A DNA stretch of 64,000 bases from an uncultured virus (IMG/VR IMGVR_UViG_3300027707_000912) (taxonomy: Duplodnaviria > Heunggongvirae > Uroviricota > Caudoviricetes). Positions 1 through 64,000 of this stretch are shown here, piece by piece. Under the pieces are notes generated by a model. That model was not told where the DNA came from. It did no database searches and saw only the letters and a program-made list of their open reading frames with translations. Both the position numbers and the translations under genes were made by a program. The stretch lies in the IMG/VR virus record IMGVR_UViG_3300027707_000912; one strand, written 5' to 3'. Within the stretch, counting starts at the first letter, position 1; each line of letters opens with the position of its first letter.

Positions 1-357
1 GGGTTGGTATCCTTGCCATTCCTTTAGTTCATTTTGAAACTCAATTTCACCTGAGTCTGGGGGTACTTGTACATAATACACTATGCTGATCATGTGGTCG
101 CCGTGATAGTGTTCAAATGTTTCCTCACGGGGTGCGCACACATTGATCCACCAACGATCCAACAGCATGTGTGGGTATCTGCTCAATATGTACTGTATCA
201 CCTGCCGGAATGAACCCGCGGCTTCCACTGAGTAGCGATACTGTGAGTGCCATCCTGTAGTGCGTTTGCCCAGAAGTCTTTTGGGTTCGATACGTGTTTG
301 GAACAGGGCTGAGTTGATCAGTGCAGGGTCCAAAGGGTAATGGGCTACGGTGTACAT
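1..357 (-). CDS. 2OG-Fe(II) oxygenase, TIGR02466-like (partial, runs off window; not in ORF track)
   Basis: Manual translation MYTVAHYPLDPAL...WWINVCAPREETFEHYHGDHMISIVYYVQVPPDSGEIEF: W-x-N, HxH, S-x-VYY and SG-x-I-x-F motifs; TAAATA 5 nt upstream on - strand. Confidence 0.75.
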   Translation of the reverse strand, partial: MYTVAHYPLDPALINSALFQTRIEPKRLLGKRTTGWHSQYRYSVEAAGSFRQVIQYILSRYPHMLLDRWWINVCAPREETFEHYHGDHMISIVYYVQVPPDSGEIEFQNELKEWQGYQP

Positions 358-369
358 GCTCATATTTAC

Positions 370-398
370 TTGACAGGTTATGCGTTGAGTGTTATAAT
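370..398 (+). promoter_or_regulatory. sigma70-type early promoter
   Basis: TTGACA-17nt-TATAAT perfect consensus. Confidence 0.9.
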
Positions 399-429
399 TG
401 ACGCATCGCATACACAAATAGAGGCACAA

Positions 430-756
430 ATGGAAGCTGTTCGTGAAACTACTGGGGGCTTATTTCCCGCACACACATATCTACTGGATGGCAACAATCT
501 TGTGGCCTATATCAAGAAGGGTGAGACAGAACCCTATTACTTTAAACAGCCAATCAAGGGCTTCTCCAAGTCAGGGCGCAAGTTTGACAGGGTCACTAGC
601 ACAGCGTTTACCATGCAGGTTGAGCCAGAGGTTGTTCTAAAGGCCATACAAGGGTCCAAGGGCAGTGTGTACTATGTTAACGAAGCTGAGGGTACATGTA
701 CCTGCCCGGGCTACACATATAGGGGTGCTTGCAAGCACGTGAAAGAACTAGCATGA
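430..756 (+). CDS. SWIM zinc-finger protein
   Basis: C-terminal CTCPGYTYRGACKH (CxC..CKH); GAGG RBS before ATG 430. Confidence 0.75.
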   Translation: MEAVRETTGGLFPAHTYLLDGNNLVAYIKKGETEPYYFKQPIKGFSKSGRKFDRVTSTAFTMQVEPEVVLKAIQGSKGSVYYVNEAEGTCTCPGYTYRGACKHVKELA

Positions 757-1148
757 TGATTACAGTACACAGTCGTAATAGACTTTACGCTACATTCGAG
801 AAATGGGAAGTACCCAGAGACTTTGCTGACCCCATGGCCAACTATCTAATATATGGCTATGAGCCTGGCTCATGCTTTACTGGCATCTTGGCCAACGACT
901 TTGTCAGTGCTATACGCAGTTGTCATCCTGTTAACTCAGTTGAATCGCTCAAAGCACTAGCGGGTTGGATACACAGTGACATGCCCAGACAAGCATATGG
1001 TAATTATGAAAGTGTAAGGGCATGGCTGGCCCTTGACGCAGAAGAACGCAGGGCCATATTGGAACACAACAGGCTGATATATACAGCTAGAGAAGAAACG
1101 TGGCTGGCCCTTAAAAATAGCAATGAGGAGTTTGAATATGAGCACTGA
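753..1148 (+). CDS. hypothetical phage protein
   Basis: ORF coupled to upstream gene by ATGA overlap. Confidence 0.7.
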   Translation: MMITVHSRNRLYATFEKWEVPRDFADPMANYLIYGYEPGSCFTGILANDFVSAIRSCHPVNSVESLKALAGWIHSDMPRQAYGNYESVRAWLALDAEERRAILEHNRLIYTAREETWLALKNSNEEFEYEH

Positions 1149-1362
1149 GTCAACTGGCATAACGGGCTTTATTGAAATCTTTGAGGGCCGTCTGACTAAG
1201 ATGAAGCTACACCTTAAAACAGAATTGAGCAAAGACAAGCATGATAGAAATCGCAAGTGGCTTAAAACTCAGCTACGCGATGCTAGCAAACTAAAACAGA
1301 CACTGAAAGAAATGCGTAATGCTAGTGCTAAGAAGTGTCCACATTGCGGAGAACGACTATGA
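1138..1362 (+). CDS. hypothetical coiled-coil protein with C-terminal CPHCG knuckle
   Basis: GAGGAG RBS; KKCPHCGERL. Confidence 0.65.
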   Translation: MSTESTGITGFIEIFEGRLTKMKLHLKTELSKDKHDRNRKWLKTQLRDASKLKQTLKEMRNASAKKCPHCGERL

Positions 1363-1559
1363 ACGAACGAATTCGAATACTGGCTGAACAGGCTACAACA
1401 ACAGTATCAGCCGTGCCCAACGAGTCAATGCCCTGGACTTATTTCGATACTGAAAAGTTCGCCCAGTTGATTGTGCGGGAATGCATGTCTAAATTGTATC
1501 TAAATGGATATGATGATGCCATGATACAGCTTCAAAAAGATTTTGGACTTGGCGAATGA
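1359..1559 (+). CDS. hypothetical phage protein
   Basis: ATGA overlap; MNERIRILAEQA...EKFAQLIVREC. Confidence 0.65.
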   Translation: MNERIRILAEQATTTVSAVPNESMPWTYFDTEKFAQLIVRECMSKLYLNGYDDAMIQLQKDFGLGE

Positions 1560-1924
1560 CTGGGGAAATCACAGTGGAGATGCTGGACCAAACTATTCAA
1601 TGGTGCAAGCAAAACGCATTTTGGGGCAAGGGTTCTGCCATACCTCGTATGCTGGACTTTTACTTTGAAAAGACTCGCTCCATAGTGGATGAAGATTGGC
1701 CAGAGAGTTTTACTTTAGAAGAACTTGCTCAAGCATTGGGAATAGAGCAAGTGCGTTATAGGATTTACTACAGTCAAGACAACCTCACATTAAGACTGTT
1801 TGTGTTCCGTCCTCGATGCACTTGGGACGAACAAAAAATCATGTTGGACTTGGGATTTGTGATTGCACAGGATAACGACTCCAACACTATTCCCAACCAA
1901 CCTGTAGAGGCAGTTGAACTATGA
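1556..1924 (+). CDS. hypothetical protein
   Basis: ORF with ATGA overlaps on both sides. Confidence 0.65.
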   Translation: MTGEITVEMLDQTIQWCKQNAFWGKGSAIPRMLDFYFEKTRSIVDEDWPESFTLEELAQALGIEQVRYRIYYSQDNLTLRLFVFRPRCTWDEQKIMLDLGFVIAQDNDSNTIPNQPVEAVEL

Positions 1925-2028
1925 CACATACCATACGGATCACATGTCCACGATGCTTTTTGCGGTTCGCCTACACCCAGAAAAACGGCAACACCATGTT
2001 CTCACACGTGGTTAGGTGCAAAGAATGA
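1921..2028 (+). CDS. small putative zinc-binding protein (35 aa, not in ORF track)
   Basis: MTHTIRITCPRCFLRF...FSHVVRCKE; CxxC..HxxxC; fills gap with ATGA overlaps. Confidence 0.5.
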   Translation: MTHTIRITCPRCFLRFAYTQKNGNTMFSHVVRCKE

Positions 2029-2264
2029 ACCTAGCAGACTACTTTAAAGCTAATCGCCCTGAGCCCAAATATAATTTTGGTGATAGGATTGAAGGCACAT
2101 ACAAGGGTATACCTTTTGTGGGTACTGCATATGGAGACAACATGCGCAGTGAACTGGAAGGCCCTATGGTCAGTGTGCATTTGGACTTGCCCATGATGAT
2201 TGGATTTGTTTGGCATCATAATATACGTGTTAAATACGAAGACATCAAAGGATTGAGAAAATGA
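2025..2264 (+). CDS. hypothetical protein (SH3/KOW-like beta pattern)
   Basis: KYNFGDRIEG motif; coupled ORF. Confidence 0.6.
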   Translation: MNLADYFKANRPEPKYNFGDRIEGTYKGIPFVGTAYGDNMRSELEGPMVSVHLDLPMMIGFVWHHNIRVKYEDIKGLRK

Positions 2265-2497
2265 CTATCTTTATACCTGTGCTGTTTATTTGCCTTAACG
2301 GCAACTGTGAATTTATGCAGGGCAAAACACACTACAAAAATGAAGCTCAATGTGTAGCCAGTTTGGACATGCAAAAACAGCATATGCGAAATTTGGTTAA
2401 AGAAGCAGAGAAACAAGGCACCAAAGGTGAAATAACCATTTTGGAAGGTACTTGTATTGATGCTGAAATCAAAACAACTCAGGGACGAATAACATGA
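2261..2497 (+). CDS. hypothetical Cys-containing protein with hydrophobic N-terminus
   Basis: MTIFIPVLFICLNGNC. Confidence 0.6.
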   Translation: MTIFIPVLFICLNGNCEFMQGKTHYKNEAQCVASLDMQKQHMRNLVKEAEKQGTKGEITILEGTCIDAEIKTTQGRIT

Positions 2498-2691
2498 CTC
2501 TTGAAGACTTAGAATATATCTTTGAATATCAAATTGAAGAAGGCACAGAGAAACTGTACTTCATGCTGACTGATGGTGATCGTCATCCTGTGATACAACG
2601 ACATCCTGCCGACGATTTGGCTGGCTTATTGCCCATGCTGGACTCGTTTCAATACACAGGACACAATGTGATGCCGAGGTTTAAGAAATGA
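2494..2691 (+). CDS. hypothetical protein
   Basis: coupled ORF. Confidence 0.55.
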   Translation: MTLEDLEYIFEYQIEEGTEKLYFMLTDGDRHPVIQRHPADDLAGLLPMLDSFQYTGHNVMPRFKK

Positions 2692-2864
2692 AAGTAGACA
2701 GAATCGATCCAGCTGTAGCACACAACATTGAGTTGGCCAAGCTGACACAACAACAAACAATCAAACAGCAACAACTCAAAGTGATTACTGATAGACAGGA
2801 AGAAATAAAGCAGATGCGTCCCAAGGATCCAGGCAAGGGTGCCAACATAGATGAGATGGTGTAA
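2688..2864 (+). CDS. hypothetical Gln-rich protein (58 aa, not in ORF track)
   Basis: MKVDRIDPAVAHNIELAK...GKGANIDEMV fills the gap exactly. Confidence 0.55.
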   Translation: MKVDRIDPAVAHNIELAKLTQQQTIKQQQLKVITDRQEEIKQMRPKDPGKGANIDEMV

Positions 2865-2866
2865 CA

Positions 2867-3232
2867 ATGATTAAAGGCTTAATGGGCACCTGCGGAGTTA
2901 CAGTATCAGGTGGTGATACTAGTTTGCCCTACGTTAGCGCAAATCCTAGCAACCCTGTCCAGGGTATGATACGTATTAACAACACAGACTTAGAAGTATT
3001 CAATGGCACAGGCTGGCAATCACTACCCAGCAGTTATGCCACTGTGAGTTTAGATCAAGACACACAGGATTTATTGCAATGGGCCAGAGCACAACGTACC
3101 ATGGCCATGAACAGACTTACCCTGGCCCAAAACAATCCAGCACTGATGAAGGCATTGGAAAAGTTAAAGAAGGCCCAAGACGACTTTGAGTTACTAGCCC
3201 GATTTGTAGAACATGATAAACTTTCCGCCTAA
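2867..3232 (+). CDS. hypothetical phage protein
   Basis: GMIRIN..LEVFNGTGW motif followed by coiled coil. Confidence 0.65.
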   Translation: MIKGLMGTCGVTVSGGDTSLPYVSANPSNPVQGMIRINNTDLEVFNGTGWQSLPSSYATVSLDQDTQDLLQWARAQRTMAMNRLTLAQNNPALMKALEKLKKAQDDFELLARFVEHDKLSA

Positions 3233-3455
3233 TCAAGATTACTTAGAACGGTTTGACTATTCGATCAAAGTTAAATTAGGCAAGAGCTATTCACCGGAGT
3301 TCAAAGACTTTTATTCATGGTGTGACAACCATTTGGGTGTGCGTTACAAAGATTGGTTTATTGTCAGTGCAGGCAAAGACACATATACACTTAGATGTCG
3401 CAACAACAAATGGGCAACCTTTTTGGTGCTCTCACATGTTGACAAGCTGGTCTAA
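3213..3455 (+). CDS. small protein, F-x-L-x-W family-like
   Basis: WCDNHLG..W..KWATFLVLSH resembles paralogs at 4983-6398. Confidence 0.6.
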   Translation: MINFPPNQDYLERFDYSIKVKLGKSYSPEFKDFYSWCDNHLGVRYKDWFIVSAGKDTYTLRCRNNKWATFLVLSHVDKLV

Positions 3456-3467
3456 TGGCCGTATAAT
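3439..3467 (+). promoter_or_regulatory. sigma70-type early promoter
   Basis: TTGACA-17nt-TATAAT. Confidence 0.9.
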
Positions 3468-3490
3468 TACAGTAAGTAAAAGGAGCCAGT

Positions 3491-3646
3491 ATGAACTTTA
3501 GAACGTGGTGCAGAGAAAAATGGTTCGAGCATAAAGATGAGCTTGAAGCCTATGGGCAGACTCCATCTTATACTGCCGACGGGTACTTTCAAATGTACAA
3601 GTACTGGCTCAAACGAGAATATCGACATCAACAAAGGAATGTATAA
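3491..3646 (+). CDS. hypothetical protein (51 aa, not in ORF track)
   Basis: AGGAG RBS; MNFRTWCREKWFEHKDE...YWLKREYR. Confidence 0.7.
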   Translation: MNFRTWCREKWFEHKDELEAYGQTPSYTADGYFQMYKYWLKREYRHQQRNV

Positions 3647-3819
3647 TGGATAAATTTGTACAATGGTATCGCAGTTACAGCGTAGAGATTACTTGGTTTA
3701 TTATTGGCTGGCTAGTGTTTGCCGGCATTGATGCACTGTTACGTGAAAGTTACGGCTTTGCTCTGTTTAACTTTGCACTGGTATACATCAACTATAGGTT
3801 ATATAAAAACAATGTTTGA
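3646..3819 (+). CDS. small membrane protein (57 aa, not in ORF track)
   Basis: TAATG overlap; two hydrophobic segments. Confidence 0.6.
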   Translation: MDKFVQWYRSYSVEITWFIIGWLVFAGIDALLRESYGFALFNFALVYINYRLYKNNV

Positions 3820-3867
3820 TAGCCTGTTTATCTTATTGGCACATTCATTAACTTATTTAGGATTAGT

Positions 3868-4344
3868 ATGGCTAGCAGTTTAACAGTAGTAAAGGGCAAC
3901 TTGATTGCCATGGGCAAGGCTAACGACTTTGACATCATTGTACATGGGTGTAATTGTTTTTGTACAATGGGCGCAGGTATCGCCGCACAGATTGCACAAC
4001 AGTTTCCAGATGCGAACTTAGCGGATGCTGAGACTGTACGTGGTGACCCTGGCAAGCTAGGTACGTACACAATTGGCATGAGTGGTCGATTGGTTATTCT
4101 TAATGCCTATACCCAATATGGAACAAGCAACACAGGAAGAGATGTATTTGAATACACAGCCTTTGAACGTGTGCTGGACAAGATTGCCAGCCGCTTTGGC
4201 AAATGGCGCATCGGACTTCCAATGATTGGTATGGGTCTAGCAGGAGGTGATGCAGAGCGTATCATTCCTATGTTAGAACGGTTTGCTGAACGCATGGCCC
4301 AAGCAGGCGGCAGTGCTACACTGGTGGAATATGTTCAATCTTAA
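3868..4344 (+). CDS. macro domain (ADP-ribose binding/hydrolase) protein
   Basis: KGNLI, IVHGCNCFCTMGAGIAAQIA, NAYTQY, PMIGMGLAGGD motifs. Confidence 0.9.
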   Translation: MASSLTVVKGNLIAMGKANDFDIIVHGCNCFCTMGAGIAAQIAQQFPDANLADAETVRGDPGKLGTYTIGMSGRLVILNAYTQYGTSNTGRDVFEYTAFERVLDKIASRFGKWRIGLPMIGMGLAGGDAERIIPMLERFAERMAQAGGSATLVEYVQS

Positions 4345-4582
4345 CTTTAACGTAACCAATCCGTGGAGTACACGTTGGCGTTTTCTATTTGGTAAGTCAG
4401 GGCTACTAGCCAAACACAAAGCCTGGGAGTTTAACGGATATCGAACACATCACATAATTGACATCAATTTTAGTTTGTCATTTACAGGTGACCACCCGGG
4501 TGTGTCTGTCATGTTAGGGCTTGTAGGCTACAGTTTAGAATTAAGTATATACGACACACGTCATGGAGATATGAGATGTTAG
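4331..4582 (+). CDS. hypothetical protein
   Basis: ORF between macro and SGNH genes. Confidence 0.55.
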   Translation: MFNLNFNVTNPWSTRWRFLFGKSGLLAKHKAWEFNGYRTHHIIDINFSLSFTGDHPGVSVMLGLVGYSLELSIYDTRHGDMRC

Positions 4583-4986
4583 ATTGTTTGATCATGGGCG
4601 ATAGCCTAGCAGTGGGTGTAGGACAGATTCGACAGGAATGTACAACTCGTGCCAAGAGTGGTATCAACAGTTACGACTATGTTAATCGACATTTATGGCA
4701 CACTAACGGCAACAATCAGGCTAAAACTATTATTATCAGTTTGGGCAGTAACGATACTAAGAACATTAATACATTTGAAGAACTTGATACGCTACGCCAA
4801 TTGGTCAAGGCAGACCGTGTCTATTGGATTGTGCCAGCTATCAAAGAAGACAAGCGCAAGGCAGTATGGGCAGTGGCTAACAAATATCACGATCATGTTA
4901 TCGAAGCTCGTAATCATGAACTTAGTCCAGATCGAGTACACCCCACACACAAGGGTTACACTAGTATTGCTAATCAAACACGATGA
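4576..4986 (+). CDS. SGNH/GDSL hydrolase
   Basis: GDSL block I, GSND block III, DRVHP block V. Confidence 0.85.
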   Translation: MLDCLIMGDSLAVGVGQIRQECTTRAKSGINSYDYVNRHLWHTNGNNQAKTIIISLGSNDTKNINTFEELDTLRQLVKADRVYWIVPAIKEDKRKAVWAVANKYHDHVIEARNHELSPDRVHPTHKGYTSIANQTR

Positions 4987-5249
4987 AACCCGTAATACTA
5001 ACTGTTGATCAATGGAAAACAATTCGCAAAGAGTTACAAACAGAACACCCTAAAACTATGTTTATGATTAGGGATAAGATGAAACGTGTATTAGGATTTA
5101 CAGTCAGAGAGCATAATGAATGGGTAATAAAACCAGACGGTGGTTATGGTGAATACCAAATACATTTAGATTTTTATAGTGAAAACAAACGTACAATGTT
5201 CTTGTTAAAGTTTAGTGAAGTAATAGGGAATAAAGATGGAAAACTGTGA
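4983..5249 (+). CDS. small protein, F-x-L-x-W family
   Basis: C-terminal FYSENKRTMFLLKFS. Confidence 0.7.
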   Translation: MKPVILTVDQWKTIRKELQTEHPKTMFMIRDKMKRVLGFTVREHNEWVIKPDGGYGEYQIHLDFYSENKRTMFLLKFSEVIGNKDGKL

Positions 5250-5460
5250 AGTGGGCATGTTTAGATTGCCGGGCCTTGTATTTGAAAAAGACCAATTGCC
5301 TCCTGAACTACTTGAGGAGATGATTGCTTGGGCCAATGCTGAAGGTGTTGGCATGAGCATGACTGATCGTTTGTGGTCATTTAAAAAAGAAGCACATAGA
5401 GAATGGTTTATCCTCAAATGGAGTGATAGCATTCCAAGACCAGATCCTAAGGATGTATGA
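5236..5460 (+). CDS. small protein, F-x-L-x-W family
   Basis: FKKEAHREWFILKWS. Confidence 0.7.
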   Translation: MENCEVGMFRLPGLVFEKDQLPPELLEEMIAWANAEGVGMSMTDRLWSFKKEAHREWFILKWSDSIPRPDPKDV

Positions 5461-5714
5461 CAATGGCTTGGGCAATAAGTAACGGTACTATTTACGGAAA
5501 ACGATACTATACAATAATGCCGCCTATGTTTTGTTACAACTGGCCCGACATGGAACTGTGGTGCTATCAACGATTTGGTCCTACTGGCAGTCTATGGAAA
5601 GAGCGGAAGAATCTTGCGCCAGAACCAAATCAGCGTTGGTATGCTAACGACAGTAAGTTTTGGTTTCTAGAAGAGAAAGATCTTAATTGGTTTGTATTAC
5701 GGTGGATGGAATGA
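5457..5714 (+). CDS. small protein, F-x-L-x-W family
   Basis: WCYQRFG..FLEEKDLNWFVLRW. Confidence 0.7.
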   Translation: MTMAWAISNGTIYGKRYYTIMPPMFCYNWPDMELWCYQRFGPTGSLWKERKNLAPEPNQRWYANDSKFWFLEEKDLNWFVLRWME

Positions 5715-5941
5715 AGACAGAACAACGTAAACAATATTGGGGAGCTCTACATGCTGTGCGTAGCGAGTATAGAGAAGCTGTGGGAAACAATGCTGAAATG
5801 ACCGGCCCCACAATGCCTTATTGGGTAGAACAAAAATACGGACTTCGCATGGGTCTAGATGGATCAGGTAACTACACACAATACTACGATGTTGTGGATC
5901 CTAAACGATTTTTATTTTTTCAAATAAAGTATATGAAATGA
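5711..5941 (+). CDS. small protein, F-x-L-x-W family-like
   Basis: VVDPKRFLFFQIKY. Confidence 0.65.
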   Translation: MKTEQRKQYWGALHAVRSEYREAVGNNAEMTGPTMPYWVEQKYGLRMGLDGSGNYTQYYDVVDPKRFLFFQIKYMK

Positions 5942-6192
5942 ATATAGAAGAAGATATTATTAATCGAGCTGGCAAACGAATGGCTGATGAAATAGACTTT
6001 CAAATTCTAGCCGATATGCTTTGTGAACTAGGGTGGCGCAAGGTTATACTCAGTCCAATGACATGGGAAATGGGACTTGAAGTAGATGCGTGGACAGCAA
6101 AACATATCAAAGGCCCAGTTGAAAACATGGGATTAGTTTGGATATTTGAACAGGAAGAAGATGCAAATTGGTTTGCACTGAGGTGGCTATGA
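5938..6192 (+). CDS. small protein, F-x-L-x-W family
   Basis: FEQEEDANWFALRWL. Confidence 0.7.
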   Translation: MNIEEDIINRAGKRMADEIDFQILADMLCELGWRKVILSPMTWEMGLEVDAWTAKHIKGPVENMGLVWIFEQEEDANWFALRWL

Positions 6193-6398
6193 TAACAACT
6201 AGATTTGAAGAAAGCGTATGGAATCAAATTGCTGATTACTATTATGATAATATACATTGGAACAAAGAGTTTCCTAACATGACAATAGATCGTTGGGTAT
6301 TGGAAAAGTTTGGTGCTAAGGTTAATAGAGATGATCGTCTACTTGAATTTAATACCGCGTCAAAGAGAGATTGGTTTATACTTCGATGGGGGATGTAA
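6189..6398 (+). CDS. small protein, F-x-L-x-W family
   Basis: FNTASKRDWFILRWG. Confidence 0.7.
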   Translation: MITTRFEESVWNQIADYYYDNIHWNKEFPNMTIDRWVLEKFGAKVNRDDRLLEFNTASKRDWFILRWGM

Positions 6399-7012
6399 TG
6401 CAAGCACCAGTAATATATCCTTTATTCTCTGCGCCGGTATATGTACAGTTTGGGTTAAATCTTAGTGTATTAGACAGTACATTAACAGAATTAGAACAAC
6501 TACCTGGCCTTGGTCCTGACTGTGGATTGAGCCAAAACATTGATGTATTAGATCGTCCAGATCTTGCTAACATACGCAAACTATGTGAACAGCATTTACA
6601 GTTATATGTGTCAAATATATGTGGCTATGACAACGATATACGTATAACAACCAGTTGGATGTCACGTAATCCCCCGGGTGTTGATCATCCCCCACACAAT
6701 CATCCAAACAGTTTGTTTAGTGGATGCTTGTATTTGAAATCAAGTCCAGATAATAAATTTAATCTGCATGGACAAAATCACTTTACAAAACACTGGCCGT
6801 TCACATATAATATAAAAACAAATAATATTTACAACAGCGATGATTGGTGGATTCCAGTAGACACAGGTACACTGGTTATATTTCCCAGTAACTTACAACA
6901 TAGCGCAGGCCCTAACCAATTAGATGAAACTCGTATTGTATTATGCTTTAACTCTTTTATAAAAGGTACACTAGGCAGCTCAGGAGACTTTGCCGCTAGA
7001 TTAAAATTATGA
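6398..7012 (+). CDS. 2OG-Fe(II) oxygenase, TIGR02466-like
   Basis: PLFSAPVY, HNHPNSLFSGCLY, GTLVIFPSNLQH, RIVLCFN. Confidence 0.85.
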   Translation: MQAPVIYPLFSAPVYVQFGLNLSVLDSTLTELEQLPGLGPDCGLSQNIDVLDRPDLANIRKLCEQHLQLYVSNICGYDNDIRITTSWMSRNPPGVDHPPHNHPNSLFSGCLYLKSSPDNKFNLHGQNHFTKHWPFTYNIKTNNIYNSDDWWIPVDTGTLVIFPSNLQHSAGPNQLDETRIVLCFNSFIKGTLGSSGDFAARLKL

Positions 7013-7509
7013 ACATATTTTTAGACATGGATGATGTGGTTGCCGCCTGGCAAGAACGAGCACAGGATATATTGAAGCTACGTGTTAACAAAGACAGTGA
7101 CCGTATTCCTCAAGCGGAATGGGATAAACTCAAAGAAGACCTGCGCTTTTATCGTGACTTGCCATTAATGGAAGGCGCACATGAGCTGGTTGGCATGTGC
7201 AAAGAATATATTGCTCAAAATCCGCAGTACACACTACGATTCCTAACAGCACTACCACACGACTATTCAATGCCGTTGGCGGTGTATGATAAAGTACATT
7301 GGGGAGACCAACACTTCCCAGGCATACCAGTTACCATCGGGCCATTCAGCTACGACAAATGGCGACACTGTAAAAACTCAGGAGATATCCTGATTGATGA
7401 CAGGCATTCAAATTGCGAAGAATGGGAAGCTCGAGGCGGCAAGGCCCACGTGTATACCACTTGGACTAACTGCAAGCCGTGGTTAGAGAAAGAGCTTGGC
7501 CAACTATAG
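7009..7509 (+). CDS. 5'(3')-deoxyribonucleotidase (HAD superfamily)
   Basis: IFLDMDDV motif I, FLTA, ILIDD motif IV, W..GG. Confidence 0.85.
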   Translation: MNIFLDMDDVVAAWQERAQDILKLRVNKDSDRIPQAEWDKLKEDLRFYRDLPLMEGAHELVGMCKEYIAQNPQYTLRFLTALPHDYSMPLAVYDKVHWGDQHFPGIPVTIGPFSYDKWRHCKNSGDILIDDRHSNCEEWEARGGKAHVYTTWTNCKPWLEKELGQL

Positions 7510-7852
7510 TCAAGCCAGTAATGGCCCAATGGCCAGCCCAAAAGAAAAACGTGTAATTGATAAGTTTATGGTATTTGGTGATCGGGTACACGAAATACAC
7601 ACAGTTATTGTACACCGATTTAGAATGGGCGATGTTGAAGATCCAGACTTGTATGCGGCTGAACCATTATTGGCTTGGCAACAAAGTGAAATGGGTGAAT
7701 GGATAATGGAACGGGCTGTGGATACTCCAGAATGGCACCGAATGGCAGATGTTGCTAGTTACGGATACAAATATGCTATTGTAGCCAAACTCAAAGATGT
7801 TGATTACACTTGGTGGACGCTCAAATGGGGCAACACTGTGATTGACATATAA
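7496..7852 (+). CDS. hypothetical protein, F-x-L-x-W family-like C-terminus
   Basis: GDVEDPDLYAAEP..DYTWWTLKWG; start uncertain. Confidence 0.7.
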   Translation: MANYSQASNGPMASPKEKRVIDKFMVFGDRVHEIHTVIVHRFRMGDVEDPDLYAAEPLLAWQQSEMGEWIMERAVDTPEWHRMADVASYGYKYAIVAKLKDVDYTWWTLKWGNTVIDI

Positions 7853-7870
7853 TCATAATGATAGTATAAT
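7842..7870 (+). promoter_or_regulatory. sigma70-type early promoter (likely leaderless transcript)
   Basis: TTGACA-17nt-TATAAT, ATG 5 nt downstream. Confidence 0.9.
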
Positions 7871-7875
7871 ACAGC

Positions 7876-8349
7876 ATGACAGAAACAATCTTCTATATCA
7901 AAAAAGGTCGCAAGTACATTCCGCACAGTACCTATAGTTCGGAGTTCTGCGACAGCTTTCCCAAAGGCACACACTTGGTTGATGTGTACCCTGGTGGATC
8001 AAGTCGTAGGTTCAACATTGATCCAGCTTATGCTCCAATGATAGCCGCGGCCCGAGTTGCCGAAGATGCTATTAGTAACAGCATCATGGAGGCAAGTAAG
8101 TTGCGTGTTCCTGAACGTGATCAGCCATTAACTCCAGCACAGTTAAAAGCATGGAAGGCATTGGCCAAGGCATTTGGTAAAGATCAGTATGCCCTTGAGT
8201 GGTGTAGTTATAGAGAAGCAGCCGAGGCCGGTATCAAGGCCATGCAGGTAGAGGCAGACAAACTGTTAACTAACCCAACTGTTCGTAAAGCATACGAAAA
8301 GTTTTTATTTGTATCAGCACTAACAAAGGATCATACTAATGGAACCTAG
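7876..8349 (+). CDS. hypothetical phage protein
   Basis: ORF directly behind promoter. Confidence 0.75.
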   Translation: MTETIFYIKKGRKYIPHSTYSSEFCDSFPKGTHLVDVYPGGSSRRFNIDPAYAPMIAAARVAEDAISNSIMEASKLRVPERDQPLTPAQLKAWKALAKAFGKDQYALEWCSYREAAEAGIKAMQVEADKLLTNPTVRKAYEKFLFVSALTKDHTNGT

Positions 8350-8524
8350 ACATTTATACACTATTAAATGGACACAACCATATTCAACGGCGCACCAACG
8401 CCCGTACCTGCGTGGCTTACACCAGCAAATGGAACAACTGATTGAACACTATCTTGAAGATGGTGAGTTCAGCGAAGCAAAACTAATTATAGAGAGGATT
8501 AAAAATGCAAATAAGAGCAACTGA
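8339..8524 (+). CDS. hypothetical protein
   Basis: AAGGA RBS; ORF. Confidence 0.6.
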   Translation: MEPRHLYTIKWTQPYSTAHQRPYLRGLHQQMEQLIEHYLEDGEFSEAKLIIERIKNANKSN

Positions 8525-8705
8525 AAACCCCAAAGAGTTTGGTAACTGCGGCTGTGGCCGTAGCCCAACGGGTAAATGTGTAGGATGGCATGGACTGAGT
8601 GATCAGGAATGGGCTGAAGGTAAAACACAGCTAGTCCATAATCTGCTATCAGGACATGGAAAAGTAGCAATCGTAGATGAAAGCTCAGATGATGAAGATC
8701 TTTGA
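8505..8705 (+). CDS. CDGSH-like iron-sulfur/zinc-binding small protein
   Basis: CGCGRSPTGKCVGWH matches the C-x-C-x2-S-x4-C-x-G-x-H pattern. Confidence 0.6.
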   Translation: MQIRATENPKEFGNCGCGRSPTGKCVGWHGLSDQEWAEGKTQLVHNLLSGHGKVAIVDESSDDEDL

Positions 8706-9021
8706 TAAATGGCTTTACACCAAAGTTCGTCATATGTGGGAAAACAAATGCGAATACGAAGAACCACAAAACAGCTGGCTAAAAAATAACAAACAAATGG
8801 CAATAGGTATGGGTACAACAGCAATGGTAGAACGCGGCAATGCCGAAGGACAAGATCGAATCACCTTTGAACTGACATCAGCAGTAGGTGGCCGCATCTT
8901 GAATGTGCGCAGATATGACGACCGTAAGGATCGACACGATAGCCAAACTTACGTGATCCCCAGCGGAGAAGATGTAGGGTCTAGGGTAGCCAAAATTATT
9001 AACTTAGAATTGATTAAATAA
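8689..9021 (+). CDS. hypothetical phage protein
   Basis: ORF; start approximate. Confidence 0.65.
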   Translation: MMKIFDKWLYTKVRHMWENKCEYEEPQNSWLKNNKQMAIGMGTTAMVERGNAEGQDRITFELTSAVGGRILNVRRYDDRKDRHDSQTYVIPSGEDVGSRVAKIINLELIK

Positions 9022-9042
9022 ACTTACCAATTGGAGATTCTT

Positions 9043-9399
9043 ATGGACTTTTTAATATACATTGTCGTGGCCGTAGTTGCATTTTGGATTGGTTGGCATG
9101 CTAGGGGTATTATCTTTCTAGCCAATATCAGCGAAAATCCAGAACGTGTTATTGACATGCTTAACAAGATCAAAAAGATAAACGAGGAAGAGGACGATGG
9201 CATTGTTAGTGCAGAAGGCACTGAATTGTTCATTGAACAAGTTGGCAACGGACTTTATGCTTACATTAAAGATACCAAACAATTTGTTGCCCAAGCACCA
9301 GATTTGAGTAGCTTGCTGATTGAAGCCCATAAACGTTTTCCAACACAGAAGTTTTTTGGAAAAATATCTAACGAAAATTCTGCCAAAGAACTTGCTTAA
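9043..9399 (+). CDS. membrane-anchored hypothetical protein
   Basis: GGAG RBS; N-terminal TM helix. Confidence 0.65.
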   Translation: MDFLIYIVVAVVAFWIGWHARGIIFLANISENPERVIDMLNKIKKINEEEDDGIVSAEGTELFIEQVGNGLYAYIKDTKQFVAQAPDLSSLLIEAHKRFPTQKFFGKISNENSAKELA

Positions 9400-9420
9400 T
9401 ATCTTGTGTTGTACTATACT
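9392..9420 (+). promoter_or_regulatory. sigma70-type promoter
   Basis: TTGCTT-17nt-TATACT. Confidence 0.6.
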
Positions 9421-9476
9421 AGTAAAACGTTGGTGATACGCACCGACACACTGATATAAAACACAAAGGAAACAAT

Positions 9477-9749
9477 ATGAAATTTTTCAATCCAGAAACT
9501 AAGACTTACAAGATCTTCAACGCATTGTACAATGGCGACACATTGACAGCTAGCCAAGCTGAAAAGCGTTTTGGCGTTAAGAACATTAGCGCAGAAGTAA
9601 GCCGTATCCGTTCAAACGGTTATGCGATCTATGCTAATGCACGTAAAGCTGGCAATGGCGTTCAGGTAACTGAATACGCTATGGGTAAGCCATCACGTGA
9701 AATTATTGCCTTAGGTTATAAAGCCAAGGCAATGGGCATTACTCTTTAA
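9477..9749 (+). CDS. winged helix-turn-helix DNA-binding protein
   Basis: LTASQAEKRFGVKNISAEVSRIRSNGYAI pattern; own promoter and terminator. Confidence 0.7.
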   Translation: MKFFNPETKTYKIFNALYNGDTLTASQAEKRFGVKNISAEVSRIRSNGYAIYANARKAGNGVQVTEYAMGKPSREIIALGYKAKAMGITL

Positions 9750-9766
9750 TTAGATACTGCTTAGTC

Positions 9767-9796
9767 AAAAAGCCCACAGAGTCGTGGGCTTTTTTT
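9767..9796 (+). terminator. intrinsic terminator
   Basis: AGCCCAC-agagtc-GTGGGCT followed by T run. Confidence 0.85.
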
Positions 9797-9807
9797 ATAA
9801 CTATACT

Positions 9808-10092
9808 ATGACTATTAAAAACACTATAAATTGGATTAAACAAGATTATAATGAGTACCCGTTGCGATTTAGTTTGGAGTTAGTTGCATGGTTCATGAGT
9901 ATCAGTTGTACAATATGGATGGGTTATACATTACCAAATCCTCCGTTTATATTTTTATATCCGCTGTTCATTATACAATGTTGTATATTTGCGTGGGCCG
10001 CTTGGACTAGAGGTTCAACTGGTATGATTGCCAATTACATGCTAATCTCAACTATTGATGTTGTAGCCTACATTAGGATGATTACACAATGA
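9808..10092 (+). CDS. three-TM membrane protein
   Basis: three hydrophobic segments; track GTG start lies in terminator so ATG 9808 chosen. Confidence 0.65.
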   Translation: MTIKNTINWIKQDYNEYPLRFSLELVAWFMSISCTIWMGYTLPNPPFIFLYPLFIIQCCIFAWAAWTRGSTGMIANYMLISTIDVVAYIRMITQ

Positions 10093-10259
10093 AGTTAGGT
10101 GATTTATTCAGTACCGCATCAGGATTACTATTTAAAGTAACAGGAATAGAGCTTAGGGATAATGACCCATGGGTTCTTTACGAAAACACACAGACATTGG
10201 AAAGTTATTCATGCAGACAAGAAGCGTTCTTATCGCGATTCTTTGCCTTGGTTGCTTAA
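10089..10259 (+). CDS. hypothetical protein (56 aa, not in ORF track)
   Basis: MKLGDLFSTASG..YSCRQEAFLSRF; ATGA overlap. Confidence 0.6.
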   Translation: MKLGDLFSTASGLLFKVTGIELRDNDPWVLYENTQTLESYSCRQEAFLSRFFALVA

Positions 10260-10435
10260 ACGGCTGTGCCGTTTATAACGTGGCCAGTATAGGCAGTTAC
10301 GCTGTCACAGGTAAGAGTATTGGCGATCACGCAGGGTCAACCGTTTCAGGCGGTGACTGCAATACTATCAAACATCTTTGGAATGGGAAATACATTTGCG
10401 AAATGCCCGTTGTCTACAATCGATCAGCGTTCTAA
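10211..10435 (+). CDS. putative lipoprotein
   Basis: signal peptide with lipobox LNGC. Confidence 0.6.
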   Translation: MQTRSVLIAILCLGCLNGCAVYNVASIGSYAVTGKSIGDHAGSTVSGGDCNTIKHLWNGKYICEMPVVYNRSAF

Positions 10436-10439
10436 TGAG

Positions 10440-10468
10440 TTGACAACTTTCTGGAATGGCATTATAAT
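10440..10468 (+). promoter_or_regulatory. sigma70-type early promoter
   Basis: TTGACA-17nt-TATAAT. Confidence 0.9.
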
Positions 10469-10496
10469 AAACACATATTAACACACAGAGGCATGT

Positions 10497-11627
10497 ATGA
10501 CATTCAAGTTCAAATACGAGGACGTTACTAAAAAACCAAATCCAATGGTTAAAATCAATCCTCTCAAACGTGGATCTGGTAAGACTGTTAATCTTCAAGA
10601 TCGAGTTAATACTCTTAACAAGAGTGCGGCTTGGAAGAAAACAATCAAGGCTTGGACTAACCAAAGCAAACAGTTTGACCTTACACGCTTGCCAAAAGTC
10701 TCAATGGAGAAACTTGGATCGATTGATATTGATGAAGACATCCAACGTGCATTAGATGACAAGCATTGTGCTAATCGCATTGCTGACCCAGGCTTGTTTG
10801 ACCCGGCATTGCTACAAACAGCTCAGTGTATTAAAACTACCAAAGGTAAGTTTATTAGTATTGACAGTCAACATACTGTTAGTACAGTTGCCGCATTAAT
10901 TGATGCTGGTCTAGTACCGGGCCACACTGACTGGAGAGAATTTGAATTTCCATTCCAATACATTGAAACTAATAATCTAGCCTATGCTCGACGTGCATTT
11001 AGTATTCTTAACGGCAAGGGCAAGAAAAAGCAGTCAGCATACCAACAGATGCGTAATAGTATCTTCATCGTGCGCATTGACAAAGACAAGTCTGATCAGG
11101 AAGACGTTGATCTTGAAAAGAAGGTTAGTGTTGCTGAAAAGTACGAGTGCTTTCCGGTTGAGACCGAAAGTGACTTGGCTAAGTATCCCGGAACATTTAC
11201 TAACATTGCTACGTTTAAAACTCTTAATGATGACGAAGTAGAACAATCATGTGAATGGCACCATAAGTATTTTCACTACGAAAACGTTCACGTTAGTCTG
11301 TTCTTTGTGTTCCGTGACTTGTGCCGCCAGTTTGATAGTGCTAAGATCAAGTTGACTCCTAAGTTCCAAGAAGAACTAGCCGCAATGGTACAAAGTTGCT
11401 TTGGTAACTTGTCACAGTTCCAAGAGTCTGTTACAGAAGCACATCGCCGTTGGACTGTACAGCGATATGGTTATCAAGCCGCATGGGACGACGATGCCTA
11501 TGCTTGTGCGTTGATTCAACTATATCAACATTTTGGTGGCAAGGAACGAGTCGCACCTACTTTACTTGACCACTTCGACGGACTTATTGAGTTTTTTGAC
11601 CAAGACATTTTGAACCTAGCTGAATAA
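10497..11627 (+). CDS. ParB/DndB (DGQHR)-like domain protein
   Basis: IQRALD, IDSQHT (DGQH variant), AFSILNG motifs. Confidence 0.55.
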   Translation: MTFKFKYEDVTKKPNPMVKINPLKRGSGKTVNLQDRVNTLNKSAAWKKTIKAWTNQSKQFDLTRLPKVSMEKLGSIDIDEDIQRALDDKHCANRIADPGLFDPALLQTAQCIKTTKGKFISIDSQHTVSTVAALIDAGLVPGHTDWREFEFPFQYIETNNLAYARRAFSILNGKGKKKQSAYQQMRNSIFIVRIDKDKSDQEDVDLEKKVSVAEKYECFPVETESDLAKYPGTFTNIATFKTLNDDEVEQSCEWHHKYFHYENVHVSLFFVFRDLCRQFDSAKIKLTPKFQEELAAMVQSCFGNLSQFQESVTEAHRRWTVQRYGYQAAWDDDAYACALIQLYQHFGGKERVAPTLLDHFDGLIEFFDQDILNLAE

Positions 11628-11971
11628 TGTACTACCTATACCTAATCCAAAGCCCGTTTGGGCGTCCTGGGTTTGGCATCATGCAAACTCCAAAGGAACG
11701 CAATAAACAATACTGTTCACATATGGGCGGAATTGTTAACATGCGGATCTATGGAGGATTGAGAGCCCATGCTAAAGCATTGGAGCGAACAATTAAAACA
11801 CAATATGTAGACAACATCTGGACTATTGATGATTGGGAAACAGAGTGGTTAAATGATACTGTGCCTATGATTCAGTTACAAGAGTATGTAGAAAGTTTAA
11901 TTGCAGAGCGACACTTTAGACTAAAACTCATTGTGCCAGAGTGGAACTTTACACAAGACCTACCTGATTAA
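11627..11971 (+). CDS. GIY-YIG/T5orf172-like protein
   Basis: YLYLI..FGI..ERNKQY..ALERTIK..TEW. Confidence 0.5.
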   Translation: MYYLYLIQSPFGRPGFGIMQTPKERNKQYCSHMGGIVNMRIYGGLRAHAKALERTIKTQYVDNIWTIDDWETEWLNDTVPMIQLQEYVESLIAERHFRLKLIVPEWNFTQDLPD

Positions 11972-11979
11972 ATACTAGC

Positions 11980-12798
11980 ATGAGAATACTAGTAACCGGC
12001 CATGAGGGATTTATTGGCCGCAATATGCTTGCCTGGCTCAATCAAGAAGAAGGTTGGCACATTGACGGCTATGAATGGCATCCAACAGAACGTCCTGACG
12101 TAAGTGGCTATGACTGGGTAATACACCTGGGTGCTATTGCTGATATGACTTGTAATGATGTAGAAGCCATACTCAAACAAAACTACGAGTTCTCCCAGTG
12201 GTTGTTCAACGAGTGCAATTTGCACGGGGTAAACTTACAGTATGCTAGCTCAAGTAGTGTCTACGGTGATAGTAAAGACTTTAGTGAATATGCTCCTTGT
12301 CATCCACAAACACCTTATGCATGGTCTAAGTACCTCTTTGATCGTTGGTGGCCACAACAGAATGTAAACATATATGTACAGGGGTTCCGTTACTTTAATG
12401 TCTACGGCAAGTGGATGCATCTACGAGGCAAACGTGCCAATGCTATTGTCAAGTGGCGCACACAAGCCCGCAAAGAAGGCAAGATCACAGTATGGGAAAA
12501 TGCTGAACATATCCGTCGAGATTGGACTTGGGTTGGTGATGTATGTCGTTTACACATAGACTTTATCAAAGAGGTTAACGGTTCCGGTATATGGAATTGT
12601 GGTGCAGGGTTAACCCACAGCTTTCTAGATATTGCAGAAGAAATAGCAGAACAAGAGAGTGTAGAGTTAGAGTTTGAACCTGTGCCAGATGCTGAAAAAC
12701 AGCGTATGCGACACACTACAAAGGCTGATCTAACCAAGTTAAAAGCCACTATAGGCAAGCGTAAATGGTTAAATGTATTTGAGTTCTTAGCCCAGTAA
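11980..12798 (+). CDS. hldD: ADP-L-glycero-D-manno-heptose 6-epimerase-like SDR
   Basis: TGxxGFIG, HLGA, YASSSSVYG, YAWSK, RYFNVYG. Confidence 0.8.
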   Translation: MRILVTGHEGFIGRNMLAWLNQEEGWHIDGYEWHPTERPDVSGYDWVIHLGAIADMTCNDVEAILKQNYEFSQWLFNECNLHGVNLQYASSSSVYGDSKDFSEYAPCHPQTPYAWSKYLFDRWWPQQNVNIYVQGFRYFNVYGKWMHLRGKRANAIVKWRTQARKEGKITVWENAEHIRRDWTWVGDVCRLHIDFIKEVNGSGIWNCGAGLTHSFLDIAEEIAEQESVELEFEPVPDAEKQRMRHTTKADLTKLKATIGKRKWLNVFEFLAQ

Positions 12799-12817
12799 GA
12801 ACAATAAATACATAACT

Positions 12818-13189
12818 ATGAGAGCAAAAGAATTCACCACCGAAGGTGCCATCGGCACACACCCTAAACGCCCGGCTCGTCCTGGAAGCCGTCCTGATCG
12901 AGGGCATACTACAGAATCTCGATATAAAACAGTATGTGAATACTGTGGTACATCACACGATAAAGTTTTAGACGAGCATGGTAAAGCATCACGTGAACTA
13001 TGTAAAAGTTCTAAGCCCGACGCAGACTTAGGTGCTAGTATGCTGTCAAGTTGTAAGTCACAAGGCCTACGTGCCCGTGATGGTGAGAAATCACATAAGC
13101 TAGGCAAAGATAAAAAGAGTCGTATTAAAGTAGGAGGGCACCGTATCAAAGGACAGAAGTACGGAGGTCCCTTGCCTGACTGGAGTTAA
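12818..13189 (+). CDS. basic Cys-rich putative internal virion protein
   Basis: MRAKEFTTE leader; TAAATA upstream. Confidence 0.6.
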   Translation: MRAKEFTTEGAIGTHPKRPARPGSRPDRGHTTESRYKTVCEYCGTSHDKVLDEHGKASRELCKSSKPDADLGASMLSSCKSQGLRARDGEKSHKLGKDKKSRIKVGGHRIKGQKYGGPLPDWS

Positions 13190-13190
13190 T

Positions 13191-13751
13191 ATGCGATTCA
13201 ACGAATTTAAAAATGTTAACGAAAACCTAGATAATATACTTGGCGCTATAATGGGCAAAGCTGGTATAGATATCACAGCTGGCAATAAGACAACAGATGC
13301 AAATAATATATCTATGGATGTAAATAAGCCAGCCAGCGATACAACATTTAAAGCTCATCCAGGGATAACATTACGAACATCAACAGGCATTGAAATGCCT
13401 GCAAACGGCTCACTAACTAGCCCATTTGGACAACGTGCAAGAGGCATGCATTGGGGAACTGACATTGCAGTACCGGTTGGAACACCAGTCAAAGCTCCTG
13501 AAGATTGTTTTGTTGGATCTATTGACAACAATAGTATAGCCGGATTACATGTTAATTTAACTGATGGTGCCGGACGATTAAAACATCGACTATTACATTT
13601 GTCACAAGTAAAAGTTAAACTAGGACAACTGGTTAGAAAAGGCGATGTAGTAGCACTGAGCGGCAACAGTGGAAATTCTACTGGTCCTCACTTACACTGG
13701 GAAAAATATGTTGCCGGCCGTCCAGTAGACCCAATGAAGTATATAGGATAA
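13191..13751 (+). CDS. M23 family peptidoglycan endopeptidase
   Basis: TSPFGQR, HWGTD (HxxxD), STGPHLHWE (HxH). Confidence 0.92.
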   Translation: MRFNEFKNVNENLDNILGAIMGKAGIDITAGNKTTDANNISMDVNKPASDTTFKAHPGITLRTSTGIEMPANGSLTSPFGQRARGMHWGTDIAVPVGTPVKAPEDCFVGSIDNNSIAGLHVNLTDGAGRLKHRLLHLSQVKVKLGQLVRKGDVVALSGNSGNSTGPHLHWEKYVAGRPVDPMKYIG

Positions 13752-13753
13752 TT

Positions 13754-14488
13754 ATGCGATATTCAGAATTTAAAAAGATCAACGAGGACTTAGACGGCAT
13801 ACTTAATGCCATCATGGGTAAAGCTGGAGTAAACGTTGCGGCCTTCAATAAAACTGAGACTGACAAACTAGCTGCCGCTGACAAGCCAGCTACTCCTAGT
13901 ACGGAAAAGCCAACTACTCCCAGTACGGAAAAGCCAACTACTCCTAGTACTGAAAAGCCAACTACTCCTGAACCCCAAACATCAGTCACAGTGTCAAATG
14001 GTTATACTCCTAAAGGTGCCACACCAGAACAAATGAAACAGTTTGGTCCTAGTTCTAAAGACAAGATCAACTGGAGAGAAATGCGTTCTTACATAGCAAA
14101 CAAGCTAAGTTTTAACCATGCAGTCGCTATGGTAGTAAACTGTAAATGGGAAAGCGGTTGGCAACCGGGTCGTTGGGTACACAGTGATGCTAGCCAAGGA
14201 CCAAGTGGTGGATTGTTTATGTTTCACGATCTTACCTTTAGTGGTAAGGGGTTCTTTAGTTCAATGGCGCAAGCCTGTGGCGGCCCCGGCAAGTGGCAAA
14301 CTAACTGGCAAGGACAAATTGATTTTGCCTTGTCATCACGTATAGGAAAAGGGCCAGCATTTGCCGCTAGAACATTTAAATCACCTGAAGAAGCAACGTA
14401 CTGGTTTTGCGTAGAGTTTGAACGTCCACAAGATAAAGAGGCAAAGGGAAGAGAACGTGCCAAAGAAGCGCAACTCTATAGTAAGTAA
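13754..14488 (+). CDS. phage tail lysozyme-like muramidase with PT-rich linker
   Basis: N..WESG, GLF, QIDFAL, ATYWFCVEFERP. Confidence 0.75.
   Translation: MRYSEFKKINEDLDGILNAIMGKAGVNVAAFNKTETDKLAAADKPATPSTEKPTTPSTEKPTTPSTEKPTTPEPQTSVTVSNGYTPKGATPEQMKQFGPSSKDKINWREMRSYIANKLSFNHAVAMVVNCKWESGWQPGRWVHSDASQGPSGGLFMFHDLTFSGKGFFSSMAQACGGPGKWQTNWQGQIDFALSSRIGKGPAFAARTFKSPEEATYWFCVEFERPQDKEAKGRERAKEAQLYSK
13883..13969 (+). repeat. 24-bp coding tandem repeat (~3.6 copies, KPTTPSTE)
   Basis: AAGCCAACTACTCCYAGTACKGAA-like units at 13883, 13907, 13931, 13955. Confidence 0.9.
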
Positions 14489-14503
14489 CAATAAATATCT
14501 CAT

Positions 14504-15052
14504 ATGAATATTGTTGGTAATTTAATAATCGCGCCGCCTGCTGTAAAAGGTAACTTCTGGCACAAGACTGTTATCATGGTAACAGAACATCACTCCCAAG
14601 GCAGTGTAGGACTAGTGTTGAACAAGCGTAGTCAAATGAGCATTGTAGAGTTTGGTGAACAACTAGGACATCAAGTTGATGTTCCTGGATTTGTTTATCT
14701 AGGTGGCCCTGTTAATGTTAAGAGCCTGAGCTTCTTACACAGTAACGAATGGACCTGCAAGAACACAATGCAAATAAACGATGAGTTTAGTATAAGTTCA
14801 GCAGATGATATATTACCTAGACTAGCTATGGGAGACCGCCCGGAGCAATGGCGTTTATTTTTGGGCATGTGCGGTTGGAGTCCGGGGCAGTTAGTTGGCG
14901 AGATCAAAGGTCAAACCCCCTGGAATGAAGAAACAAGTTGGTGTTTGGCCAGTGCCGATTACGAACTAGTATACGGGTCAGACACTAAGGATCAATGGTG
15001 CAATGCCCTTGATCGAAGTGGTTTAGAGTTCGCTCAAAGCATATTGACGTAA
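14504..15052 (+). CDS. yqgE: YqgE/AlgH (DUF179) family protein
   Basis: GLVLNK, YLGGPV, GMCGWSPGQL. Confidence 0.9.
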   Translation: MNIVGNLIIAPPAVKGNFWHKTVIMVTEHHSQGSVGLVLNKRSQMSIVEFGEQLGHQVDVPGFVYLGGPVNVKSLSFLHSNEWTCKNTMQINDEFSISSADDILPRLAMGDRPEQWRLFLGMCGWSPGQLVGEIKGQTPWNEETSWCLASADYELVYGSDTKDQWCNALDRSGLEFAQSILT

Positions 15053-15072
15053 ATACAAATTGAGCGTACAAT
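15044..15072 (+). promoter_or_regulatory. sigma70-type promoter
   Basis: TTGACG-17nt-TACAAT. Confidence 0.7.
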
Positions 15073-15123
15073 GTACACTTAACTGGTTGGGTCTGTAAAA
15101 CACAACACAGAAAGAGGTTCAAA

Positions 15124-15639
15124 GTGGCAGATACTTTAGTATTAAATGCAGACGGGTTGCCGGTAAGCGTCCTTCCGTTAAGCACAATCACATGGGAAGA
15201 GTCAATCAAATACATGGTTTTAGACAAGGCCGATGTATTGCTTTATCACGAGAATTGGATTGTGCATTCAGCCCGTTGGGAAACCCAAGTTCCATCAGTT
15301 ATCATGTTACGTGAGTATATGAAGCCAAAGAACGCAGTACGTTTCAGTCGGGCTAATGTATACCTACGAGACAGTGGCAAGTGTCAATATTGCAGTACAA
15401 GTATTGAACGCAAAGAAGCAACGCTGGATCACGTGATTCCAGTTAGCCAAGGTGGCAAGACCACATGGGAAAACACATGTACAGCGTGTGCTCCATGTAA
15501 TGCGGCCAAGGCCGACAAGACCAAAGGATGGAAGCCTAAAGTCAAACCTTACAAGCCCGACTTCTATGATCTTGTAAATAAGCGCAAGAAACAAGAATTC
15601 AATGTGAGGTTCGAAGAATGGTTACAATTCATCCGGTAA
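15124..15639 (+). CDS. HNH endonuclease
   Basis: RD..CQYC..TLDHVIP..GG..WEN..AC..CN..K. Confidence 0.92.
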   Translation: MADTLVLNADGLPVSVLPLSTITWEESIKYMVLDKADVLLYHENWIVHSARWETQVPSVIMLREYMKPKNAVRFSRANVYLRDSGKCQYCSTSIERKEATLDHVIPVSQGGKTTWENTCTACAPCNAAKADKTKGWKPKVKPYKPDFYDLVNKRKKQEFNVRFEEWLQFIR

Positions 15640-16055
15640 AGCGTTTCCTATGGAAAGTCCTAGGATTCATTAGTTTAGGTATGGCGTATGTTGGGTTAAT
15701 TACACCCGGCATACCCTACAGTATTTTTGTAGTGGCCGCCGCCTATTGTTTTGCCAAAGGTTCGCCTAAGATGCACGCCTGGCTATACAATCACAAACTG
15801 TTTGGCCCGTTCCTAACCAACTGGAATACCAAGCGTGTATTCCCTAATAAGATGAAATACTTCATGCTAGCCATGATGACATCAAGTTTGCTGATCATGT
15901 GGTTTACAGGGGTTAAACCTATTGGTATATTAAGTACAGGCATCTTCATGTTGTTTGTAGCAGTATGGGCGTGGCGCTGGCCTGGCAGTGTAGAAGAACA
16001 CGACCAACGTATTGCAGAAGGCCGCAAGATAGGCTGGTTTAACAATAATTTCTAA
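15618..16055 (+). CDS. ybaN: YbaN (DUF454) inner-membrane protein
   Basis: PGIP..F..AAYCFAKGSP..WL..H..FGP motif. Confidence 0.85.
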   Translation: MVTIHPVKRFLWKVLGFISLGMAYVGLITPGIPYSIFVVAAAYCFAKGSPKMHAWLYNHKLFGPFLTNWNTKRVFPNKMKYFMLAMMTSSLLIMWFTGVKPIGILSTGIFMLFVAVWAWRWPGSVEEHDQRIAEGRKIGWFNNNF

Positions 16056-16082
16056 TAAATACTCTGTTAACACGGAGTTTAT

Positions 16083-16517
16083 ATGAAGAAGCTATTAGCA
16101 GTATTATTGTTAGTCCCAGTACTAGCATTTGCACAAAAAACACCCCAAGGCGTTACATATGACGCACAAATTATCAGAGTAACGGATGGCGATACAGTTG
16201 TTATCGCCGCACCCTTTCTACCTGCACCCCTTAAGCCCGAACTTGCGGTACGAGTCTATGGAGTCGATACTCCGGAAAAAGGATTTAGAGGTCAATGCGA
16301 CAGCGAAAAGCAACGTGGTGAAGCCGCTTCCGTTTTCACTAAAGGTCTCATTAATGCCAGCCAACAGCGACAAGTCATTCTATATGGTTGGGATAAATTT
16401 GGTGGTCGTGTTTTGGGCGACCTCATTCTAAACGGACAGAGCTTACGTGCTCAATTAATTGCTAACGGATTTGCGAGAGAATATTATGGTGATGCTAAAC
16501 AAAGTTGGTGTAACTGA
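16083..16517 (+). CDS. secreted thermonuclease (SNase fold)
   Basis: signal peptide; DGDT, VRVYGVDTPE, DKFGGRVLG. Confidence 0.9.
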   Translation: MKKLLAVLLLVPVLAFAQKTPQGVTYDAQIIRVTDGDTVVIAAPFLPAPLKPELAVRVYGVDTPEKGFRGQCDSEKQRGEAASVFTKGLINASQQRQVILYGWDKFGGRVLGDLILNGQSLRAQLIANGFAREYYGDAKQSWCN

Positions 16518-16526
16518 TGAACCCTA

Positions 16527-16730
16527 ATGACTACCCAGTATACCCAGAGGACGATGGATATGATAGACCGCGCAACCCTTACAGTCCTGTGTAATAAATT
16601 TATCACAGGCCTAGCCATTTATGGTATTGGCATGAGCCTAGCTTATGCTGGATACATTGGACAAACTTATGATACAAACTATGATTGGTGCGATCCTAGA
16701 TTCTGTTGCCCACCGGAGAATAACAAATGA
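16527..16730 (+). CDS. small membrane/secreted Cys-rich protein
   Basis: TM segment then WCDPRFCCP; start uncertain. Confidence 0.5.
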   Translation: MTTQYTQRTMDMIDRATLTVLCNKFITGLAIYGIGMSLAYAGYIGQTYDTNYDWCDPRFCCPPENNK

Positions 16731-17359
16731 AAATATCTGAGATCATTAGCGAGGTTTTAGATATAACTGGGCCTGCACCTGAGACTAAGTGGCATACCAG
16801 TAAGGACAGCGGTAGTACAGTAGCTAAGTGGACAGATGATACTGGTAAAGAAATACAAACTGTGATATCACCAATCCACTATTCCTCCCCACAAGCAAAA
16901 GATGGCGTTAGTGTAGAGTTTAATAGAAATAAAAACTTTGATATCTCCGGCGACAGTAGTGGTGCAACGCCAAAGATTCTAACAGGAGTAGTTCGAAATC
17001 TCAAACATTACCTTGATACAAGACCAGATATAAATTCACTTTATTTTACCAGTGTAGAACCTAGTAGAACTAAAGCATATCTACGTATGATAGATCGACT
17101 GGCACCAACAATGGGGTTAATAGGTACTCGCATAGCAGATGGCCCTGATGGAACCAGGTTTGCCCTTACTAGAGCTCAACCTGCCCAAAAACATGTGCCG
17201 TTAGTTAACAAAGAGAAAAGTCCAAGCGCATTACCAACTCCGCCGTTGCCAACAAATCAGAATAGCGGCAATTTTACTAACAGAATGACTAGCGGTGGTG
17301 GCATGGGAAGCCAGCGCCTTGATCGTAATCTAAACCCAATGAAACTTCCAAATACTTAA
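16727..17359 (+). CDS. putative internal virion protein
   Basis: MKISEIISE leader. Confidence 0.6.
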   Translation: MKISEIISEVLDITGPAPETKWHTSKDSGSTVAKWTDDTGKEIQTVISPIHYSSPQAKDGVSVEFNRNKNFDISGDSSGATPKILTGVVRNLKHYLDTRPDINSLYFTSVEPSRTKAYLRMIDRLAPTMGLIGTRIADGPDGTRFALTRAQPAQKHVPLVNKEKSPSALPTPPLPTNQNSGNFTNRMTSGGGMGSQRLDRNLNPMKLPNT

Positions 17360-17360
17360 T

Positions 17361-18038
17361 ATGAAAATATCCGAATTACTTAACGAAGACTGGAACAAGG
17401 TCAACAAGAAAGACAAGACAGATGGTCTAAGTCAAAAAGCTGTCAATGCTTATCGCAGAGAGAATCCAGGCAGCAAATTAAAAACTGCTGTTACTACCAA
17501 ACCTAGTAAATTAAAAGCTGGTAGTAAAGCAGCCAAGCGCCGCAAGAGTTTTTGTGCTAGGATGGGCGGCAACAAAGGTCCTATGAAAAAGCCTAATGGT
17601 AAGCCTACTCCTAAAGCGTTGGCCTTACGCCGCTGGAACTGTGAAAGCATTGAACAAATGCAAGAGTTAATCATGTTAGGCGAAACACACATTGCAGAAT
17701 TGAAACAGAGACTGGATCCCAAATGCTGGAAGGGTAAACATAAAGAAGGCACCAAGATCAAAGGCGGTGTTCGTGTTAATAACTGTGTACCTAACGAAAG
17801 TGTATCGGAAAGCGAAAAAAAACGCTGTCTACAATGTGGTATGACTAACTGTAGCTGTAAACCAGGTACCTGTAAATGTAAACCTATTGCTGGTTGGGTT
17901 CCGGGCAAAGGATTTAAGAAAGCAATAGATGAAGCCGCCCTAGAAGAAAAATGGACACAGAAGTATAAGAGCTCAATCAACTGTGCTAGCCCTAAGGGAT
18001 TCTCTCAAAAGGCGCATTGTGCAGGTAAGAAAAAATGA
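17361..18038 (+). CDS. basic Cys-rich modular putative internal virion polyprotein
   Basis: MKISELLNE leader; four Lys/Cys-rich modules separated by Glu-rich linkers. Confidence 0.65.
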   Translation: MKISELLNEDWNKVNKKDKTDGLSQKAVNAYRRENPGSKLKTAVTTKPSKLKAGSKAAKRRKSFCARMGGNKGPMKKPNGKPTPKALALRRWNCESIEQMQELIMLGETHIAELKQRLDPKCWKGKHKEGTKIKGGVRVNNCVPNESVSESEKKRCLQCGMTNCSCKPGTCKCKPIAGWVPGKGFKKAIDEAALEEKWTQKYKSSINCASPKGFSQKAHCAGKKK

Positions 18039-18712
18039 GAGCTAGTGATTTTGAAATCAGCAACTATTCTAAGTTAGATGCAATATTATCTAAACTCTGT
18101 GACCTAGTTGAAAAAGGACAATCCAGTAATAAAGATTATGGTATGGTTGCGTCTGCTGTGTTAGATCCCAATAACAAATTAGTTGCTAGATTAAATCGTC
18201 CTGCTAGCAACGGAAAAAGAATTCATGCAGAACGTGCTGCCATGGAAGCATATGAGAAACAACATGGTTCAATTCCAAGCGGCAGTATTATAATCACTAC
18301 ACTGAGTCCTTGTGATCAAACACATACGGATGAGCGTTATGGTGAAAGTTGTACCAATGTTGTGAATCAATCTAATGTAAAGAAAGTCTACTGTGGATAT
18401 ATAGATCCTACAGAAAAAGAAGATGATGACGCAAGACAATTTACTCTGTTAGAAACAACAGATTCATCATTACGAGATAAGTGTAAGAAATTTGCCAGTA
18501 CATTTTTAGATAATGTAACTGAAAGCATAACACCTAACACTATACACAAATTGGCAGACCGTAAGGGCGTTAAATGGGATAATGAACCCAGTTTCCTTCG
18601 TCTTACCAAACGATTAACGGGCAAAGAGCACTTGGATGACTTAGACCAATCAGAGTTACAACAAGTTAAAAAACATTTAGAGAAACAAAGTGTGACTGAA
18701 GGCTTGAAATAA
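18035..18712 (+). CDS. zinc-dependent cytidine/dCMP deaminase-fold protein with C-terminal helical module
   Basis: HAE..TTLSPC..C motif. Confidence 0.8.
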   Translation: MRASDFEISNYSKLDAILSKLCDLVEKGQSSNKDYGMVASAVLDPNNKLVARLNRPASNGKRIHAERAAMEAYEKQHGSIPSGSIIITTLSPCDQTHTDERYGESCTNVVNQSNVKKVYCGYIDPTEKEDDDARQFTLLETTDSSLRDKCKKFASTFLDNVTESITPNTIHKLADRKGVKWDNEPSFLRLTKRLTGKEHLDDLDQSELQQVKKHLEKQSVTEGLK

Positions 18713-18713
18713 A

Positions 18714-19640
18714 ATGAGAGTGCAAGAATTTACTCCACGTAAATTAGTTATCTTTGACATAGATGACACCCTAGTTCACACACAAACAAAAGTTCATGTT
18801 GTTAAAGACAGGCGGGTCATTAACAGTCTAAACAGCCACAATTTTACACACTACAAATTACAAGACGGTGAGAAGTTTGATTTTGGAGACTTTGCCAATG
18901 CAAAAGAATTCTTCAACAATGCTAAACCAATCATACCTATGCTTAATCAACTTAAGAATGATATTGCTACAGGCAATAAAGTTGTTATGGTTACTGCCCG
19001 TGCTGACTTTGATGACCGCGAATTATTCTTAGACACGTTCCGCAAGTATGGTGTTGACATGGGCAAGGTCCATGTTTATCGTGCAGGTAACATGCAAGGT
19101 AAGATGCAAACAGAAGAAAAGAAAAAGATTATTATACGTGATTTATTAAACAAAGGCAATTATACCAAAGCTATTATGTACGATGATGCTGTGCCTAATT
19201 TGGAATCATTTGTAGAACTCAAAGATGAATATCCACAAACTAAATTCTATGCGTGGCAGGTGAGCTTAGAAGGTGAAGCAAGTGAGTATCACCGTACTAA
19301 TGAAGATCAGACTTTAGAAGAACGTAAGAAAAAACGCAAACCTCGCAGAGCCGCATATGGTCCTAGTCTATATGGTGGTTACGGATATTTCTCAAACTAT
19401 GGCAACAGCGACAGTAGTGGAGACGCTGGTGGCGGTGATGGTGGCGGTGGAGAAAGCATTAAGAATGAAAACTTTGCTGATGGAAAGAATCCCCAAGACA
19501 AAGGCGATGCCAAACGCCACGGTGTCAATACCAAAGCATCAGTAAGTAGCTTGCGTAAAACTGCCAAGCAAGGTGGACGCAAGGGACAACTAGCACACTG
19601 GCTAGCCAATATGAAAGCAGGAAGGGCAAAAAAGAAATGA
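18714..19640 (+). CDS. HAD-superfamily phosphatase with appended basic modules
   Basis: IFDIDDTL, VTAR, K, MYDD motifs; Gly-rich and Lys-rich tail. Confidence 0.8.
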   Translation: MRVQEFTPRKLVIFDIDDTLVHTQTKVHVVKDRRVINSLNSHNFTHYKLQDGEKFDFGDFANAKEFFNNAKPIIPMLNQLKNDIATGNKVVMVTARADFDDRELFLDTFRKYGVDMGKVHVYRAGNMQGKMQTEEKKKIIIRDLLNKGNYTKAIMYDDAVPNLESFVELKDEYPQTKFYAWQVSLEGEASEYHRTNEDQTLEERKKKRKPRRAAYGPSLYGGYGYFSNYGNSDSSGDAGGGDGGGGESIKNENFADGKNPQDKGDAKRHGVNTKASVSSLRKTAKQGGRKGQLAHWLANMKAGRAKKK

Positions 19641-20020
19641 AAAAACTATTATTGATTGCGGCATTTTTAAGTTTAACAGGCTGTGCCAGCATTATGGAAT
19701 ACATTCCCAGCAGTTGGGATGTTAATCAAGCCAAGAGCATAACAGATATACAACAACAGGTTAGACACTTTGATTGTAAAACAGACTTGAAACCACAAGT
19801 TGATCAGCTGGCCAAGAATGTAGAATGGTTTGACATCTACAGTCAGACCAAACCCACACGTGACATAAACAAACTAACAGGCACTATCAAAGATACTGTT
19901 AAAGAATTGCAAGAGCGTGTAGCCAAAGGTCCGGTGAGTCCATTATACTGTGACCTAAAGAAGAAGATTATACAACAACAAGCAGACATACTGGCTAAAT
20001 CAGTACAAGGGAGATTCTAA
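19637..20020 (+). CDS. putative lipoprotein
   Basis: MKKLLLIAAFLSLTGC lipobox. Confidence 0.75.
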   Translation: MKKLLLIAAFLSLTGCASIMEYIPSSWDVNQAKSITDIQQQVRHFDCKTDLKPQVDQLAKNVEWFDIYSQTKPTRDINKLTGTIKDTVKELQERVAKGPVSPLYCDLKKKIIQQQADILAKSVQGRF

Positions 20021-20250
20021 TGAGTGCATTAGCAGAGTTAATGAACAGTGGTAACACTTGGGCCGCAGAACGTGCCCAGTATGCACTACAAGTACACCAA
20101 GCTGTGGGTGCTGGACAACTAAGCGCCAGCGAAGCCAAAGAGATCTTACAAGATTTAATCAGTACAGATAAACTAGAAGAAGCGGCCGCCGACCAACAAG
20201 CCCGTGCCGCTTTGGTATTTGGCGTTACTCAATTAATTTCCCTTTATTAG
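20020..20250 (+). CDS. hypothetical protein
   Basis: TAATG coupling, GGGAG RBS. Confidence 0.65.
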   Translation: MSALAELMNSGNTWAAERAQYALQVHQAVGAGQLSASEAKEILQDLISTDKLEEAAADQQARAALVFGVTQLISLY

Positions 20251-20260
20251 TCAAATCTAG

Positions 20261-20289
20261 TTGACCTTACGGTCGTTATAGTATAAAAT
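20261..20289 (+). promoter_or_regulatory. sigma70-type promoter for heptose operon
   Basis: TTGACC-17nt-TAAAAT. Confidence 0.65.
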
Positions 20290-20306
20290 ATACTAAAGGA
20301 CTGACA

Positions 20307-20675
20307 ATGACAAGATTAACAGGTATTGTAACTAAAGGTTGGGGCAGTGAAGAGATTTGGGCAACCAATGACAAATACTGTAGTAAGTTTATGCACTTCA
20401 ATCAGGGTGCAAAGTTCAGTATGCACTTTCATAGTGTCAAAGAAGAAACTTGGCGGGTAATGAGTGGTAAGTTTATGCTTAGATTTATTCAAACTAGTGA
20501 TGCAAAAATCTTTGAGTATGAAGGAATTGCCGGAGATGTATTCCATATTGCACCGTTACATCCTCATCAAATAGTTTGTTTAGAAGCCGGCACAATTCTG
20601 GAAGTGTCAACAGCAGACAGCGTAGAAGACAACTATCGAGTAATGCCCGGAGATAACCAACGTGAGCCAACCTAA
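20307..20675 (+). CDS. cupin, sugar isomerase-like
   Basis: KGWGSE, SMHFH..KEETW, HPH, EVST..DNYR. Confidence 0.85.
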   Translation: MTRLTGIVTKGWGSEEIWATNDKYCSKFMHFNQGAKFSMHFHSVKEETWRVMSGKFMLRFIQTSDAKIFEYEGIAGDVFHIAPLHPHQIVCLEAGTILEVSTADSVEDNYRVMPGDNQREPT

Positions 20676-21264
20676 TATTATCTGGACCGGTGGAGGTTCG
20701 GAGATTGGATCTAAATGTGTAGTTGGATTGGACCGTGACGGTGTTATCAACGAGGACCTTGGCACATACTGTTTTAAAGCTGATGCATTTAAACCCATTC
20801 CTGGTAGTATTGAAGCCATGGCTGAACTGCGCCGTAAGGGTTATAAGATTGCAATCATCACTGATCAAGGCGGCATTGAAAAAGGATTGTTTACAGAAGC
20901 AGACGTAGATGCAGTCCACGACTACATGTATGAACTGTTAGGACAAGCAGGATGCTTTACTATTGATGCATTGTACTACTCTGCTAGCAGTCGTAAAGAT
21001 GATCCGTTTGCTAAACCCAACACGGGCATGTTCAAACGCTGTGAGAAAGAAAACAAAGCAATCAAGTTTAAAGAAGGTTACTATGTTGGCGACAAGATGA
21101 AAGATCTCAAAGCCGCAGTTCGTATGGGTGCTAAGCCTGTGTTAGTACGTACAGGATACGGTAAAGAAACAGAACAAGAGCTAGGTCGTTATTCAAATAA
21201 AGAAATCAAACGGCGTGTAGTAATATTTGATAACCTAGCACAATTTGTAGAGTCACTAGAATGA
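20662..21264 (+). CDS. gmhB: D-glycero-D-manno-heptose 1,7-bisphosphate phosphatase
   Basis: LDRDGVIN, ITDQGGI, KPNTGM, VGDK..D, LVRTGYG. Confidence 0.88.
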   Translation: MSQPNIIWTGGGSEIGSKCVVGLDRDGVINEDLGTYCFKADAFKPIPGSIEAMAELRRKGYKIAIITDQGGIEKGLFTEADVDAVHDYMYELLGQAGCFTIDALYYSASSRKDDPFAKPNTGMFKRCEKENKAIKFKEGYYVGDKMKDLKAAVRMGAKPVLVRTGYGKETEQELGRYSNKEIKRRVVIFDNLAQFVESLE

Positions 21265-21650
21265 AAGTATTCGTTAACGGAACATTTGATATACTGCACT
21301 TAGGGCATCTTGCATTGATTGCCTATGCTCGTAGTCTGGGTGATACTGTGTTAGTAGGCATTGACAGTGACGATCGTGTACAATCACTTAAAGGTCCTAG
21401 TAGACCAATTAAGGGCGAGTTTGAACGTGCTTGCATACTGTCTGCACTAAAGGATGTAGAAGAAGTATGTATCTTTAATACAGATGAAGAGCTAATTGAA
21501 TTAATAAAAGAATGCGATATAATGGTTAAAGGATCTGACTGGAAGGGTAAACCTATAGTCGGTGAAGAGCATTGTAAACGTATAGAATTTTTTGAGAGAA
21601 TAAATGAATACTCGACCACTAACACAATTAAAGATATTACTAATCGGTGA
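21261..21650 (+). CDS. hldC: heptose-1-phosphate adenylyltransferase (RfaE domain II)
   Basis: NGTFDILHLGH, KGPSRP, VKGSDW, YSTT. Confidence 0.88.
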   Translation: MKVFVNGTFDILHLGHLALIAYARSLGDTVLVGIDSDDRVQSLKGPSRPIKGEFERACILSALKDVEEVCIFNTDEELIELIKECDIMVKGSDWKGKPIVGEEHCKRIEFFERINEYSTTNTIKDITNR

Positions 21651-22356
21651 TGATTGCGTAGACACTTATGTCTACGGAACTGTTGATCGTATTAGTCCAG
21701 AAGCTCCCGTGCCGGTGTTTGAACCTAAGTATGAAATAGTCTTAGACGGCATGGCAGGCAATGTGCGTAAGAATTTGGAAGCGTTAGGATGTGATGTAAA
21801 ATTTTTACACGGCAGTACTAGTAAGAAGAAGCGTATAATTGATCAACGTAGTAAACAACAATTACTTCGCATAGACAATGACACAGCTAGCGATCCTATA
21901 ACAATTGAAAGTGAATTGCCGGCATACGATGCCATTGTGATAAGTGACTATAACAAAGGCGCAGTTACTTACGAACTAGTTGAAGATCTACGCAGTAGAT
22001 TCAAAGGCCCAATCTTTATTGACACAAAGAAAACAGACCTAGCTAGATTCAACGGATGTTATATAAAGATTAACAAACTAGAGCATAAACGTGCTACAAG
22101 TTTACCCGACGACAGATGGCTAATTGTTACACATGGTAGTGATGGTGCAGTTTGGAACGGCTGGGTGTTCCCGGCAGAAGTAGTGGGCGATGTTACTGAT
22201 GTCACTGGTGCTGGAGATACATTCCTTGCGGCATTTGCTTATGAGTATCTAATACAAGAATATGTACAAGCCGCAATTAAGTTTGCTATTAGAGCTAGCG
22301 GCATCACAGTACAGCATGTTGGAGTATATGCTCCACGGTTGGATCAACTACTATGA
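21604..22356 (+). CDS. hldA: heptose-7-phosphate kinase (RfaE domain I, PfkB family)
   Basis: RISPEAPVP, ISDYNKG, DVTGAGDTF. Confidence 0.9.
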   Translation: MNTRPLTQLKILLIGDDCVDTYVYGTVDRISPEAPVPVFEPKYEIVLDGMAGNVRKNLEALGCDVKFLHGSTSKKKRIIDQRSKQQLLRIDNDTASDPITIESELPAYDAIVISDYNKGAVTYELVEDLRSRFKGPIFIDTKKTDLARFNGCYIKINKLEHKRATSLPDDRWLIVTHGSDGAVWNGWVFPAEVVGDVTDVTGAGDTFLAAFAYEYLIQEYVQAAIKFAIRASGITVQHVGVYAPRLDQLL

Positions 22357-23195
22357 TTGTCTTAACAGGTGCAAATGGGTTTATTGGAAGCGTTGTACTT
22401 GGTTACTTAAACAAACAAGGCATAGATGATATTGCCCTAGTTGAAATAGAACCTATACCCAGCCGCTACTTAGAAGGTAAGAAGTATAGATCGTTTAATG
22501 GTAACATTACAGATCCAACATGCGTTATACATATTGGCGCAAACTCTAGCACACTTGAAACTAATCAAGAAAGCATTAACTTAACTAACATAAGTCCAAC
22601 TCACCATTGGAATACTATTTGTAAAGAGAATAACATTCCGTTTATCTTTACCAGCACTGCGGCAGTATACGGCAACGGTACTGGGCCATTAAACTTGTAT
22701 GCAAACAGTAAACAAACTAGCGAACAAGACATGGATGGAGTTATACTAAGACTGTTTAATGTGTATGGTCCTAATGAATCACACAAAGGTCGTATGGCCA
22801 GTACTATCTATCATTGGTACAATCAACTGGTAGACACTAACACTATAAAGATATTTGAAAATAGCAACAACTATTGCAGAGACTTTATTTGGGTAGAAGA
22901 TGTTGCCAAGACTATCTATCATTTTGTTAACAACTATAAACCCGGAACTTATGATGTAGGCACTGGATCTAGTTATAGCTTTGAGTCTATTGCAGATCTT
23001 ATTATAAGCAATCATAAGAACGGGCATAAAGAATATATCCCTATGCCCAAAGATTTAAAAGCTCAGTACCAACTCAATACTCGTGCTGATGTTACTAACT
23101 TATACTCTGCCGGAGTAGATGTTGATAGCTTTCTAACTCCCGCAGATGGTATTGCAGAATATGTTAAGTACCTGTCTTCTCAAAGACTATTTTAA
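22353..23195 (+). CDS. hldD: second ADP-heptose 6-epimerase-like SDR
   Basis: [38 protein letters not shown]. Confidence 0.85.
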
Positions 23196-24369
23196 GTGCT
23201 TTAACTAGATCTTCAATCATTCCATCATCATGAAACGGAGTAGGCGCAAAACGTAATCGTTCAGTGCCTACATCAACTGTAGGATAGTTAATTGCCTGCA
23301 CATAGATGTTGTGATCGTTTAATAATGCATCACTCATTGCTTTGGCACGTTTAGCATCTCCTACTAGTACAGGAACGATATGTTCACTAGCACATGGCAT
23401 AACAGTAATGCCGGCAACACCTAAACGATGCTTTAGTTTACGAGCACGTTCTTGATGCTTTTCACGCACTTCATTATGATCCTTCAAATACTTGATAGCG
23501 GCCAATGCGCCAGCACAAGTAACAGGACTCATGCTTGTTGTAAAGATAAAACCAGCGGCAACACTACGAATAGCATCTGCTACAACAGCCTTACAAGCAA
23601 TGTAACCGCCCTGGACTCCAAAGGCCTTTCCCAAGGTACCGTTGACTATGTCAACTTTGTCTTGTAGTCCCAACTGCTCTAACTTGCCAGCACCTTTCTC
23701 ACCATACAGGCCAACAGCATGTACTTCGTCAATGTAGGTAATGGCTTTGTACTTTTTAGCTAACTCACATATCTCTTTAATATGTCCACAATCACCGTCC
23801 ATTGAGTATACTGATTCAAATACCACACACGGTACATTGCCCTGTGCAAAACTGATCTTGAGTTTCTGATCTAGATCTGCTAAGTCATTGTGTTTAAACA
23901 CAACTTTCTTAGCCTTACTGTGTTGAATGCCTACAATGATACTGTTGTGATTGTTTTCATCGCTGATGTATTCAATGTTGGGAATAATTTTAGCCAGAGC
24001 AATCAAGGTCCACTCGTTGGCCACATAAGCTGAACTAAACAACAAGGCTTTTTCTTTCTTATGTAAAGTAGCTAACTCGTGCTCTAGCGCCACGTGATAG
24101 TGACTGGTACCACCAATGTTTCGTGTGCCGCCTGACCCGGCGCCAGTCATGTCTAATGCGGTGTGCATGGCATCTAGTACTACCTTGCTTTGTCCCATGC
24201 CCAAGTAGTCGTTGCTACACCAGTTGGTTATGTTCTTAATGTTGTAAGGGCCATACCAAATAGCCTGTGGGAACTTGCCATTTTCACGCAGAATATCGTT
24301 GAATACACGGTATTTGCCGTTTTCTTTAAGATCTGTAATTAGTTTTTCGAATGGTTCGATGTTTATCAT
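23164..24369 (-). CDS. hemA: 5-aminolevulinate synthase (Shemin pathway)
   Basis: [41 protein letters not shown] (PLP Lys). Confidence 0.93.
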
Positions 24370-24376
24370 AGTAACG

Positions 24377-24394
24377 TATTTATAGCATAAATAT
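24377..24394. promoter_or_regulatory. back-to-back late promoters (TAAATA on each strand)
   Basis: TATTTAtagcaTAAATA between divergent hemA and 24413 genes. Confidence 0.65.
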
Positions 24395-24412
24395 TGTTAG
24401 AGGATACAAATA

Positions 24413-25621
24413 ATGGCCCTAAACGGAATATCAACACTGACAATACCAACTGGCTTAACAGCAACCAGTTTTAACGGGGGCGGCGCCAGCAGTTATCTAG
24501 TGGCAGTGGGCACGTTCAACTATGACGCATACGGAGTAGGAACCCTAGCCACTAGAAAAGACAGTGGCACCTTAGACACTTACATGGCACAGGTAATTGC
24601 CCTGGGTGCTGGTGCTAGGAACTGGACTTTTGTGCCAGCCAACGGCCAACCCAGTTTTACAAGATCAATGAACCAACCTGATGGCACAGGTGAATCCAAT
24701 GATCCTAGTGAGTCTGGTGTTGACATTTGGACTATCACCACAGCAAATTCACTAGCCCTTGCAGGCAGTGGTGCTGGTGAACTTAATACATCGTTAATTC
24801 CCAACGGCACATCATTTGTCATATACGCAACTGAGTTAGGTGGCGGCGGCGGAGCAGACAAAGAGGCTAGGCAGATTGCTAAACTTGACATAGCTGAAGC
24901 TAAACGTCAGGGCAAGGTAGTTGCTAGAGATGGCACCATTACTGGTAGTTTAGATGCTACCAAACCGTACTATCGTGCTAAAAATACTTACGATCTTGCA
25001 TTTTTGCCAACACAATATGATGGTACCGATATTGTTGACAACGCCAACACCAGCGGATTATTACAAGGTCGTCCTTGGTACGATCCAAACACCGAAGCAA
25101 CATACAACGGTGAAGTTATTGAAGTAAGCCCAGGTATATGGCGTACTAACTATGAAGGTTATCATTATGAAAGTGCTAACTTCTTTGATACTGCTGCCTT
25201 AAAGGCTGCTCCTAATAACTTTGACGCTGCTGACAATGACATCAACGAACCAGACCTACCCAACTCCACTAGTATGATGCTGAAAGGTTACTTACGAGTA
25301 ACATACACTGGCAACTACACAATATATTTGAGTTGTGATGACGGTGCTTACTTGTGGTTTGGCGACAATGCTATTACCAACTGGCGAAGCGGTGATACAT
25401 TAACTAACGTGATTATATCAAACGGCGGTCTACACGGCGAGAGTGAAGTGTCAACTACAGTCGCTCTAACAGCAGGCACATACATTCCCTTGCGTGTGAT
25501 GTTTGGTAATGGTCCAGACGGTCCAGGAGTGCTAACTGTCAGTTATGAGTATCCAGGACAGGCCAAGACATCAGACTTTACTGGTAAAATCTTTTACAGA
25601 ACTTCCACTAACGGCTTCTAA
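24413..25621 (+). CDS. putative virion protein with C-terminal PA14 carbohydrate-binding domain
   Basis: GYL..TGNYTIYLSCDDGAYLW..NGGLHG..LTAGTYIPLRV. Confidence 0.75.
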   Translation: MALNGISTLTIPTGLTATSFNGGGASSYLVAVGTFNYDAYGVGTLATRKDSGTLDTYMAQVIALGAGARNWTFVPANGQPSFTRSMNQPDGTGESNDPSESGVDIWTITTANSLALAGSGAGELNTSLIPNGTSFVIYATELGGGGGADKEARQIAKLDIAEAKRQGKVVARDGTITGSLDATKPYYRAKNTYDLAFLPTQYDGTDIVDNANTSGLLQGRPWYDPNTEATYNGEVIEVSPGIWRTNYEGYHYESANFFDTAALKAAPNNFDAADNDINEPDLPNSTSMMLKGYLRVTYTGNYTIYLSCDDGAYLWFGDNAITNWRSGDTLTNVIISNGGLHGESEVSTTVALTAGTYIPLRVMFGNGPDGPGVLTVSYEYPGQAKTSDFTGKIFYRTSTNGF

Positions 25622-25632
25622 TAAGTACATAT

Positions 25633-26043
25633 ATGAAGATTAAAGAACTCCTAACTGAAAGTCTAAACAAGAAGGATACCTATCCAATCCTATTGGACTT
25701 TATCCGTTTTGCCGCCAAAGACTTAGAGCTAACCAGCTTGCCTAAGTTTGACTTTGTGTTTGATAACAAAGAGTCTATGGAACGTAGAAGCTTTGGTGGA
25801 TATGCTCCGGGCGACGAACATATTACTATCACAGTAAAGAATCGTCACATCATGGATGTATGCCGTACATTAGCACATGAACTTGTACACTACAAGCAAG
25901 ACTTAGACAATGAGCTAGAAGATGATGAAGCAGGATCTACAGGATCACCACAAGAAAATGAAGCCAATGCCCGAGCGGCAGTAATCATGCGCAACTGGGG
26001 TAAAGCACATCCATCGTACTTTGGACAAGAAAGCGTTGCATGA
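25633..26043 (+). CDS. zincin metallopeptidase-like putative internal virion protein
   Basis: RTLAHELVH (HExxH), ENEANA; MKIKELLTE leader. Confidence 0.75.
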   Translation: MKIKELLTESLNKKDTYPILLDFIRFAAKDLELTSLPKFDFVFDNKESMERRSFGGYAPGDEHITITVKNRHIMDVCRTLAHELVHYKQDLDNELEDDEAGSTGSPQENEANARAAVIMRNWGKAHPSYFGQESVA

Positions 26044-26393
26044 GCTGGGGTTACCACTTAATATTAGATTGTAGCGATTGCAATCTAGAATCTATTACTG
26101 ATAGAACAACTATTAATAATTTTGTTGTTACATTAATTGAACGAATTAATATGACAGCATATGGTAGTCCACAAATAGAACTCATGCTGGTTGGTACTGA
26201 CAACGAAGGCTATAGTCTACTGCAAATGATAACAACTAGCAATATAACAGCACACTTTGTTAATTCAACAAAGGCCGCTTATATCGATGTGTTTAGTTGT
26301 AAGGATTTTGATACAAGCCAAGCAATACATACTGTAGAAGAATTCTTTAGTCCTACAAGTATAAAATCAAACCTAATATATAGACAAGCATAA
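26040..26393 (+). CDS. speD: S-adenosylmethionine decarboxylase proenzyme-like
   Basis: GYHLILD, TSNITAHF, YIDVFSCK. Confidence 0.8.
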   Translation: MSWGYHLILDCSDCNLESITDRTTINNFVVTLIERINMTAYGSPQIELMLVGTDNEGYSLLQMITTSNITAHFVNSTKAAYIDVFSCKDFDTSQAIHTVEEFFSPTSIKSNLIYRQA

Positions 26394-26416
26394 AAAAGGA
26401 CTCCGAAGAGTCCTTT
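26392..26416. terminator. intrinsic terminator between convergent genes
   Basis: AAAGGACTC-CGAA-GAGTCCTTT. Confidence 0.85.
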
Positions 26417-26452
26417 AGTGTTTTTATAGTATCAACCTACTAAAAGCTATGC

Positions 26453-26722
26453 TTACTTCTTTGTGCCCGTATTAACGAACCCATAGAACTTTTCAGCCGC
26501 TTCCATGATCTTGTCTAAGCCTGGAAACTCTGGCATATCTACTCTGGTAACAACTTGACCAGTCTTTTCGTCTTTGGCCACTGACATTTCCCAACCGCGG
26601 AACTTTGAGTGGTATTCTTCCATAACAGCGTCTTTGGCCATGGACAGCACGTCTGTGCGGATCTCGTAACCGTTCTTGCTGAATTTAACTTCTGGTAGTT
26701 TTGGTGTTTCGAATTGTGACAT
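26453..26722 (-). CDS. hypothetical phage protein
   Basis: AGGAG RBS, upstream TAAATA and hairpin. Confidence 0.75.
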   Translation of the reverse strand: MSQFETPKLPEVKFSKNGYEIRTDVLSMAKDAVMEEYHSKFRGWEMSVAKDEKTGQVVTRVDMPEFPGLDKIMEAAEKFYGFVNTGTKK

Positions 26723-26820
26723 AATAATCTCCTGTGTGTAATGTCTGTATTGACAGCAACTTTGCTGTCCATGTATTTATTATACAGTATACATAACTGT
26801 GTGTAAAGCTGAATGACTTA

Positions 26821-27393
26821 TTAGCGAAACTTGTTTACTCTTTCTTCCACAAGTTTAACAACTGCATCACTCAGCACAACTTCATAGTGGTTACAGTCCA
26901 CTTCCACCAGTTCCATGTCCCCATGATGCCGTTGACTGGCAATAGTTACCACACCATCGTTGGGCCCATGCATGAACGGACTTTGTCCTTTCACAGTAAC
27001 AATGTTTGTCCACGGATGCTGTATCTTGATACGGTTGGCCTGCTTCATTACCCACGAACTGGGTCCAATGTCACGCATCAGTCTGCTGAATGGTAAAAAG
27101 TATTGAGCATAGTCCGCTACTTCAGCACCACCATATGGTGTGCTCAATGTAACAGCACCCTTAACGGACTCGGGCATTGAGTTGGCCAAATGCAATGCGT
27201 ATATACCGCCCAAGCTGTGTGCAACAAACACTAGGTTCTTATAGTTTTGCAACGTTGACTGCATGTCTTTTAGATTGTTTTCAAACCCATTTCGACTGTC
27301 ATAATTAAGGTCTAAGCCCGTGCCCAGTTTACTTTTAATATAGTTGAAGCTTTCGCTTGTGGCATTTGCTCCATGAATGTACACCAAGTTCAT
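26821..27393 (-). CDS. alpha/beta hydrolase (lipase/esterase-like)
   Basis: YIHG, AHSLGG nucleophile elbow, STPYGG, NDGVV, NH. Confidence 0.88.
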   Translation of the reverse strand: MNLVYIHGANATSESFNYIKSKLGTGLDLNYDSRNGFENNLKDMQSTLQNYKNLVFVAHSLGGIYALHLANSMPESVKGAVTLSTPYGGAEVADYAQYFLPFSRLMRDIGPSSWVMKQANRIKIQHPWTNIVTVKGQSPFMHGPNDGVVTIASQRHHGDMELVEVDCNHYEVVLSDAVVKLVEERVNKFR

Positions 27394-27421
27394 GCCAATA
27401 TTTATCAGGTGTTGTACAGCG

Positions 27422-27535
27422 TCAAGCCATAGTGATGGCAATGAAAGCCAACATAAACATCAATACTGCTCCCACAATGGGTAGCACGATGTGTACGTGT
27501 TTGACCACTGATTCTACTGGATCATGCTCGTCCAT
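27422..27535 (-). CDS. small single-TM protein
   Basis: MDEHDPVESVVKHVHIVLPIVGAVLMFMLAFIAITMA. Confidence 0.55.
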   Translation of the reverse strand: MDEHDPVESVVKHVHIVLPIVGAVLMFMLAFIAITMA

Positions 27536-27647
27536 TGTACACAGCTTTGGATTCTTCCACGCGACCTTGACGAGCAAGGCTAGCCGCATAACGTGCTTGG
27601 CCAAATGCTTCTAAAAATGACCAGATTGAGTTGATGATTGTTTTCAT
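27522..27647 (-). CDS. small protein (41 aa, not in ORF track)
   Basis: MKTIINSIWSFLEAFGQARYAASLARQGR..; ATGA overlap with upstream gene. Confidence 0.6.
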   Translation of the reverse strand: MKTIINSIWSFLEAFGQARYAASLARQGRVEESKAVYNGRA

Positions 27648-27823
27648 AGATAATTCCCTTTTTGAGAGTAGTTGAACTCGCGAACATAGTTTTCGAGTTG
27701 AGCGGCATCGGTAATGCCTTTGTCTGCTAGATAAGCATCTAGACTTGATTGATAACTGCTACCTGGGAACATTTCACTTAAACGTTCCAGTATAGACTGC
27801 ATCTTTTCTGATAGATATTTCAT
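27644..27823 (-). CDS. DUF3563-like small protein
   Basis: LDAYLA..DAAQLE..REF motif; AGGA RBS. Confidence 0.55.
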   Translation of the reverse strand: MKYLSEKMQSILERLSEMFPGSSYQSSLDAYLADKGITDAAQLENYVREFNYSQKGNYL

Positions 27824-27912
27824 TTTGCTTTCCTGTGTGTTGGTGTAGTTACTCATGGTTTCTACTTAGTATTTAGCAAGTATACACGGCACTGCAACAT
27901 TTACCAAGTTAA

Positions 27913-27948
27913 TTGATATTATTATTCAATCCGTGTATACTATAAATA
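27913..27948 (+). promoter_or_regulatory. overlapping sigma70-type and late promoters
   Basis: TTGATA-17nt-TATACT overlapping TATAAATA (T4 late consensus). Confidence 0.65.
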
Positions 27949-27967
27949 CACTTGGAAGAATAAAAAT

Positions 27968-28219
27968 ATGCGTAAAAGTACCAGATCAATTTTGCAGGAA
28001 CTTAGCGACCTAGGTATCAGTCGAGACACTGACCTAGTAGTTGAAAGCCGCGGTTCAAACATAATTCAAAGTGCTATTAATCTAATTAATCTCATCAAGG
28101 AAAACTACGACATTGAAACTGCCGCCGAACTAGAACGCCGCTTTATCAACAGCATTAAGTCTGGTGATGGCACCAAGTTCAAGCGTGGCATCAAACGTAT
28201 ACAGGAAGATAAAGAATGA
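27968..28219 (+). CDS. hypothetical phage protein
   Basis: ORF behind promoter. Confidence 0.75.
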   Translation: MRKSTRSILQELSDLGISRDTDLVVESRGSNIIQSAINLINLIKENYDIETAAELERRFINSIKSGDGTKFKRGIKRIQEDKE

Positions 28220-29058
28220 GCGGTAATGCCCTTAAAAAGCTAGGAATTGACTACTTAGAAAACAACCCAACTAAGGGTGTGCTAGTACGTTTATCACCTA
28301 AGCAGTTCTTGCAAGTTAAACAAGACCTACAACCAGTACTTGACGGCATTGGTGATGCAGGCTTCTGGAGAGCAGGCGGCGCAGGCTCGTTTGATCCAGA
28401 ACATAGATATGCTAGCAAAGGTACCACAAAGATCGACTCTGGCGATATTGATATATTCTTAGATACAGATAAGATTAAACAAAAGTTAAACTTAGATCCT
28501 CAAATGGATGACGGTGCTGTTCGTAAAGTAGTAGCACAACAAATGTCACAGCAATATCCAACATTGCAAATAGGTAAGAACGTACACATAGGCTATCCTA
28601 TGGGACAAGACATTCAAGGCTTGCCGGCGTACTTTCAAGTAGACTTGATGACCATGGCTAATGCACACGAAATTGGCCAGCATCACGAGCATGACTACTC
28701 AGTTAAAGATAGCCCATACGGAGGGCAAGATCAGCAGTTTGCACTGAGCAGTTTAGTTAACACGATTCCAGGACATCCTCCCAAGACATTCCAGTACAAC
28801 GGATTTGGCGGTGCTTTACAAGATCGTAGCACAGGTAAAGTAATTACACACAACATTGATAAAGTAGCGGAGATTGTACTGGGCAAAGGCGCAACTGCTG
28901 AAATGTTAGGCAATGTTGAAAGCATGATTCAAGCAGTAGGCGGTATTGATAGCCCTAGATTAGAACAATTCCGTGATGACATGGCTAAAAAGTACCCTCA
29001 TCTTAAGGAAGGTACTGTAGATTGGTTTAAAAACATCCGTCAAAAATTGGCGATTTGA
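28216..29058 (+). CDS. nucleotidyltransferase-fold-like protein
   Basis: GS..DSGDIDI..QVDLM, pol-beta type motif. Confidence 0.5.
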   Translation: MSGNALKKLGIDYLENNPTKGVLVRLSPKQFLQVKQDLQPVLDGIGDAGFWRAGGAGSFDPEHRYASKGTTKIDSGDIDIFLDTDKIKQKLNLDPQMDDGAVRKVVAQQMSQQYPTLQIGKNVHIGYPMGQDIQGLPAYFQVDLMTMANAHEIGQHHEHDYSVKDSPYGGQDQQFALSSLVNTIPGHPPKTFQYNGFGGALQDRSTGKVITHNIDKVAEIVLGKGATAEMLGNVESMIQAVGGIDSPRLEQFRDDMAKKYPHLKEGTVDWFKNIRQKLAI

Positions 29059-29143
29059 ACTAGTTTTTAAACTCAGATACTAAATACATATACAAAGCTC
29101 GCAGAGTGCGAGTATTTGATAAGCATATTCAGAGGAGATTATT

Positions 29144-29557
29144 ATGCCATCATTAGTCGGAAACACAGTAGCCGCAAACTACTTAAAAACAACACCAACC
29201 ACACAATTTGGTACACGCCAACTTAGCGTATTAAACATCGCTATCGCTGATGTATTTGTTGATCACGCATTAGCAAACAGCTTGTTCAGCAAGTCAGTTC
29301 GTGCATTGCAACAAACAGCTGAAGTATGGGCAGTGTTTACGCCAGTAGACGCTGGAACAGACAGCTTCAATGTTATCATTGCAACTGACACACAATACGT
29401 TGGTGATACAGAAACTAGCCGTACAGCAATTCCATCAGGTGGTTTAGCACCAACTGCAAACTTTGGTATTTTAGAAACAGCAATCGCAGCCGGTAACGGT
29501 GGTGTAGCCGCTACAGTTACAGTAGTAGCTGGTTGTGTTGCTCCATTTAGCGGTTAA
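29144..29557 (+). CDS. putative structural protein (likely highly expressed late gene)
   Basis: TAAATA, leader hairpin CTCGCA-gag-TGCGAG, GAGGAG RBS, own terminator; Ala/Thr/Val-rich. Confidence 0.6.
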   Translation: MPSLVGNTVAANYLKTTPTTQFGTRQLSVLNIAIADVFVDHALANSLFSKSVRALQQTAEVWAVFTPVDAGTDSFNVIIATDTQYVGDTETSRTAIPSGGLAPTANFGILETAIAAGNGGVAATVTVVAGCVAPFSG

Positions 29558-29587
29558 TTAGTTTTATTTCTCAGGGATGGGAAGACT

Positions 29588-29614
29588 AAGCCTACTTTCA
29601 CAGTAGGCTTTTTT
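29588..29614 (+). terminator. intrinsic terminator
   Basis: AAGCCTACT-ttcac-AGTAGGCTT-TTTT. Confidence 0.85.
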
Positions 29615-29633
29615 ACGACGGTTAAATACTACC

Positions 29634-30035
29634 ATGGAATACAAATTATACACCCTCGTAGATATTACGCACACTGGACAATACAGACCTGAAGCAGGCA
29701 AAGAACATGCACGTTGGAAGGAACAAAACTTCAACACGGTATTGCAAACACTGGGAATTAGAGCCAACGTAGCATTTGCATACAATCCCGAAGTGCTAGA
29801 AGTCAAGGGCAAAATTATAGGCTTTGACACTGATGAAGTTATTAGAGTATGGCGCTTTGACTTTGGTACAGAACGTGACTTCTTGTTTGAAGCAGACGGC
29901 GACCCAGTTGGCAATTTAAAAGAAGACTTTAACTTGATACCCTATATACAAGGGCTAGACGAGTTAATGGAACAGCACTATGCAGTTTTTGTCACAGGCG
30001 GGCCCGGACGTAATATTGTTTTTGCCAAAAAGTGA
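29634..30035 (+). CDS. hypothetical phage protein
   Basis: TAAATA 5 nt upstream; TLVDIT..QNFNT..Q. Confidence 0.75.
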   Translation: MEYKLYTLVDITHTGQYRPEAGKEHARWKEQNFNTVLQTLGIRANVAFAYNPEVLEVKGKIIGFDTDEVIRVWRFDFGTERDFLFEADGDPVGNLKEDFNLIPYIQGLDELMEQHYAVFVTGGPGRNIVFAKK

Positions 30036-30135
30036 CTAAATAGAGTACTAGGCATAGCATTACCCATTAGGCATTCAATCATACACTAGGCACATGACTC
30101 GGAGCGAGTCCCTGACTTATAACATTGGAGATGCC

Positions 30136-30438
30136 ATGATGGCTACAGTAACAGAGCGAGTAAGCGTACTTGAGACAAAAGTTGATAACTTTAATGAAAA
30201 GTTTGATGATATCCGCCAGGACATCACAACCAATCAAACTTCGTTAGTTGGAACACTTAGAGAGATGCGTGATGCATCAACTAATCAGCATGCCGAGATG
30301 GCAGAGAAGATTAAAGATCTACAGCAGATCAAAGACAAGTGGATGAAATACGGAATGATAGCATTAGCATTTGCCGCTGGTGCAGGATGGATTGGTAATC
30401 CTAGTATGGCAACACTTTTAAAATTTGTCGGTTTATAA
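30136..30438 (+). CDS. coiled-coil plus C-terminal TM protein (XhlA/holin-like architecture)
   Basis: ERVSVLETKV coiled coil; terminal hydrophobic helix; GGAG RBS. Confidence 0.55.
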   Translation: MMATVTERVSVLETKVDNFNEKFDDIRQDITTNQTSLVGTLREMRDASTNQHAEMAEKIKDLQQIKDKWMKYGMIALAFAAGAGWIGNPSMATLLKFVGL

Positions 30439-30456
30439 TCTGTTAAATAATGACAA

Positions 30457-31170
30457 ATGCAGATCATAGAATTCGAAGAATCAATCAACCCAGTCGTATA
30501 CCACGACAATCTTAACCCAAAAATCTGGGAAAACAATAAACTAATAATCGAAGTACGCTATAAGCTCATGGCAATAGCCATGCACTTTGCCAAGTTCCTT
30601 AATGTACCTAAGTTGAACTTGAGAGATATTACCATTAGCGGAAGTAATGCGGCCTACGGGTACGCTGAAAGCAGTGACTTAGATCTACACCTTGTTGTAG
30701 ATATGCCGCGCAACCAAGTTGCACTGGGCGAGTTGTACTCTGCTAAGAAAAACGAATATAACTTCACACACGACATTAAGATCAAAGGCATTGATGTTGA
30801 GTTGTATGTACAAGACGTACAGCAACCGCATCGTTCAGCTGGAATCTATAGTTTACTAAATGATAAGTGGTTAAGTAAACCAAAACATCAACCTCCTACA
30901 ATTAGAGATGCAGATGTTACTAAAAAAGCTAGAAACTATGCTAGCAGAATTAACCAAGCGATGCGCTCAAATGACTTAAATACTTGTAAGGAAACTATGT
31001 CTGAAATTAGACGCTTACGACAAGCTGGCTTAGAACAAGGCGGTGAGTATAGTGTAGAAAATCTAGCATTTAAACTGTTACGTGCTAGAGGTAAAATTGA
31101 TAAGTTCAGACGTTACATAAACAAATTACAAAGTGCTGAATTAAGCCTTGGAGAATATAATGAAAGTTAA
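30457..31170 (+). CDS. nucleotidyltransferase (pol-beta superfamily)
   Basis: SGSNA..SDLDLH..DVELY; MQIIEFEE leader. Confidence 0.8.
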   Translation: MQIIEFEESINPVVYHDNLNPKIWENNKLIIEVRYKLMAIAMHFAKFLNVPKLNLRDITISGSNAAYGYAESSDLDLHLVVDMPRNQVALGELYSAKKNEYNFTHDIKIKGIDVELYVQDVQQPHRSAGIYSLLNDKWLSKPKHQPPTIRDADVTKKARNYASRINQAMRSNDLNTCKETMSEIRRLRQAGLEQGGEYSVENLAFKLLRARGKIDKFRRYINKLQSAELSLGEYNES

Positions 31171-31927
31171 ACAAATTGTTAAACCTTTAGTACCAGGAAA
31201 AACAATGCCAGTGCCAGAAGAAATGCCTTCTACTACCGGCAATGACCAAGAAGGTACTATTGTAGCAAGTGACGACAAAAGTATTACGGTTCAAATGCCA
31301 GACGGCACACAAATCAAGAAAGACTTGCTTGGTGCTATTACACAAGATGCCCAAGGCAACGATGTGTTTAACATGACAACACAGCCGGGCAGTCCAACAA
31401 ATCCAACTACACAACAAACACCTCAACAACGTCTAGCCGCTGGTACAAAGATTGCAATAAGTAATCAAGCCCCACAACAGACTATGGGAGCTCCTGCAAG
31501 ACCAATGGCGGAAGAATTAGAACCATCTAACAGTTCAAATACAGTTAATGCAATCAAAAAAGGTGCGCAACTATTTGCATCGGATGGCGACCCTATTGAA
31601 ATCACCAGCACTAGAAAAGAAGTTGATCAGGCATACATTGCAGATCCGGCTAATGCAGGTAACAGAATGGGTTATGTTGTTTTTAAAGGCAAAAAATATC
31701 TAGCATTAAACACTGGACACAAATGGAAAATTGGGCCAAACGCATTTGCTGAAATCACAGGCATAATGCATCTGCCTGCAACAAGAAATCCTGCTCCAAG
31801 TTTTGACAGCAGGAGCCAACCGTTACCACAGCCAAACCAACGCATGAAACCATCTGAGATACACAAGTTAGAAGAATCAGATAATGCACTGTTAGACAAG
31901 ATGCTAACTATTGCAGGCCTAAGATGA
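31160..31927 (+). CDS. putative virion protein
   Basis: Pro/Gln/Thr-rich; C-terminal LDKMLTIAGLR. Confidence 0.6.
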   Translation: MKVKQIVKPLVPGKTMPVPEEMPSTTGNDQEGTIVASDDKSITVQMPDGTQIKKDLLGAITQDAQGNDVFNMTTQPGSPTNPTTQQTPQQRLAAGTKIAISNQAPQQTMGAPARPMAEELEPSNSSNTVNAIKKGAQLFASDGDPIEITSTRKEVDQAYIADPANAGNRMGYVVFKGKKYLALNTGHKWKIGPNAFAEITGIMHLPATRNPAPSFDSRSQPLPQPNQRMKPSEIHKLEESDNALLDKMLTIAGLR

Positions 31928-32127
31928 AAATAAACGAATTAATTAACGATTTTACAGTTTGGACTACTAACGAAGAAGCAGAACTACTAAAGAAGTTAAA
32001 GACTCCCATCAAACTTAGTCAGCTCGATGAACACGATCAGTTCAGAGTTGAGGCCATGATCCGCAAAAGTTTGGTAACTAAAGTAGGGATGGATAATCCT
32101 ACGGTAGTTGCAAATGAAAAAATTTAA
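31924..32127 (+). CDS. hypothetical protein
   Basis: MKINEL leader. Confidence 0.7.
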   Translation: MKINELINDFTVWTTNEEAELLKKLKTPIKLSQLDEHDQFRVEAMIRKSLVTKVGMDNPTVVANEKI

Positions 32128-32572
32128 TAAAAAATCAAACAAAAAACAAGTAGTAAAAGAGCTAGCTGAACACTTTCAGACTGAGCTTGACCGCAAGTTA
32201 CCTATAACTGTATTGCCAGGCGGCGCCGCAGTTTATAAGAACTATCTAATTAAACAAAATAGTGCCGGTATCTGGTGTATGTACAATTATAGAAATCAAA
32301 CACTAATTGAACAATACTTCCTTAAAACCTGTGCCCTAATGGCCGCTAAAGCATACAGTACAACTAGCTTAGACAAGTTTTTTGAAATCAAACGTTTAGA
32401 CAATAGGTACTGGTCTAACTACTGCGATAATCAAGTATATCGTAATAACATTAAAACTGCAAAAGAATTTGACCGATATGTGATCTTGTTAAATAAACTA
32501 GAAGACAGCGAGCAAAAGACCCAATATTACAAAGAAACAATTTCACGTATGTTTAAGTGGTCGTTCGTATAA
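32114..32572 (+). CDS. hypothetical protein
   Basis: ORF; start approximate. Confidence 0.7.
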   Translation: MKKFNKKSNKKQVVKELAEHFQTELDRKLPITVLPGGAAVYKNYLIKQNSAGIWCMYNYRNQTLIEQYFLKTCALMAAKAYSTTSLDKFFEIKRLDNRYWSNYCDNQVYRNNIKTAKEFDRYVILLNKLEDSEQKTQYYKETISRMFKWSFV

Positions 32573-32613
32573 TGAAAAGTATAAATACACTATAAGATTT
32601 CTAGGAATAGATC

Positions 32614-33627
32614 ATGCAAATTAGAGAATTGTCAAAACCCATTACAAGCAAACAGCTTAACGAAAGCCTAGCACAGAAGTTTGGCTATAAGATTAACTTT
32701 GAGCAGTTTAGCGATGTACAATTAGAAGACGCACGTAACAAGTTGCGCACACGTTTAAGTCAAATGGAACTATCAGAAAGCTATGAATCTGTTCTTGAAA
32801 GCGCACAATATCAAAAAACACGTTTGATGCTAGATTGCATCAACCAAGCTATCCTAGAGCGTGATCAATTAGCAGAAAGCACTTGTTCAGAGTGTGATTG
32901 TAGCCCATGTGAATGCGACGAAGAGGAAGATAAAGAAGAAAAGCCTATGAAAACTAAAGCAAAAACAAACGAAAGCAACAACATCACAGCATTTATCCGT
33001 CACCGTGCTCGAAAGTCGGCAGTGCCAGATAGCTGGATTGACTCAGCACTTAGCAGAATGAGATTAGGCGAATCAGATACAGAAGAACTTAAGGCAGAAC
33101 TGTCATTACGTTATGACCTAAATGAAGCACAAGCAAGTTGGATCCTACTAGAAGGCGAAGAAACTAAAGCTGAAACTATTATGGCTACTAAAGATATGGT
33201 AGACCGTATTACAGGCTGGCTAGAAGATGTTGCGGCTATGAAAGCAGAACAGCTACTAGAACTATTAGACTCTATAAGAGAAACCCAAGGCAGTGACGTT
33301 GCACAACGTTACCAAGATTCAGTTAAGCCGGCTCTAGAGGCAATTTATACATCATTAGAAACAAGTCGTCAAGGCTTGTCAAGCGCATTAGCAATTGTAT
33401 CAGGTGGTGAGGCTCCTACAATGGGCACACCAGCAGGCGGAATGGGCGGGTTGCCAGGCGAAGAACCAGCAGGCGGACTACCAGAACTACCAATGCCACC
33501 AGCACCAGGCGGTGAGCCAGGCATGGACGAAGAAACACCAATGTCGGCAGAAGCAGGCAGAGAAAAGCGTGAGTCGGTAGACTACAGCCGTCGTTTAGGC
33601 ATGTTACTCAACTCAAAAAAAAAGTAA
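32614..33627 (+). CDS. acidic helical putative prohead core/scaffold-like protein
   Basis: TATAAATA upstream; Glu-rich; ends in A_AAA_AAG TAA. Confidence 0.55.
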   Translation: MQIRELSKPITSKQLNESLAQKFGYKINFEQFSDVQLEDARNKLRTRLSQMELSESYESVLESAQYQKTRLMLDCINQAILERDQLAESTCSECDCSPCECDEEEDKEEKPMKTKAKTNESNNITAFIRHRARKSAVPDSWIDSALSRMRLGESDTEELKAELSLRYDLNEAQASWILLEGEETKAETIMATKDMVDRITGWLEDVAAMKAEQLLELLDSIRETQGSDVAQRYQDSVKPALEAIYTSLETSRQGLSSALAIVSGGEAPTMGTPAGGMGGLPGEEPAGGLPELPMPPAPGGEPGMDEETPMSAEAGREKRESVDYSRRLGMLLNSKKK

Positions 33628-33956
33628 TAGAAACAATTGAACCGTTAGATAGGCTCCTTTTTACAACACAAAGCGCAGCCGATAATCAAGGTACCGCATC
33701 ACAACTGACTTGGGTTGCCCTTAGAAATATGGGCATCCCAATTTCTTATAGAACGTTTGCTCGTCGATGGGAACAAGAAGCAAGTCTTCCGCCCGAGCAA
33801 CAAACATTGCACAATAAAGTAGACAAGTTTGACGGTGTTGGCTTAACGCTCAAGACAGATGCTAACACGGATGAACCTGTCCAACAGCAAGATGCTGGCC
33901 AAAGTGAAGTTAGCAAAATGGCTATGAGTGCTACTAAGCGTGGTGATTTGGCTTAA
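33618..33956 (+). CDS. putative -1 frameshift extension of the 32614 gene (track ORF 33729..33956)
   Basis: -1 frame open 33573-33956 with no ATG/GTG/TTG before 33729. Confidence 0.6.
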   Translation, partial: KKVIETIEPLDRLLFTTQSAADNQGTASQLTWVALRNMGIPISYRTFARRWEQEASLPPEQQTLHNKVDKFDGVGLTLKTDANTDEPVQQQDAGQSEVSKMAMSATKRGDLA

Positions 33957-33963
33957 TAACTAA

Positions 33964-33992
33964 TTGACACATAGGGCTATTTGTAGTAAAAT
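33964..33992 (+). promoter_or_regulatory. sigma70-type promoter (likely leaderless)
   Basis: TTGACA-17nt-TAAAAT, ATG 6 nt downstream. Confidence 0.8.
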
Positions 33993-33998
33993 AGTCCT

Positions 33999-34715
33999 AT
34001 GACCTTACTCAAAGAACGATATGACTACACTCCCTTAAACAGGGAAAGCGTAGAAGGCAAGCGTTTATACGCCACGCCAGACGGAGGTAAACTACCATCC
34101 GTTACAACAATCCTAGACAAAACTAAACCAGCAGAAAAAGTTGCCGCACTACAAGCATGGCGCAGAGCTGTGGGTGAAAAGAAAGCCACTGAGATTGTTA
34201 CAGAAGCCGCAAGCCGTGGCACACGTATGCACAAGTATTTAGAAGACTACATTGTGCAAGGTACGCTTAATGATCCGGGATCAAACCCATATAGTGTGCA
34301 AAGCCACAAAATGGCCAAACATATTATTGAACACGGGCTTAAGAATGTTGATGAAGTATGGGGAGTAGAAGTTGGACTTTACTATCCCGGTCTATATGCA
34401 GGAACTACTGATTGTGTTGGACTTCATTTGAATGAAGGCGCAATCATGGACCATAAGCAAACCAACAAGCCTAAAAAGCATGAGTGGATTGAAGACTACT
34501 ACTTGCAAATGGTCGCTTATGCACTTGCGCACAATAAAGTACACGGAACTAATATACAAAAAGGTGTAGTGTTTATGTGTGTAAAACCACCAGAAATTAC
34601 GCCCATGATATGGGGAGATCCTGCTTATCAAGAGTTTATCCTTACTCCGGACATGTTTGGGCATTGGGAAAAGCAATGGTGGAACAGAGTGGAACAGTAC
34701 TACCGAGAAAACTGA
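33999..34715 (+). CDS. PD-(D/E)XK exonuclease (MGME1/Cas4-like)
   Basis: LPSVTTIL, RGTRMH, AGTTDC, IMDHK, Q..AYA. Confidence 0.88.
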   Translation: MTLLKERYDYTPLNRESVEGKRLYATPDGGKLPSVTTILDKTKPAEKVAALQAWRRAVGEKKATEIVTEAASRGTRMHKYLEDYIVQGTLNDPGSNPYSVQSHKMAKHIIEHGLKNVDEVWGVEVGLYYPGLYAGTTDCVGLHLNEGAIMDHKQTNKPKKHEWIEDYYLQMVAYALAHNKVHGTNIQKGVVFMCVKPPEITPMIWGDPAYQEFILTPDMFGHWEKQWWNRVEQYYREN

Positions 34716-34741
34716 TAAATATCCCATAAGAGGATATTATT

Positions 34742-36958
34742 ATGGCCGTAGTGCAAATTAGCCGTATTCAAGTACGTAGAGGAAAATCGCTTGGTGGTAC
34801 AGGTTTACCGCAACTTGCGTCTGGTGAACTAGCTTGGTCTCTAGACACCCAAGAACTATACATTGGTAACGGCTCAGTTGCGGAAGGTAGCCCGGCTGTT
34901 GGTAATACTAAAATACTAACAGAACGAGATCTTACTGTTAGAGGTAATTTACTCAACCTACTATACCACATTTATAAAACCAATGACCCTGCTATTTCAA
35001 CAGGGCCAACACGTAATGATCCGGTTAGTCGTTCAACACAAGATCGTTTAGATGATCGAGTTACTGCCGCTGACTTTGGTTCAAAAGCAGATGGTGCAGT
35101 AGATGATACTGCGGCACTACAGCGAGCTATAGACCAATTGTTTTTAAACCCAACTAGTCCATCTAGTATTAACACAGCAGACGGTACCAGTACTCGAGTA
35201 GTATTAGAGTTAGGGCCCGGCATTTACAAAACTACTGAAACATTGTACATTCCTAGTTATGCAACTATTGTTGGCTCTGGTCCGGACAAAACTATTATTA
35301 GTTACACGGGTGTTGGCCCAGCAATACAATTTGTAAACGACTTATCAACTATTGGCAGTCCTAGTTCCATTGACAATACTCTTGGTAATACGCAACCTAG
35401 AAAGATTGTGTTTAGTGGATTAACAGTTTATTCAGATACATACAATCAAACAGGTTTGCAGTTAGATGCAGTTAGAGACAGCCAGTTTACAGACCTTATC
35501 ATTGCAGGCAACTGGAATGGTGTTGGCAATGCTGACAGTAAAGCTATTAGCCTTAATGCAATTTCGGCACTAGTTACCTGTAGTGACAACTTGTTTAGTA
35601 ATGTTGTTATCTCTGGATTTAGTTATGCAGTATGGGCACAACAAGACATTACTAACAACACATTCCAAGACATGGCTGTAACAGATTGTCGCCAAGGATT
35701 TGTATTTGGTGAAAATACAGACGGAACAACTCCCGGACAACAATATGGTCCAAGATACACACAAATCTCTAGAGCTAAGTTTAATAACATTAAACAACAT
35801 GCCTTAATTATTCATCGCGGTAACAACAACACTATCCGTGATTGGAAACTAGTTGACGTTGGTAACAATGGTTCAGGAGTGTACTTTCCAGAATACCCGC
35901 AAATTTACTTTGGTGAAGTTGGCAATGCATGTTTGAATGTGCAATCTGATAGAGAAGAAACACTATCGTCAAATTCATTTACAGTTAACCTTACATTGAG
36001 TCAACCAATCACTGCATTTAAAAATGATAAGATTAAACAAACCACAACCAATGTACAAGGTACATTGAAACAAAACTATACATCAGCTTCAAACATTACA
36101 ATTGTTACTCGTTACACAACACCATTTAATAACTTTAGTAATTTGTCAATTGATCCAGTAAGTACAGTTGGCATTGACTTTAATGCCACTCCCGGTAACT
36201 TAACAACGATTGCTATCACATCAGCAACTACTACTGAGTTTATTACCTCTGACTCAACTGATGACTTGTTGGTTGGAACTGCTATTCAATTTACCGGTTC
36301 AATTGGCGGGATCACTGCTGGCACAACATACTATGTACAAAGCATTAGTGGTAGTACAAACTTTTCAATTGCCAATACGCTAGGCGGCGCCCGTAGAAAT
36401 TTAACAGCATCGTCTGGAACATCAATTGCATCCTTTAATCCAACTACCCACCCAACTGCGGTAAGTGAACTAGTGCTAATTCCATACATTCCAGAAGTGT
36501 CTGGCTATGGTACATATACGTCATATGCTACTCGTCAAATACAAGTTGGCTACATTACTAGTCCGTCACTGTTGTTCACACTACCAGTATCAACCGGAGC
36601 ATCCGGCACGCCTACTAGAACTATCAGTTATAAAATTGAATACGTGTATCGAAGCACAAATAACAATTTTAGTAGAAGAGGCCAAATAACACTAGTAGTT
36701 GATATAGATGCAAGTATAGCGGCCAATGCAACCAAAGCTCAATTAACAGACGAATACAATGTGACTGGTATTAGCGATGAGAACGCATTGAAGCTTGATA
36801 TCTCTGCGGTGCTGTTGAATGAAGTTGGGAACCCATTAGGCGGTGTTGGCGATATTCCAACAAGCATTGCTATCCAATATTCAAATACATTAACAACCCC
36901 AGCTGTATCAAATTCAGACTCGGGTGTATTTTCATACTCATATATTGCTAACTTTTAA
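34742..36958 (+). CDS. tail fibre/baseplate-associated protein with pectate-lyase-like beta-helix
   Basis: N-terminal RIQVRRG..LASGEL; DFG..DG..DDTAALQRAI; GIYK. Confidence 0.75.
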   Translation: MAVVQISRIQVRRGKSLGGTGLPQLASGELAWSLDTQELYIGNGSVAEGSPAVGNTKILTERDLTVRGNLLNLLYHIYKTNDPAISTGPTRNDPVSRSTQDRLDDRVTAADFGSKADGAVDDTAALQRAIDQLFLNPTSPSSINTADGTSTRVVLELGPGIYKTTETLYIPSYATIVGSGPDKTIISYTGVGPAIQFVNDLSTIGSPSSIDNTLGNTQPRKIVFSGLTVYSDTYNQTGLQLDAVRDSQFTDLIIAGNWNGVGNADSKAISLNAISALVTCSDNLFSNVVISGFSYAVWAQQDITNNTFQDMAVTDCRQGFVFGENTDGTTPGQQYGPRYTQISRAKFNNIKQHALIIHRGNNNTIRDWKLVDVGNNGSGVYFPEYPQIYFGEVGNACLNVQSDREETLSSNSFTVNLTLSQPITAFKNDKIKQTTTNVQGTLKQNYTSASNITIVTRYTTPFNNFSNLSIDPVSTVGIDFNATPGNLTTIAITSATTTEFITSDSTDDLLVGTAIQFTGSIGGITAGTTYYVQSISGSTNFSIANTLGGARRNLTASSGTSIASFNPTTHPTAVSELVLIPYIPEVSGYGTYTSYATRQIQVGYITSPSLLFTLPVSTGASGTPTRTISYKIEYVYRSTNNNFSRRGQITLVVDIDASIAANATKAQLTDEYNVTGISDENALKLDISAVLLNEVGNPLGGVGDIPTSIAIQYSNTLTTPAVSNSDSGVFSYSYIANF

Positions 36959-36988
36959 AATTGGCAGTATTATTATTGCTCAAGTCAT

Positions 36989-37017
36989 TTGACTTATTTG
37001 ATAACTGCGCATATAAT
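36989..37017 (+). promoter_or_regulatory. sigma70-type promoter for nrd cluster
   Basis: TTGACT-17nt-TATAAT. Confidence 0.8.
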
Positions 37018-37188
37018 TTAATATGCTACCGTGATAAGATTTTCGCCACTATAAAACCAATCGATTACTACGCGAAATCGACGCCGCAGACGTTGAGTGC
37101 CAGGATGTTTTCAACGATTGAGTAGTGGTACTAAATACTTCCTAGACAATAGTAGTACAGCCATTTATAATAAAGAGCGACACATGAG

Positions 37189-39534
37189 ATGAATAAAATT
37201 ACAGTTATAAAAAGAAACGGAAACAGAGAATCACTTGCAGTAGAGAAATGGCAAGCTCAAATAGCAAAAGTATGTGCAGGAATTGCAGATGTCAGTCAGA
37301 GTATGATTGAAATCAAAAGTCAACCGCATTTTTATGACGGCATAACAACACAAGAAATTGACGGAATTACACTTCGAGCAATAGTCGACCTTATCGACGT
37401 AGAATCAAATCCCGATGTAGGTCATACCAATTACCAATTTGTTGCAGGCAAACAACGATTATCAATGTTGAGAAAAGATGTGTATGGATCATATCAAGTT
37501 CCGCACCTTTATGAGATAGTGAAGACAAATGTTGCTACTGGATTGTATACTAACGAGCTATTAGAGTGGTACACAGAAGAAGACTGGAACCGAATGAACG
37601 ACATGCTCGAACACGAAAAAGACGAGCAATATGGTTATGCGGCCATTGAACAATTAATAGAGAAGTACTTGGTTAAAAATCGTAGTACAAAACAAACATA
37701 TGAAACTCCACAGATTAGATATATGGTTGCGGCGGCCACTGTGTTCCATAAAGAAGAACCTAACTCAGCTCGTATGCGATTTATCAAAGAGTATTACCAA
37801 GCGGCTTCAGACGGTCTCTTTACTCTTGCTACTCCTGTACTTGCTGGACTCGGCACTCCTACAAAGCAATTTTCGAGTTGTGTTCTTATACGTAGCGATG
37901 ATGACTTGGATAGTATATTTGCTTCAGGAGAAATGATGGCCAAGTATGCCAGCAAACGTGCTGGCATTGGCTTAGAGATTGGACGACTACGTCCACTAGG
38001 TAGTCCCATCCGTGGCGGAGAGATCATGCACACAGGTATGATACCATTCCTGAAGAAATGGTTTGGCGATTTGCGATCATGTTCACAAGGAGGTATCCGT
38101 AATGCTAGTGCTACTGTATTCTATCCTATTTGGCATCATCAGTTTGATGACCTTATTGTACTTAAGAACAACCAAGGAACAGAAGAAACCCGAGTCCGTC
38201 ATATGGATTATGGGGTTGTGCTTAGTGCCTTCTTCTGGAGAAGATTTAAAAACAAAGAAGACATAACATTCTTTGACCCCAATGAAGTACCAGATTTGTA
38301 TGAAGCGTTCTATCAAAATACAGAACGCTTCGAAGAGCTATATGTAAAATACGAAAAGCGTAAAGACCTACGCACTAAGACAATGAGTGCTGAAGAAGTA
38401 TTCAAGTCAGGCATATTAAAAGAGAGAACTGATACAGGTCGTATCTATTTGGTGTTCATTGACAATGTCATGAACCAAGGCCCATTTGATCCAGAGTACC
38501 ATACGATTTATCAAAGTAACTTGTGCTGTGAAATCCTATTACCAACTAAGTCATTCAAACGTCTTGATGATGCAGAGGGACGCATTGCGTTATGTACACT
38601 AGGATCTATCAATTGGGGTGCATTCCGTAACCCAGAAGACATGCGCCGTGCTTGCCGTATTCTACACCGTAGCCTTAACAACATACTTGATTATCAAGAC
38701 TTTCTAAGCATACAATCCAAACTAAGCAACGATGAAATCCGTCCACTAGGCATTGGCATCACAAATCTAGCCTACTGGCATGCCAAGCGTAGTTTAAAGT
38801 ACGGTGAGAAAGACGCACTGGGTGAAGTTAAATCTTGGATGGAGCATCAAGCATTTTACCTAACAGAAGCAAGTGTTGAGCTTGCTAAAGAACGAGGTGC
38901 TTGCTTGGGTTCTGAGCATACTCGTTATGGTAAAGGTACGTTCCCCTGGGAATTACGTGCCAAGGGTGTTAACGAGCTTGCAAACTTCACTCCCGAACTT
39001 GATTGGGAAACACTACGCACTAACATGAAAGAGTATGGAGTTCGCAATGCTACACAAATGGCTGTTGCCCCTGTTGAATCTAGTAGTGTTGTTATTAACA
39101 GTACTAATGGTATTGAAATGCCTATGAGTTTGATTAGTACTAAAGAATCAAAAGCAGGATCGTTTGTACAAGTAGTGCCAGAATACCATAAACTAAAAAA
39201 CAAATATCAGCTCATGTGGGAACAAAAAGATTGTGATGGTTATTTAAAGACTGCGGCAATCATTGCGGCGTATACCGACCAATCAATTAGCACTAACACA
39301 TTCTACAATCCAGCACACTGGGCAGATCGTAAAGTTCCAACTACATTGATTGCTAGAAACTTGATGCAAGCACACATGTGGGGATTGAAAACATTCTACT
39401 ATAGTTTGATTAACAAGCAAGGTAGTAAGGCAATTGCAGAACCAACACCCGAACAAACACATATAAATGGAGTTCAAGTAAACGGATTTCATTATGAAGA
39501 TTTAGAAGACGACTGTGAGGCATGTAAACTATGA
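37189..39534 (+). CDS. nrdA: ribonucleotide reductase class Ia alpha subunit
   Basis: ATP cone (VIKRNG), SSCVL, SNLCCEI, KTFYY, C-terminal CEAC. Confidence 0.97.
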   Translation: MNKITVIKRNGNRESLAVEKWQAQIAKVCAGIADVSQSMIEIKSQPHFYDGITTQEIDGITLRAIVDLIDVESNPDVGHTNYQFVAGKQRLSMLRKDVYGSYQVPHLYEIVKTNVATGLYTNELLEWYTEEDWNRMNDMLEHEKDEQYGYAAIEQLIEKYLVKNRSTKQTYETPQIRYMVAAATVFHKEEPNSARMRFIKEYYQAASDGLFTLATPVLAGLGTPTKQFSSCVLIRSDDDLDSIFASGEMMAKYASKRAGIGLEIGRLRPLGSPIRGGEIMHTGMIPFLKKWFGDLRSCSQGGIRNASATVFYPIWHHQFDDLIVLKNNQGTEETRVRHMDYGVVLSAFFWRRFKNKEDITFFDPNEVPDLYEAFYQNTERFEELYVKYEKRKDLRTKTMSAEEVFKSGILKERTDTGRIYLVFIDNVMNQGPFDPEYHTIYQSNLCCEILLPTKSFKRLDDAEGRIALCTLGSINWGAFRNPEDMRRACRILHRSLNNILDYQDFLSIQSKLSNDEIRPLGIGITNLAYWHAKRSLKYGEKDALGEVKSWMEHQAFYLTEASVELAKERGACLGSEHTRYGKGTFPWELRAKGVNELANFTPELDWETLRTNMKEYGVRNATQMAVAPVESSSVVINSTNGIEMPMSLISTKESKAGSFVQVVPEYHKLKNKYQLMWEQKDCDGYLKTAAIIAAYTDQSISTNTFYNPAHWADRKVPTTLIARNLMQAHMWGLKTFYYSLINKQGSKAIAEPTPEQTHINGVQVNGFHYEDLEDDCEACKL

Positions 39535-39917
39535 GTTATTCCGAAAAAGTTATTGACCATTATGAAAATCCAAGAAATGTAGGCTCATTTGCTAAAGATG
39601 ATCCTACCGTAGGCACAGGCATGGTAGGCGCCCCTGCTTGCGGTGATGTAATGAAACTACAGATAAAGGTAGACGATGATACAGGTATTATTACAGATGC
39701 AAAATTTAAAACGTATGGCTGCGGATCGGCTATCGCGAGTTCGAGCCTCGTTACAGAATGGCTCAAGGGAAAAACCCTCGACGAAGCCGGAACAATCAAA
39801 AACAAAGAAATAGCAGAAGAACTGGCTCTTCCTCCGGTTAAAATACATTGTAGTATATTGGCAGAAGATGCTATCAAGGCGGCAGTGAATGATTACCGTA
39901 ACCGACACAGCCAGTAA
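39531..39917 (+). CDS. iscU: Fe-S cluster scaffold
   Basis: GAPACGD, GCGSAIAS, LPPVKIHCS. Confidence 0.97.
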   Translation: MSYSEKVIDHYENPRNVGSFAKDDPTVGTGMVGAPACGDVMKLQIKVDDDTGIITDAKFKTYGCGSAIASSSLVTEWLKGKTLDEAGTIKNKEIAEELALPPVKIHCSILAEDAIKAAVNDYRNRHSQ

Positions 39918-40215
39918 CCGAATTAAACAAACATTAGCTAAACGTGGTAAGGGCGTTGGTATTAGGATTGGTGTGAAAACTACCGGTTGCTCTGGATTAG
40001 CTTATGTGTTAGAATATGTAGATAGTTACGAAGCCGAAGTAGGAGTGACTAATTTTGCACACGACGGGTTTGTTGTGCTAGTAGATGCCAAAAGTCTAGC
40101 CTATCTAGACGGGTTGACTATGGATTGGGTACGTAATGGACTTAATGAAGGCTTTGATTTTGTCAATCCTAACGAGCGTGACCGTTGCGGCTGTGGTGAA
40201 AGTTTTAGAGTATAG
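39889..40215 (+). CDS. iscA: A-type Fe-S carrier
   Basis: TTGCSGLAY, CGCGESF. Confidence 0.95.
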   Translation: MITVTDTASNRIKQTLAKRGKGVGIRIGVKTTGCSGLAYVLEYVDSYEAEVGVTNFAHDGFVVLVDAKSLAYLDGLTMDWVRNGLNEGFDFVNPNERDRCGCGESFRV

Positions 40216-40223
40216 GGATAATA

Positions 40224-40880
40224 ATGTTAGAAACTTGTTGTGATATTTTAGTAGACGCTTACAAGCGTAATTGGATTACTAGTAGAGATGGTAACATTTC
40301 TATACGCCATCATGACCGTGATCATTTTTATGTAACACCAAGTGGTGTGCGTAAACAACAGATGCAACCAGAGATGTTCAAGAAGATTAAAATCTGGAGA
40401 ACAATTAACAGTGGTGTTGGCAATGGTGCTTTTAACTATAATTGGGAAGTCATTGAACAAACAGACTTATCAGGCAACTTGGAACCTAGTGGTGAGATGC
40501 CTTTGCATTTTGGACTACAGAAAGAATTAGGACAGCACAAAGACGATGTGCGGGTAGTTGTACACGTTCATCCAACTTACTGCATTGCGGCCATGCATGC
40601 CGGCATCGACTTGGGCACTGTCAGTGATAGTTTTCCCGAACTTAATCGTTATACTAAAGTAGCATCTAATGTGGGAGACGTTGCTCCGATCAGTGAAGAA
40701 TTGGGCGAAGCGTGTCATCGTAACTTGGGACTTGACCGCGAAGGTAACATCAAGTTTGATATAGTAGGAATCAAAGGACACGGTGTAGTAGCCATTGGTA
40801 ACACTCCTTGGCGTGCCTATGAGCACATAGAAAGATTAGAACACATTTGCAAGATAGTACTTGCATCAGGAAAATATTAA
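40224..40880 (+). CDS. class II aldolase/adducin family protein
   Basis: DGNISIR, TPSG, PSGEMPLH, VVHVHP, GHG. Confidence 0.9.
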   Translation: MLETCCDILVDAYKRNWITSRDGNISIRHHDRDHFYVTPSGVRKQQMQPEMFKKIKIWRTINSGVGNGAFNYNWEVIEQTDLSGNLEPSGEMPLHFGLQKELGQHKDDVRVVVHVHPTYCIAAMHAGIDLGTVSDSFPELNRYTKVASNVGDVAPISEELGEACHRNLGLDREGNIKFDIVGIKGHGVVAIGNTPWRAYEHIERLEHICKIVLASGKY

Positions 40881-40881
40881 A

Positions 40882-41982
40882 ATGAGTAAACAACAATATA
40901 ATTTAACAACAAAGACAGACTATCTTAATCGCAAAATGTTTCTGGATCCTGCAGGTCCAGTAACCATACAACGATTCGAAGAAGTCAAGTATAAAAAGAT
41001 CGCAGATTTTGAAGCAACGGCACGTGGTTTCTTTTGGCAACCAGAAGAGATTAGCCTAACGAAAGATTCAAATGACTTTAAGGATGCCAGTGATGCGGTC
41101 AAGCACATCTTTACTAGCAACTTGCTACGCCAGACCGCATTAGATAGTTTACAGGGACGTGGCCCAAGCCAAATCTTTATGCCAGTAATTAGCTTGCCTG
41201 AACTAGAAGCATTAGTTTATAACTGGACGTTCTTTGAAACTAACATTCACAGCAAGAGTTATAGCCACATTATCCGTAACATCTACAATGTACCTAAGGA
41301 TGTGTTTAATACAATCCATGACACTAAAGAAATTGTAGAAATGGCTTCAAGCGTTGGCAACTACTACGAAGCATTACATATGGTCAACTGTCGTAAACAA
41401 CTAGGCGAAGCAGTTACTGAAAAAGAACATGTTAAAGCAATCTACCTGGCACTTCACGCCAGTTATGCTCTAGAAGCGTTCCGCTTTATGGTTAGCTTTG
41501 CTACAAGTTTGGCCATGGTAGAGAATAAAATCTTTATCGGTAATGGCAATATTATCAGTTTGATTCTACAAGACGAACTGCTACACAAGGGCTGGACTGC
41601 TTACTTGATCAATCAAGTGGTTAAAGAAGACCCCAGGTTCGCTGAAGCTCGAGACGAATGTCAAGCAGAAGTATATGCATTGTACATGGATGTCATTCGT
41701 GAAGAGAAGGACTGGGCAACTTATTTGTTTAACAAAGGACCAGTGATTGGTTTGAATGCTAATATTTTAAAAGACTTTGTGGACTATACAGCAGTGGGCG
41801 CACTTAAAGATATTGGCATCAAATACAATAACCCTGCTCCAAAGTCAACTCCTATTCCTTGGTTCAACAAACACGTTGATACCAGCAAGAAACAAACTGC
41901 ACTACAGGAAAGTGAATCAACCAATTACGTTATTGGAGTCATGGGTGATGCTATTGACTACAATGAGTTACCAGCATTATAA
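40882..41982 (+). CDS. nrdB: ribonucleotide reductase class Ia beta subunit
   Basis: FFWQPEE, ETNIHSKSY (radical Tyr), LEAFRF, DELLH. Confidence 0.97.
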   Translation: MSKQQYNLTTKTDYLNRKMFLDPAGPVTIQRFEEVKYKKIADFEATARGFFWQPEEISLTKDSNDFKDASDAVKHIFTSNLLRQTALDSLQGRGPSQIFMPVISLPELEALVYNWTFFETNIHSKSYSHIIRNIYNVPKDVFNTIHDTKEIVEMASSVGNYYEALHMVNCRKQLGEAVTEKEHVKAIYLALHASYALEAFRFMVSFATSLAMVENKIFIGNGNIISLILQDELLHKGWTAYLINQVVKEDPRFAEARDECQAEVYALYMDVIREEKDWATYLFNKGPVIGLNANILKDFVDYTAVGALKDIGIKYNNPAPKSTPIPWFNKHVDTSKKQTALQESESTNYVIGVMGDAIDYNELPAL

Positions 41983-41991
41983 GAGAGAAAT

Positions 41992-42234
41992 ATGATTACA
42001 GTTTACAGTAAAAATAATTGCCCATTTTGCGATAGAGCAATGGCATTATTAGAAAGCAAAGAAATTCCATTTAAAGTTATTAAAATGGAAGACGAACCAA
42101 GCGCACGTGAGTTCCTAACGGAGCAAGGGTTGCGTAGCGTTCCACAGATTTTCAAGGACGGCGTTCTCCTACCAGGAGGCTATCAAGGCCTAGCTGGCAA
42201 AGACGAAGAATTTTTTAACACACTCAAAGGATAA
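41992..42234 (+). CDS. glutaredoxin
   Basis: CPFC, SVPQIF, GG. Confidence 0.93.
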   Translation: MITVYSKNNCPFCDRAMALLESKEIPFKVIKMEDEPSAREFLTEQGLRSVPQIFKDGVLLPGGYQGLAGKDEEFFNTLKG

Positions 42235-42236
42235 AC

Positions 42237-42527
42237 ATGTTAATTGACAAAGGCGTATGCGAAGGTGAAGTAGTCACCTTTAAACTAACAAGCGGTGAAG
42301 AGCTAGTTGCTAAACTAATAGAAGATGGTGCTCTTTATTATAAACTAAGCCGTCCAATGGTTATTGGTATGGGCGAAAAGGGCCCGGGCTTAATGCCTTA
42401 CTTGTTTACAGTACATCCAGACAAAGAAGTTAAATTGTCAAAATCCACAGTTACAGTAGCAGAAGCAACTGACAAGCAATTCGCTAAACAATTTATCGAA
42501 TCAACATCGGGCATTAAGCTGATATAA
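42237..42527 (+). CDS. Sm-like small phage protein
   Basis: FKLTSGEELVAK..Q..ESTSGI pattern. Confidence 0.55.
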   Translation: MLIDKGVCEGEVVTFKLTSGEELVAKLIEDGALYYKLSRPMVIGMGEKGPGLMPYLFTVHPDKEVKLSKSTVTVAEATDKQFAKQFIESTSGIKLI

Positions 42528-42549
42528 ATATTAATTTAGGAGATATGAC

Positions 42550-43185
42550 ATGCCAAGTGTAGTAACCATGACAGGGCCTGGAACGGCTACAGTAACCGAC
42601 GATGCAGCCGTTGCTATCTTTAACCAAACACTAGCACAACAGGCTGCTTTTAATTCTATTATTTTGCAAATTGGTAACACTGAAGCACCCGGCACACTAC
42701 TTGCTATTTTATCTGGTATTAACAGTAGTCTTGCTAATATTGCCGATGCTGATAAATTGATTGCTAAAAAACTTAGCGATCTTAATGTTTCCACAGGATC
42801 AGTAGCAGTCGCACAATCGTCGCTAACTGCGGTAACAGCAATGGCCGCCGCAAGTCAGATTGAGCAGAATAACTTTCAAAAGCAGGCCACACTGGACGCA
42901 TTAAAACGTGCAGACTTGCCTGAGCCAGTACTGCCTACACTACCTGCACAAATAAAAACCAGCGTGATCAATGGCATATCACTTAACCAAGCCGCAGTTG
43001 TAGGTGGCATAGTCACAGACTATATCACAACTAATACAGCGGCGCTAGGTACTTGGATTGCCGGGACTAAAGCATATACTACCGTTGCAGGTTGGTTATC
43101 TGATGCCGCTGACTCAATTCTTGGAGTGTTGCCACCTAGTGTATCATCACTGTTTGCCAAAGCCAAGGGCGGATCTTCTGCATAA
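42550..43185 (+). CDS. Ala-rich helical putative virion protein (paralog A)
   Basis: TATAAATA + AGGAG; shares long motifs with next ORF. Confidence 0.65.
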   Translation: MPSVVTMTGPGTATVTDDAAVAIFNQTLAQQAAFNSIILQIGNTEAPGTLLAILSGINSSLANIADADKLIAKKLSDLNVSTGSVAVAQSSLTAVTAMAAASQIEQNNFQKQATLDALKRADLPEPVLPTLPAQIKTSVINGISLNQAAVVGGIVTDYITTNTAALGTWIAGTKAYTTVAGWLSDAADSILGVLPPSVSSLFAKAKGGSSA

Positions 43186-43856
43186 TGGCTTACGGTCAAA
43201 AACAAGTTTTTGTTGCTAGTCCACAACCCGGTACAAGTAATCAACCTTATTCAATTGGGCCGTTGCCTCCGTTTGTTCCAGTTCAAGTTACCGTTACTAA
43301 CGATTATGCCGCTAGAATTGAAGCTGAGGCTTTGGTGTTATCTTCATTGATTGCCAGTTTAATGCTACAATTAGGAAACGGTGTAACCCCATTAACTATA
43401 GCTGGAGTATTGTCTGGAGTTAATGACAGTCTAGCAAGCATGGCTGATAGGAAAAAAGAAATAGCAAAGTTTTTAAGCGACCTTAATATCGCAACTGGAA
43501 GTGTTGCCACTACTAAATCTACACACGGTGCAACATTAACAATAGCTGCCGCAAGTCAAATAGAAATTAATAATTTTTATCAGGCGGCCTCACCCGATAA
43601 GCCAGTTATGAAACCGCTAGACGACCAATTCAAAACTGCTATAATAAACGGTAACTTAATACAATCAGCTTCTAGAGCTTCTGGATTAGCAATTGGATTT
43701 GTTAGCAGTAGTGTTGCCGAAGTGGGAACTTGGATAACAGGATCTAATGCATACAAAACTGTGGCCAAATGGATATCAGACTCTATCGATACTATCGGTG
43801 CGCAAATTAGCTCGTCTGCTCAATCTCTATGGGCTAAGATAAAAGGCGGCTTATAG
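43185..43856 (+). CDS. Ala-rich helical putative virion protein (paralog B)
   Basis: LSDLN.TGSVA, AAASQIE.NNF, GTWI.G..AY.TVA.W.SD shared with paralog A. Confidence 0.65.
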   Translation: MAYGQKQVFVASPQPGTSNQPYSIGPLPPFVPVQVTVTNDYAARIEAEALVLSSLIASLMLQLGNGVTPLTIAGVLSGVNDSLASMADRKKEIAKFLSDLNIATGSVATTKSTHGATLTIAAASQIEINNFYQAASPDKPVMKPLDDQFKTAIINGNLIQSASRASGLAIGFVSSSVAEVGTWITGSNAYKTVAKWISDSIDTIGAQISSSAQSLWAKIKGGL

Positions 43857-43857
43857 T

Positions 43858-44127
43858 ATGGCAAAGAAAGGCGTAGGTCGAATTAATATAGATCATGCAG
43901 GTGGATTGATTGCAACCGGCGCAGATTCAGTACAAGTTAATAATAGAGCAACTGCTGTGATAAACGGTAGTACAATTGGCGGCCCTCCAAATGCTGGCGA
44001 TGTCATAGTTAGTACTCCGTCAATGAAAGTATTCGCTGAAAATCAGCCAGTGGCAGTGGTGGGATCAGTAACCGCAAAAGGTTTTACAATTGGTCTAGCT
44101 AGTTCAAACGTATTTGCCGGCCCTTAA
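43858..44127 (+). CDS. PAAR-like spike tip protein
   Basis: GADSVQVN, KVFAENQPVAVVGS, SSNVFAG repeats. Confidence 0.7.
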   Translation: MAKKGVGRINIDHAGGLIATGADSVQVNNRATAVINGSTIGGPPNAGDVIVSTPSMKVFAENQPVAVVGSVTAKGFTIGLASSNVFAGP

Positions 44128-44136
44128 TCAAAAAGA

Positions 44137-44165
44137 TTGACAACACACATTACATCTGCTAAATT
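44137..44165 (+). promoter_or_regulatory. sigma70-type promoter
   Basis: TTGACA-17nt-TAAATT. Confidence 0.65.
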
Positions 44166-44208
44166 AGTAGTAGAGTAAAAATTACTCACCATTAAAGGAG
44201 AATTAAAA

Positions 44209-44403
44209 ATGGCTAATAGATATCAAGAATTCACAGCGTTAGTAGAGGCAATGGAAGGCGACTTTGAAAAGTTTTACGATAAGGAAGTTGGTGCCGCTGG
44301 TACTCGCGTTCGTAAGCATTGCCAAGAATTGGCCAAGTTATGTAAAGACATTCGTAACGATGTTACAGCAACTAAAAACGCTCGTAAACCAGCTGTTAAA
44401 TAA
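44209..44403 (+). CDS. histone H1-like (Hc1 family) small protein
   Basis: EKFY..AAGTRVRK..EL.K..K..R; AAGGAG RBS. Confidence 0.75.
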   Translation: MANRYQEFTALVEAMEGDFEKFYDKEVGAAGTRVRKHCQELAKLCKDIRNDVTATKNARKPAVK

Positions 44404-44410
44404 ATGCTGA

Positions 44411-45265
44411 ATGAAAAAGTTCTATCCTTACACTATACTAGATCGTAGTCAGTTTAATCACGAACTAATTCCAATTGCTGGTATAACAGAACGGATAGAG
44501 TTTTTTTACAAATATAAGAGAACAACAGAAAATTTATATATAGGTGACATTGATAAGAGTCATTTGTTATTGAGAGATTCTGTTGATCTGTTAAATCCTA
44601 TAAAGCAATTTTTTCAGGCTAAACATTATCTCCAAGATAATTCTAAATCCGCAGGTACCAACCATGTGTTTCCTAAAATATGTTGGCTAGCCTATTCTTT
44701 TTTAAAGAACGGATTTACTCACCCGATAGCTGTTCATTACAATCCAAGAATACAACAAAATGTAGTACACCCGGGTACAGCTCGTGGCCATATTATAAAA
44801 CTATTCCACAACACCACGCCAATAAACTGTTTATATTTCAATACAGGCGGCGTTGATTTTGATTTTCTCAAGTCGATGCAACTGTTTGATAAAGACAAGT
44901 TGTTAGAAAATAATACGTTAGAATTTCAATTAGTAGCAGATCACTGTTCAATAATTCCACACATTAATCTCGATGCGTTTTCCGTAAGTCCTAATACATC
45001 AACATGGCAACAGTTTATACATCAGCGACTTCAGAGTTCGTCTTTTACTGTATTTTCTAATATTGATGTTCTTAAGCCTTGGTACACTAGCGAAAAAGAT
45101 GCAAGCATACAAATATATTTTAACAACGAATCATTGATACAAGATATGCCCGGCCTAATATGCAAAGCTCTAATTTTAGCAATAATTGGTAAATCATTTG
45201 CATCAGACACTTTAATAGTCAATCATAAGGTCAAAGTTGATCCGCCTAAAACGGTGATAACATGA
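44411..45265 (+). CDS. hypothetical protein (AT-rich)
   Basis: 284-aa ORF; HPGTAR motif. Confidence 0.65.
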   Translation: MKKFYPYTILDRSQFNHELIPIAGITERIEFFYKYKRTTENLYIGDIDKSHLLLRDSVDLLNPIKQFFQAKHYLQDNSKSAGTNHVFPKICWLAYSFLKNGFTHPIAVHYNPRIQQNVVHPGTARGHIIKLFHNTTPINCLYFNTGGVDFDFLKSMQLFDKDKLLENNTLEFQLVADHCSIIPHINLDAFSVSPNTSTWQQFIHQRLQSSSFTVFSNIDVLKPWYTSEKDASIQIYFNNESLIQDMPGLICKALILAIIGKSFASDTLIVNHKVKVDPPKTVIT

Positions 45266-45930
45266 TTTCAATTTTTATTGGGTATGATACCAATGAGACA
45301 ATAGCATATCATGTATGCTCTAACAGCATAATTAGACATGCTACAAAACCTATTAACATCATTCCGTTGTCTTTAACATTATTGGCAAACTACGTAGAAA
45401 CCCACACTGACGGTAGCAATGAGTTTGTATATACTAGATTTTTAGTTCCAAACTTAATGAATTATAAAGGTTGGGCTATTTTTATTGACGGTGACATGGT
45501 GTTACAAGATGATATTGATAAACTATGGAATTTAAAAGACGAATCAAAAGCAGTAATGGTAGTCAAACACAATTATAAAACTAAACAATCTCAAAAATAT
45601 CTAGGAGCAAAGAACGAAGACTATCCTAGAAAAAATTGGAGTAGCGTTATACTTTGGAATTGCGGCCACATTGCTAATCGAGTGATAACTCCTGAATTTA
45701 TTCAAACAGCAACTGGGCCGGAAGTGCATCGATTTAGTTGGTTAGCTGATGATCTAATTGGCGAGCTTCCGATAGAATGGAATTGGTTAGCAGATGAGTT
45801 TGGATCCAACAAAGCCGCCAAATTAATCCACTACACATTGGGAACGCCTTGCTTTGAAGAGTTCAAAAACACACCGATGAGTGAAGTTTGGCATAACGAA
45901 AAAATACTGGTTGACAAATACCAAAAGTAA
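45262..45930 (+). CDS. GT8-like glycosyltransferase
   Basis: FIGYD, F..TRFLVP, FIDGDM (DxD), YPRKNWSS, IHYTLGTP. Confidence 0.88.
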   Translation: MISIFIGYDTNETIAYHVCSNSIIRHATKPINIIPLSLTLLANYVETHTDGSNEFVYTRFLVPNLMNYKGWAIFIDGDMVLQDDIDKLWNLKDESKAVMVVKHNYKTKQSQKYLGAKNEDYPRKNWSSVILWNCGHIANRVITPEFIQTATGPEVHRFSWLADDLIGELPIEWNWLADEFGSNKAAKLIHYTLGTPCFEEFKNTPMSEVWHNEKILVDKYQK

Positions 45931-45939
45931 TTATATAAT
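45911..45939 (+). promoter_or_regulatory. sigma70-type early promoter
   Basis: TTGACA-17nt-TATAAT. Confidence 0.9.
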
Positions 45940-45970
45940 AGTCCTATGTTCGATATCTTAGGATAAAATT

Positions 45971-46363
45971 ATGAGTATGCATTTAGAAGGGCCGTGGCTC
46001 AGTACCACTGGCAAGAAAAAAGGTAAAAAGAAATTCGCTTCCGCTGATCACGCAAGGAAGGCTCGTGAGCAAGAAGAAAGTTGGAAAGAATTTCAAAAGC
46101 GTTGGGGCATTGAAGCTGAAGAAAAGAAACGCAAACGTGCTATGACTAGTGAAGTTTGGAAACCGGATAACAAACCATACAGTAGATACGGTACCGATGT
46201 CAAACATCCAAGTTTACCATTTAGTGGTGGAGCATGTACTGTTAAGCCCCCAAAAGTTTATACAGGTACCATGGTAAAAGGCATTGCTACCATGCATAAG
46301 AGTAATGCAGTGCCAGTGTTTAGTGATGAACAGGCAGTAGATATTTCTCGAATGCGGAGATAA
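45971..46363 (+). CDS. basic hypothetical phage protein
   Basis: YTGT..KGIATMHKSNAVPVF motif recognised from T4-like phages. Confidence 0.7.
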   Translation: MSMHLEGPWLSTTGKKKGKKKFASADHARKAREQEESWKEFQKRWGIEAEEKKRKRAMTSEVWKPDNKPYSRYGTDVKHPSLPFSGGACTVKPPKVYTGTMVKGIATMHKSNAVPVFSDEQAVDISRMRR

Positions 46364-46545
46364 CTGATGCTAAGTATAAAGTAGTAGTTATTCAGGAGTA
46401 TTTTTTGGATAATTACTTATTGTACCTCATAGGTTTGGGGTACCAAAAGCAGTGAGGCTTTTAACGCACAAGGAGATGTATCAGAGCCATATTTTATAAT
46501 GACGGAACTAGCGATTTCGTGATCCAGCGTAAAGGAGAAAAACAT

Positions 46546-47076
46546 ATGATACGCATTATCAAAACAATAGTCTTTATTTTAGCAATGGTGCTAGTAGGAC
46601 TAGCAGGGTATAAGGCAGTTAATTACAAACTGGATACCCTAAAAACAGCTCGCCAATATGCGAGTCCGGTTACAGCAGAATTAAGACAGAAACAACTAGA
46701 CTGTCTAGCTCGTAACATATACTATGAAGCAGGTTACGAACCTTTTGAAGGCAAGGTCGCAGTAGCCCAAGTTACAATCAACAGAGCAGAAAGTGGGCAA
46801 TTTCCCAGTGACATTTGCCAAGTAGTATACCAAAAGAATATAGTATACGAAAAAGTATTATGCCAGTTCAGCTGGTACTGTGAAACTGCAACATTAAAGA
46901 AACCAATGAATGGTGCAGTATACACAGAAAGTATGGAAGTAGCAAAGAAAGTTCTATTAGAGGGCTTTAGATTACCTTCCATTAAAAACGCACTTTACTT
47001 TCACGGGGACTATATCAATCCAAAGTGGAATAAAGAAAAAGTAGCTAAAGTTGGTCGACATATTTTTTACAAATGA
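46546..47076 (+). CDS. cell wall hydrolase (SleB/Hydrolase_2) with N-terminal TM
   Basis: CLARNIYYEA, AVAQVTINR, CQFSW, ALYFH, GRHIFY. Confidence 0.92.
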   Translation: MIRIIKTIVFILAMVLVGLAGYKAVNYKLDTLKTARQYASPVTAELRQKQLDCLARNIYYEAGYEPFEGKVAVAQVTINRAESGQFPSDICQVVYQKNIVYEKVLCQFSWYCETATLKKPMNGAVYTESMEVAKKVLLEGFRLPSIKNALYFHGDYINPKWNKEKVAKVGRHIFYK

Positions 47077-47084
47077 GGATTAAA

Positions 47085-47420
47085 ATGAATACATCACAAT
47101 TTAAGAAATATACACAGGATTTATTTAATTTAGATCTTTGGGTTAAAAACATTAAAGAACATGCACCGCAAATTAGTGCAGAAACCGCAGGATGGATTGC
47201 TGTAGTGCTATTGCACTTAGCAACAATCCCCACAATGATTGCTGTTATGACTGGATTAACAGAGAAAATGCCACCAGTTGACATGGTCTTGTTTAGCTGG
47301 CTAGGTTTGTTCTTATTTTTTGTTAAAGCAACAATTCAAAAGGATTTACTCAATATCGTAACAATCGGGCTTGGATTTTTTGTCCAAGCAAGTTTACTTG
47401 CTTTAATTGTGTTTAAGTAG
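47085..47420 (+). CDS. three-TM membrane protein
   Basis: three hydrophobic helices; follows hydrolase. Confidence 0.65.
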   Translation: MNTSQFKKYTQDLFNLDLWVKNIKEHAPQISAETAGWIAVVLLHLATIPTMIAVMTGLTEKMPPVDMVLFSWLGLFLFFVKATIQKDLLNIVTIGLGFFVQASLLALIVFK

Positions 47421-47508
47421 TCAAAAAGATTGTAAAGTGAAACCCTGTTAGTATATAATCAGCTAACAGGTGTTTTACTGATAAATATAAGATATTAAGG
47501 AGCATACA

Positions 47509-48084
47509 ATGCCATCAGGATTCCAACAAGATTCAAACCAATTACAACCAAACTTCTATAGAGTAGCGATCGATACTAGCTCAGCTACCTATTACCCAAC
47601 TGCTGACGGTAATACCAACGGTGGTATTACTTCAAACGGCTGGGACGCACTTGCAACTGCACCAACCACACTAGTCAAGGGTAAAGCCCGTGCTAGGGGT
47701 AATATGCGTTTCCGCAACATTATCAACGCCTTAACAGGATTAACCGACTGCCAGATTTTAGATGTTACTATGGCAGGCGAAACTGTAGGCGATGACCAAG
47801 CTACATCATGTACGTTCACAGTTAAATTTGAGCGCGATGCATACATTCCAACTACTGGAACTGATATTGCCGGTGGATCAATTACTACAAAAGCACTATA
47901 CGTTAAAAACACAGTTGCTAATGCAATTCGTCAAGAAACATCAGCTTCATGTAGAGTATATGATCCAACTACTGCTGAAGGTACACAACTAAGCCTTACA
48001 GTCTCAGCCGCCAGTACAGCTACCAATACACTTGGTACTGTTACTGTTTCATTAATTGATACTGTCACTGTAATTAACGCTTAA
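47509..48084 (+). CDS. putative structural protein
   Basis: TAAATA + AGGAG; Thr/Ala-rich. Confidence 0.6.
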   Translation: MPSGFQQDSNQLQPNFYRVAIDTSSATYYPTADGNTNGGITSNGWDALATAPTTLVKGKARARGNMRFRNIINALTGLTDCQILDVTMAGETVGDDQATSCTFTVKFERDAYIPTTGTDIAGGSITTKALYVKNTVANAIRQETSASCRVYDPTTAEGTQLSLTVSAASTATNTLGTVTVSLIDTVTVINA

Positions 48085-48086
48085 TA

Positions 48087-49292
48087 ATGATTTTAGCCTG
48101 GTTATTACTACTTACTGGTCTCACCATTTCTGTAGTCGCAATTTACTACTCTGTAGTAGGTTTGACTGCTATCTTTTCCGCGGCAGTCATTCCTATCATT
48201 GTAATGGGATCAGCCCTAGAGGTTGGCAAACTAGTATGTGCTAGCTGGCTTAAAGCCAATTGGGAACGTGCTCCTGCTTACATGAAGTATTACATGATTT
48301 TGGCAGTGGCTATTCTCATGCTTATTACTAGTATGGGTATTTTTGGATTCCTTTCCAAAGCACACAACGACCAAAATCTAGTCAGTGGTGATGTCCAAAG
48401 TAAGATTGCCATATACGACGAAAAAATTAAAACAGAACGAGAAAACATTGAAGCCAATCGTAAAGCACTCAAGCAAATGGATGCTACGATTGACGAAACG
48501 ATTGCTCGTAGTAAAACAGATCAAGGTGCTGTTAATGCCAATGCTATGCGTCAGCGACAGTCTAAAGAAAGAACTCAAATACAGGCTGACATTGCTAAAT
48601 CTCAAAAGTCAATTGTTGCCTTAAATGAAGAACGTTCTCCAATTGCCGCAGAAGTTCGAAAAGTAGAAGCTGAAGTAGGACCAATCAAATACATTGCCAA
48701 ATTCATCTACGGTGATCATGGCGCAGATGAAAACATGTTGGAAAAAGCAGTAACATGGATCATCATAATGATTGTTGTTGTATTTGATCCGTTAGCAGTT
48801 ATCATGTTGCTGGCCGCACAAATGACATTTGGCTGGCGTAAAGAAGAATCTAAAGATGGTGCATTACTAGTAGATAAAGATAATACTATAGTAGGCATTG
48901 TTCCTCCTATTATTCAAGAACCAAACACAGAAATTAAACAAACACACACAGAAGAAGTTCCAAGCGAAACACCGTCGACTGCACTAGGAGGTGATATAAC
49001 AGCGCCGGAGGAACCTGTAGAAGAAGTACCTACAGAGTCAGAGCTAGAAAAATGGAATACAATGATAGAAGAAGCTGAGAAAGCAGTTGAGGCTGAAAAA
49101 ATTGAAGCTGAACTTAATAGGGGTGAACACCTTTTAAAAGTAGAAGCCGATGCCCAACTACCTATTGCTAACGATACACCGGCAAAAACAATTTCACTAG
49201 CTGAACTATGGGGCCAGGAAGACGAGTCTAAAAAAAAGACTTACATGATCAAGAACCCGGACGGACAGTTGCAAGTGAAGACACGGGAGTAA
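48087..49292 (+). CDS. multi-TM coiled-coil membrane protein
   Basis: 3 N-terminal TMs, long coiled coil, VFDPLAV TM, acidic tail. Confidence 0.75.
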   Translation: MILAWLLLLTGLTISVVAIYYSVVGLTAIFSAAVIPIIVMGSALEVGKLVCASWLKANWERAPAYMKYYMILAVAILMLITSMGIFGFLSKAHNDQNLVSGDVQSKIAIYDEKIKTERENIEANRKALKQMDATIDETIARSKTDQGAVNANAMRQRQSKERTQIQADIAKSQKSIVALNEERSPIAAEVRKVEAEVGPIKYIAKFIYGDHGADENMLEKAVTWIIIMIVVVFDPLAVIMLLAAQMTFGWRKEESKDGALLVDKDNTIVGIVPPIIQEPNTEIKQTHTEEVPSETPSTALGGDITAPEEPVEEVPTESELEKWNTMIEEAEKAVEAEKIEAELNRGEHLLKVEADAQLPIANDTPAKTISLAELWGQEDESKKKTYMIKNPDGQLQVKTRE

Positions 49293-49579
49293 TAGGATAC
49301 GTACAAAATGCCGAGCAAGGTGCTGATACACTTTGGGCAAGAATACAAGATCGAAGTTCAGTTGATATATTCAAACCAATGGATCGTCTTTACATAGAGT
49401 TTGATAAAGATCGATTTGAAGGTATAGATGCATCACAGGAATTAGAGATAGATCGATTTATTAAAGCTATACAAGATGGTACACATAAGTTTGACGACTA
49501 TGGGCCATCAGACATCGAATACTTTGCAAGCAGGATATATGAACTTAGGAAAAATAACAGTAATAACACCGCCGGATAA
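49232..49579 (+). CDS. putative -1 frameshift alternative C-terminus of the 48087 gene (track ORF 49379..49579)
   Basis: -1 frame opens exactly at A_AAA_AAG (TAA just before), no start codon until 49379. Confidence 0.6.
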   Translation, partial: KKDLHDQEPGRTVASEDTGVIGYVQNAEQGADTLWARIQDRSSVDIFKPMDRLYIEFDKDRFEGIDASQELEIDRFIKAIQDGTHKFDDYGPSDIEYFASRIYELRKNNSNNTAG

Positions 49580-49955
49580 ACTATTCAATTTGAATTTAAG
49601 TTATCTGTTAGTTAAGCCATCGATATATGTAAAACAACAGTTTCAAGCAATATTGAGTAAAAGCATAGATGATTTAAACATATTCATGTACGAGCATGAA
49701 GAAACTGATATTAGTTGGATGTTAAGTGTTTCACAGCAGGTAGATGTGGTAATAGTAGATGTTGATAACTGTGATCCAATCACAAGACAGTTTATCACAT
49801 TTCTAATAGCACAACCAAATGCATACTATATAACTAGTGATGAAATTACACCATATAATTTAATTTCAAAAAACAGGATTTATAACCTGGACAGTATTGT
49901 TGAACAACTTACTGACCCAGAAGATGATGAGGACTCAGATGAATCAGAAGAGTAA
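49539..49955 (+). CDS. hypothetical phage protein
   Basis: AGGA RBS; VITPPD. Confidence 0.7.
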
Positions 49956-50169
49956 AGGTACAGGTATTACCGTTAGAGATAACGAGAATATTAATCAAGC
50001 ACTACGCCGTTTCAAACGTAAAGTTGAAGATGCAGGCATTTTAGACGACCTACGTGCGAAAGAGTTTTACGAGAAACCAACAACTGCTCGTAAACGTGCC
50101 AAAGGTGCGGCCAAAGCACGTTGGCGCAAGAAGCTCGAAAAAGAGAGTTTACCAAAGAAAATGTATTGA
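49939..50169 (+). CDS. rpsU: ribosomal protein bS21
   Basis: [27 protein letters not shown]. Confidence 0.93.
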
Positions 50170-50194
50170 CATTGCGTTATATCTGTGTTATACT
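50166..50194 (+). promoter_or_regulatory. sigma70-type promoter
   Basis: TTGACA-17nt-TATACT. Confidence 0.85.
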
Positions 50195-50222
50195 TTAAGT
50201 TCACAATAAAGAAAGAACTTAA

Positions 50223-50807
50223 ATGGCGAATACAGATGTAATGATCGATTTAGAAACTCTAAATACTACACCAGATTCAACTATCCTTACAATTGGTGCA
50301 GTAAAGTTTGATCCGTTTGGAAAAGAACTACAAGAACCTAAAATGGATAGTTTTTACTGTCGAGTAGATGTTGATAGCTGTGACAGGATTGGGTTAACAA
50401 CAAGTGACGATACCATTGCATGGTGGGCTCAACAAAGTAAAGAAGCGCAAGAAGCCGCTTTTGATCCCAATGATAGAATTGATATAGAAGAAGCATTTGC
50501 TCGCCTGTACAAATTCTGCTGGGGCGCAAAACGTGTTTGGAGTAATGGCAGTTGTTTTGACATTATCATTTGCGAACATGTTTTCCGTAAAATTAATCGT
50601 GCTGTTCCTTGGAAGTTTTGGGAAGTGCGTGATGTACGCACAGCATTTGATTTGGGTATCAATCCACTGCGTCCACCAGTTACAGCACACCATGCGTTAG
50701 AAGATGCGTGGAATCAAGCAGTAGGTATTCAAAATGTATACAACACATTGCGTACCAGTACAACTAGCGGTGGAACATACATCGCACCTTTTGCAAAGAC
50801 AAACTAA
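50223..50807 (+). CDS. DEDDh 3'-5' exonuclease (DexA/Rv2179c-like)
   Basis: MIDLETL, WSNG..FD, RDVRT, HHALEDA. Confidence 0.9.
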   Translation: MANTDVMIDLETLNTTPDSTILTIGAVKFDPFGKELQEPKMDSFYCRVDVDSCDRIGLTTSDDTIAWWAQQSKEAQEAAFDPNDRIDIEEAFARLYKFCWGAKRVWSNGSCFDIIICEHVFRKINRAVPWKFWEVRDVRTAFDLGINPLRPPVTAHHALEDAWNQAVGIQNVYNTLRTSTTSGGTYIAPFAKTN

Positions 50808-50808
50808 A

Positions 50809-51093
50809 ATGGAAACAAACAACAACGAAGTAATGGATATCCTCCAAGAGGAAGCCGCAGAAGTAATACAGGCAGTAAGTAAGATTCGTAGATTTGGCAT
50901 GGATAATGGAAAACATGGAACTAACCAAACTAACAAAGAGCATTTAGAAGAAGAACTGGGCGATATGTTAGCTATGATTGATATTCTAATGATTAACAAT
51001 GTTGTTAGTTGGAGTAGCTTACATGCGGCTAAACGTGCTAAAATAGAGAAGTTAAAAAAGTGGTCAAATATTCCTAATTTAGAGAATATCTGA
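50809..51093 (+). CDS. MazG-like nucleotide pyrophosphohydrolase
   Basis: QEEAAEVIQAVSK..EEELGD. Confidence 0.8.
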   Translation: METNNNEVMDILQEEAAEVIQAVSKIRRFGMDNGKHGTNQTNKEHLEEELGDMLAMIDILMINNVVSWSSLHAAKRAKIEKLKKWSNIPNLENI

Positions 51094-51105
51094 GATAAAT
51101 AAATT

Positions 51106-51160
51106 TGTAGAATGCCGTAAGGGTCTACATATTCTTGCTTAATTAAAGGAGAACAATATG
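51106..51160 (+). promoter_or_regulatory. ROSE-like RNA thermometer upstream of dnaK
   Basis: 5' hairpin, then TTCTTGCTT pairing with AAGGAGAA with bulged G. Confidence 0.7.
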
Positions 51161-53059
51161 AGCAAAATCATCGGTATCGATTTAGGTACAACAAATAGCT
51201 GTGTAGCAGTCCTAGAAAACGGAGTTGCTAAAGTAATTGAAAACAGCGAGGGCGCAAGAACAACGCCATCAATCATTGCATATACAAAGGACGACATCCT
51301 AGTAGGTGCAACAGCAAAACGACAAGCAGTCACAAACCCCAAAAATACAATCTACGCCAGCAAGCGCCTTATTGGTCGCAAGTTTGACGAAGCCGCAGTA
51401 CAAAAAGATATAGACTTAATGCCATATACTATTGTCAAGGCTGACAATGGCGATGCGTGGATTGAGGCTAACGGCGAAAAGCTAGCACCACAACAGGTGT
51501 CTGCTGAAGTACTTCGCAAAATGAAAAAGACTGCTGAAGACTATTTGGGCCACGAAGTAACACAAGCCGTTATTACTGTTCCGGCATATTTTAATGATAG
51601 CCAACGTCAAGCAACGAAAGATGCTGGACGCATTGCTGGCTTAGAAGTGTTGCGTATTATCAATGAGCCAACAGCGGCGGCATTGAGTTATGGGGTTGAT
51701 AAGACAGACAAGAAGGATCGCAAGATTGCAGTTTACGACTTAGGTGGTGGTACATTTGATATCTCCATTATTGAAATTGCCAACATCGATGGCGACAAAC
51801 AAATTGAAGTACTATCAACAAACGGTGATACATTCTTGGGCGGTGAAGACTTTGACCAAGTGTTAATGGATTACCTAGTTGCAGAATTTAAGAAAGATAA
51901 CGGCATTGATCTTAAACAAGACATGTTGGCTCTACAGCGTTTGAAAGAATCCGCTGAAAAAGCTAAGATTGAATTGTCTAGCACAACTAGCACAGCCGTT
52001 AACTTACCATACATTACCGCAGATGCTAGTGGTCCCAAGCACATGAATGTAACTATTAATCGTGCTAAGTTTGAATCAATGGTTGAAGAATTAATCAAAC
52101 GTTCAATTGAGCCATGTAAAATTGCTATGAAAGACGCAGGTGTTACTAATGCTGACATTGACGAAATTATTCTTGTTGGTGGCCAAACACGTATGCCTAA
52201 AGTACAAGAAGCAGTTGAAAAGTTCTTTGGTAAAGCACCACGTAAGGATGTTAATCCAGACGAAGCAGTTGCCGCAGGCGCCGCCATACAAGGTGCTGTG
52301 CTAGCTGGCGATAAGACAGATGTTCTATTACTAGACGTTACTCCATTGACACTAGGTATTGAAACAATGGGTGGTGTAATGACCAAGTTGATTAAAAAGA
52401 ATACAACTATTCCAACTAAGCATAGTCAAACATTTTCAACAGCGGACGACAATCAGCCAGCAGTTACTATCAAAGTGGCGCAGGGCGAACGTGAATTGTT
52501 TAAGTACAACAAATCGTTAGGTGAGTTTAATTTAGAAGGTATTGCTCCAGCACCGCGTGGCACACCGCAAATTGAAGTTACACTAGACATTGACGCAAAC
52601 GGTATTCTTAATGTAAGTGCCAAAGATAAAAACACTGGCAAAGAAAATAAGATTACTATCAAATCTGATTCTGGATTAACTGAAGCTGAAATTGAACGTA
52701 TGGTTCGTGAAGCTGAAGAAAATGCAGAGTCTGATAAAAAGGCTCGTGAGCTTATTGAAGCTCGTAATCAAGCCGATGCTCAACGTCATCAGTTCCAAAA
52801 GGACTTTGACGAAGTTAAAGACCAATTAACTGATGAAGAGAAGAGTAAGATTGAAGAAGCACTCACAGCAATGGACACAGCCCATGCAGGTGATGATGTG
52901 GAAGCAATCACAAAATCTGTACAGACACTTTTTGAATCAGCAACTCCTGTGTTTGAAAAGAAACAAGCCGCAGAGCAAGCCAAACAACAGGCTCCGCAAA
53001 CCGGTGAACAAACAGTAGATGCAAGCTTCACAGAAGTTGACTCTACAGAAAAAAAGTAA
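51158..53059 (+). CDS. dnaK: chaperone DnaK (Hsp70)
   Basis: [25 protein letters not shown]. Confidence 0.98.
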
Positions 53060-53071
53060 TATAATAACAAC

Positions 53072-53126
53072 GTAGGGTGCCTCCGGGGCCCTACAAATGT
53101 TCTTGCTAATAAGGAGATCTAAAATG
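53072..53126 (+). promoter_or_regulatory. ROSE-like RNA thermometer upstream of hsp20
   Basis: GC-rich 5' hairpin, then TCTTGCT-aata-AGGAGA. Confidence 0.75.
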
Positions 53127-53549
53127 ACACACCAATTAAGAACAATTGACACAGCCGCTCTAGCACAACTGAGCAAAGCACTAGTGGGATTTGATCGCTA
53201 TTTTACAGCGCCGCATCACCAAAATGGAAACTATCCTCCACATAACATCGTGAAGTATAGCGATACGCATTATGGTATCGAAGTAGCAGTAGCAGGTTTT
53301 AGTAAAGAAGAAATTACAGTAGAAGTTGACCAAGATCAACTCACCGTAAAAGGATGTAAACTAAATCAAGCAGATAGTCGTTTTGAATATCTACATCGTG
53401 GCTTAGCCGCTAGGGACTTTGAACAAACATTTACTCTTGCTGAGTATATGGAGGTTAAAGGAGCAGAAGTAAAGGATGGTATGCTTGTGATTGAAATTGA
53501 GCGTATTGTTCCAGATGCACTCAAACCTCGTACTATCGAAATTAAATAA
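53124..53549 (+). CDS. small heat shock protein (IbpA-like Hsp20)
   Basis: YPPHNI, AVAGF, YLHRGLAAR.F, DGML. Confidence 0.95.
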   Translation: MTHQLRTIDTAALAQLSKALVGFDRYFTAPHHQNGNYPPHNIVKYSDTHYGIEVAVAGFSKEEITVEVDQDQLTVKGCKLNQADSRFEYLHRGLAARDFEQTFTLAEYMEVKGAEVKDGMLVIEIERIVPDALKPRTIEIK

Positions 53550-53563
53550 GTGTAAATAAACCC

Positions 53564-53587
53564 GGGGGAGGCAACTCCCCCAATTTT
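53564..53587 (+). terminator. hairpin, probable terminator
   Basis: GGGGGAG-GCAA-CTCCCCC then AATTTT. Confidence 0.6.
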
Positions 53588-53602
53588 AAAAAAGAGATAA
53601 CA

Positions 53603-53905
53603 ATGGCTAGCACTGATATTCAACTAGAAGAAAAGATTAAAATTAAAGTATCCGAACCAAAAAATTGGAAGGTTATTTTACTCAACGATGATTCAACCCC
53701 CATGGAATTTGTAATCTCATTGCTAATTGAAATCTTCAAACATACTCATGAAACAGCCCAAGCGATTATGTTCCAAGTACACGAAACTGGCTCCGGCATA
53801 GCTGGAATCTATAGTTTTGAAATTGCTGAAGCTAAAGCAGTTGAAGCAACTAATCAAGCTAGAGCAAATGGCTATCCGTTACAAATTAAACTGGAAGAAG
53901 AATGA
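53603..53905 (+). CDS. clpS: Clp protease adaptor ClpS
   Basis: VILLNDDSTPMEFV, VHETG, YPL. Confidence 0.93.
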   Translation: MASTDIQLEEKIKIKVSEPKNWKVILLNDDSTPMEFVISLLIEIFKHTHETAQAIMFQVHETGSGIAGIYSFEIAEAKAVEATNQARANGYPLQIKLEEE

Positions 53906-54453
53906 GCTTAAAAGACCTTACACACGATGCACACAGAGACGCTGAGACTCAGCCCTTTGTAAAAATATTGTTTTCTGGAAACATTAATCCAGAGCTATAT
54001 GCAACATACTTAAAGAACCAACACCCAATGTATGAAGTGTTAGAAGTATGTGCGATGCCGCATCAGTTGTTACACGGTCTGCCTGATATTCGTAGAGCAC
54101 CTGCTATCTTAGCGGACTTTATTGAATTGTGGCCGCATGAAGACATGCCGGCTATGACACCAGCAGTTGAAGAATATACCAAGTATATTTTAAGTATTAA
54201 AGATGATCCTAAGAAATTAATGGCACACATATATGTACGGCACATGGGCGACCTTGCAGGCGGACAAATGATTGCTAAACGTGTTCCGGGTTCGGGTAAG
54301 TATTATCAATTTGAAAATCCAGATGTGTTAAAAGCCGCTATCCGAGAACGCATCAGCGATGACATGGCAGACGAAGCTAAAGTGTGTTTTGACTTTGCTA
54401 AACGTTTCTTTCAAGACATGATGCCTATTGTTAAGTTGTACGGAGATGTATGA
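53902..54453 (+). CDS. heme oxygenase
   Basis: T..AH..AE proximal His; AHIYVRHMGDLAGGQMI. Confidence 0.92.
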   Translation: MSLKDLTHDAHRDAETQPFVKILFSGNINPELYATYLKNQHPMYEVLEVCAMPHQLLHGLPDIRRAPAILADFIELWPHEDMPAMTPAVEEYTKYILSIKDDPKKLMAHIYVRHMGDLAGGQMIAKRVPGSGKYYQFENPDVLKAAIRERISDDMADEAKVCFDFAKRFFQDMMPIVKLYGDV

Positions 54454-55130
54454 GCAAGGTATGGGATACGTTAATAGAAATACAACATCTATTGGAGAAC
54501 AGTTTTGATAACACTGGCACAGAAGTATTTGAACCGGGTATGGATCGCTTTAATCAACCAGGGTGGATTAATCGCGTATGGACTTCTGATAGTTACCGCC
54601 GCGCTCACGTTGATGTTGTAGACGCAAGAGACTCTAAAGGATTATGGATGATGCATTGTTGCATCTTTCCACATACTCATAACCCTGCACCTATCTATGG
54701 ATTTGATGTTATAGCTGGTAAGAACAAGATTACCGGTTGTTTTCACGATTACTCAAAAGCAGGCGATGCTGACCATCCAATGATGGCGTGGTTCCATGAT
54801 GAAGTAGCCAAATTAGAATGGCGCAGAGAACGTGCTTTGCCTGAATGGGCTACTAACATATTCAGTGGTAGTATGGTGGCCGCGGGTAACGTACAAGATG
54901 AAGCAGAACTAGAACAAATTACAAATCTAGCTAAAACTACAGTAGCACACTATCTAAGCACAGTAGCGGAAACAAACAACACAGCTGAAGATACAACACT
55001 AGCACAGAACTATTATGCACAAAATCAGAAGTGCAACCCCCATACACCGCGTGTGATGGTTAGTTTGGGGCTAAGTGAGGACGATGTACAGCACTTCATT
55101 CAGGAATGTTTGTTCCCAGAAATCCGATAA
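54450..55130 (+). CDS. pcyX: ferredoxin-dependent bilin reductase (PcyX/PcyA-like)
   Basis: RRAHVD, MMHCCIFP, PIYGFDVIAG, LPEWA..IFS, Q..NPHT; coupled to heme oxygenase. Confidence 0.8.
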   Translation: MSKVWDTLIEIQHLLENSFDNTGTEVFEPGMDRFNQPGWINRVWTSDSYRRAHVDVVDARDSKGLWMMHCCIFPHTHNPAPIYGFDVIAGKNKITGCFHDYSKAGDADHPMMAWFHDEVAKLEWRRERALPEWATNIFSGSMVAAGNVQDEAELEQITNLAKTTVAHYLSTVAETNNTAEDTTLAQNYYAQNQKCNPHTPRVMVSLGLSEDDVQHFIQECLFPEIR

Positions 55131-55140
55131 ATACTCTACT

Positions 55141-56988
55141 ATGAGATTTAATGATTTTAAATACCTGGTTTCTGAAGAAACACTCCAGCCCGTATCTATC
55201 GCTAGACCGGGTAATTCGAACTATTATCGAAACTTAATCAACTCAATACGAGCAGGCGACGAGATACAAGTTACTCTTGATAAGACTAAAACAAGTCCTA
55301 AGTTAGTAAAGACTATTAAATTTTCCCCAGAGGCCGCAGACAGATTAGAAGCTATTTGGAATCCAACTGGCCGCGACAGATTAGAGTCACCTGATGGCGA
55401 ACAGCTAGAACAAATCAAAACAGTTTTATTACCAGCTAAAGGCGGTGGCGAATATCGAGTTAACCAAATTGAAAAGACTGGCGCTATCAAGCAAAAAGTA
55501 GGCGAAAAACCAGGTGAGAAAACTTACAGTAAATGGTGGAATGACGGCAACGTTGCAGAAGCTATTATGGCATCTGCTGTACTAACAAAATTTGAAAAAG
55601 AGGGTGCTGAATTAGAAGCCAAGGATGTATTTGGTACAGCACAACGCATTGAAGGTACAAGTATTAAAAGCACAGCATTTGGTAAAGCTATAGAACTTAA
55701 TATTGCACTGGCAGGTGAAGACTTTAAAGCATTTATAATGTCTGCACGTAATCCTCAAGAATTTTTAAAATATGAAAATTCAAAACAAGTATACAAAATG
55801 TTTAGTGATTGCGCAACATACGTTAATCAATCAAGTGCTGTTAAATCTGCATTAGAAAAAATTAAAAATGCCGATACTAAAGATGTAATCTCAGTTACAG
55901 CTGATGGCGCAACACACGAAGCCCAACATAGTACAAAAGCAGACTTATGGATTGCTCTTAATGGAACTAAAGAAAAACTATTAAGTATTAAAACAAGCAC
56001 AGTTAAGCATATTGGCGGATATGCTGGTTATGAGTTTGATAAAATTGATACATTCTTAAACAGTGTATTAGGCATACACTTACCCGAAGAAATAAAGAAA
56101 AAGTTTAAGATGGTGCCGTTGCAGTTTTCACCAAAGAATCCTCCAACAGACGAAACTGGTAATCTATTGTTTCCGGATTGGAAGAAAGGTGATCCTGCTC
56201 CAGAAGGATACTTATATTCTAAAGAAAGAGAACCTATCGCTAAAGCGGCACGCGATTATAATTCTAGAATTGCTATTCCTGCGGCCTATAAGTACATGGA
56301 TAAAGAACTAAAGAAATTATTGTCCGGTAGTGCTAATGAGTATGATTTTGTTAAAGAAGTGACAACCGGAGTGGTACATCATGCAACTCTAGGACAAGAT
56401 GTTCGTGTAGTAGTTATTAGCCCTTCAGCTAAAGAAGCATATAAAGAATTATCGTTTGGCCCGGAATTTCATGAAGCACTAAAAAATTACAATCTAACAC
56501 ACGAATTAACAATCTCTGAAAAAACTTGTATCTTAAAGATTTACGGTTTTGCTGTAACTGATTTAGGAAAACGCATTAATAATGGTGATAGTATGTTTGT
56601 ACAACTACGTACATATAACCAAGACAAAACTACACGCAACGTAGTTGAAATGGGCGGTTTGTTGAAGAAACTTACTGACATAACTCAACAAGAAGGTGCA
56701 GATACTGCATCAACGTTTGATACACGGGCTAAACCAGTATTTGACCAACCAACGGCAACTAGCCCTGCAAAAACAAAAACAGAGCCAAATGCCGCAGTTA
56801 AAGCAACTACTACACAAGCACCAATGCCAACTGTTCCTACATCACAACAACCTGCAGACGTTTCACAGCAATCGCAACTAGCTAACGATGAAGAAAAGGT
56901 TGCAGAACAACACAAATGGCAACCCCACAAAGATGAACATGTAAGTGAATTACAACGCATGTTACATTTAGCAAAATACTCACACTAA
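55141..56988 (+). CDS. large putative internal virion protein, possible PD-(D/E)XK-like domain
   Basis: MRFNDF leader; GNVAE..KADL..SIK; C-terminal ELQRMLHLA. Confidence 0.55.
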   Translation: MRFNDFKYLVSEETLQPVSIARPGNSNYYRNLINSIRAGDEIQVTLDKTKTSPKLVKTIKFSPEAADRLEAIWNPTGRDRLESPDGEQLEQIKTVLLPAKGGGEYRVNQIEKTGAIKQKVGEKPGEKTYSKWWNDGNVAEAIMASAVLTKFEKEGAELEAKDVFGTAQRIEGTSIKSTAFGKAIELNIALAGEDFKAFIMSARNPQEFLKYENSKQVYKMFSDCATYVNQSSAVKSALEKIKNADTKDVISVTADGATHEAQHSTKADLWIALNGTKEKLLSIKTSTVKHIGGYAGYEFDKIDTFLNSVLGIHLPEEIKKKFKMVPLQFSPKNPPTDETGNLLFPDWKKGDPAPEGYLYSKEREPIAKAARDYNSRIAIPAAYKYMDKELKKLLSGSANEYDFVKEVTTGVVHHATLGQDVRVVVISPSAKEAYKELSFGPEFHEALKNYNLTHELTISEKTCILKIYGFAVTDLGKRINNGDSMFVQLRTYNQDKTTRNVVEMGGLLKKLTDITQQEGADTASTFDTRAKPVFDQPTATSPAKTKTEPNAAVKATTTQAPMPTVPTSQQPADVSQQSQLANDEEKVAEQHKWQPHKDEHVSELQRMLHLAKYSH

Positions 56989-57072
56989 GTTTGTTTTAGA
57001 ACAAGAAAAAGCAGTCATTTAATGATTCCCCACCTCATAGTAAATACTGGTGAGGAACCTCGGGAGCGAAAA

Positions 57073-57504
57073 ATGTTAGACGGAATTAAGTCCGCCACAA
57101 CTACCCTTAAATCTGCGCAAAGTGCAGGCAAGGAATTAGGAGCAGTTGTATCAAGCCAACAGGCTGATATGGAAGCTACCGTTCAGCGCGAGCATGAATC
57201 CCGTATAAAATCTAAACTAGCAGAGCAACATCGAAAATCAACTCTTGAGTATAGAGCTCTTGAAAAATTTGAGACTAAGATGAAGTACGAGCGAGATGTA
57301 GCTAGACTAAAGGCTGAAACTATTCAAAAATACGGCAAGGATGCGTGGATCAAAGTAGAAGCTGAAAAAGCTGTTATAGAAAAAGAATATAAAGCTGAAT
57401 TATCTGCAATGGATCGCGACCGACAAAAACAAATTGATGTGTTGTGCTGGTGTTTTGTAGCTGGCACATTAGTTACTTACTTTTTTAAACTATACAAAAT
57501 ATGA
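57073..57504 (+). CDS. coiled-coil protein with C-terminal TM
   Basis: GGGAG RBS; helical, terminal hydrophobic segment. Confidence 0.65.
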   Translation: MLDGIKSATTTLKSAQSAGKELGAVVSSQQADMEATVQREHESRIKSKLAEQHRKSTLEYRALEKFETKMKYERDVARLKAETIQKYGKDAWIKVEAEKAVIEKEYKAELSAMDRDRQKQIDVLCWCFVAGTLVTYFFKLYKI

Positions 57505-57581
57505 GATTGCCACAAATTGTTCTGATATTAACATTATTAGTCACTGCGTTCTTGATATGGATGGAATGGCAATTGAAGTAA
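57501..57581 (+). CDS. 26-aa single-TM peptide (not in ORF track)
   Basis: MRLPQIVLILTLLVTAFLIWMEWQLK; ATGA overlap. Confidence 0.45.
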   Translation: MRLPQIVLILTLLVTAFLIWMEWQLK

Positions 57582-57588
57582 TTAACAC

Positions 57589-58371
57589 CTAGCGTCCTAT
57601 ATATACTTTAGGCTCTGCTTCAGATTGTCGCTGTTTTTCAGACTTGGGAAATAACTCGTTGCCGTATTGTGGGTATTTTTGCTGGCGATCATGTGCTACC
57701 CACATGAACACTCCGCCCATGATAATGATGATGATCATGATTGCTACACCGATGATCAACTCTTCTCTCAGCTGTTTCATACGGGCCGCACGTCTACGAT
57801 CCTGTACCTCCTGAATTTTCATTTGCTTGATGATGAGAACTTTTTGTTCCTTACCCATTTCTCTCATCATCTCTTCTACTTCTGTATAAAGCGCACCCAG
57901 TTCTTTAGGGCTTTGATACACCATTATCTCACGCAGTTCAGTGCCCATTTGTTCCAATTGCTTGCGCATCAACACACGTTGTAAGGCACGTTTACCTAGG
58001 CTGTCATCTCCAGTATAAACTTGTGTTTTACTGCGACGTTCTTCTTCAGCAAAGATTGCCATACACTTGTTTAAGTTATCGTAATATGCGCCAAGATGAT
58101 TGCCAATCTCTGTGTAAACACCGGTATGCTCGCCCGAGTTAGCCTTTTTGTTTAACTCGACAACTTCGTTTTTTGTACGAATGTATTGATTACGTTGCTC
58201 TACTGTGGCTGGTTTTTCAGCCGGGTGAAGTTTTTGGAACTGTGCATCAAGATCTTTGAGTACATCCTTGACATCACCCGCCGCACCTTTGATATCTTTA
58301 TAAAGTTTACAGCCAGCCTTGACTGCGGACACTGCGGCATTGGCCAGTGCAAAGAGTGTTAAGGGATCCAT
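57589..58371 (-). CDS. MDP-leader coiled-coil membrane protein
   Basis: MDPLTLFALANAAVS.., ELREIM, TM near C-terminus. Confidence 0.7.
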   Translation of the reverse strand: MDPLTLFALANAAVSAVKAGCKLYKDIKGAAGDVKDVLKDLDAQFQKLHPAEKPATVEQRNQYIRTKNEVVELNKKANSGEHTGVYTEIGNHLGAYYDNLNKCMAIFAEEERRSKTQVYTGDDSLGKRALQRVLMRKQLEQMGTELREIMVYQSPKELGALYTEVEEMMREMGKEQKVLIIKQMKIQEVQDRRRAARMKQLREELIIGVAIMIIIIIMGGVFMWVAHDRQQKYPQYGNELFPKSEKQRQSEAEPKVYIGR

Positions 58372-58616
58372 TACTTGACCTCTTTCCGATAGCGATATTC
58401 AACACAAATCAATGTTCTATTGCTGACATCACCAATCCAAGCAGTTCTAACACATTGGGCAACACCCTGATTGAGCGTTACTTCACGTTCTCGACTGGGT
58501 AATTCTCTAGCTACATTGGGACGATCACCGCCGTACATGGGTGAACTTGACACTATCGTAGAAACACACAGAGTCGATAATGCCAGGACCACAATTATTC
58601 TGTTTAGGGTTTCCAT
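58371..58616 (-). CDS. small secreted Cys-hairpin protein
   Basis: signal peptide; CVRTAWIGDVSNRTLICVE. Confidence 0.6.
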   Translation of the reverse strand: METLNRIIVVLALSTLCVSTIVSSSPMYGGDRPNVARELPSREREVTLNQGVAQCVRTAWIGDVSNRTLICVEYRYRKEVK

Positions 58617-58759
58617 CTATTTTCTCTCTTGCGCCATTCTAAACATATCACTGTGCGATTGTAAACGTCACCGGTCCATGTCCAACGCACACACTCCCAC
58701 TCTGGCCATTTCTTAACTGGTTCTTGTGCAAGGGCTAGCATCAATATCCATTCGTACAT
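58604..58759 (-). CDS. small Cys-hairpin protein (51 aa, not in ORF track)
   Basis: MYEWILMLALAQ..CVRWTWTGDVYNRTVICLE. Confidence 0.6.
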   Translation of the reverse strand: MYEWILMLALAQEPVKKWPEWECVRWTWTGDVYNRTVICLEWRKRENRWKP

Positions 58760-58761
58760 GA

Positions 58762-58875
58762 TCATTTTCTATCTTTGAGCCAATCTTTAAACATGACACA
58801 AAATATAGCCACTAATGGAGTCATTGACAATAAGAACAGCAGATCATTGAATGTGATAATAATGTTGAAGTACAT
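58762..58875 (-). CDS. 37-aa membrane peptide (not in ORF track)
   Basis: AAGGA RBS; hydrophobic core, basic C-terminus. Confidence 0.5.
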   Translation of the reverse strand: MYFNIIITFNDLLFLLSMTPLVAIFCVMFKDWLKDRK

Positions 58876-58886
58876 ACGTTCCTTTG

Positions 58887-59501
58887 TTAATTTTTAGCAT
58901 AATCTTCGCGTTCTTTCTTTTCACGAGCTTCGCGTTCTTTTTGTTGTTGACGAATAACTAGATTTCTCTTGACAACCTTTTCTTCATAAATTCGTTTTTC
59001 TTCCATCTGGCCGTAAATGCCAACACCGCCCATGGCAAATGCAAATACAATCACTGACCCTGCTAGGAAATACATGCCAAAAATAAACGTATCAGCCATT
59101 TTTTTCTTGTGTGCTAGTTCACGTTCTTCTTCTGCACGTTGGGCTTCTGCACGGGCTTTGAACAGCCTGGTGCGCTCGGTAATCATTTGTTCCCAGATTT
59201 GAGGTTTACCTAACTGCCAAAGAATCATGTCTTTGAGTTCACGCTCTGCTTGACGTAGGGCATCACTATGCATGGCAATTTGTAGGGCTTCGTGCCCCAA
59301 TTCAGCATCAGTTTTGCCCAGTATGTTAGCTTTGGCTTTTAACTTTGTTCGTTCACGATGTATAGAATCTGATGATTCAAAGAATTTGCTGAATTGCCCT
59401 ACTAGACTGTTGATATCCTTGCCCAGAGCTATGGCTTGCTTTATATGGCTGACCGCAGATTGTGCAGCCGCAAAGGCTAATCCGATAGTGATTGGATCCA
59501 T
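58887..59501 (-). CDS. MDP-leader coiled-coil membrane protein
   Basis: MDPITIGLAFAAAQSAVS.., ELKDMIL, TM; AGGAG RBS and TAAATA. Confidence 0.7.
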   Translation of the reverse strand: MDPITIGLAFAAAQSAVSHIKQAIALGKDINSLVGQFSKFFESSDSIHRERTKLKAKANILGKTDAELGHEALQIAMHSDALRQAERELKDMILWQLGKPQIWEQMITERTRLFKARAEAQRAEEERELAHKKKMADTFIFGMYFLAGSVIVFAFAMGGVGIYGQMEEKRIYEEKVVKRNLVIRQQQKEREAREKKEREDYAKN

Positions 59502-59546
59502 AGTCGCTCCTGACCCGTTATATTATATTTACTAAATTACAGCCAC

Positions 59547-59571
59547 AAAAAAAGAGCTTGAAAGCTCTTTT
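59547..59571 (-). terminator. intrinsic terminator
   Basis: AAAAGAGCT-TGAA-AGCTCTTTT, T7 run on - strand. Confidence 0.8.
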
Positions 59572-59587
59572 CTATGTTTGTTTATTA

Positions 59588-60295
59588 TTAATGTGTTCTA
59601 AGACGTGCTAATCCTACCGTTCTAAATATAGTGAACCACATCCAACCAATATCAAATTCAAACCAACGACGACTTAGTTTAGGATTAGCAGGATCTAAGT
59701 GATGATTGTTGTGTAGTTCTTCTCCACCAATCAATATACCCCAAGGCACTACATTATGCGAATGGTCTTTGGTTTCGCCATTGCGATAACCCCACCAGTG
59801 TCCAATGCCGTTGATAAAGCCAGCGGCCCAGAAAGGTATCCATATCATTTGTACACCCCACACTAAAAATCCCCATGGCCCAAATAACAATAGGTCTATA
59901 ACCAGCATTACAAGAATGCCAAGGCGATGGTGAGGTGTATAAAGTTTACGTTCGATCCAGTCTTTAGGAGTACCCATGCCATATTTCATAACCATGTGGG
60001 CATCGCTGCCTGCTTGATTATAATACTTGACTCCACCAAACACTAGATTCCAGATACCGAATACATGCGGGCTATGTGGGTCACCTTCTACGTCTGTATT
60101 TTGATGATGCTTACGATGTACTGCTACCCATTGCTTGGTAGTCATGCCAGTAGTTAGCCATAACCAAAATCGCATAAAATGACTTAATATTGGGTGGAAT
60201 TCAATTCCCTTGTGTGCTTGGCATCTGTGTAGGTATAGTGTAACTGACACTATTGTGATGTGCGTCATCACTAACGTAGCTATAATTTCTATCAT
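59588..60295 (-). CDS. membrane fatty acid (delta-9-type) desaturase
   Basis: His boxes HRCQAH, HRKHH, HNNHH. Confidence 0.93.
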   Translation of the reverse strand: MIEIIATLVMTHITIVSVTLYLHRCQAHKGIEFHPILSHFMRFWLWLTTGMTTKQWVAVHRKHHQNTDVEGDPHSPHVFGIWNLVFGGVKYYNQAGSDAHMVMKYGMGTPKDWIERKLYTPHHRLGILVMLVIDLLLFGPWGFLVWGVQMIWIPFWAAGFINGIGHWWGYRNGETKDHSHNVVPWGILIGGEELHNNHHLDPANPKLSRRWFEFDIGWMWFTIFRTVGLARLRTH

Positions 60296-60930
60296 GTAAT
60301 ATTTAGCTGGTTTACAAAGTCTAAAAGTAAATTATGTCTACTGTTATAGTTGCCTTGCAACCATGTATAGCTATTGTACCAAAATTGTTCAGCTTCCGGA
60401 TGGCATCCTATAAGCCCTATGTTGTTTTGTATTATAGCCATAGCATCGCCGTTGGCATAAGTTGCTATAGTATTAAACTTGCTAGAATCTCCAACTAAGG
60501 CACACCCGTCATAAAAAAACATCCTGTTAGGATGTCCTTGCCAAACTATGTTTATATCTTTAGCATGTGGTCTACGGGTATCTGTGTTAGGCCGTGTAAT
60601 ATATTGTACAGCGTCAACACTGTCCAACAAGTTCAAATAATATGATCCTGCCCAGTATGCGCCCATACAGATACCTAAATATTTGCCACCATTAGTTACA
60701 AACTTCTTAACACTATTTTGATTTGCGTTGAATAAGCGATCGAATGAATCAGCATCACCAAAGCCGCCAGGCACAGCTACAATGTCAACATTGTCAAAAA
60801 ACCCATCTTCTACTTCACTTTTACTAAACAGTTTGAATGTGTAGTCGCTACTTAATGCTGTTATTATGCCGTTAGCACTTTGTACAGAACAATAGGGATC
60901 TGCTACAAACAATGCTATAGTAGTTTTCAT
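60292..60930 (-). CDS. BPL-N-like class I glutamine amidotransferase-fold protein
   Basis: VPGG, YLGICMGAY, HPE. Confidence 0.8.
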   Translation of the reverse strand: MKTTIALFVADPYCSVQSANGIITALSSDYTFKLFSKSEVEDGFFDNVDIVAVPGGFGDADSFDRLFNANQNSVKKFVTNGGKYLGICMGAYWAGSYYLNLLDSVDAVQYITRPNTDTRRPHAKDINIVWQGHPNRMFFYDGCALVGDSSKFNTIATYANGDAMAIIQNNIGLIGCHPEAEQFWYNSYTWLQGNYNSRHNLLLDFVNQLNIT

Positions 60931-60956
60931 AATACTCCTTAACTGCTAGTTTGTGT

Positions 60957-62159
60957 CTAGATTTTTGGTATGACTAATTCATCGCCTATGAAAATTACAT
61001 CTGGATTTTTGATTTGTGGGTTAGCTTTAACTAACGCATTTATATTAACGTTGTTTGATCGAGCTATTTTTGTCAAAGTATCGCCGGCCTTAATAATCTG
61101 CGTCTTTGAACTTAGGCCAGCATTTTTCTTAATTCTAGCTAGCAATGAACCATACCACGACAGTTCTGCTGGTTTCTTGCTTGAAGATGGTTTAGCAGGA
61201 GTAGTTCCAATGTCCAGCGCAGACTTTACTGTGGCTACACCTTGTTTTACAACATCGCCAACTACATTAGCACCTTGTTTTAATTTATCAGCAACCACGG
61301 CAGCGCCTTGTTTTAGGGTATCTAAGAATCCTGTAACTATTAGTTTACCGTTACCATCTGGGAGTATTTTAATTATCACATTGTCCGGAGTCAATCTGTC
61401 AACTTCTTTGCGTAATAGTTCCAGTCCGCCTTTGGGTACTGGGTGACGTTTTATATATGCTACAGCCGCGCTGTCAAAATCTTGATACATCATTTGAAAC
61501 ATTTTAACTTCTTGTTTGGATTTAAATATTAGGTCAGGACCGATTTGATTAGGAACTTGTAACGAATATATCATAAGATGTTCTAAAAAGTTTCGTTCAC
61601 CGGTATTTTCAAGGCCAAGCCCTGAAACCTGTTCACCACTAGTGTACAATTCGTCTATGTATTTTCGTGTTCTTGGGTTTACATTATTGACTATTTCAGG
61701 AATTTCTGTAAGGATGGCGAACCCTCTATGTCGGGCCTCGTGTGCCAGTAAACTGGTATCAATCTCACCCGTTGCTGGATAAAAGTGATCGTAATTTATT
61801 ATTATATTGTAATGGTACTCTTTTCGTATTTGATATCCTCGGGTACTAGGATCACGGTTTCCAGTGTAGGCAGTTGGATAATATTCGCCGGCTATTGAAG
61901 TTTTATCGTCAATACGAAAGCCAAGCTCCTTAGCACTATCTGGATCAGCTACCCCAATCCTTGCTGGACTTTTTAGTTTTACATCAAGTATACTTTGGCT
62001 GTTAGGATCGCCAGCAAGCCCTAAAAATACAAGGCCGTCGATTTTGCCGTGGCCGGCACGGTCTGGATCTGTAGCTAACGCGGCCATGGCTAGTTTAAAT
62101 TTAGCCCAGTCAATTTTAGGATCGTGGACATTTTCTGCTAATAATTCGGAAATTTTCAT
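60957..62159 (-). CDS. zincin-like domain plus C-terminal LysM; putative internal virion protein
   Basis: MKISELLAE leader; AHEARH; GDTLTKIA..NPQIKNPDVIFIGDELVIP. Confidence 0.75.
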   Translation of the reverse strand: MKISELLAENVHDPKIDWAKFKLAMAALATDPDRAGHGKIDGLVFLGLAGDPNSQSILDVKLKSPARIGVADPDSAKELGFRIDDKTSIAGEYYPTAYTGNRDPSTRGYQIRKEYHYNIIINYDHFYPATGEIDTSLLAHEARHRGFAILTEIPEIVNNVNPRTRKYIDELYTSGEQVSGLGLENTGERNFLEHLMIYSLQVPNQIGPDLIFKSKQEVKMFQMMYQDFDSAAVAYIKRHPVPKGGLELLRKEVDRLTPDNVIIKILPDGNGKLIVTGFLDTLKQGAAVVADKLKQGANVVGDVVKQGVATVKSALDIGTTPAKPSSSKKPAELSWYGSLLARIKKNAGLSSKTQIIKAGDTLTKIARSNNVNINALVKANPQIKNPDVIFIGDELVIPKI

Positions 62160-62187
62160 ATTAATATCTTATCAAGATTATTTATTC

Positions 62188-62214
62188 AAAAAAATAGGAT
62201 CTAAAAAGATCCTA
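62188..62214 (-). terminator. intrinsic terminator
   Basis: TAGGATCT-4nt-AGATCCTA with T7 on - strand. Confidence 0.75.
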
Positions 62215-62264
62215 GCTAGCTACTTGTCCTATTGTACGCCGCTAGCCCGGCGAGTTACTTGCTA

Positions 62265-62582
62265 TTAAGCTGTTTTTTGTTCTGTTTCAACAAAAGCAAC
62301 TACTTCAGCACCTTGATCATCTAACCCACCTTCTGGAAAAGGCCATGTTGATTGTGCAACATGTTCTTCTTCTGTCATATCTTCGTAATATTCGTTTTCT
62401 TCTTCAGCTTGTTCAAAGTCTTCGTCGTCTGCTGTAGACATAATTGATAACATAACTTTGTCGTATGCTGATAATTCATCAACTAGATCTTTCACGTGTT
62501 GTAACACTTCTAAACCGTTGTATGCATCATCATCCAATTCTAAAAAAACATTTAACCCATGTACTGTCATTTCAAGTTTCAT
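62265..62582 (-). CDS. acidic hypothetical protein
   Basis: AAGGGG RBS; Asp/Glu-rich. Confidence 0.65.
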   Translation of the reverse strand: MKLEMTVHGLNVFLELDDDAYNGLEVLQHVKDLVDELSAYDKVMLSIMSTADDEDFEQAEEENEYYEDMTEEEHVAQSTWPFPEGGLDDQGAEVVAFVETEQKTA

Positions 62583-62639
62583 TTTGAGCCCCTTGTGGTT
62601 AGTGTGCTTGTGGCACATAACTATTTAAGTGATAACTGA

Positions 62640-63647
62640 TTACAATGATTTTACAGATACTAAATTATCTCTAAAGATAGCCCAAGCACGTTCCCAAGTC
62701 CAACGCTGACTACCTGCTAATACTTTGTCTCTATCTAATAGCAAAGCATCTGTAACTGCCTGTGCCAAGTCTTCACGCATACAGCCAGTGACCCCTTCGT
62801 CAACTACATCTAATGGACCTTGACATGGATAAGCCGCTACTGGTGTACCACAGGCCATGGCTTCAATCATTACTAGTCCAAATGTTTCCCAACGACTAGG
62901 GAACACAAATACATCTGCCATGGCAAAGTACTTGGCTAGCTCTTGCCCACGCTTGGCACCCACAAATTTCACATCAGGATACTGTGCCTTATATTCTTCC
63001 AGCATAGGACCATCACCTACCATAATCTTAACGCCTGCATATGGCATTTCAAAGAACGCTTCTAAGTTCTTTTCTTTGCTCACACGGCTAACACATACTA
63101 GTATTGGACCATTCACCACTGTGCCTGTACGCTGACTTGGATTGAATATACTACGATCAACTCCACGAGTCCAAGAAATAACGTCTCCGTCAAATCCGTG
63201 TGCCCGTAATTCTGCTACCATAGTTTCAGTAGTGGTCAACACTTTGCCACTGTGCTTGTGGAACCAACGTACTAGAGGCCAAGTAAGTGCCTCAGGGATT
63301 CCAAATAAGGCTCTAAGTCCTTCAGGGAACTTAGTATGATAAGCAGTATTGTAGCGAAAATTATGTTTTGACAAATATTTTCTAGCAGACAGACCAACAG
63401 GACCTTCTGTGGCGATATGGTAATAATCCGCACCCACCGCCTCAATCTTCTTGCCCATCGCCCTTGTATAGGCAATCTTGACTTCGTTGTAGCCAGGACA
63501 ATCAAAGTGGCGGAAGTCCCCGGGAGTAATGTAAACAACGCGATACCCGTCCAGAACCGCACACGCTTCAATATTTGTGTATGTAGTGACAACGCCATTG
63601 ATCTGCTCCGGTAAGTTATCAGTTATTATCAGTATTGTCTTTGTCAT
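62640..63647 (-). CDS. GT4 glycosyltransferase (Agt-like lipid glycosyltransferase)
   Basis: QINGVV, HIATEGPVG, YHTKFPE, FPSRWETFGLVMIEAMACG. Confidence 0.9.
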   Translation of the reverse strand: MTKTILIITDNLPEQINGVVTTYTNIEACAVLDGYRVVYITPGDFRHFDCPGYNEVKIAYTRAMGKKIEAVGADYYHIATEGPVGLSARKYLSKHNFRYNTAYHTKFPEGLRALFGIPEALTWPLVRWFHKHSGKVLTTTETMVAELRAHGFDGDVISWTRGVDRSIFNPSQRTGTVVNGPILVCVSRVSKEKNLEAFFEMPYAGVKIMVGDGPMLEEYKAQYPDVKFVGAKRGQELAKYFAMADVFVFPSRWETFGLVMIEAMACGTPVAAYPCQGPLDVVDEGVTGCMREDLAQAVTDALLLDRDKVLAGSQRWTWERAWAIFRDNLVSVKSL

Positions 63648-64000
63648 TTGATTTTGTCCATGTAATTATTTCCCATCGACCATCCCAGTGTTCAACCAAG
63701 GCAGTACACGACTCAACCCAGTCACCATCATTCATGTATGTGACACCGTTGATTTCTTTTATCTCTGCGTGGTGTATGTGTCCACATATGACTCCATCAA
63801 AGCCACGCTTCTTACAATAGTTAGCCAAGTTTTCTTCAAACTTGAATATAAAGTCTACTGCTTTTTTGACCTTGTGCTTAAGAAACTGGCTAAGGCTAAA
63901 GTACCCAAAACCCATACGGCGACGAATCCAATTAAATTTATTGTTGAGTGTAAGAATAATGTCATATGCTTTGTCTCCTAAGAATGCTATCCAGGGTGCC
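63619..64000 (-). CDS. LpxH/PlcP-like metallophosphoesterase (partial, starts outside window)
   Basis: frame open to window end (..LGDKAYD..); GVICGHIH, YMNDGDWVESCTALVE. Confidence 0.85.
   Translation of the reverse strand, partial: APWIAFLGDKAYDIILTLNNKFNWIRRRMGFGYFSLSQFLKHKVKKAVDFIFKFEENLANYCKKRGFDGVICGHIHHAEIKEINGVTYMNDGDWVESCTALVEHWDGRWEIITWTKSNDKDNTDNN

Follow-up and report, generated by a model that had tools for sequence, protein, structure and literature searches.

The described systems closest to the locus reported here are the poly-A tracts of Citrobacter rodentium tssM1 and Yersinia pseudotuberculosis tssM3, which, in the available part of that work (PMC4256274), lie in inner-membrane genes a few codons before a premature stop. 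In tssM1 an 11-A run gives rise to two length variants of the inner-membrane protein, with slippage of approximately 20–25%, and tssM3 has the opposite configuration. The phage gene described below, hereafter the slip gene, is alike in the membrane location of its product, in the placing of its run and in its predicted length variants with a common N-terminus; neither it nor, in that part of the account, the tssM genes have a nearby SD element or hairpin. Both configurations likewise occur in the phage family, with recoding yielding either the longer or the shorter variant. The run is shorter in the phage family (8–10 A, compared to 11 A in tssM1 and tssM3), and TssM, a T6SS (type VI secretion) component, is unrelated to the phage protein. 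Slippage in tssM was demonstrated with reporters and by analysing RT-PCR products in a mass spectrometer, whereas the phage case is built on comparison and one RNA contig.

The dnaX gene of Thermus thermophilus (tau/gamma), as presented in the accessible text of PMC5009743, is related in another way: RNA polymerase slips on a nine-base A/T run, the mRNA population is heterogeneous, and two products with a common N-terminus result. The long form is in frame there, as it is in 12 phage junctions; however, Thermus dnaX is a cellular replication gene whose alternative frames just terminate, whilst both phage tails are conserved peptides. Escherichia coli dnaX and the IS3-family elements (PMC5009743, PMC4066793) use the heptamer A_AAA_AAG, given in the same part of PMC5009743 as the most shift-prone ribosomal heptamer in E. 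coli, in the same phase and with a −1 shift into an overlapping frame, as in the present sequence and most of its relatives. E. coli dnaX relies on an upstream SD-like element and a downstream hairpin (PMC5009743), neither of which is conserved in the phage family; the phage run is also longer than the dnaX/IS3 heptamer (PMC5009743, PMC4066793), and is kept in phases and variants that have no AAG codon. Finally, the −1 frameshift of the G/GT tail assembly chaperones, as outlined in the available parts of PMC5009743 and PMC10885494, similarly gives widely conserved short and long phage products with a common N-terminus from overlapping frames, but the protein at issue here is a membrane/coiled-coil protein, the slip sequence is another one and the mechanism is probably different. 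The recoding device is thus already known, and what is new is its occurrence in this membrane-protein family: our search of the literature on jumbo-phage frameshifting and on phage homopolymer slippage with C-terminal extension found no paper on the slip-gene family, and the word ‘frameshift’ is absent from a paper on bS21-encoding phages (PMC9723584).

The DNA analysed, hereafter the window, is a stretch of 64,000 nucleotides from an uncultured Caudoviricetes virus (IMGVR_UViG_3300027707_000912), the full record of which comprises 73,389 bases with a CheckV completeness estimate of approximately 20%. Near-complete relatives measure 345–367 kb, and the virus of the window is therefore a jumbo phage. 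The phage stretch is present in 20 freshwater metagenome runs, six of which are metatranscriptomes; blastn against deposited phage genomes gave no match, and no tRNA genes were found in the 64-kb window.

The slip gene (48087..49292, + strand, from the ORF listing) encodes a short isoform of 401 residues. An earlier note, made from the letters alone, had proposed that a −1 frameshift near the 3′ end of this gene supplies a membrane protein with two alternative tails, and the sequence features that it described are borne out. The codons TCT AAA AAA AAG (49227..49238, + strand) contain an A8 run (49230–49237) and place A_AAA_AAG at 49232–49238. The 0 frame continues for 17 codons past this cassette and encodes the short tail TYMIKNPDGQLQVKTRE, which with its stop codon occupies 49239..49292 (+ strand). 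A TAA at 49229–49231 closes the −1 frame immediately before the heptamer in the A8 run; from there the −1 frame (49232..49579, + strand) is open for 115 sense codons (49232–49576) up to the stop at 49577–49579, and its earliest ATG is at 49379. The predicted products agree with the proposal at 401 and 497 residues (384 + 113 for the latter). Within the long tail, the motif GYVQNAEQ..TLW (−1 frame, 49295..49336, + strand) starts one codon past the 0-frame stop, and a predicted helical domain of approximately 65 residues follows at 49370..49561 (+ strand, from a structural model). The next gene (49539..49955, + strand, an ORF), whose frame is that of the short isoform, starts before the long tail has ended; homologous N-termini are found directly 3′ of the long tail in relatives.

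On its own the A8 run is not unusual, with three runs of at least eight A observed in the window compared to 5.3 expected from mononucleotide shuffles. Nor is it an assembly error, an eventuality raised with the original proposal: A8 is reproduced in four separately assembled viral contigs (L001–L004) and in a contig from a DNA run (X7). The chance probability of a 115-codon open −1 frame is about 4e-4 by our composition estimate. It is conservation, not the A8 run alone, that is the real signal at the slip site.

Searches of viral contigs recovered 376 relatives of the gene and 91 of the −1 tail, and 80 loci were taken per search. A strict form of the cassette is present in 127 of these 160 loci, the other 33 being truncated contigs or divergent variants, and once duplicates are merged the 127 leave 64 unique junctions. 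Of these, 61 have A9, two have T followed by A8 (the clade of the window, and L012) and one has A10. The typical relative reads TCA AAA AAA AAG, with the first A of the run as the synonymous third base of a variable codon (TCA, CTA, CCA). In a subset of 45 sequences the 12 nucleotides TC-A9-G are invariant, with nearby third codon positions varying by 1.2–1.8 bits; synonymous sites adjoining the cassette are thus saturated.

A pooled set of 230 loci, with identical junctions counted once, contains 83 unique junctions with a run; besides these there are five loci with the motif but without a run, and the rest are duplicates or lack the motif in the recovered sequence. Run length across the 83 junctions is narrowly distributed (A9 in 76, A8 in four, A10 in two, A7 in one). 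The A9 runs fall into three classes of phase and configuration: 62 junctions read xxA AAA AAA AAG with the short tail in frame, 12 keep the long tail in frame, their short tail lying in the +1 frame, and two (L159, L160) are read in the phase AAA AAA AAA G, have no AAG codon and keep the short tail in frame. Two of the A8 junctions have the short tail in frame and two are single-frame forms; one A10 junction has the long tail in frame and the other (L104, T-A10-C) has the short tail in frame without an AAG codon, and the A7 case (L225) is doubtful. The heptamer A_AAA_AAG is consequently in the 0-frame phase in 62 A9 and two A8 junctions of the 83, and out of phase in the other classes. Both directions of shift appear to be in use. 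What is conserved is the length of the run; the reading phase, and which tail is in frame, vary between clades.

Both tails are conserved at the protein level. For the short tail, a stop codon falls at codon 16–19 in all 64 strict junctions (at codon 18 in 48 of them), with a consensus of K-T-Y-M-[IT]-K-[DN]-x-x-G-x-I-Q-x-K-x-R-x. Across the region in which the two frames overlap, variation follows the 0 frame with a period of three (position 3 carries 1.11 bits, compared to approximately 0.6), and the synonymous share of codon differences among 62 sequences is 0.335 when read in the 0 frame against 0.107 for the −1 frame, which shows little conservation there. The alignment check suggested for YVQNAEQ..TLW found Y[VI]QN.EQ in the −1 frame, 1–3 codons past the 0-frame stop, in 64 of 64 unique junctions, and the −1 codon that overlaps the 0-frame stop is ATA, GTA, TTA or CTA in 63 of 64. 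In an alignment of 50 long tails the mean column identity is 57%, and tail positions Y23, Q25, N26, E28, Q29 and W35 are invariant, such that the −1 frame upstream of the ATG at 49379 proves conserved as protein. That methionine is specific to the window (relatives carry K, I or R) and lies downstream of the motif, whilst ATG, GTG or TTG occurs between the run and the motif in only one of the 64 junctions; independent initiation of the long tail is therefore excluded for practical purposes.

The clade with the long tail in frame provides a reciprocal case. In 11 sequences of this clade the out-of-frame short-tail reading has a synonymous share of 0.286 compared to 0.104 for the in-frame reading, which indicates that the short tail is selected there although it is out of frame, and that its expression in this clade must therefore involve a shift the other way. 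More distant relatives carry the membrane protein and GYVQNAEQ..T[LI]W at its C-terminus in a single frame. L080 is a single-frame long form of 500 residues with T followed by A9 (T-A9-G), and L092, a member of the main clade, has the long tail in frame by virtue of A10; L141, L146 and L149 are single-frame with open frames of 483, 463 and 534 codons, and in L157 a short-tail-like module and the motif share one frame. Single-frame long forms without any run occur in L151–L153 and L179, and a 740-codon single-frame form, also without any run, in L154. Natural fusions of this kind lend indirect support to the production of a trans-frame protein.

Taken together, these comparisons place both tails under protein-level selection and show conservation of the site, of each tail and of the fused protein; the proposal of two alternative C-terminal tails reached by a one-base change of frame thus gains support on both sides of the shift. 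On this comparative footing we regard it as nearly certain that the site is a genuine instance of programmed recoding, whichever machine slips.

The architecture of the protein was examined with an AF2 model of L080, the natural in-frame relative. TM1 and TM2 are followed by TM3, which runs into a long coiled-coil hairpin, and then by TM4; after TM4 come a disordered acidic linker, the SKKK encoded by the cassette and, in the short isoform, the 17-residue short tail. In the model of the long tail residues 1–32, which include the invariant motif, are disordered (pLDDT <50 for residues 6–32), and the presence of an invariant motif in predicted disorder suggests a short docking motif. Residues 47–110 form a small helical domain with helices at 47–60, 71–82 and 92–110 (pLDDT approximately 84); L138-type relatives lack this domain, as does the distant clade.

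At least 8000 protein clusters (90% identity) match the protein at E ≤ 1e-5, all of them hypothetical and approximately 370–463 residues in length. For the protein, Pfam, PHROGs and NCBIfam yielded no more than tetraspanin or coiled-coil noise below threshold, and neither tail had any match there, whilst the ESM Atlas gave only hypothetical viral clusters. Foldseek searches of the long tail against the PDB produced no match at E ≤ 0.001 (best E 3.7), and those with the full-length model produced generic coiled-coil hairpins (best E 0.087). Since gene callers annotate only the short form of this very common protein, databases either lack its conserved C-terminal motif and domain or have them as orphan ORFs.

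A possible role is suggested by the neighbouring genes, which keep their order among relatives: p45971, a membrane-anchored cell-wall hydrolase (Pfam Hydrolase_2), a 115-residue multi-TM protein, p47509, the slip gene, the next gene, bS21 and an exoribonuclease. Of 76 loci (duplicates included), 74 have both the hydrolase and the TM protein. With the genes for this membrane-anchored hydrolase and a small 3-TM protein close by, the slip-site protein, itself a membrane-anchored coiled-coil hairpin, may belong to a lysis or envelope module.

Dedicated stimulators of the kind used by E. coli dnaX were sought on both sides of the run. The earlier note had pointed to an SD-like AGGAAG at the spacing of the dnaX stimulator, and this element is indeed present in the window (49216–49221, 10 nt 5′ of the heptamer); its proposed role as a dnaX-type stimulator finds no support among the relatives, as 7 of 64 unique relatives have an SD-like tetramer upstream, compared to a background of 8.5%, and AGGAAG is peculiar to the window. 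The fold check recommended for the 3′ side was negative: over the interval −20 to +85, RNAalifold gave 0 pairs for 62 sequences, and folds of single sequences do not stand out (mean z-score −0.36 for the 70 nt downstream, +0.04 upstream). No upstream hairpin of the type associated with stem-loop-mediated slippage was seen in the folds. In single-sequence folds the YM codons repeatedly pair weakly with the YV codons, but this pairing has no alignment support and was rejected.

We propose that the run is a programmed slippage site kept by selection and, with moderate confidence, that the slip is mainly made by RNA polymerase. Most expression would pass straight through the run to give the 401-residue protein ending in the short tail (TYMIK..GQ.Q.K.R.), and a fraction would shift by one base into the −1 frame to give the 497-residue protein, in which the short tail is exchanged for a poorly conserved linker, the invariant GYVQNAEQ..TLW motif and the small helical domain. 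The polymerase would add or drop an A while copying the run, and normal translation of the resulting mixed pool of mRNAs (with A8, A9 and other lengths) would follow; slippage of the ribosome on A_AAA_AAG may also play a part, above all for the A8 variant of the window. Unlike the site and its tails, which come out of the comparison itself, the slipping machine, the isoform ratio and the role of the protein are matters that we infer. The run is read in several phases, and towards both longer and shorter products, which fits slippage by a polymerase, a phase-independent process, unlike the phase-dependent ribosomal heptamer. Selection on the short tail in the long-in-frame clade would likewise be explicable by mRNAs with one A fewer or two more. 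Transcriptional slippage is further favoured by the conserved run length, by the lack of a conserved SD-like or structural stimulator, by the recurrence of the cassette in a second gene and the scarcity of other runs of at least nine A in these genomes (both described below), and by the precedent of tssM1 and tssM3. In the available text of PMC5009743, bacterial RNA polymerase slips efficiently on nine A or T and its hybrid is 9–10 bp long.

Contigs from four runs could be compared with the window at this position. From RNA run X12, a 757-nt contig (depth 15.8; 48601–49356) differs from the window by a single additional A within the run and by nothing else, and this A fuses the two frames; the contigs of RNA runs X4 and X16, and that of DNA run X7, have A8. 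A9 in one of three RNA-run contigs, compared to A8 in the DNA-run contig and four viral contigs, is a hint only, as X12 is a single assembled contig, contigs hide minor variants and RNA libraries can hold DNA. The extra A could also be a strain variant at a hypermutable run, or could stem from slippage during reverse transcription.

Some observations run against a polymerase mechanism. The A8 run of the window is shorter than the 9–10 bp hybrid, the window keeps a perfect in-phase A_AAA_AAG, and 62 of the 83 unique junctions, together with the second site described below, are in the exact ribosomal −1 phase with a G after the run. In the long-in-frame clade, a ribosome that moves by −2 on a long A run could, in principle, also arrive at the short tail.

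Programmed −1 ribosomal frameshifting, in which tandem tRNA-Lys slips back by one base on A_AAA_AAG at 49232–49238 and the mRNA is the same as the DNA, is accordingly the alternative to be taken most seriously, though as the main mechanism we consider it rather unlikely. The phase of the heptamer is right for it in the window, in 62 of 83 unique junctions and in 45 of 54 at the second site, and the G after the run is retained in most relatives. A_AAA_AAG is highly shift-prone in bacteria with a single tRNA-Lys, according to the part of PMC5009743 available, and by our own reasoning A9 would also permit re-pairing of the E-site tRNA-Lys. Two of the three RNA-run contigs carry the unedited A8, but the third has the extra A, and a dnaX-type site would be expected with stimulators that are not conserved here, the SD-like element being at background level (7 of 64) and the 3′ side showing 0 pairs. 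The run is moreover kept without an AAG codon in L104 (A10-C), L159 and L160 and in 9 of 54 second-site junctions, and the 12 junctions with the long form in frame have a selected short tail that requires a +1 or −2 shift.

Variation at the DNA level, with the run gaining or losing an A at replication so that some phages in a population encode the short form and others the long one, and with no need for slippage in expression, seems very improbable to us. Both states do exist in assembled DNA (A9 and, in L092, A10 in the main clade; T-A8-G in the window and T-A9-G in L080), and the extra A of X12 could derive from such a variant. However, configurations are stable within clades, which makes phase variation unlikely: in the strict-motif set only one junction of 64 (A10) differs, having the long tail in frame, and every DNA copy of the window's strain has A8 (L001–L004 and X7, all assembled contigs). 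Selection on the out-of-frame tail in both configurations would be unexpected if that tail were expressed in rare variants only. The absence of any recoding, with either two ordinary genes (started at ATG 49379 or by re-initiation at the 0-frame stop) or a sequencing error in one gene, is barely credible, for although gene callers give the short form only (matches of approximately 370–463 residues) and the window has the ATG at 49379, the best-conserved part of the −1 frame lies upstream of that window-specific Met, a canonical start precedes the motif in one of 64 junctions, A8 is seen again in independent assemblies, and the 0-frame tail and stop are conserved.

The family offers a natural experiment on poly-A recoding, comprising short-in-frame, long-in-frame, single-frame and run-less forms, and, as neither a tail nor a transposase gene, it supplies a further case of phage expression with two isoforms. 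As the locus is present in public metatranscriptomes, read-level data can directly test transcriptional against ribosomal slippage.

A second gene in the window (32614..33627) has the same cassette (cassette region 33613–33627) and, as the earlier note had said of its other candidate site, likewise encodes SKKK. The run is kept there in 54 of 55 unique relatives (A9 in 49, A10 in five), followed by G in 45, C in four and T in five, and the −1 frame is open for 100–122 codons and conserved. The heptamer is in phase in 45 of 54; AAC or AAA takes the place of AAG in the other nine. That both genes share the TC-A9-G context hints that more than the length of the run is required, a point against the polymerase reading.

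A likeness may be drawn between the membrane isoforms considered here and holin/antiholin pairs, in which one gene gives both proteins. It is conceivable, albeit speculative, that in these lake phages of approximately 350 kb stuttering of RNA polymerase is a standing device at two unrelated genes, that the slip rate sets the ratio of membrane isoforms and thereby tunes the envelope/lysis module, and that the polymerase is possibly modified or phage-encoded. If true, the isoforms would differ by a basic short tail as opposed to the GYVQNAEQ..TLW docking motif. Long A runs are otherwise scarce in such genomes: five large relatives contain 1–4 runs of at least nine A each, all on the strand of the slip gene, compared to approximately 12 per 350 kb expected (our estimate from composition, not a shuffle). 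In G002 the only two such runs are these two sites, and in G003 the sole run is that of the membrane gene.

A second recoding cassette, TCA AAA AAA AAG TAA, is located at window positions 33613-33627, where it forms the 3′ end of gene 32614..33627, the product of which is a 337-residue protein assigned to no family. The -1 frame at this cassette is open as far as 33956. Among unique relatives, an A9 or A10 run is kept at this second site in 54 of 55, together with a conserved -1 ORF of 100-122 codons. The window has a third A8 run (GCG AAA AAA AAC GC; 17815-17822), which lies within ORF 17361..18038.

For the main site, in the membrane-protein gene 48087..49292, three related viral loci have variant junctions. 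L127 (2928-3000) keeps a TCA-A9-G-ACT cassette, with the 0-frame stop positioned one further codon on (..SKKKT*); its -1 tail has the helical domain and lacks the YVQNAEQ motif. In the junction regions of L157 and L236 the run is T/C-T-A8-GG, and a module resembling the short tail (VTSWIERDG.QQIKK) shares a single reading frame with the GYVQNAEQ motif, thus placing both modules on one protein.

At the long tail's distal end, the final 13 codons (window 49539-49579) share their DNA with the next gene ([13 protein letters not shown]), which starts at 49539; dual coding may therefore account for some of the conservation seen in ..[11 protein letters not shown].

Immediately 5′ of the main-site gene, in conserved order, window 46519-48084 encodes an N-terminally membrane-anchored cell-wall hydrolase (Pfam Hydrolase_2), a 115-residue protein with multiple transmembrane segments, and a 191-residue unknown protein; this gene set may constitute a lysis module. 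Ribonucleotide reductase is encoded at 37189-41982. A set of auxiliary genes spans 49897-55130 and includes an Rv2179c-like 3′-5′ exoribonuclease, Hsp20, heme oxygenase and a ferredoxin-dependent bilin reductase, as well as 51158..53059, which we take from its sequence type to be DnaK, and 49897..50169, presumably bS21 as judged from its sequence. In a 367-kb relative, the bS21 gene (locus L238) contains an A10 run (G004:C1:210593-210602, on a contig of that genome) which is read in frame (..FKKKI..); were slippage to occur at this run, the bS21 of L238 would be truncated.
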